Source: Bigelowiella natans CCMP2755
Lineage: Eukaryota; Protista; Cercozoa
NCBI GenBank assembly: GCA_000320545.1
Contig: ADNK01003344.1
Span: forward strand, 1 to 37,983
DNA length: 37,983 nucleotides
Reading direction: 5' to 3'
A program made the position numbers and the translations under genes. Position 1 is the stretch's first letter. Each line of letters begins with the position of its first letter. This document shows positions 1 through 37,983 of the stretch, piece after piece. The notes beneath the pieces are model-generated. The model searched no databases. It worked only from the letters and a program-made list of their open reading frames with translations, and had not been told where the DNA came from.

Positions 1-35
1 AGGCTTATGGGGGTGTGGAGGTCGTACATGCCCCC

Positions 36-87
<52 letters not shown>

Positions 88-95
88 TTATAAAT

Positions 96-129
<34 letters not shown>

Positions 130-1623
130 CGTAGGATACGATGGTGCAGAAGTACATGTACGACCTCTACACCCCCTCCAAATACGAAATATCGGTCATT
201 GACAACGTCCTGGTACTGACACCATATATACGAACATATACCAACTGATGATGGAGTAATAGTGCGGTATTCATCGTCATCGTCACCACCAATATCATCA
301 TCCATATCATCATTGTCATCATTGATTTTCTTGTTTACGATCCCAAACGAAGACCGCAATAATCTCTCAATATTGAACGAAAGTGCCCACCATTGTTCAT
401 TGATGTCGCACGGCTGTCTCTTTCTGCAGGTGGTGCATAATATGTTGGCCAAACTAGCAATTCTCTTCGATGTGAGGACCGATCCTGTAGCCTCCCTTGC
501 GGTATGTAGGACGAGAAGAACAAAACAACGAGCAACACAACCAGCACTAGCACCAGCGCATGACATGGCCTTTCTGATGATTTAATACGCTATTCTAGTA
601 TACATTACGTGCTTGGATGCAACTCTTGGTGATGGTGATGATGATGATGATGATGATAAGTTTTGGGTGCCGTGCATGCAACAATACCTACACAAACGAT
701 AACACACAAGGAAACAATCGATTCATAACCACATGATAATATTTCATAATATATCTCAGGCCCCGTTACCGATGGCCTACGAGCAATACGAGGAGTCGAA
801 GGATGATGGTATGTGTGCATCGTGTATGTGTGTAGCAGCACTACTCACAAGCAACAAAACAAACACAAAACGCATCATCATCATATCATCATCATCATCA
901 TCATCATCACAATTCATATTTTCTGGCTGACCTCGAAATGCACCTAAACAAATGGCAGAGAACGAGAGGGCGACCAGCGGCTCTACTAACAACATGGAGG
1001 GGGACAGCACTGGACGACGACGAGGAGGAGGAGGAGGAGGGGGAGGGGGAGGAGAAAGAAAATACGACGAAAAAGTAGCACCGGCGAAAAACCAAGACAA
1101 CAACGCGCCGACACCGAAGAAGGATAACAACAACAACAACAATGATGATGATGATGATACTAGTAGACAAGTTAACGACGATGATAGAAATAGAGGAGAA
1201 AGGAAAGGAGGAAGAAGAAGATCCGATCAGGAGGAGGGGGGGGAGGGAGAGACTGGTGGTGGTGGTGGAAGTGCAGCGTCATTATCTGTAAATCGTACAC
1301 GCGCACACCACGTGCAAGAGCAGAAGTATGGACACTGGAGCTTCCTCCCAGAAAGGTGCTTGTGGCCCCATTATTCACATAGAAAAACATGTCATTGTCG
1401 TTATTGCAAAGGAGGCGATGGAAGGGGTGAGAAGGAGGGAGAAGAGAAAGAGGGAAAGGAGGGAGCACGAGTGTTATTATCAATCCCATCATCATCCACG
1501 TCATCATCATCAGGTACGTGCTAGACAGCAGCATGTTCAAGTCGGAGAATACGAATTCCTTGTGGACGATGAACCTAGATCTCAAGGTGCTGCATATATA
1601 CTAGTACCAGTAGTAATAGTAGA

Positions 1624-1663
<40 letters not shown>

Positions 1664-2293
1664 TGTAGATACTGTTTGGGGGTGGGGGGCTTGATTATTG
1701 TTTTGATGATAGCGATAAGTAAAATGGGTAACAACAACAACAACAACAACAACAGGCAATCGCACATAGTTGGCCATCCGATAAACGTCAAATGTTAGTG
1801 CATTTCCTCTTAAAGCGCCATGAAGGGTACTACTACTACTACGACTACTACTACTACTACTACTGCTATCACCTACTACAACTACTACTTCTATCTCACA
1901 GTGCTAACAATTTTACCTAGTATCTGCGATGAAATGATGAGCTTTTTATCCGTCGTCGTCGTCGCCGTCCATTAGAAACCCAAAGCAGCTGTTGCTAGCA
2001 GTGCTCTACGATATGCTGATTGACAGGACTTCCTTGTCCTCCTTGTCCCGCCTCTATGGTATTATGATGATGATCACTACCAATCCTATGTGCTGGCCGT
2101 TGGTGCATGCATGGTGATGCGTGTGGTATAAAGCACCACCATCATCATCATCATCATTATCATCGTTATCGTCGTCAGTATTGTTATTATTCTTATGGTT
2201 ATTATGAAACAGGGTCTCTAAATGCAGTGTGCTATGAGTGGCAAGTCTACAACGCGAAGAGGAGGAAATTAGGTGAGTGAGAGCTAGGGGGTG

Positions 2294-2338
<45 letters not shown>

Positions 2339-3102
2339 GTCAACGGAGGAATGGCCCCGTGAATGGAGTGCAATCCACCAAAATGATATGGAGGCTTCAA
2401 TGTCATTTTCTTTGCTAATTGATGATGATGATGATGATGATGACAACGAGAAAGGCTATAATGAACAGTTTAAATGAATGAATGATGCTCCTGCTACAAC
2501 GCACGCACACACAAATGCCGTTGGTGTGATTTTTCAGGATCTGATACGAAGAGGGATGGTAGTGTAACATCCTCGTCATCAAGCCTTAACAGCAGCTCAA
2601 CCAATGCTCTAGATACGTGGCGAGGGTATGTATGATGGTGGTGATGGTGATGATGATGAAGATGATGAAAACTCTTGTTCTCTTCCTCACTTATCACAGT
2701 TTTGCTATAGAATTGAAACAACGAGAAAGCTATCATGTTTGTATTGTGAGAGTGAATCAAGGCCTACTTTTTGGTCAAATCACATCTACTCTTGCAACAA
2801 TATAAATGTGAGTCATCACGTGTAGGTAGGGTGTCTGTATTTTCTTAAAGTTATCTCTTCTCATACTCCTCCTCCTCCTACTTATCATCATCATCATCAC
2901 CATCTATCACCATCAGGTATCAAATCGTGTCGCAGGATGATATTCTTCACTTCGTCTTCGAGGAGGCATTGCGTGCAGGGATGACACGTGCAAGCATAGT
3001 GCCATATGTCCTCGAATACGTCAGGAACGTCACGAAGAACTTCCTCAAGGTCGTCGCCACTTCTTAAAAAATCACAGAAGAGAGTTGTACTGTTACTTGA
3101 AC

Positions 3103-3143
<41 letters not shown>

Positions 3144-3296
3144 TCTTCATCATCATCATCATCATTATTATTCTTAACGGACCGTTGCCGTCCCCCCCCC
3201 CCCACCCCCCCGCTCTCTTTCTCACACACACTCACACTCATACACACACATCCTTGTTGTTGCTGTTTTCTTTACACGTTGCGGGCGTTTCTTTCG

Positions 3297-3333
<37 letters not shown>

Positions 3334-3579
3334 CTGAGTGAGCGTATGAATATGTTTCTGGTTGAGCTTCTCCTTAAGGACAAGGTAGCATCGTTTAGCA
3401 GCGTGCGCTTTGCTGGCTGCCCGAGCATTTATCGATATATTGATTGATCGATTGATTGATCGAGTGACTGATGGATTGATTTCACGCAACAACAATAGCG
3501 CTACTTTGAGCTTCACCAGTTCCTTCAGTATCACATTCTCTTGGACTCAAAGGTGTGTGCTAGCAGTATTAGTATTAGC

Positions 3580-3615
<36 letters not shown>

Positions 3616-3766
3616 TGTAGTGATGATGATGGTGGTGGTGATGATGATGGTGATTGTGCTCATCATCAAATGTATGCAATATACAACGCACAATGCAAGA
3701 TATAATATTACATTGTAATGATATATGCAACATCATCGAGAATCTGCAAAAGGATGTGGTGAGAAC

Positions 3767-3804
<38 letters not shown>

Positions 3805-4040
3805 TCCTCAGCATAATTAAATTGAATAGATAATTGAAAACACTATCTAGAACAACAGAAACCGTGTGGTCATATAAGCATTGAAACACATATCTTCTCC
3901 CTCTCTCTCTCTCTCCCCCCCTCTTTCTAGGTATTTGCTCAAAAGTTATTGGAGCTTCAGGTACTACTACTACTACTACTACTACTACTACCATGAATCT
4001 TCGTGTCTTTGCTGCCGATTAAATAAAAAATCCATTCTAT

Positions 4041-4076
<36 letters not shown>

Positions 4077-4908
4077 AATGGTAGTAGGAATAAGCTCTCA
4101 CACAACACCATCCTTCCGTGTATTTGAAAGGGATAAAAAAGCAGACAACGAGTGTAGCTGCTCCTTCCATCAAGAACACATGCTATTCATTCATTGCCTC
4201 ACCATATTTATTCCTCATTGCTTCGGTTGCACACCGTATATTTGCTGCTGCTGCTGCTGCTGCATTAATCAGGAGGAGTACCAACCAGCCTATCAACTCA
4301 GTTTAGGTAGAAACAACAAAAACAACAACAACAAACCATGCAATTCCAGCTGCTAGTGCGGGTGGTGTGTACCTCATGTTTTCACGGAGTATTTTCTATT
4401 CTATGCTCTTTGCTCTTTCCCATCATCATCGTTGTCGTGGTCATCATTATCGTCTTCTTCTTGTCGCTGTAAAGCTGCTTCTACTCGATAATGACAAAAA
4501 ATTACAAAAAAGTGTGCTTCTTCTATACCAGATATGTGGTACCGTCTCGGCGCCTTTCCTGAGATGATGCGTGTGTTGGTCAGCAAAAGACAGGTGATAG
4601 TAGTAGTTGATAGCAGCAGCAGCAGTAGTAGTAGTAGTAGTAGGAGTAGCGCGAGTGGTTGCAAGCTTTGATAATAGTGAATAATGCTCATGAATATAAA
4701 ACGACGACGAGGAGGAGGAGGAAAATGAGGTAATATCGTTGTTGTGATGATGATGATGATGATATTGTTGTTGTTGTTGTTGCTTGTGTGGCGTCGTATC
4801 AGGTTATGCAAGCTCTACAGCTCGTTACGCATCATAGTGCCGTATTTCGAGAAGAGGTAAAACATACTGCTGCTGCTGCTGCTAGTGGTAAAAACTGTTG
4901 TTCTTTTG

Positions 4909-4947
<39 letters not shown>

Positions 4948-4989
4948 CTACCGAAGTAAAAATTTATTTATTGCGACTTATCGTGACGT

Positions 4990-5028
<39 letters not shown>

Positions 5029-5808
5029 ATGCGTGCATTAATACATAAATTCTCTGTAATATTACATCGTTACATCGTTATGTCATCATTATTTATCATC
5101 ATGATCATCGTCATCACCATCGTCGATCGTTGTTATCATAATCCTCCTCCTGTGATGCTTGTGATGAACAATCTATGATTAAATCGATGATTTCAACTTG
5201 AAACAACAACTGAGGATGATGATATATGAAAACGACGAATCCACGATGAATATGAAGATGAAGATGTTAATGATACATACGATGGTGTTTGCTATGACGA
5301 TATATTGACGTGTGAAAACAGCGATGATGTAGTTGGCCTTAATTACAAAACAATCAGGGATTGAAACCTCGTGACTTTCTTCGCGCAGCATTGGACATGG
5401 GAAGATCGAGTCGTGTTACTTACTTACTATGCGTGCTCATGATGATGACGAAATGACGATGACGACGATGATCATGATGATGATGATGATGATGATGATG
5501 ATAGTATATGTCCGCTCCTTTAGTCACGCATTTAATACTAATGGAAACGCTTATACGTGAAGCAGTCTTGACATGTAGCTAAATGAGATTCTCTTCTTTG
5601 TTAAGGCACATTTTTCACGGCCTTTCGATTCTTCCAAGCACGCAATCAGGTAGTAGTAGTAGTAGTAGTAGTAGCAGAGGTGGTGTCGGTCGGTAGTAGC
5701 GGCTCCTACGATGTACAATAAACTGTTATCATTGGACTTTTCTGCTCTGCTTAGCACCCAACACCATCGACGCATGATGACCACAGACAGCTCCCCACCC
5801 CCCCCCCA

Positions 5809-5848
<40 letters not shown>

Positions 5849-6520
5849 CTCTCTCTGCATTCATAATCAGTCACGATTTGTTGATAACTTTCACTAACTT
5901 CTATGCTGGAGAACAAGCTACTACTACTACTCCTACTACTACTACTAACAATAATAATAATTAATACTAATAATCTCTTCCTTCTCCTTCACCATCAGGC
6001 CTTGCGCGGATCAGCATCGTTTTTGCCTGAAGACGAATGCGAGGAGTTTGTGCGGGTTTTCGAGCGAAATTTCAGGAGAACTGCGGAGACGTCGCTCGAG
6101 CTGAAATTGGACGCTCCTACCCCTACAGCTACCTCAGCTGTTTCTTCACCTGCCAAAGAAGAAGCAGCAGCCCCCTCTGTCATGCCCACTGAGCACCATT
6201 CTCCAACTCTCAAAGCGCCTCCGATAAAGGGCGAAGCAGCTGCTGCTACTACTGCTGCAGTTGGTGGTAACAGTGGTGGGGATCAAGAATATCAACAAGA
6301 CAGTGATGCCAAGGAGCTTGCCTATCACGACGAATTGGAAGCGGCAGGTGAGCAGAAAGGATTAGGGCAAGAAGGAGACGATGTCCACCAGGAGGAACAA
6401 TTGATAGTCGCAGCAACAGAAGAAGAAGAAGAAAAAGAAAAGGAAAAAGAACATGAAGGAGAAGAAGAGACGGGGAACGAGGTTGTGTCAGTGGATGGGG
6501 AAGGAAAGGATAGCATTTAA
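1..6520 (+). CDS. RMC1: Regulator of MON1-CCZ1 complex (RMC1/C18orf8/Mic1-domain protein); 5'-truncated, ~20 exons in window
   Basis: GT-AG splicing gives ...YEISVIDNVL|VVHNMLAKLAILFDVR...KYGHWSFLPER|YVLDSS..SLWTMNLDLK|AIAHSW..LVHFLLKR...VSQDDILHFVF..VLEYVRN...RYFELHQFLQYHILLDSK|VFAQKLLELQ|EEYQPAYQLSLD|MWYRLG...FFQARNQ|ALRGSASFLPEDECEEFVRVF, then an acidic tail to TAA at 6518-6520. These match RMC1 motifs as I recall them (DNLVVVH, LHQFLQYHVL.DSK, RNQRLRGS.F...C). Confidence 0.9.
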
Positions 6521-7645
6521 CTGCGATTAGCAAGGACTTGATCATCATGATGGGAAACCACGAACAACACCAAGATATCAAAGATATTTCGCATTACGTG
6601 TATTGAACTCTCTCAGCTATACGTCGTTACTTTAGCTGCTCATGTCTCTGTGTATGGTAACAGAGAAAACACTCACCGTGCTAGCGTGTTGGAATATGTA
6701 TTAGCTATTATTATCCATACATCTAGTTAAATACGCACTCCTGCTTACGTGTACGTAACTGCGTCGTAAAGACTCGCGAATAGGCCACACTGCTGCTTGT
6801 GCACAGTTGTCGTGCACTGTGCATGTATGTTGGGCGCTGACGGACGTCATACTTATTTCAAATCCATGATTCACGCCATCCAATACTTATTACTTTCTAG
6901 GCTTACATCATCTAGATAGACATGATTCACACCGACCGATGTACATGTTGCAATGTGTTGTTGTTGAGGGAGAGTGCGTTACGCTGCTGGCGTAGAATCT
7001 CCTCGATCCGTGCTGCATGACCAGCATTCTTCATCGAGCTAGCAATATGAGCAGGTATGTAGCGAATTGTTGATCAAACATTTTCAACGGTCATCCTGAT
7101 GCACTAATGTAGCTGTGCAATGCAGTGGCTACGCTGCGCTAATGTTGTGTCTTTTTGTCTCTACTAGTCTATTGCTCACGTGTTTTATGCATGTGAAAGC
7201 ATCTTCTCTAGTTTGCACATGCGGTGCAGTGCACATGGCTTGATCGAGCGCGATGTGCTGCATGGACATCAGCTAGATCTTCCTAATGGTGAGACTAATG
7301 AAACATCATTAAGCTTGGAGCTTTTGCTATGCAGCTGAAGGATGATGCATAGCAGATGCTAGCTTTGAACTACAAGATCGATAGACATTGTGGCACCTGT
7401 TGCTGCTGCTGCTGCTTTTACTACAGATGAGCGCATGCTACCATGCACATAGAAAGATAGCGCTCCCAGTATATAATTGTGTTGACTCTGTTTGATAAAT
7501 TTTCCCATGCATTTGCTCTTGTAGCTCGCGACAATCGCAATAGCATGCAATTTATAGCCGAAAAACTAACTACGTGGGCTAAAAATTTCACATGTTATGT
7601 TTTCTATGTACCACTTCATCAGAACTGCCAATTCGCTCAGGAATG

Positions 7646-8981
7646 TCATATTTCGTCTCGCAGAATTTTTTCTCGAATATTTGCCATCATCTTGTTCATA
7701 TAGATCATGTTGTGCAAGCTTGCAAGAGTCTGTTAGTTATAACACAAGGAAGTGTGAGGGTAATATTCTAATCACATTCGTGGAATACTCTATACCAAGA
7801 AAAGGGGCTCTTTCGCTCGCAAGAGATGATGAAGATACGATCTGGAGTTTATGTGGGATTTGAACAAGTGAGAAGTGTGAAGTATTTGAACAAGTGAAAA
7901 GTGTGAAGTATTCAAGTAGAGAAAAGTAGTGTGGACACCTGGAATATGGAATCGTTTCGAGCTTTGGGTCTATCCGATTGTAGTCTTCCTAAATAACACA
8001 AAAACACATAAATATAAATATATATATATATATATATTACGCATGAGCGTTTCTGACCTATATATGTGCTTGTATATTAGCATACCCTCGCATACATACA
8101 TCCTTACATACACGAATAGGTAGGTAGATGGATGATATACATGCTTTCACTACTACCTTGAATCTTGACAGCTTGATATGAATAATCCCATCAGTTGTAA
8201 ATAACGTGCCTATCGTATCATCATGATGATGGTATGGTGAAGATGCCGATCATGCTTCTGCATGTTTACTGATTTATCTACTACTTTGCGTGTGTACGTG
8301 TACCAGCCTGCAATGTTACATTTCCCTTCTCCCTCTCTCCCTCTCCCCCCACTCTCTCTTACCGTGTCTAGCAACACGAGTAGGGTAGGCGGAATCAAAT
8401 GTGTCACATCCTATTATTTAGTAGTGTGCAGTATCATCAATATGCATCATCAAGAGTAATTCAATACGAACGAGCAGAAGAACACTCTCCTCGCTGGTAT
8501 GTAATACTGATATGCAGGGCTTTATTCACATCAGTCGTTTGCAAGTGAATCGTGAGGCCATATTACTATCTCATCGTTACAGGAATATGTGGCGTTGTTT
8601 CGGTCTTTTTACTCATAATTATCATTATCTGAAGTCAATATAATCATGAGAGATTCGTTGTTGTTGTTGTTGTTGTTGTTACCGAAGGCCACCGTAGATT
8701 CTATTGATTCTGTATCAGCAATCCCTAGGACGACGGCAGTAGAGGAGGAAGCAGTAATTGAAGGTGGGGAGAGGAATCACAACACACAACGATTAGATCG
8801 AAGTTGCCTTGTTATCAAACTCACGTCGTTGTTGTTTTGGTCTATTTTCCATCATATATTATTCTCACTACAGGAGATAGACGATGGCTACTGATATGCA
8901 ATTATTCAGTACCAAGAACGTGATTTGGCCTGTCTTCAGGAAGGAGAGGCATGACGTATTGTAGAAGCTCAGCCTACGAGC

Positions 8982-9026
<45 letters not shown>

Positions 9027-9930
9027 GGGGGCAACAAAAGAACAACGAATACACACACGCACATGCATAATATTTTCAATCAGTGTATATATTATATGCA
9101 CACCTGTTACTTTTTACATGCCTCTTTGTAATATCACCCTCTCTTCTTCTTCTTCTTCTTCTTCTTCTTCTTCTTCTTCTTCTTCTTCTTTTAAGGACAA
9201 CAACCATCTCCTTCCTATCCTTTCCAAGACTTCCCCCAACTGCGAAACCGTCAAATGGTAGGCTTGAGAGATATCTGTTATTACAGGAGGCTGCTTATCA
9301 TCACACATCACGACAGAGGAGTAATAGCAAACAATGCTTTTTGGAAGAAGAAGAAGAAGAAGAAGAAGAAGAAGAAGAAGCAAGAATCGATGGAGGTGAT
9401 GATGTGGTAAATAACAACAACATCAACTCCTCACTCGACGCTCAGCTTCCTCAATTCCCTATCCACACCGCCGTGTATCACAGCATACCTGTTCATCAGT
9501 CATCATTTCAGCCAAATTAGAGCAGCGGTCATTTTTCAATTTGTTTGTTTTTGCGAGCGTCCGTTAGCTATTGTCTCATCATTATTATCATCATCATCAT
9601 TGTCATCATTAATTATCCATCGTCAAGTGATTGATTGACATTCATCCATCCTACATCGCTTGCTTTTGCGGGTTCTTTAGATGTTCCTGTAAGCTTCTTG
9701 CCTCCCATCGGTGAGAGAGATAAACGCTCTCTTTGAGTCTCTCTGTAGTTACATGATAGGGGGGAAGCTCGTCCAAAGGCACTATGATGTCAGCTCCAAG
9801 CATCTAATTATCAAAAATAGTAGCATCAAAGAAGAGATTCTAACATCAGGCAAGAAAGGAAGTCCAAGCACCAACCTATTCTTCGGAATAAAACCAACAA
9901 CGCTGCACGCAATAAACACACTTCATGTCC

Positions 9931-9984
<54 letters not shown>

Positions 9985-10197
9985 TCACACACATGAACAC
10001 ACCTTTTGAGCTCTCACGCTTTCTTCCGGCGTCAATGATATCTTAGATCCATCAAAATACGAGCGGAAAAGGACCCCATTCTCAGAGACCTTGTTGTTGT
10101 TGTGTGTAAGAATCAACGAATAATCGTATCGAAGTACAGCATAGGCATACACTGTTTAGAATTTTAACCAATACTATTCATCTTCTCGTTACAAAGG

Positions 10198-10233
<36 letters not shown>

Positions 10234-10523
10234 CGGCTTCTAACCAACAAAATTAGTTACTTTGAGCAAAGATCCGGTAGAGCGTTTGTTTCCCCTGCTT
10301 TTCAACTCATCGCCTAATTATGATAGACAGAATGAATCAGAAGCAACAATGTTCGAAAACAATGGTGCAAACATGATTGAAAGGAGAAAGCTGTAGCTAT
10401 ACAATGAGAAGCATCAACGATGGAGATATTCATCATCCATCGCTCACATTCTTTCTTCTTTCTCCTTCGTCCTATAAATTCGTCGAGAATTAGCGTAACT
10501 TTTATTTGTTGTTGTGTTGTCAA

Positions 10524-10563
<40 letters not shown>

Positions 10564-10748
10564 CATATACTGTTGTAATTAGGATTCCTCACCATCTTCT
10601 GACGTTGCATCAGCTAGAGAGAATACCTGAAACCCTCCTGATTGATGATTGTATCATCACATTTCATTAGAGTAAAACGAATAGGAATTAAAGAAAGGGA
10701 GGAGGACGAATATATTTTGGCGATACAGAGTTGCACACAAACGCACAC

Positions 10749-10792
<44 letters not shown>

Positions 10793-11103
10793 TCTAAGAG
10801 GTGAAATATGATTGTGCTGCTGCTTGCTGTTGCTAGTCCTTAGTTAGTGCGACCACTATCGGTGATGATAGGACCAGAACGATTCATGAATCTATGCAAT
10901 CCACCCTGATGATTGATGATGATTGATGATCATGATGATGAGCATATCAGCAGCAGCAGCAGCAGCAGCAGTTAGGCGATTATCATTATTTGCAATTTTC
11001 ATGTGTCAGAATTTATATGTATTTACATGTGTGTGTGTATATGATAATTGACTTTTACAAAGAGAGAAAGAAAGGGCATGATGAAGGAGCATGTGTGATT
11101 ATT

Positions 11104-11151
<48 letters not shown>

Positions 11152-11680
11152 GTTGCTGCCGGCTATCATTGCAGCTTTCCTTATGTATAAATATGAAGTC
11201 ACTCTCCCACGTTGATTTGGATGCCGATTATTACCATCATCATCATCATCATTATCATCGTCATCATCATCATCGTCATCATCATCATCGTCATCATCAT
11301 CACCGCTTTCTCCACCACATTAGCGCCAGGATGCACTATTAAATGATACCTGACAACAAGCACGATACGAATGATAAGCAAACACAAGATTCCTTCTCTT
11401 TACCATGAAGAAGAAGAGGAGGGAGAAGAAGAAGAAGAAGAAGAAGAAGTAGGTGTAGAAACTACTATTGAATGATGCTTTGTAGATGATGATCATTCAA
11501 TATAGGAGAAGGAGAATAGAAGTAACCGTGGTTACATCTCAAGATTTCCCACTTGGACGATTAATTAATGCCGTCACAGCAGCAGCAGCAGCAGTAGCAG
11601 CAGCAACAGCAGCAACAGCAGCAACAACAACAACGACAACTACAATACATCGCCATTTCTACTACTTATTCTTCTCTTGC

Positions 11681-11716
<36 letters not shown>

Positions 11717-11897
11717 GTTGCTTATTCCGCTTCGTAATAAATAAACAACAATGCAAATTACGTGTTGCAGAACATGAGCTGAGTGCCCGCGTTTCTACTC
11801 TGGTCATTATCAACTGCCTGTTGTTGTTGTTGTTGTTGTTGTTATGGAATCAGTGATAAAAATTTAATTGTTATCTAGAGTCCTTGAGTGCGCAGTA

Positions 11898-11932
<35 letters not shown>

Positions 11933-12324
11933 CATTGGTAGTAGTGGTAGTAGTATCTCGATGTGACATGGCTAACTATCAGTGTTTGATCGTGCTTGCC
12001 CTACAGAAAGAGTAAGCTGAGTACATATGATATAATAATAACAACAACCTATTTGATCTTACCACGTGGATCATCATCTTCCTCACCATCATCATCATCA
12101 TCATCATCAGAGAACTACGTTTTCTTCTTCTTCTTCTTCTTCTTCTTCTTCTTCTTCTTCTACTACTACTAGTAGTAGTAGTAGTACTTTGAGAGCTGCA
12201 TTTGTTCCCACGGGCACGAAACCAGGAGTATCAATGATTCCATGGGGTGTGTGTATCCTGTTTAGTACCAATACAAATAGGAATTTAGTTGCCAACGAAA
12301 CATTCCTATATCCACACCTTGCTT

Positions 12325-12370
<46 letters not shown>

Positions 12371-13009
12371 TCTCTCTGCCCCTCCTGCTCTCGATCAAGC
12401 AGACACAGCAAGAGAAATCTGATAAAAGTCTTTTCCTCCTCCGTTGAATCTTCTACGATTACTGTAAAACATCCACCGCAGCAGAGAGCTGGAGTACGTA
12501 TGGGGGGGGGGAGAGGGGGAGAGGATTTGACACTATACCTTCCTACTCGTGCTCTTGACCCAGGCTTTTTAGATCGATGAATCTGGATATCGATTCGAGG
12601 TTAAGTTGTTGGCCAACACTGAACAATTACTTAGTAGACGACATCATCTCAACTAACAATCAGCACCATATATGTATATAATTGGTCGTCATGGAGATTG
12701 CTGAATAACATAGGTGTTGAATACCACATTTTTTTTAAGGAATTGCGAGCAGCAGCCAAAAATACGCTCTACCTACCAGCTCATATCGGAAGTAGCTCTT
12801 TTGATTAAATGGTGGAAACGTCTCTGGAGAGGGAGGCTCTTTAAGACGACCCCGGCGTCCTCGTTCTCCTCCTGTAGCAGCAGCAGCTACTCTCCCTTGG
12901 ATATCATCGTCGTCGTCCATGCTGCTGCCGTTGTTGTTGTTGTTGTTACAACCAACACCACCTACTCGTTTACCATCTCGACGAATTTTATAACTCCTGA
13001 ATCATTGTA

Positions 13010-13044
<35 letters not shown>

Positions 13045-14026
13045 AATGATAGAAAGATAGATAAGTGAGGCTTTTAGTTCTTGTTGAATGAATTCATATT
13101 TGATTTAAAGACAGTACATCTTGTTCCCCTTCCTCCTCCTCCTTCATCATCATATTTTACCATTTCTTCTCTGCCATTTCATCTGCAAGCCTGAATGCAT
13201 GATCCAATTCAACTTTGAGTGCGTCCTTTCCTGCAAGCATCTTGGCGTAGTCTCTCAGATTGAATCTCATTTGCCTGAGAAGTTGTTCCTCTACGTGGGG
13301 AGTCAGACTCTCATCCTTCTTCTTTTTTAATTCAGCAGCAGCTCGAGAAGGACGAGGAGGAGGAGATTTAACATCAGCGCTGTTTCCATCAGCATAATCA
13401 TCATCATCATCAGCAGCAGCAGCACTGTATCTTGCTGCATCGGCACCACCTGTAGCAGCACCTTGACCCATATCATCAGCATCATCATTCACCTCTCTAT
13501 CTCCTGCTGAAGATCCAGAGGCAAAAGCTTTGCTAGTATATCGTTGTGAATTTACGTCGCTGCCACCACCTCTTAGCCACCTGTGAGGTATTCTTATTCC
13601 TCTAGCACCCCCCTCCCCTCCTCTTCCTCCTCTCTTAAGAAGAACTCCTGCTTGATGACACTTGTGCATATCATTCATTCGTCCGTCACCCATGCAAGCT
13701 AATCCTCCTAGCAGCAACCTACTATTTTTCTTACTGCAGGTGGTTGTCTGATAATGATCACGACCGGCTGCTTTCGAAGTCGTCGTGAAAGCAGAGCGGT
13801 ACTCTGGAGAATTAGGATGACTTTGAATCATCGTCATCGGTGAGAGCAGTCTGCTCCTTCGTGGTTTTCCTATTCTTCCAATACTTCTAGGAGTACCAAA
13901 ACTACTACTGTAGGAGTTCCTGGTGTCGATACTAATGGAGTTCCTCCCCCCCCATTGCGTTCTTCCACCAGGAAGGAGCCGCAAAAGGACATTGAGGAAG
14001 AGGAATAGTTTCGCTACGCCAATCAT
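7646..14026 (-). CDS. tgt: Queuine tRNA-ribosyltransferase (tRNA-guanine transglycosylase), chlamydial-type, ~21 exons, long N-terminal extension
   Basis: Spliced exons read FRYEL|IHRSKKPGSRARVGR|IHTPHGIIDTPGFVPVGTNAALK|..LMFCNT|YHLIVHPG..|GGLHRFMNRSGPIITDSG|GFQVFSL..|..GVLFRSYFDG..LTPEESVRAQK|MLGADIIVPLDELPP..|YAVIHGG..|FDGFAVGGSLG..|RPNHVLG|IAD..|CDTFDSAYPTRVARHG|..|SYLHHLLRAKEP..|TLASLHN...ILRDEI-TGA (7646-7648). The first ATG at 14026 is preceded by an in-frame TGA; the start is less certain than the catalytic core. Confidence 0.93.
7860..7912. repeat. 26-bp tandem duplication inside a tgt intron
   Basis: TTGAACAAGTGA(G/A)AAGTGTGAAGTAT occurs twice with one mismatch. Confidence 0.85.
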
Positions 14027-14403
14027 TCAAACTAGCACAATATTTTCTCCATTGTTACTTGCTTCACAAGGTTAGAAATACTTGCACTTTTGGTGTGGCC
14101 CCTTCGGTGCGACAGCGTCGGTTGTAAAGCTGGAACGGATGGAAGATACAGGTGGTAGGGTAGGCGGCGGTGCTCCTTTTCGTATCTTGTATCCCGTAAT
14201 AATCTAGGGCCTACGATCCACCTATTTGTGTTGTCGTAGATTAAAAATACCCTACATTCCACCAATATCTTGCAATCGAAATGGAACCAAAATTAAGCAA
14301 TAAAATGACCATACGAAGTTAGATCCGAGGAGCACGATGAATGAGTGAAATGAGAGAATGATGGAACGGCTCGAACGAGCTTAACGCTACCGTGGGCTTC
14401 ATA
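14027..14403. promoter_or_regulatory. Short divergent (probably bidirectional) promoter/5'UTR region between tgt and the SPOC gene
   Basis: Head-to-head start codons ~380 bp apart; no microsatellites. Positional inference only. Confidence 0.5.
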
Positions 14404-15507
14404 ATGACCACAATTCATCCGCAATGGGAGGGTAAGGTGGTCTTCGAAAAGGGGAAGTCATTCAACGTTATTGGCAGGTAAGTTGCAGTTGCGGTCTCCC
14501 TTTTGTCCACATGAAGACTAACGAACGTCGTTGTACAGCCCTCTTGTGTGGACACGGCACAACCGCAACATGATAAACAAAATTCCGAAGCGAATGAAGG
14601 TATTATTCCGAGGTGGCGTTCCTCGAAAAGGCAGCGAAACACAATGACGGCTTTCCTTGCTTTTACTTCTCCTGTTGCCACTCCAGGTTGAACACCGTAC
14701 AAAGTTAATCGAGGCGATTAGCTTTTGCCACCAGCTCAAGGGGAGAAATGCCCTGAATAAGGAAAAGGTCCTGATTCCGAGTATAGCTAGCAGGGCGAGG
14801 AGGAGGAAGAGGGGGAGGAGAAGCACAATAATCTATGCATTTATTGTTGAAACATAGAATCATCACCATAGGTTCCAAAGCGAAGTGTGGTTGTCCTCAA
14901 GCTGTCCCCCAGAGTCATCCATATAGCACACTCGCAACAATACCACATACACATCTATCACCTTCACTACAAATATATGTATACGATGGTACACAGACAA
15001 ACACTTAAAACACTTGGTGGATCTTAAAAAATCTCATCTCATACGTATTTCTTTAATTCAGACAAGCAACGACAATCCACATTTTCAAGAGTTCAAACGA
15101 GGTATTAGAGCTATTTCCCCTCTGGTGATGCGCTTATGCCTCGATCGTCAAATGATTTTCCACACTATCATCATCATCATCATCATCATCCGTCACCACC
15201 TCATATTTGTGGTTTTATCAATACTTATCAATATAATTAATCAGCTTACGAATCTGAGCATTTCAGGTGTGGGTTCATAAGGGTAATAAAAATAATAATA
15301 ATAATGATGATGATAGTTAGTTAGCAGCAGGATATGTATTTTCTTCTTTTGCATATTTCTCCAATTTACCTCCTCGATGGCCTCAACACAGAAGTGCACA
15401 CATGTTGTAGAGTTGGATGTCTTCTTGTTGGCAGTAGCAGAGTGAAATAACTTCCTTTTTATAGAATTTGCCATTCTTGTTCAAGCCGAGAAGGAGGGGG
15501 AGATTGC

Positions 15508-15538
<31 letters not shown>

Positions 15539-15931
15539 CGTGATGTTGGTGTTTCTCCTGATCGTGCTAATTCGATGGTCCTCTGGTTTAATAACATTGA
15601 TGATCTACCTATTCTAATCGATCCTCTGCTTTAATAATATATCCATGCTCTACCTCTTCTAAACACTACTGCTACTACTACTACTACAACATCAACAATA
15701 ACTACTACTGTAGGAGCTTGGCCCATTTCAGCTTTACTTCGGGGTTCCTCTCAGCTCTAAGTGCTCTATGGTAATTGGAATAATATTTAATAACTAATGA
15801 AAATAACATGACCACCATCTTATCACCATCGTCATCATCGCTCTCATCATTATCTTCGCAATATGTATGAAAAGCGTAACGGGGATTGAGTAATCTTTTA
15901 AGTTTTAGAAGTGGTGGTTACTTCTCAAAAT

Positions 15932-15972
<41 letters not shown>

Positions 15973-18014
15973 ACTCTCCTGACGAATTCTCTACATCTAC
16001 TACCTACTGCTACTACTTGTACTCGCTTCTTCTTGATCTCCTTCTTCTTTTTCTTCTCCTCCTCCTTCTTCTTCTTCTTCTTCTTCTTCTTCTTCTTCTT
16101 CCATTTGTTGTTCTACTCTATCCGAAAGCAGCCTGTGAGTGCATGTGCAAGATTGCAAAAACTTGTGCGGTACAAGGAGCTTGCAAAGGTGGCGCGTAGC
16201 ATTAGCAAGCAGTGATAACAGACCTCTATGAGTTGATACAGCAGTGAATTATCCTATAGTACTGATATGATCTGCGCCCACGGTAGAAATGATGATTAAT
16301 GACACTCATTATAATTTTTAGAAAAATGATGTAAATTTGGAGGGGGAGCTGCTGCTATTTGTTGTCATTCGACACACCAAAAAAGATGCCGAGTCATCCG
16401 TAAGCAAGAAAGCAAAGACAGATGATGGTAATACTAATAAAACTATAGCAGCAAATTGTGGCGAAGAAGTACCACCACCACCACCACCACCACCACCAAC
16501 TTCCGTGTCGTCCCACATTAAGAGGGTTTGAAATCACAGATGATAGGCGAAGGAAAGCGATAACGACGACGGTGACGATACAAGAAGAGGAGGGAGGAAA
16601 CACCGAATGCACCCCGATGACCAAAAATGATGAAAGTAATGATAAGAATGATGCCGATGATATCAAGTTACTGGAAGAGGCGGCACCAACCAACTCGACT
16701 TTTGCTGGAGCTGCTACTATTCCAAAGAGAAGAAAGAGAAAGAGTATGAGTGATCATTACGAAGAAAAAGACTGCTTAGTGAAGAAGAAAGAAACTTTTG
16801 CAGCAGCTAAGGAAACTTTCTCAGGATTGTCATCGTCATCAGCATTATCATCAAAACGATCTAGTAATACAATATCTCTGGTGGAAGAAGAAGATTTACC
16901 TCCTACATCCCCTCTTCGTTCTCCTACTCTGAGGAACAAAATGGACCAACAACAGCAGCCATTGCTGCACTCAAATCCAATGCTCTCGACAACTACTTCT
17001 ACGAGTAATAATATCACTTCTTCCCTTTTTTTTTCTCCTTCTTCGACGATGATGCGAGTGGGTATCAAACGACCGTTGTTGATAGCGAAACATACAATAT
17101 ACGCATCAGATGAGCTGAAAAGAGATGATATGGGGGTAGGAGAAGGAGAAAAGGAGTCATCATCATCATCGATACACCATCCACAAGTAAAAGGGAATGA
17201 CAAAGCAAGAAGAAGCAGCAGCATACAGTTGTTGCCTAATAATAGCAGCAGCGACATCGTATCAACCTCGTCGTACGTCAACTTTGACATGGTTAGTAGT
17301 GTTAAAGAAGACTTCTGGTCGCCTTCTAATGGTTGGGGAGAATGCAGTGCAAATGGGTACGGGATTGTAAGAATGAATCATGATGATGACGATGATGATG
17401 ATGATGATGATGAGATGAGAAGAATGATGCCATCAAATCTATTCTTGACTTTCTCCCAAGCTGGACATAAGATTAATACTTACTATTACCTCAGGTGGGG
17501 TGATTGCGATCTAGAGAAATCCCAGCAGCGGTCTATTATTATAAGGGATGGTATTCCTTCTACTCGTACCATCACCACCACAGTTGCTGCTTCTTTGCCT
17601 AGGCAGCAGCAGCAGCAGCATAAACAGCAACATCGATCCTTACCAGAGAAAAGTAATAGCAATTTCCAACGACAACCACGATCGAGAAGATCTTGGCGGG
17701 ATGACGATAATAACATTGGTCCTCCTCGTACCAGTCCAAAATACAACAATCATCAGCACCGACAACAGTCTACGGCGCGCTGTCGTGGAGAAGTGAAAAG
17801 AGATCATGAGGAGGCAGGGTGTTTGGATCAGGAGGGGGATGGCGGAAGCACATCACTAGATGATCGTTCGAGGAGGAGGGGCAGGAGGAGAAGCATTTCA
17901 TCGTCCAAACGCAATCATGATAGCCCTCCTCCTGCGAGTAGGGAGTGGCGTCGTTCTACACGCCATGGTGATAGGTATAGGAGAAACAGAACGGATGAGC
18001 ACAACTTATTGTAG
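14404..18014 (+). CDS. SPOC-domain protein with a long low-complexity, R/S-rich C-terminus (>=10 exons)
   Basis: Spliced N-terminus: MTTIHPQWEGKVVFEKGKSFNVIGS|PLVW..IPKRMK|VEHRTKLIEAISFCHQLK..|..VVVLKLSPR|TSNDNPHFQEFKRA|YESEHFRCGFIR|ELGPFQLYFGVP..|..|..ELLLFVVIR. This follows the SPOC pattern (W.G, P..l.v..R, v..l.P....d..F, R.G....LY..P, LL.VV). It joins the long ORF ending TAG at 18014, which may contain further introns. Confidence 0.65.
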
Positions 18015-18556
18015 TAGCTGGACACTCTGATGAAGCGCAGCGGGCGCGTGAAGAGCATGACATCAGCTACATATGACATATTGTAATAAACGCAAGATTT
18101 GAATTCTTGAGACGATACCCAACGATATGAATAGCAACTTAATAAACTCGGCTAAGACGTTAGTTAATGGTCTTCGCACTGGCCTATATGAATTGCTGGA
18201 ATAATGTGTTGAGCGCAATGCCTAGATGTGTATTTAGATACAGATGCATGTGCGATGAGTGCATGCTAGCATGATGAATAACTATGTTCGATTTCAATCG
18301 AAGCGCAGCAACGACTATACGTGGTGCAGCGGCTCACTGGCATGCGCGTGCACTTAATACAATGTGTGTGTAGATGTATCATTTGTAATTTTACAGCTAA
18401 ATTGCGGACGACAATCTAGCCATATCCTCATCATAAACTCTAATCTGATGATGTTGCTTCGAAGGTTTTTCTCATTAGAAGTACTGTGGAATCATATGGC
18501 TATTCTTTTTGGCTTGGCACAGTTGTCGATCGCCTGCAGAGAGGATCAACGCGGAT

Positions 18557-19049
18557 CTAACCCACCGGCTTGATAGGAAGATTTGTAGGTTGGGTCGCAC
18601 GAACTGCAAATTCTTCCGGTATCTTCGGCAAGAATTTGGGGTCCTTACGAAGTTATTAAAATGGTAACTCAGTGCGTAGAAAATTAATATGAGAAAATAT
18701 GTCACCACCTTCGGACAAAGCGCTTCTATTCCATCTCGTACTACAGATGGTGGTTGAGCAAACAAATTTGGAACCTGAAGGTTGTAGGGGTTTTTGACTA
18801 TATGTAGAAGCAAAGTGTCATTCTTGTCTCCTTATTATCAACTAAGTTGATTCTACCCATGAGCATATCGGTAGCGCTGGGCAAGGACGAACAATCTCCG
18901 GACCCTCAGCATCAAGATGCATGCATCCGTTTTTCATCCAATAAACTAGTGCTGATTTGAAATTAACACAGTTGCTCAAAAATTATATTGACAAAAACAG
19001 GAAATATATTCATGTATTTAAGAACGCTATTAGTTGAAAAAATAGCAAG

Positions 19050-19083
<34 letters not shown>

Positions 19084-19605
19084 GCTACTTTATTACAAGA
19101 CTACCTTTGTCTGCACGTAACAGTGATTCTATATTTTGAACGCACTACAGTATGATGACATCAACAACTTAACAACAAATTTAAGATAATAAATCAAATG
19201 AATGATTCCTACCGTTATATAAAAGTTTGTGTTTAAGCCGTCGCATAAATGTGGCATTCCCCTTTCTTTCATCTGCATGATGAGTATGCATACTTCACAA
19301 TATCCCCGCACTAATCCAGCTCCTGACCCTGATCCTACACCAACTGATGCTCCACTCCCTATTGTCACGCCCATCTCAAGAAACGACGTCATAGTTGCGT
19401 TGAATTGCCTTGCTACATAATCTATTGGATCGAATGATGGTGATACATCATCATCTCCAGATGGCCATGCAAGATGGTTTTCTTCAGGCTGTAGGGTGGT
19501 TGTGGCAGCTGAATTTTTAATGGCGGATGCTTCCACATTGTGACGATGATCGAGGGTTATCGAAAAGATGAGCGCTGTGATGGTTATCATAGTCGAAGTT
19601 ACCAT
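18557..19605 (-). CDS. Small secreted cysteine-rich protein, saposin-like Cys spacing, 5 exons
   Basis: Exons 19605-19213, 19144-19105, 18951-18857, 18774-18709 and 18643-18557 join in phase: signal-like MVTSTMITITALIFSITL, an SFLE motif, a G/S linker, then YCEVCILIMQMKERGMPHLCDGLNTNFYITCVQNIESLLRADKALVYWMKNGCMHLDAEGPEIVRPCPALPICSWVPNLF..ALCPKDPKFLP..KPVG*. The gene model is solid; the fold call is tentative. Confidence 0.75.
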
Positions 19606-19710
19606 CCTTCCTTCACCACCACGAGTGCAGCCCCCCTCAGATTCAAAAAAATTCAAATAAGGAATGAGCCCGGCAGCTAAGTTTGGATTCCGAAGGTCAG
19701 AAAAACATCA

Positions 19711-19752
19711 CCAGAGATTCTCCAGAGATTCTCAAGAGATTCTCCAGAGATT
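19711..19752. repeat. 11-bp tandem repeat (~4 copies) in a divergent promoter region
   Basis: CCAGAGATTCT CCAGAGATTCT CAAGAGATTCT CCAGAGATT. Confidence 0.85.
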
Positions 19753-20318
19753 ATTACTAGACTAGACTTCGACAAAGAGAAAAGAAGAAACGTTGTGGAA
19801 ACGGCCGCAGACATCCCATCAATAAAATACACTTTTTCTTTTTACTTCTTTCTTTTTTGTTCCATTTTGATGAAGAGACATGCTTTTAAACCTATTTGGG
19901 GAAACTAATTAACGGTGTTTTTACACCTTAAAAATATTTCTCCGAGCAGATATTTTATCGCGAAGAGCCGCCATGACATCAACATGAGAAAGGGTGGTTT
20001 GGTCAATTTTTTGTACGATAATTTATTGTCGCACTATTAAATAGAGAACAGAATCGTGGAAAAATACCTTTCTCTCGGAGTTTGCCGCCGGCCTGCCTAC
20101 CCATTTAATCTCGTGTTACTGCGTAGCCAGACGTAACATCTCACGCAGTAGTAGCAGCAAAGGGGAGGGGGTGTCATGGGAGGGAGTGATGACGCATTCT
20201 AACCCATACCTTACGATTTCGATATTGTCTAGAATTTCCCATTGAAAGAGTAATAAGCTATAAGCGTTCTTGTGGTGATTTCTTGTTTTTTTGGTCATTT
20301 TCTGCAGATTGCCCTAAG

Positions 20319-21927
20319 ATGCCAGATTCTCCGCCCCATACCACTCTTTCTGCCTTGAATCCCCTACCCTTCTTCCTTCATAAGCATGCAAACTTTCGCA
20401 AGCTCGCTACGAAGGAGGACCCTTTTCACATCCACAAGACCCTCGGAATTCTAAGCATCTTGAGTTTTATCTATCGATACGGCGTCGTATATCCACAGAC
20501 CGGTAATGGTTAATACTTGTCCATGGTTGTAAACTCAAACAACATATGTGTGAATGTGTGGGATATAATAATAGTCCATCATAAGGCAACTTATCCTCCT
20601 ATCGCGTGCTTCTTCTTCTTTCCCTTTCTCCTTTCTCTGTTTTTGCTGTTCCTGTTCTTCTTCTTCTTCTTCTTCTTCAGGAACGCTGGGTTTTGATGGG
20701 AGCTGGTTCGATTGGGCAACCATGCTGGTACACAACTGCCTCGCATTCAGCTCTATTCAATTTCGCGTGCCTTCCAAGCGAATCGACACCAAGCCCATGG
20801 TATTATTCAACAATAGTAGAGAATAAAGTAGTAGTGGCATTAACACTTACTTCCGGCGTCTATTTTCACCTTTCTTGCTACTCTTTCTTCGTCCTGCTCT
20901 CTCAGTGCAACTGATAATGAGAATCTTTGAACTCTATGTACAGGTGATTTACGAAGAGTACCGACAGCATGCGATGGTCTTTACCAACCGATGTTTTGCC
21001 GTGTTCATCGTTGCAATTTTTTGGGGTGGGAGTCCTCCAGTTTGGGCTGCACCTCTTGCAGTCGCTCTGCATCATCTCATGGCTGATGACATTACTCGAA
21101 GGTAGCAGCAGTAGTAGTAGCAGTAGTAGTAGTAGTAGTAGTAGTAGTCAGCAGCAGTCGTAGTAATAGTAGTAGCATCAAAATCCACGTTGAAGGCTGC
21201 CAATCTATGAATTACGAACAACCTACTGAACTTCTGTGGTGGTAAACCGTAAACGTGTCAACGAACGTAAATCTTGCTAAATCAGCGCTTATTATGCCTC
21301 ATTAGAAATATTTCTTCTTCTTCTCGTGTTGTAATGACAAAATAGACACGGTTCGGGTAACACTGCAGTGCGTTCTGTGAGCAAAAAGCTGCAAACATCG
21401 ACCTTCTATAAGCGAGTTGGATATCTCTACTCATTCTATCAGTATCTTGCAATCGCGTCACACATTGTACCTCACGAGAGACTCGCAGATGCTGGGTATG
21501 TAATGTTCTCGCTGCATACCTTGTGACAGAGTGTGTAAAGAATGAGATGTGAAAATACGACCATTTCTACGGCATTAGTTCTGCATAACAACAGCAACAA
21601 CATACAACACACAAAACATAATAACACACCAACGTCTATTGTTCCCTCAGGTACAACACGATCATTGCGATTGCAAGCTCAGCCTTCATGATGACGCTCT
21701 ATCGAAAGAAAATCATCCGTGGACGCACGCACATGATCGTCTACTCGTTTTGCTTGCTGCTCTCAGCATATCACATCGTACGAATGACCGGCATCTGGGT
21801 GGCAGTTCTGACCGCATTGGCCTTTGCAGCACGTGTGAATTCAAGGGCGAATAAGTATGCAATTTGGACGGTGTTCCGTTTCATTGTCGCTGCCCTCCCA
21901 CTTCTTCCTTTCGTAGCAGGAGCTTAG
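20319..21927 (+). CDS. Uncharacterised polytopic membrane protein with conserved-looking His motifs, 5 exons
   Basis: Exons 20319-20502, 20681-20799, 20944-21101, 21346-21496 and 21651-21927 join in phase: ..KLATKEDPFHIHKTLGILSILSFIYRY..G|TLGFDG..VHNCLAFSSIQFRVPSKR..PM|VIYEEYRQHAMVFTNR..LHHLMADDITRR|HGSGNTAVR..YSFYQYLAIASH..G|YNTIIAIASSAFMMTLYRK..THMIVYSFCL..NKYAIW..*; several hydrophobic segments. Confidence 0.8.
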
Positions 21928-23260
21928 TTTGTTGAAGAAGTGCTGCTGCTGCTGCTGATGGTGGTGGTGGTGGAATCTTTGTGCTTCAGAATTAAGCTTC
22001 TTAGATGATAAATCTTGTCTGCTGTCACTGTTGTCCATTGCACAATGTGATCGAGGGTTTAACTCGGTCAACTTTTCAAATAGTTCATTTTTATGTGATG
22101 GGGGGTATGCTACCGGGAGGCTACATCTAATATTACTTCTTGCATTTGATGAGAGGAGCGGACTTATGTTTTATCTAACAAACGTCAGTATTGCTTTGTC
22201 GTCGTGCATTGAAATGCGTTGCATGTTGTCCTTATGTCAGCCAAATCATTACAATTTTTTCAAACAGCAAAACCTACGGCCTACTATGCAACTAGAGGAT
22301 TTTTATTGATATGCCGCGTGCCGCACAGCTTCATGCAAAGCGTTATGCGTAGTGCAATCTGTACGTTCAACACAAAGATACGTGCAAGTTGTTGCGATCA
22401 TCAAACGCTATTCTCAAGCTATATATGCGCACGGTGCTGAGACAGCTGCATGCGGTTTTGGCAGGCGCAGGCGCGTCGATGTGCATGGTTGCGCCTTCTC
22501 TAGTGCGGCGTTATCAGTGTTGCAATAGCATGTGACTACTACACAAGACACCAAGCAGCAAACAATAAATAAACATAGTATCGTATACGTACAAGGAGAA
22601 AATATATTCCTTATCCTTATCGTGTAAAAACTCATACGATGTATGAGACGCGAGCAATTACTCGCTATCTCATATCACGCACTGTGTACTAGTGTAACTG
22701 ATCGACATGGTCCAACAGCAAAATGCATAGTCGCATGCGTGCATGGGCAACATGTAGCATGTAGCGAGCGCTTGTTTTCAGACATGCACTATAGTACACG
22801 TTCGTTACACGGTGGCCACTGCTAGACTGCATGCATGTGTCAATTATGTGCCACACAGCAGACGCGTGAGCAAATACCATAGCACGTTAGACACACGAAG
22901 TAATTAAAGACTGTGTCGATGTTCTAGATGTTGCGACGAGCCGAGCTTGCAGGTGCATCATTATTGCATGTTGCGCACATCACATGCGGCCTTGGCTACT
23001 CGGGACTAATCACATACTGACAGCAGCTCTGAATGATAGTACCAACACGCACACATAATGTACAAATCCAGACTGCATAGATGTGCATAGCAGCCTAATT
23101 CAAATCCATTCGTAAACAAGCCGTACGATAAATGGGAATACTAAAAACTAACCAAGAGCACCTGCATATCACATGGCACGTGAATGCTAAAGCAACTTAT
23201 GAGTAGGCTGAGTATGAGAAGCAACGAAGCTATTTGTATGTATTTGTCTTGAACCAAACA

Positions 23261-23292
<32 letters not shown>

Positions 23293-23354
23293 GAAGCAAG
23301 TTGATATACTATCCAGGTGATTCATTCCTTGTTGCAAGTAGTCTCTTTTCGTTC

Positions 23355-24840
23355 TTAAACGGACCATAATTCTTGTACGTATCTTCCAGTTTTAGATAGG
23401 TTCTCTACGTACGCTCTGGCTTCAGCCTCAGCTTTTCCTCCTTCAGATCTCACAAGCGACACGAAAGCATCTTTCACCTCTCGGCCCATTGAAGTGCCTC
23501 CACACACAAAGATGTAGCCCCCCCTCTCCAAACACCTGATTAAGCAAGATGACGAAGATGATTGAGCAATGTGTTTGTTGTGAAGGAAGTTGTCACCCTC
23601 AATCCCTCCTGCTTATTACGATATAGGCCGCACCACCCCGCTTCTTTCTCTTACTCACCATTGAGAGGAAGAAGACTACAACACAAATGTCTATCTGCAG
23701 CTTCTTTTTCTTATACTTTTTCTTGCTCTCTTTTAATTTTTAACGTCAGTAGACCACAAGGTAATACTACTAGAATGATGAACAACACCATCAATACTAC
23801 TACTACTACTACTACTACTACTACGACAACTACCTATAGAGTGATGGCCCGTTCTTTGACATAAGATGCTGTACGTATACCTGATAGATGATGATGATGA
23901 TGATAATAATAATAATAATGAAAATAATTAGTAAGCAGCAGCATAAGGGGGAGAAGAGGGAGTTTGCCTTGTTGTTTCCTATATTAAAGTAATTAGTTAA
24001 CTATCTCATGAATTACGTCGTCATTCAATACTTTTTAGGACTATAAGTTAATGAGAATGAACATTATCAATCTCGATTCTATTTCGAATCTCATGCGAAA
24101 TCATCATCATCATCATCCCCCACCTTCTCCTTTCCTTCACGACTGAATGCCAGCTGCAAGTCATCCAAAACGCCATTCTTACGTGCTGAAAGCAGCTGCT
24201 CTCTGAGAAAGGTAATGGTAGCACACAAATAATACTACTACTACTGATGATGATAACAACAATAATACAGTACACTAGGTTTGCCACTACAATGTCTATT
24301 AAGTACGTACAAAAAATTTGCTTCTTAGTCAACACTCGACGTAATTTTGTTTTTCTTTCTTCTTCTTCCTCTCCTCTTCTGCTATTTCTTTATCAACCAC
24401 AAAACCGAGCCGGTTGACCCCTTACAGCCCCCCAGCCTCTATTTAAGTTTGTACTTATAAATGAAGTCTTCATCGCTTCTGCGACATCCGAAGTAGAGCA
24501 TGCGTTGTCCCTTTTCCTGTGGTGGAAAGCAAGCACAGTTATTACCATCATCATCATCATCATTAATCTCTACTGTTCATATAGTAACTACATTTGTTGG
24601 TAATTTATGGTAGGTTTTGCCTTGATCATCTTCATTCACGAAGTAGTAGTAGTAGTATTAGTAGTAGGTGTAGTAGCAGTTTGACAAGATTAGTATAATC
24701 TATTGAATGATTAAAGGAAGAGGAAGAAAGAGGATAAGGAGGAGGAGGAGGGGGGGGGGGGGGGGAATACTTGATCATAGTTCTGATCCTTAGATGATTT
24801 GTATTGAAATTCTTGGATGAAACCCTGCAAAACGATGGAA

Positions 24841-24876
<36 letters not shown>

Positions 24877-25129
24877 AGTAGTTGTTGTTGCCGTTGTTAT
24901 TTAGTACCATGAACGGAGCAAGTCCTGTTCCCGGCCCAATCATGATAATTGGCAGCGAAACCTGTAAATACGATCATGATGATGTTTGTTCAGCGATGTT
25001 CTCGTCGTCGTTGTTATTGTTGTTGTTATTGTTTTTGTTCTTCCTTCATACTTGCTTAGGCAGCCTGAAGGTAGATGGACGCACGAAGACAGGGGCTGTA
25101 TCACGCTCCTATAGTATTAGTAGTAGCAG

Positions 25130-25166
<37 letters not shown>

Positions 25167-25841
25167 GATGATGATGATGATGATGATGACAGCAAGTGTG
25201 ATCATTATGAATTGAAATCCTAAAGCACGGACGATGTGTAAAGGAACAACAATGCTGCTGTCTGTCGTAGCCACAATCCACATAGTAAGGGCTACTACTA
25301 CATTGCTACTACTACTACTACTACTACTATCAGTATTACAACGTTCATGTCGATTATTGACATCTCTTCATCATACTAATTATCATCATCGACAGATAGA
25401 GGGGGGGGTGGTACCGGTCTCAGCTTAGCAAGGTAATTCGTGCACACACCACCCTGTGATTGAATGATAGTTTGATTGATTAATCGATGATAATATATCG
25501 GTAGTTATGATGGATCGTGTATAATAACAATAACAACAACAACAATGATAATAATAATAATAATGAGAAGACAAGAGCTATAAAAATGATAATCTTTCAG
25601 GCAAGCGTTAGGAAGTGTGCGTGTGTGTGTTTTCGTGTGTCAATTCACACTTATACTCCCTATCGTTTCTTGTTTAAGATGGTTCCACTCCTTGTCCCCC
25701 CCCTCCCCCCCTTCCCCCGACCCTTCCCTTCTTCTTCTTCTTCTTCTTCTTCTAACCTTGAGCACACTCATAGTGATGGTAATGCGGCCAGGCTGAGCGT
25801 TTGACGATGAAGATATGGTATAGAACCTACCATAAGGACCG

Positions 25842-25875
<34 letters not shown>

Positions 25876-26039
25876 GAATTCATTGCTGTTGTATAACAAT
25901 ACTACTATCACCATCACTATCACCGTGGCTGGAGCTTAGGGCAAATCTCAATGAAAACTTGGAAGGGAATCTGCACCAGACAACATGGATGTTTATTAAT
26001 GATTATACTTATATATTTAGCACATGGGTTCATCCACTG

Positions 26040-26070
<31 letters not shown>

Positions 26071-27981
26071 TTGCTTCGATCCAACTCGAATACTAATATC
26101 TTGTAGTGAGTAAGGACCTCCACACTTCGAAACTTTTCGAGAAGTGCTGCTACAGAAGTGTGGGGTTTGATGATTTCCTTGTCGTAGCGCTGTGATGGTA
26201 ATAATAACAACAACGATATTAGTCATTGATACGGTGATGATTGCTCAGGTCATCATCGTCGAGTACTACCTTCTTGTCCGTTGATAACGACTTCAACTCC
26301 GATTTCTAATGATTTTTATTGTTCGCGATGGAAGATGAGGGGAACAGACAGCAACGATTGAAATAGCAATAACATGTGGAGTGCTGCTTCTTGTTGTTAT
26401 AATTGTTGTTGGTGGTGATAAATGCAATCATTTCTTTCTTTTATTTGCAGCAGCTGCAGCTACCTCAGCGTCATCGGTTGCGTAGTACGAGAGAGTAGAA
26501 ATGAGAGATTTCTTTGGAGCGTTATTTATGTCAAGATGCCTGAAAATCATCATATAATATACACGCAATAATGGACGACATCGTACGGATGAACAATCAA
26601 TCCATCTATCGATCAATCATGCAATGAATGCACATCAAAGAGGAGGAGGAGGAGGAGGAGGAGGAGGAGGAGTATGTATGTGACGCAGTGAGATGTAGAG
26701 TGAGGAAGAATGGTGAAATTCATACCAAAGCATTGCATCCATAGCTGAGAATTGTTTTGGCAATCCTGTAGTGATAGTAGTAGAATTGTAGAAGAAGAAG
26801 AAGAAGAAGAAGAAGAAGGTGGGAGGGGTTAGAAGGGCTGTGAAGGATGCAAATGAAGAAGATTGTGTGTATGCATGCATGTGCAGCAACATCGACAGCT
26901 ACCTACAGCAAACACCAATTATTCAATGATTTTATATCTCCACCCGTCGGTCTCCCTGATGAATTCGCAGTGAATACGTCGTTTGTATGAACCCGTAAAC
27001 GCTTGCACAACCTGTGTTATTCAAGTACCAGCGGGTGGTAGTTGTAGTTTTTGTTACAGCAAGAAGTGTAAGAAGAAGAATAACAGCAAGGAGAAGAGGA
27101 AGAAGAAAAAGAACACCACATCCTAATTAAATCTCTCCCCTCTCCCCTCTCTCTTCATCTCTTCTGTTTCTTCTGTTTCTAGGATGGTGCTGCCTGTCAT
27201 CGATCGTGTCGTATATTTGGTGATATATACAGCATGCACATAAGTGATGATATAAAGCTGTTGTTTTACGAACTTGAAACTCGTTTTTTGGTCGTTTCTT
27301 GGATAAATCTGACAGAATAGTGTTATGTCATGAGGAGGAGGAGGGATGGACAACAACGAGAACGTTGTAAAAGTAGAGATATATGTAGTGAGAAGTACTG
27401 ATAGTAGTAAGAAGTATGGCAACAATTTAACAAAAATAAACGAGTAAAACAAACAGCAAAGAACAAACACAAATACATCATCATCATACCCCGAGATTAT
27501 CTGCTGTGTAGTAGTTTACAGAAAGATCCGAAATGGAGAACTCGATGTGCCGTGTGGAACCCTGTGAGTTAAATGACGATGATGCTGATGATGGAGACGA
27601 TTGGAAGAAGCATGCTCAGCCTCACTATCATGATTATTGCCATCGTTATCATCTTGATATTAGAGTAGTACTACCCCATTAATGCACTTTTGTCGGAGCT
27701 CTCTATTCACTTCTACACGGGACATTTCAATGTTGTCCTTTGGGGAGGAGGAAGAAAAAGAAGCAAGGAAGAAAGAAAGAAAGAATAATGATGATAGTAA
27801 TGATGATAACTTTTGATTTAGCACTACCCCATTATTGTAACTTTCCTCCGCCTCATCATCATCATCATCACCAACCTTAGAATCGGTAGCAGGGCTGTAC
27901 CCTGGAGAATACCCAGCAGCATCCTCCTACGCATACATAAAAACAAGAACAAGAAGAAGTACATAGTGATGGTGAAGTTGG

Positions 27982-28013
<32 letters not shown>

Positions 28014-28599
28014 GTATTATAATTGTTATTGCGGTAGTGAAGTTGTCGTTGTTGTGAGTAGCATGTACAGCAGCACTAAACAAGAATCATGAACATACCA
28101 CGATTTTCACGCTCCATTCAGGGGTGTAGCTGTCATCGGTGACAATATTATTTGCCCTGGAGAAAAAGAAGAACAATAAATATTTCAGTAAAGCGACATA
28201 ATAGAGGAGAAAGACAAATTCTCTTTTTCTTTTTCTTCTTCCTCTTGTTCTTTTTTCTCTTCCTACGAAAATTAAGTGTTCCTTCTGCTTGTAGAGTCTT
28301 GAACATAATGATGTTCTTCAAGGCTATGGCTATGGTTAGATAGCTAGCTAATAGTAATAGCAAATAATAATACCCTAATTGAAACTTCTTATCGGCAGCG
28401 GTGAAAAAAGCAGCTTTCCATTCATTAAAGTCGTCTTCTATGGAATCATCGTCGTCACCGAGACCAACATCGATGAGTCTGTTGCCACCGAGCTTCACAA
28501 TCCTCCTATCTGTCCGCTTGCCCATCTCACAGAATTGTTCGTATTGCTTGTTACCGAGGGCAAACACAGCGAAGTCCAGCTGAATAATGATCAAGTAAC

Positions 28600-28632
<33 letters not shown>

Positions 28633-28667
28633 ATCCACTTATTTGGAACGTGTGTGTGCGTGTGTGT

Positions 28668-28708
<41 letters not shown>

Positions 28709-29719
28709 ACAGATTATATGAAATACCACCTTTTACTGGCCAATGTATAGTTTATATAATGAAAAACTATTACTTACGTGGTAACTACTTAGCTCTATTT
28801 GAACATATGATGAAATCCATCCTCCATCAAACACTAACATCATCATCATCGTCATCATCCTTATTACTTGCTTGAACATGTCTCTCTGATCCAGCTTTTT
28901 TAGCCAACCATCGAATCCTGGGCGAAGACGATGACATCGATCATAGAATAATTAAAATACTAGGGGGAAAATGTCAAGAACAACCAACAGATATCCACCA
29001 TCATTTACACACATCCGCACGCAAGAAATCTTGGTGCGAAATGCACGTAACGCACAATTGCAATAAGCATCATCACCCTGTGCGCTATCCGTAGGTTCTC
29101 CTTCGCCGAATGTTGCCATAAGGAACACAGCAAAACTTTCTTTTTCCAAATCATCTTCATAATTGTACTCCTATTCAATTTGGTAGCAAAAGACAAAGAC
29201 GACGAACGATATGACGATGAGGATATTCGAGACTCTAATCCACGATCATTACTACAGCAGCAGCGGTGGTTATGGCAGTTGAAGCGTCATTTTTCTTCCT
29301 TCTTCTTCACGTAAGTGAGATTAATATTCCTCCTTCCTTTCTCAAATCCTTCTTCTTCTTCTACTACCTCAATATCCTGGATCGAAGGTTTGTAGCCCCT
29401 TTTCTTGGCTTCCTTTCCCAATATCTCGGCGAATTCCTCAGCCTGTAAACGTGTAAAAACCATCATCATATTTGTGTGTCCAATTTGTTCGCAGTCAGCA
29501 CCCGCAAACGTCATTCACACAGAAAGAGCGCCGAAGCTAAGATCTTCGCAGTGTAGTCGTGTATGATGATCCTCAAGTGTCAATAGGTAATACATTTCCA
29601 GTTTGTGTGCCAAAGATTATCGTCATTGGTACGCCTGTCTCATCCTCTTCTTCTGCCTGTCAAACCAATTCAAATTGTTTACGTATTATGTATGTGAGTC
29701 ATATGTGTGCGTGTATCTG

Positions 29720-29765
<46 letters not shown>

Positions 29766-29985
29766 GTGTGTATATGTGGGCATATCAACATATGCATATG
29801 TATTCAATATCATTCTCATCTAGGTTCAAAGAGACTACAACCTCATTTTTCTGCTCGACGTCATCTCCTCCTTCAGCGGGCACTTGTGACGGCCATTTAG
29901 GCTGTACGAATAGCTTATATGCCAGAAATAGCGCAATAGCCAACCCAGCGAGTAGGCATCCTTCCACGAGTCCTAATGCTCCCAT
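23355..29985 (-). CDS. CPR: NADPH-cytochrome P450 reductase (diflavin reductase), ~26 exons, N-terminal membrane anchor
   Basis: TM anchor (LLAGLAIALFLAY). FMN motifs: IFGTQTGN|AEEFA, MATFGEGEPTDSA, FAVFALGNKQYEQFC, GLGDDD. FAD motifs: NRELRQ, STRHIEF, YYTADNLG|IYPRND, LQPR|FYTISSS, GVCTNYL. NADPH motifs: IMIGPGTGLAPFM|GFIQE, LYFGCR, AFSRE..K|VYVQH, FVCGG, RYVQELWSV-TAA (23355-23357). Confidence 0.95.
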
Positions 29986-30463
29986 GATTCTTTTCTCCTC
30001 CTCCAGCGATGAAGCTGCTGGTGCGCCGCTGGTGCGTCGTCTGGGGTTCTCCTGGGTGGCTTTTGAGAGATTGACGCACCCGCTAGTGAGTTGTTGTTGG
30101 ATTGACAACAATTGCTACAACATCCGAAGCAGCTAGACTATTTTTTAAACCATAAACATCGAATCATCCACACACACATGTTACTCTCTATGTATTGTAC
30201 GACAACGTACGTCGGCTGCCACTGACAAATCGAATGGTCGATGCGTCTCCTGATCCAGCTCTATTTTTACAGAGAGACCTTGCATAGTTCTCATGTCGCC
30301 ATACAAAAATGCCATTCTTGAACAAAGCATCTGACATGGCGTGCCGATACGTCTGCAACGTGGACATCACGTTGTCGCTTCTCCCCTTTGAAGGAGAATT
30401 TGCAATTTTTTGTGAGAATTGGATATGTTGAAATGTAAGTTAACGTTTTGCCTCAAAACTGAT

Positions 30464-30583
30464 GGATACGACCATACCACGACTAATACACCCGATCCCT
30501 GCCGAACTCGGAAGTTAAGCGTCGTTGGGACTCGTTAGTACTGCGGTGGGGGACCACGCGGGAACACGGCGTTGTTGTATCCA
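30464..30583 (+). rRNA. 5S rRNA: 5S rRNA, single dispersed copy
   Basis: GGATACGACCATACCACG..CCCGATCCC..GAACTCGGAAGTTAAGC..GTTAGTACTGCGGTGGGGGACCACGCGGGAA..GTTGTATCC aligns position by position with eukaryotic 5S. Helix I (GGATACGAC/GTTGTATCC) and the other helices pair; internal A- and C-box-like sequences are present. Confidence 0.97.
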
Positions 30584-30587
30584 TATC

Positions 30588-30593
30588 TTTTTT
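30588..30593 (+). terminator. RNA polymerase III T-run terminator of the 5S gene
   Basis: TTTTTT a few nt after the 5S 3' end. Confidence 0.8.
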
Positions 30594-30858
30594 GTTTGTG
30601 CTCAAATTACCAGCGCGAAAACAAAATCTTTTTAGTTCTTAACTTGTGCGGAAAATATCGAAGAAATTTCTACTTCCAACATAGCAATTACAAACCTACC
30701 CGAAACCAATGCATCATCACGGTAGAATTTCGTAGTAATTTTACCGGTATTCTACTACTCACTGATGCATGGTTGTGAAGTTTTTGTTCCAATTCCTATT
30801 GGTGCGCAGTACATTGGTCAAAAAATATATGGGGAAATAACTAAAATAAAGATAGGAA

Positions 30859-31361
30859 ATGATTCAGTTGGAGGAAAGATTGACAGAAATTAACAGAGAG
30901 GAGCACAAAAGGAGGAGGAGGAGGAGGAGGAGAGGAGGCCGAACACCTACCTCCCCCTCTCCCCAGATGGTAGAGATACGAAGGACCATGCGTGGTGAGG
31001 CGAAACTCACGACGTTGGGGCTCATCCTAACGGTAGCAGCTGTTGCCCTTTTAGCGATGCCCCGCAGCAGCAGCAGCTTCAAACCTCGTCAGGTGATAGC
31101 ACGAACGACTTGGCGACTGTTAGAAATCATAAGTAGTCGGAGCACCGAATCTATTCCAATAGCAGAATAAGGAGATGATGATATGGATTAGTTGTAAATG
31201 TTTCTGCCTTGATTTAGGTGCCTCGCTTCATCGTCCTACGTTCTTCCGGCCCTCCTCTTTCACCAGGCGGTGCTCCAAGGAATTCTCTTGACCCTACAAT
31301 TTCAAATCCAAATTCTATCGGATCGACCTATCTTAAATGGGATGAAAAGGCCATGCGCATG

Positions 31362-31406
<45 letters not shown>

Positions 31407-31447
31407 CTGTTGTTACAGCGAAGGCAACAATAATTTGTCATTCCCAC

Positions 31448-31480
<33 letters not shown>

Positions 31481-32239
31481 GCTATTGATGACGCGTTGGC
31501 CGTTGCTGTATTCAACAAAGCTCTGATGAAAAAGAAGTCGATGATTTTAACATCCCTGGAGGACCACGCGTGACGAAACTTGAGCAACCATCTTCCGTAT
31601 CGTGGGGCCAAGACGGCACGGTGTGTGTTACCCACTACAATATCTTGTACTTGATTTTGAATTTTAGTACTAGTTTAAGCGAGTGCTAGGTTCCAAAGTT
31701 GATACTTGCTGCTGCTATATTCGAAATAATGCATTATGCGCATGAATGTGAGAAATGATCTCAACTTACGCAGTAGTACCCAGAAGTATGGATGAACGGA
31801 TGTAGCAGCATGTGTTTATAGCTCACAGAAGTATGGATGAACGGATATAGCAGTAGTATGTGTTTATGGCTCAAGTCTGCAACTTGCTTAATTACTATTT
31901 TCTTCTATTTCTCCCACTTCTCTTCTCATACTACTTTATTTCTCAAAAAATATTGTTTCAATATTGATCAATCAACTTTCTCTGTTTCTTTTGATTTGGT
32001 TAACATCATCATCATTATTCAGATTTATGTCCACAGCAAGAAGGACCCTGGTGTCGTCGTTGGAGAAGTAGATCAAAAATCGATGAATAACAGCAGCACG
32101 GTCACAACAGCAACAGCCTCCCCACCAAACAAGAAGCGATTGGCGGATAGCGCACTTGGGAGGGACAAATTCAACTATGACCGTTGGGATCGTATAGCAG
32201 ACGGAATTAGTGACACCTTCTACTCAGGCGATGATGCAG

Positions 32240-32270
<31 letters not shown>

Positions 32271-32290
32271 ATTGGGAATACGGGAAAGCG

Positions 32291-32327
<37 letters not shown>

Positions 32328-32397
32328 GTAGCTTGAGTGGAAGAAGGAAGACGAAGAAGAGCGCAGGATGCTTGCAGAGGTGTGTGTTGCTAGACGA

Positions 32398-32434
<37 letters not shown>

Positions 32435-32494
32435 GCACATTATCATTACCATCATTATGCTGTCATCATGTTTATCATCATCATCTCACCGTCG

Positions 32495-32529
<35 letters not shown>

Positions 32530-32627
32530 ATTCGTAGTCAAGTCACACATTCATAACCAGGAAAGGGAGAGGGCACGTGAGCGTTGGCTCGCAGCCAACC
32601 GAACCGGCATCACCAAGTAGTAGATAG

Positions 32628-32660
<33 letters not shown>

Positions 32661-32775
32661 TACCAACAGTAGCAGTAGCAGTAGCAGTAGTAATCGTAGA
32701 ATCTCACATGATGAGCATCTAGCTGCACGTAGACATTATCATCATCATACACTGTTCTTAAGTACGAGAAAACAT

Positions 32776-32811
<36 letters not shown>

Positions 32812-32974
32812 GCTTATATGTGAGAAATTACAACACCAAAACACATTTGACAACAAATAACATCCTCTATGCAGCACTTCGTTAGAAGAAGAGATGAGCA
32901 GGTTTAGAGATCTAGACATTGAAGGTACTGATGATCATGATGTATTAATATGTGCTACTCGATATTGTCAGCAG

Positions 32975-33007
<33 letters not shown>

Positions 33008-34005
33008 CGCACACACACACGCACACACAAAAATATCATATATTATATCAATTGACTAGAAATGCGATTCCGAAACAAGTCGTTTCATGCACGTGAAGAA
33101 GCGCTGACAATGGCATATATGACACGCAATGGGGCACATCGAGAAAAGTACGTGATTTTCCCTACTAATTTCTTATGATTATTAATATAATGTTTTTCAG
33201 ATACACATCGAACAAATGACAAACATAAAGCACATCAACTGCTGTGCCATTATTATTATTATGTTATTGTTATTCTTATGATGATCCACACAGATACATG
33301 TGGAGACAGGATTGGCGTGAGGTTGAGGTGTTCTTGAAACTTCCAGATAACACGACAAAACATCATGAGGTAGTACTAGTTCATACACGCCTTCCGCTAC
33401 TGCGACGACGACGACTGATTAACAACTAATGGTGCTGTACTACTATTTCTTCTTCTTCTTCTTCTCCGAAAGGATGATAGAAAATGACCAAGCATGATAA
33501 CACTTAGATAAACGATAACAACAAACACAGAATCACACACACACATTACATTAGTTCAATCTCTGAGTATTATTTGCTCCCCCCTCTCTGTATCATCTCT
33601 CAGGTTGTAGTGGCATTGCAAGAAGTTGTCCATCAATATCCACACGTCCGTATTGTGAGAAAGGATGATGAGAAGAAGAAGAAGAAGAAGAAGAAGAGAG
33701 AGAGAGGAGGAGGAGGAGGAGGAGGGGGAGGGGAAAATCCTGGAGAACACCCACATCCCGACAAAAGAAATGTTTTCTTCTATATTTTAATAATAGCGAT
33801 TATTTTCATGATTTCAGGTCGGCTTCCAATATTTCCTGAACGTGACGATTGGCGGAAAGCTCTTCTTCAAGAGAGAAATTGTGATATAAATTATATATTG
33901 ACATTTCATCGTCGTCGTCGTCGTCATCGTTGTTGTTGTTGTTACCTTTGATATTGCTGTAGCAGCTTGGTACAATATAAAGTGCATAGTATTTTTTGAA
34001 AGTCC

Positions 34006-34080
<75 letters not shown>

Positions 34081-34209
34081 GCTAAGTACTAGTACTATTT
34101 TCAGGCATTTAAGATCCTTCGAGACAAGACATTTGATGGAGGATGTACGATTTGCGACATTACTGATCTAAACCGATCATGAGCATCATCATCACCATTG
34201 TTCTTCTTC

Positions 34210-34241
<32 letters not shown>

Positions 34242-34334
34242 CTCAATGTCGTTGCATCATGATCAGTAATGTGGTCGTTGCAATCTTATGACGGGGAGGG
34301 CGGAAAATACCCACAGATGCGTCTTCTTCAGGTG

Positions 34335-34371
<37 letters not shown>

Positions 34372-34375
34372 CAAT

Positions 34376-34421
<46 letters not shown>

Positions 34422-34799
34422 AATCTGAACTATAAAGCTTCATACGTGAAAGATAACGATGAAGATGACAGCAGCTAGTATATATAGATCAACAACTACA
34501 AATCTCATCAGCATACTTGACCTCCTATTTGTTTGTATTGTATTTCATTTCTTCATGATTAATAATTGCTATGATCAGGTCGTTTGGATCAAAGAGAGGC
34601 GCTTCCATCACATTGCAAAACATTGGTGGAATGCTGCATTTAAGGGAGAACCTTCGATAAATGTGGAGTATATTATGGTCATAGTAGTAGTAGTAGATGA
34701 TGACGATGATCATAGTGCTAGTACAAATGGTGGGGCACATCATAATTTGCACTAGCGGCATCACACAACAGCAGCACAACACACACGATTTCATCATAC

Positions 34800-34844
<45 letters not shown>

Positions 34845-35645
34845 TTATTTGTATATGATGGAGTCGATAAAAGTAGAATCATCATTTGTGATAGTAGTAG
34901 TAGTAATAGTAGTAGTGGTAGTAGCATGCTGCAAACACCATTACCAGTATTACCACCACCCCACTCATCATCATCATCATTATCATCATTATCATCATCA
35001 TCATCATCATCATCATCGTTTTTCCCTCTCTTGCTCCTCCTCCTCCTCCTCCTTTTTTATTGATCAATCCCCTACTACTACTACTACTACTACTACTACA
35101 ACAACTACTACTACTAACAACAATAACAACAAACAGGATCGTGCGGACCAAAAGGGAGTGAAGAACTTCACGTACGTACAAAAAGAGAGGAGGAGGAGGA
35201 GGAGGAGGAGGAGGAGGAGGACAACGACGCATTTCGTTTCTGTCTTTCTCTCTCCCTCTTTCTCTTACTCGTAATTTGTGTTCGTATGTGTGTTTGTGTG
35301 TGTCTAAATGAGCCTCTATTCTTCCACTCTTCCTGCAGTTAGTAGTAGTAGTAGTAGCTGATGATGGAAATCAGATATATGATATGAGCCTCTATTCTTC
35401 CACTTCCTGCAGTTAGTAGTAGTAGTAGTAGCTGATGATGATGGAAATCAGATATATAATATTATATGTATTCTTCCACTTCCTGCAGTTAGTAGTAGTA
35501 GTAGCTGATGATGGAAATCAGATATATGATATTATATGTATTGATCTGCAGTTAGTAGTAGTAGTAGCTGATGATGGAAATCAGATATATGATATTATAT
35601 CAGTATTGATCGAAGACCTTCTTCATACACTCGACAGAACTCAAC

Positions 35646-35687
<42 letters not shown>

Positions 35688-36895
35688 ATAACTTAGAACC
35701 GTCTGGGAGGAGGCTCACAAACTCTTCAAAGAGAAGTCAGTAAGTTAGACGAACCAATCCGGGGGGGGGGAAAGAGAGTGGTTTTGGAAAGACAGGTTGG
35801 TGGTATGCACCTTGGTAAATAAAGGTCAGGGATCATCAGTTTGTCTTCTCCCTCTCCTCCTCCTCCTCCTCCTCCTCCTCCTCCTGCTCCTGCTCCTCCC
35901 ATTAGAATCAAGCACAAGAAGAAAATACCGATTTCTCTTTCATCTGATGACTACGAAAAGGCGAAGAAGGTGATGATGATAAAAGGACAATATCAACATA
36001 CACCACCATCTTATTCTTCTTCTTAATGATAACATGCGTGACCTAAATTCTAGCATAATTACATCAATTTGCTTCTCCACTCAATATCAACAATTACTAC
36101 TTCCACCACCATCAATGTCTTCTTCTTCTTCTTCCTAGTACGAGAAGGAGATTAATGAGCGCCGTCGAGCGAACCGTAAATGGGGTCTTCCTGGAGTGGT
36201 AACGAGCTAAAATGATGATGATGATGACGACGACGACGACGACGATGATGATGATGATGATATAATCGTTTAGTTAAAAGAGTAAAATTGCCATTAGTTA
36301 TGAGGTAGCTGTTTCCACTACTCTCTTCTTTCATTGGTGTTAGTGCTTGGTTGCTTGCATTTGGTGACTAATTGATGGATGGATGAATAAATGGATAAAT
36401 GAATGAATGAATGAATGTATGTATGTAAGGAGGAGGATGAAGAATGGATGAAACCTCTTCGAGCTCCTACTAAACCGCTAAAGTCTAAAGAGGTTATTTC
36501 TTCTTTACGAGATGTTGCGAGTTGCTATTCCTCCTGTTGTTGTCGCTGTTGGAAAAGTAGTAGTAGTAGTAGTAGTAGTAGTAGCAGTAGTAATAGCAGT
36601 AGCAGTAGTAGTGGCAACACTATTTAAAGGGAAACACAGGAAGAAGGACAAGTTACAATATGTTGTGAATCAGTTTTCTTGTATTGTCCTGCTTTGCCGT
36701 AGCAGAGGAGATTTATTCATTATTTTTTACATGCATATTTTGACGAAAGAGGATTGCTCGTAGGTGTCCAATTGCTAATTACACCTGTTTTGACGTCGTT
36801 ACTTGTTGGTTTTTCTCATATTTTTCATGCAGCTAATTCCACGAATGAGCACGACAGATTCAGCCAGCGATTACTACGACAATAACCTCGAATAG
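30859..36895 (+). CDS. NudC-like CS (p23/HSP20-like) domain co-chaperone with N-terminal signal-like peptide, ~20 exons; start codon uncertain (30859, 30967 or 30988)
   Basis: Spliced: hydrophobic LTTLGLILTVAAVALLAMP; TYLKWDEK..SSDE; PRVTKLEQPSSVSWGQDGT|IYV; FNYDRWDRIADGISD; TRNGAHREK|YMWRQDWREVEVFLKLP; LMWSL; VVWIKE..HWWNAAFKGEPSINVE; DRADQK..FT|TVWEEAHKLFKEK; ends NNLE-TAG (36893-36895). NG..Y.W.Q...EV and K...WW....GEP.I are NudC-type CS-domain hallmarks. Confidence 0.8.
31781..31873. repeat. ~45-bp tandem duplication in an intron
   Basis: CAGAAGTATGGATGAACGGAT(G/A)TAGCAG..ATGTGTTTAT(A/G)GCTCA occurs twice. Confidence 0.85.
35310..35600. repeat. Intronic minisatellite, 4 copies of a ~55-80 bp unit
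   Basis: Core CTGCAGT(TAG)nCTGATGATGGAAATCAGATATAT repeated four times with a variable (TAG)n count. Confidence 0.9.
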
Positions 36896-37268
36896 ACACG
36901 ATATAGCAATATTTAATCCTCTACAGCTATAAGATCTGGACATCTATGCTAGATATGTTCACTTGGGAGTTTAAGATGTATTTTGTCCTCCTGCGTTAAA
37001 TATCCACTTCCTTCCGGGCGTATGCAAGTGCATACGAAATAATGCTCAAATACGGCAAATTTAGTCGTTAGAGTGCGCGCATAGAAGTTGGAAATGCAGT
37101 CTGGCGCACATGCATACGCGCAAAGCCGGAAATAAGTGGTAAAAGCTACATCTTGTTACTGTCAGCGGTCTGGCCGCGCCACCCACGATCAAGGAGCTGT
37201 CGCAGCATGCGCACGTCCACTCGTGCTGCACGCTGCGCTGCGCACATGCGCATGGAAGTTCTCAGAAC

Positions 37269-37426
37269 TTCGGGAATCTTCGAGAAGCTTCGAGAATCTT
37301 CCAGAAGCTTCGAGAACATTCCGGAAGATTCGAGAATCTTCCAGAATCTTCGAGAGCATTCCGGAAGCTTCGAGAATCTTCCAGAGAATTCGAGAGAATT
37401 CTGGAAGATTCGAGAATCTTCGCGAA
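37269..37426. promoter_or_regulatory. Array of heat-shock-element pentamers (alternating nTTCn/nGAAn) in the LTR
   Basis: 15 consecutive 10-mers CNNGA(A/G)NNTT (37271-37420) plus a final GAA give 16 TTC and 16 GAA positions at exact 5-bp spacing; 3 of the GAA positions read GAG. Confidence 0.7.
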
Positions 37427-37575
37427 TGCGCCGGAACCCAATGCGCACATGCATGCAGCGCAAGTCACAAGTCATCAACACAATTCAAACGCACACAGGA
37501 CCGCGTGTTGACACTCAGTGACATCAGCACAGTCCCGCGCACAAAAGCTAAGCAGCTACCGCAAGCCCTCTAAAA

Positions 37576-37586
37576 GGTTATGAGCC
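37576..37586 (+). other. Primer-binding site complementary to the anticodon arm of initiator tRNA-Met (half-tRNA priming)
   Basis: GGTTATGAGCC is the reverse complement of GGCTCATAACC in tRNAi-Met; same PBS type as yeast Ty5 and Drosophila copia. Confidence 0.85.
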
Positions 37587-37745
37587 TCAAGAGGACTTGC
37601 AAAAGAACCAAGCAAACCCCCCACCCCCCCCCTTCAGCTACATCCTTCCAGAAGAAGGAACTGAAAGCGACAACAGCATTCCCTCAGCCAATCTTCGGTC
37701 AAGCCTCCAAAGCACTGAAAACAAAGAAAACAGGAACGAAACAAC

Positions 37746-37983
37746 ATGTCAGAAAAGCAGATAGACTCCCTGCTGAAAAACTTCACCCTCAAGTACGATG
37801 GTAGCAACTACAAGCCCTACATGTACAAGCTAATGTCTGCCTTTGAAGCAGCGGATTTGGAATCATGCTTCAATGTCAACATAGAAATAGAAGGAAAGGT
37901 GACAGAAGTCAATGTACGCACCGACCCCGCTCACCGACGAGAGTACTCAAGCTATCCCCGGAGCAATTCGATATCTCAATCCC
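37746..37983 (+). CDS. gag: Copia-type Gag N-terminus (runs off the window)
   Basis: MSEKQIDSLLKNFTLKYDGSNYKPYMYKLMSAFEAADLESCF... is open to the window end; K.dG.NY....M...L resembles the copia Gag N-terminal motif. Confidence 0.65.
   Translation, partial: MSEKQIDSLLKNFTLKYDGSNYKPYMYKLMSAFEAADLESCFNVNIEIEGKVTEVNVRTDPAHRREYSSYPRSNSISQS

Follow-up and report, generated by a model that had tools for sequence, protein, structure and literature searches.

The locus and its retrotransposon

The window, by which is meant the entire stretch of 37,983 nucleotides that was analyzed, is the whole of one contig of Bigelowiella natans CCMP2755 (ADNK01003344.1), and its final 830 bases hold the 5' portion of an LTR retrotransposon that breaks off at the contig edge (Table 1). 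LTR limits were set by comparison with approximately 40 other copies and by the target-site duplications on copies L031-L037. A preliminary reading made from the letters of this DNA alone (the sequence-only reading) had placed a copia LTR at 37154-37575; the class and the right-hand end stood, and the start was moved six bases inward to 37160 by the target-site duplications. In every copy the LTR begins with TG and ends with ...CTAAAA, rather than with the TG...CA termini that are usual, if not universal, in Ty1/copia elements. The U3 stretch upstream of the array of heat-shock elements (HSEs) is kept in all subfamilies, the old copy L025 being the exception. Set against intact copies, the gag gene of the window copy is missing one A and one C, at 37942 and 37976, two 1-nt deletions that put it out of frame from codon 66 onward. 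They fall within the final 45 bases of the contig and may be contig-end or assembly errors.

Table 1. Coordinates of features in the window, in other copies of the element and in host tRNA genes. Positions without a prefix refer to the window.
Feature	Position	Strand	Remarks
5' LTR, Ty1/copia retrotransposon	37160..37575 (416 bp)	+	Termini TG...AA; 5-bp target-site duplications
U3 part before array	37160..37268	+	TGCGCA-type motifs; assigned by reading of the sequence
HSE array	37269..37426	.	32 nTTCn/nGAAn pentamers (29 perfect); within U3
Predicted core promoter and R	37427..37498	+	Delimited by array end and poly(A) site
Putative U5	37499..37575	+	Start placed from poly(A) site (single contig); end from LTR boundary
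Primer-binding site	37576..37589	+	14 nt; complementary to host tRNA-Met(CAT) positions 26-39
gag-pol start	37746..37983	+	Ended by contig edge; out of frame from codon 66
Antisense introns (at least 14)	L031:1366-5662 (copy on G000:C460)	-	GT..AG, 56-253 nt; from contig joints along gag-pol
Internal HSE row	L031:6210-6247 (element 5672-5709); C392:2916-2953; C142:7489-7526		In 1-kb UTR, ~390 bp before 3' LTR
Host tRNA-Met(CAT) genes	L185:107-178; L186:113-184		ARAGORN

The 3' LTR on contig C392 was considered as the other end of the window copy and rejected, the flanking 5-mers being unlike (GTTAC and ATCGG). The flank just upstream of the insertion contains a 21-nt motif (GCGCACATGCAT.C.GCGCAA, 37103-37123) that is found again at LTR positions 283-304, aligning locally at a score of 30 where shuffles reached 26 at most; a site for a shared factor and a remnant of an older LTR are possible explanations. 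The remainder of the window (1-37100) has an extreme abundance of short microsatellites with di- and trinucleotide units, filling 244 Tandem Repeats Finder rows.

Element family and coding capacity

A genome search returned 68 matches to the family. Full copies were cut out for two subfamilies, A (n = 7; L031-L037) and B (n = 5; L054-L057 and L059), and copy comparisons were made on these and other individual genomic copies; the full element and its further copies, the recovery of which had been proposed in the sequence-only reading, are thus in hand as 12 full copies. These are 6.2-7.1 kb long. Their LTR pairs, of 416 or 358 bp, differ by 0-3 mismatches (at least 99% identical) bar one diverged pair, and perfect 5-bp target-site duplications flank 9 of the 12. 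A gag-pol open frame of ~1480 codons (1470-1490) is intact in most full copies, and Pfam analysis of a 1480-aa ORF located Retrotran_gag_2 at residues 105-223, Pol_BBD at 374-457, rve at 608-703 and RVT_2 at 958-1208. Integrase accordingly precedes a copia-type reverse transcriptase, the order of Ty1/copia elements, which bears out the copia assignment in full-length copies. The window LTR is 99.5-100% identical to the LTRs of at least 15 other copies, and it belongs to a young, multi-copy Ty1/copia family of B. natans that apparently was active recently.

The primer-binding site is an exact 14-nt complement of the anticodon stem-loop of tRNA-Met(CAT), not of the tRNA 3' end, and this pairing with the anticodon arm of tRNA-iMet suggests that a tRNA fragment serves as primer. 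Internal tRNA-fragment priming has been described for Drosophila copia, a case that the B. natans site resembles. At the polypurine-tract position, a G-rich tract (GGGGGCG) adjoins the 3' LTR in all copies. Two internal motifs resembling polypurine tracts (ATGGGGGCGAATGT) occur ahead of the real tract, in the 3' UTR at approximately positions 5170-5260 of the L031 element.

Structure of the HSE array

At 37269-37426 the LTR contains 32 successive pentamers in which TTC and GAA alternate in strict 5-bp phase; 29 are perfect, and the 3 imperfect units are all GAA>GAG. The array was found as the sequence-only reading had described it and is absent from shuffled sequence: a 4-unit pattern (TTCNNGAANNTTCNNGAA) has 10 matches in the window, all inside the array, as against 0 in 100 dinucleotide-preserving shuffles. 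Genome-wide, a 6-unit pattern gave 383 matches as against 0 for the reversed control, and among the matches listed 100 of 100 belong to this copia family. An HSE consists of at least three contiguous inverted nGAAn units in 5-bp phase, and by unit count the array offers 30 overlapping or ~10 non-overlapping sites for HSF trimers. Three extra GAA/TTC units precede it at 37254-37268, out of phase at 1- and 3-nt spacings. The array also has a higher-order repeat structure of 20 and 40 bp.

Core conservation, array length and a second row

The sequence-only reading had remarked that the spacers vary while TTC and GAA stay fixed, and had proposed comparing the two across copies. Both the remark and the proposed comparison came out in favor of the cores. 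Within the array, deviations were counted at 3 of 96 core positions (six positions in each of 16 decamers) and at 26 of 64 positions in the four spacer columns (Fisher p = 1.4e-9); between subfamily representatives, polymorphic columns made up 5 of 96 in the cores, 17 of 62 in the spacers (p = 1.2e-4) and 95 of 400 elsewhere, both p-values being optimistic, since neither the units of a repeat nor related copies are independent samples and a tandem array can be aligned in more than one way.

Array length differs by lineage (32, 28, 22, 20 and ~36 units), shifting in steps of 10 or 20 bp, with phase and cores preserved throughout. Slippage or template switching could produce such steps. In copy L037 (G000:C2046) the unit count is 28 for the 5' LTR but 32 for the 3' LTR, which indicates that array length changed after, or during, one round of reverse transcription. 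The array thus grows and shrinks stepwise, and site dose would be an evolvable trait of the element. Subfamily B has only ~20 units, yet it matches subfamily A in youth and equals or exceeds it in number, so a longer array confers no obvious advantage.

Subfamily A carries a second HSE row, (TTCCAGAATG)n, of 6-8 perfect units with nearby dimers, the spacers of which are unlike those of the LTR array. At the same site subfamily B has only 3 units, and its 3' region is different. Four lines of evidence, namely core conservation within the array, core conservation between subfamilies, a fluid unit number with phase and cores preserved, and the second row, indicate that the array is under selection as an HSE.

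The host HSF pathway

Verification that the genome encodes an HSF had also been called for. Genes for HSF DNA-binding domains were found, with PF00447 matches of 97.7 and 54.8 bits; one HSF ORF, of 289 aa, has exact counterparts in a JGI gene model of B. natans (Bigna1 49541) and in the transcriptome, and exact protein matches establish B. natans as the organism. The DNA-binding domain aligns to the solved structures of human HSF4, HSF2 and HSF1 (E = 2e-21), and its recognition helix, SFVRNLNMYGFR, is nearly unchanged. HSP90 and small-HSP genes were located in the genome, as were two cytosolic HSP70 genes, the 600-bp upstream regions of which hold 6.7-8.3 HSE-like triplets per kb, as against 0.19 per kb in the window background. 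From the HSF genes and these HSE-dense HSP70 promoters we conclude that a canonical HSF-HSE system very probably operates in B. natans. Capture of the array from an HSP70 promoter was considered and rejected: when the LTR was aligned locally to the sequences upstream of both cytosolic HSP70 genes, the only similarity found was periodic and HSE-like, with no wider homology.

Transcripts in public sequencing runs

The element is present in 20 public runs from 8 studies, the kind of run being RNA by guess. Contigs of four runs from four studies, the culture conditions of which are coded, were mapped on L031:339-6338. Contig k-mer depth was 10^3-10^5 on the element as against 6-378 on the 200-bp flank in the four runs, contig depth being a poor measure of expression and the contigs carrying no strand, level or end information. 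One contig of run X3 has a tail of 23 A residues after L031:877, which is LTR position 339 (window ~37498), marking a poly(A) site on the sense strand. Given this site, and with the array ending at LTR position 267, sense transcription is predicted to start within positions 268-339, so that the array would lie immediately upstream of the start.

All 15 of the best-supported contig joints skip 56-253 bases, and in 14 of the 15 the skipped sequence has CT..AC ends, i.e., GT..AG on the minus strand. Spliced joints have a depth similar to that of unspliced sequence. On the minus strand 12 of the 14 upstream exons end in AG, 11 introns start with GTA, and all end with a pyrimidine-rich tract and YAG. 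Depths, poly(A) tail and spliced joints together argue that the runs are RNA and that the element is abundantly transcribed, much of the RNA being antisense and spliced. Runs of coded condition document abundant RNA at most, not induction; should the cultures have been free of stress, the element would not depend strictly on heat for its expression.

The 5' splice-site motif AGGTA was counted in the gag-pol frame. From shuffles preserving both protein sequence and codon usage, it is expected 8.4±2.4 times on the antisense strand and 4.5±1.9 times on the sense strand, and the observed counts are 18 and 0. Antisense AGGTA ranks 4th in enrichment among the 1024 pentamers, with two overlapping pieces of CAG|GTAA in the top 12, and 10 of the 14 introns use antisense AGGTA sites. 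Subfamily B has the same 18/0 asymmetry, and the excess was not found in host intronless genes. We read the depletion on the sense strand as avoidance of splicing in an intron-rich host. An antisense coding gene was considered and rejected: taken singly, several exons have stops in all three minus-strand frames, so the antisense RNA appears to be non-coding. A six-frame family search of the whole intron-rich draft genome did not find a Piwi (Argonaute) domain, which hints, though weakly, at a possible lack of canonical RNAi in B. natans.

Recurrence of HSE arrays in metagenomes

Arrays of at least 8 units were found on at least 118 metagenome contigs (L060-L177), with 8-33 units and a GC content of 0.22 to 0.71. 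Among the 109 ORFs beside arrays that were listed, the commonest Pfam families are RVT_2 (4), Pol_BBD (3), integrase (3) and copia gag (2), and on several contigs (L084, L127 and L174) the array lies 0.3-1.1 kb downstream of a copia-type pol gene. B. natans is therefore not alone in having copia genes with long HSE rows beside them. Some long HSE arrays lie on high-GC contigs that are apparently bacterial.

Proposed function and alternatives

On balance, the array probably acts as a multi-site enhancer for the host HSF, which would make this an HSF-responsive, ONSEN-like LTR. Up to ~10 neighboring HSF trimers would cooperate in binding immediately before the transcription start, and their binding would couple synthesis of genomic RNA, and hence retrotransposition, to the heat and proteotoxic stress pathway, as it does in ONSEN.

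U3 tandem repeats are common in LTR elements, and the array could be an ordinary one that merely resembles HSEs, unrelated to HSF or heat and serving another factor, DNA structure or nucleosome exclusion. The 20- and 40-bp higher-order structure and the change of length by unit steps would fit such a repeat, as would the finding of equally patterned long arrays on high-GC contigs of apparently bacterial origin. We hold it to be improbable nonetheless: the cores are far more conserved than the spacers, and the only core changes in the array are GAA>GAG; the second row keeps cores and phase with different spacers; the HSP70 promoters of the host carry the same units; and inverted nGAAn units at 5-bp phase define, to our knowledge, the binding site of HSF alone among known factor families. 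A rival of greater weight, though still an unlikely one, grants that HSF binds and takes the array for a strong constitutive promoter or enhancer, at which basal HSF activity is enough and heat adds little. An element depth 10^2-10^4 times that of flanking single-copy DNA, in four runs from four studies, is what it would predict, and the many near-identical copies in both subfamilies fit continuous activity. However, the culture conditions of those runs are coded, contig depths measure expression poorly, part of the signal is antisense, and the HSE-bearing LTRs that have been validated are silent without heat (PMC12801592).

It is also conceivable, though improbable, that the HSE rows (the array of the 3' LTR and the internal row) mainly drive antisense RNA, which would then serve to regulate copy number or else be rendered harmless by splicing, in the manner of the DIRS-1 transcript E1 (PMC3950715). 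The CT..AC joints with their consensus splice sites and a depth like that of unspliced sequence favor this, as do the AGGTA counts on the two strands and the position of the internal row, to the right of all introns seen. On the other hand, contigs without strand or end information do not place an antisense start, subfamily B has the 18/0 asymmetry with an internal row of only 3 units, and the sense poly(A) end means that sense RNA exists too.

A broader proposal joins the two strands, and we put it forward as a speculation with a small chance of being right: the element would be built for HSF-controlled transcription of both strands, and the 5' splice sites of the antisense introns would have been written by selection into synonymous positions of gag-pol. 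The HSE rows in both LTRs and in the 3' UTR, being orientation-independent, would drive the sense genomic RNA and a long antisense RNA. Antisense splicing could then be an evolved device that dismantles or exports antisense RNA which would otherwise pair with the genomic RNA; alternatively, it could yield an RNA for copy-number control. We know of no such antisense-splicing device in LTR elements, and a literature search found no paper on selected antisense introns in retrotransposons.

Significance

If heat or proteotoxic stress does activate this family, Rhizaria would become the third eukaryotic supergroup with HSEs in LTRs, after those of plants and animals. The family would also be the most extreme case known, with ~10 adjacent trimer sites in a number that varies between and within elements, and it would provide a natural dose series relating HSE number to promoter threshold and strength. 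The LTR would further be a candidate for a strong, possibly inducible promoter in B. natans, a marine model alga for secondary endosymbiosis. Should the antisense-intron signal prove real, it would add a new layer to the biology of retrotransposons. To judge from the metagenome scan, microbial eukaryotes seem widely to carry long rows of HSEs near copia genes, a trait so far unreported, and its recurrence bears on how warming seas might mobilise the transposons of phytoplankton.

Comparison with known systems

A literature search turned up no description of LTR elements in B. natans, of HSEs in them or of heat experiments on them. The best matches of gag-pol are protist or environmental contigs, Logan contigs included, at 33-45% identity, and plant copia elements reach at most ~35% over a third of the query. 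The six nearest gag-pol relatives found (33-45%) show no array reaching 5 units on the short contigs available, where LTR pairs are likewise not seen. By these matches the B. natans element appears to lie outside the ONSEN lineage, the two not being close relatives.

ONSEN (ATCOPIA78), of Arabidopsis and other Brassicaceae, is nevertheless the nearest likeness in kind, a Ty1/copia element with young copies and with clustered nGAAn/nTTCn units in U3. It has five clustered HSE-like units in 49 bp (PMC13602373), whereas the B. natans LTR has 32 in 158 bp, about six times more, and a second, internal row; heat induction is proven and HSF-dependent in ONSEN and is predicted from sequence in B. natans. 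LTR elements of Macrostomum lignano, of the Ty3/Mdg4 and copia types, carry one to four HSEs, mutation of which abolishes the heat response (PMC12801592). Their canonical HSEs were gained independently in LTR promoters, which supports recurrent convergent evolution of HSEs in LTRs; they differ from the B. natans element in having one to four motifs per LTR rather than a single giant length-variable array, in belonging mostly to another superfamily and in having an animal host.

The sequence-only reading knew of no such element described in the protist lineage concerned; as a claim of novelty this is overstated, protists offering two precedents. In Dictyostelium discoideum, heat shock and other stress induce the antisense transcript E1 of DIRS-1 (PMC3950715), like ours a protist retroelement that makes antisense RNA, and one with heat-responsive terminal repeats; DIRS-1 is, however, a tyrosine-recombinase element with inverted repeats, and neither a giant phased array nor a multiply spliced antisense RNA is reported in PMC3950715. 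The SmTCL copia elements of Symbiodinium microadriaticum are induced by heat at the level of transcription and have expanded recently (PMC5776459). They too are Ty1/copia elements of a marine alga, but neither HSE nor promoter occurs as a term in PMC5776459, whereas in B. natans the cis-element is evident and induction is what the DNA predicts. A Helitron family of Caenorhabditis spreads HSF-binding sites through the genome (PMC6927752), the emphasis there being on the rewiring of host genes; it is a DNA transposon, unlike the LTR retrotransposon of B. natans, the solo LTRs and 3' LTRs of which could by analogy rewire host genes likewise. Set beside these systems, the proposed mechanism is of a known kind, and what is new is the scale of the array and its tandem, length-variable form.
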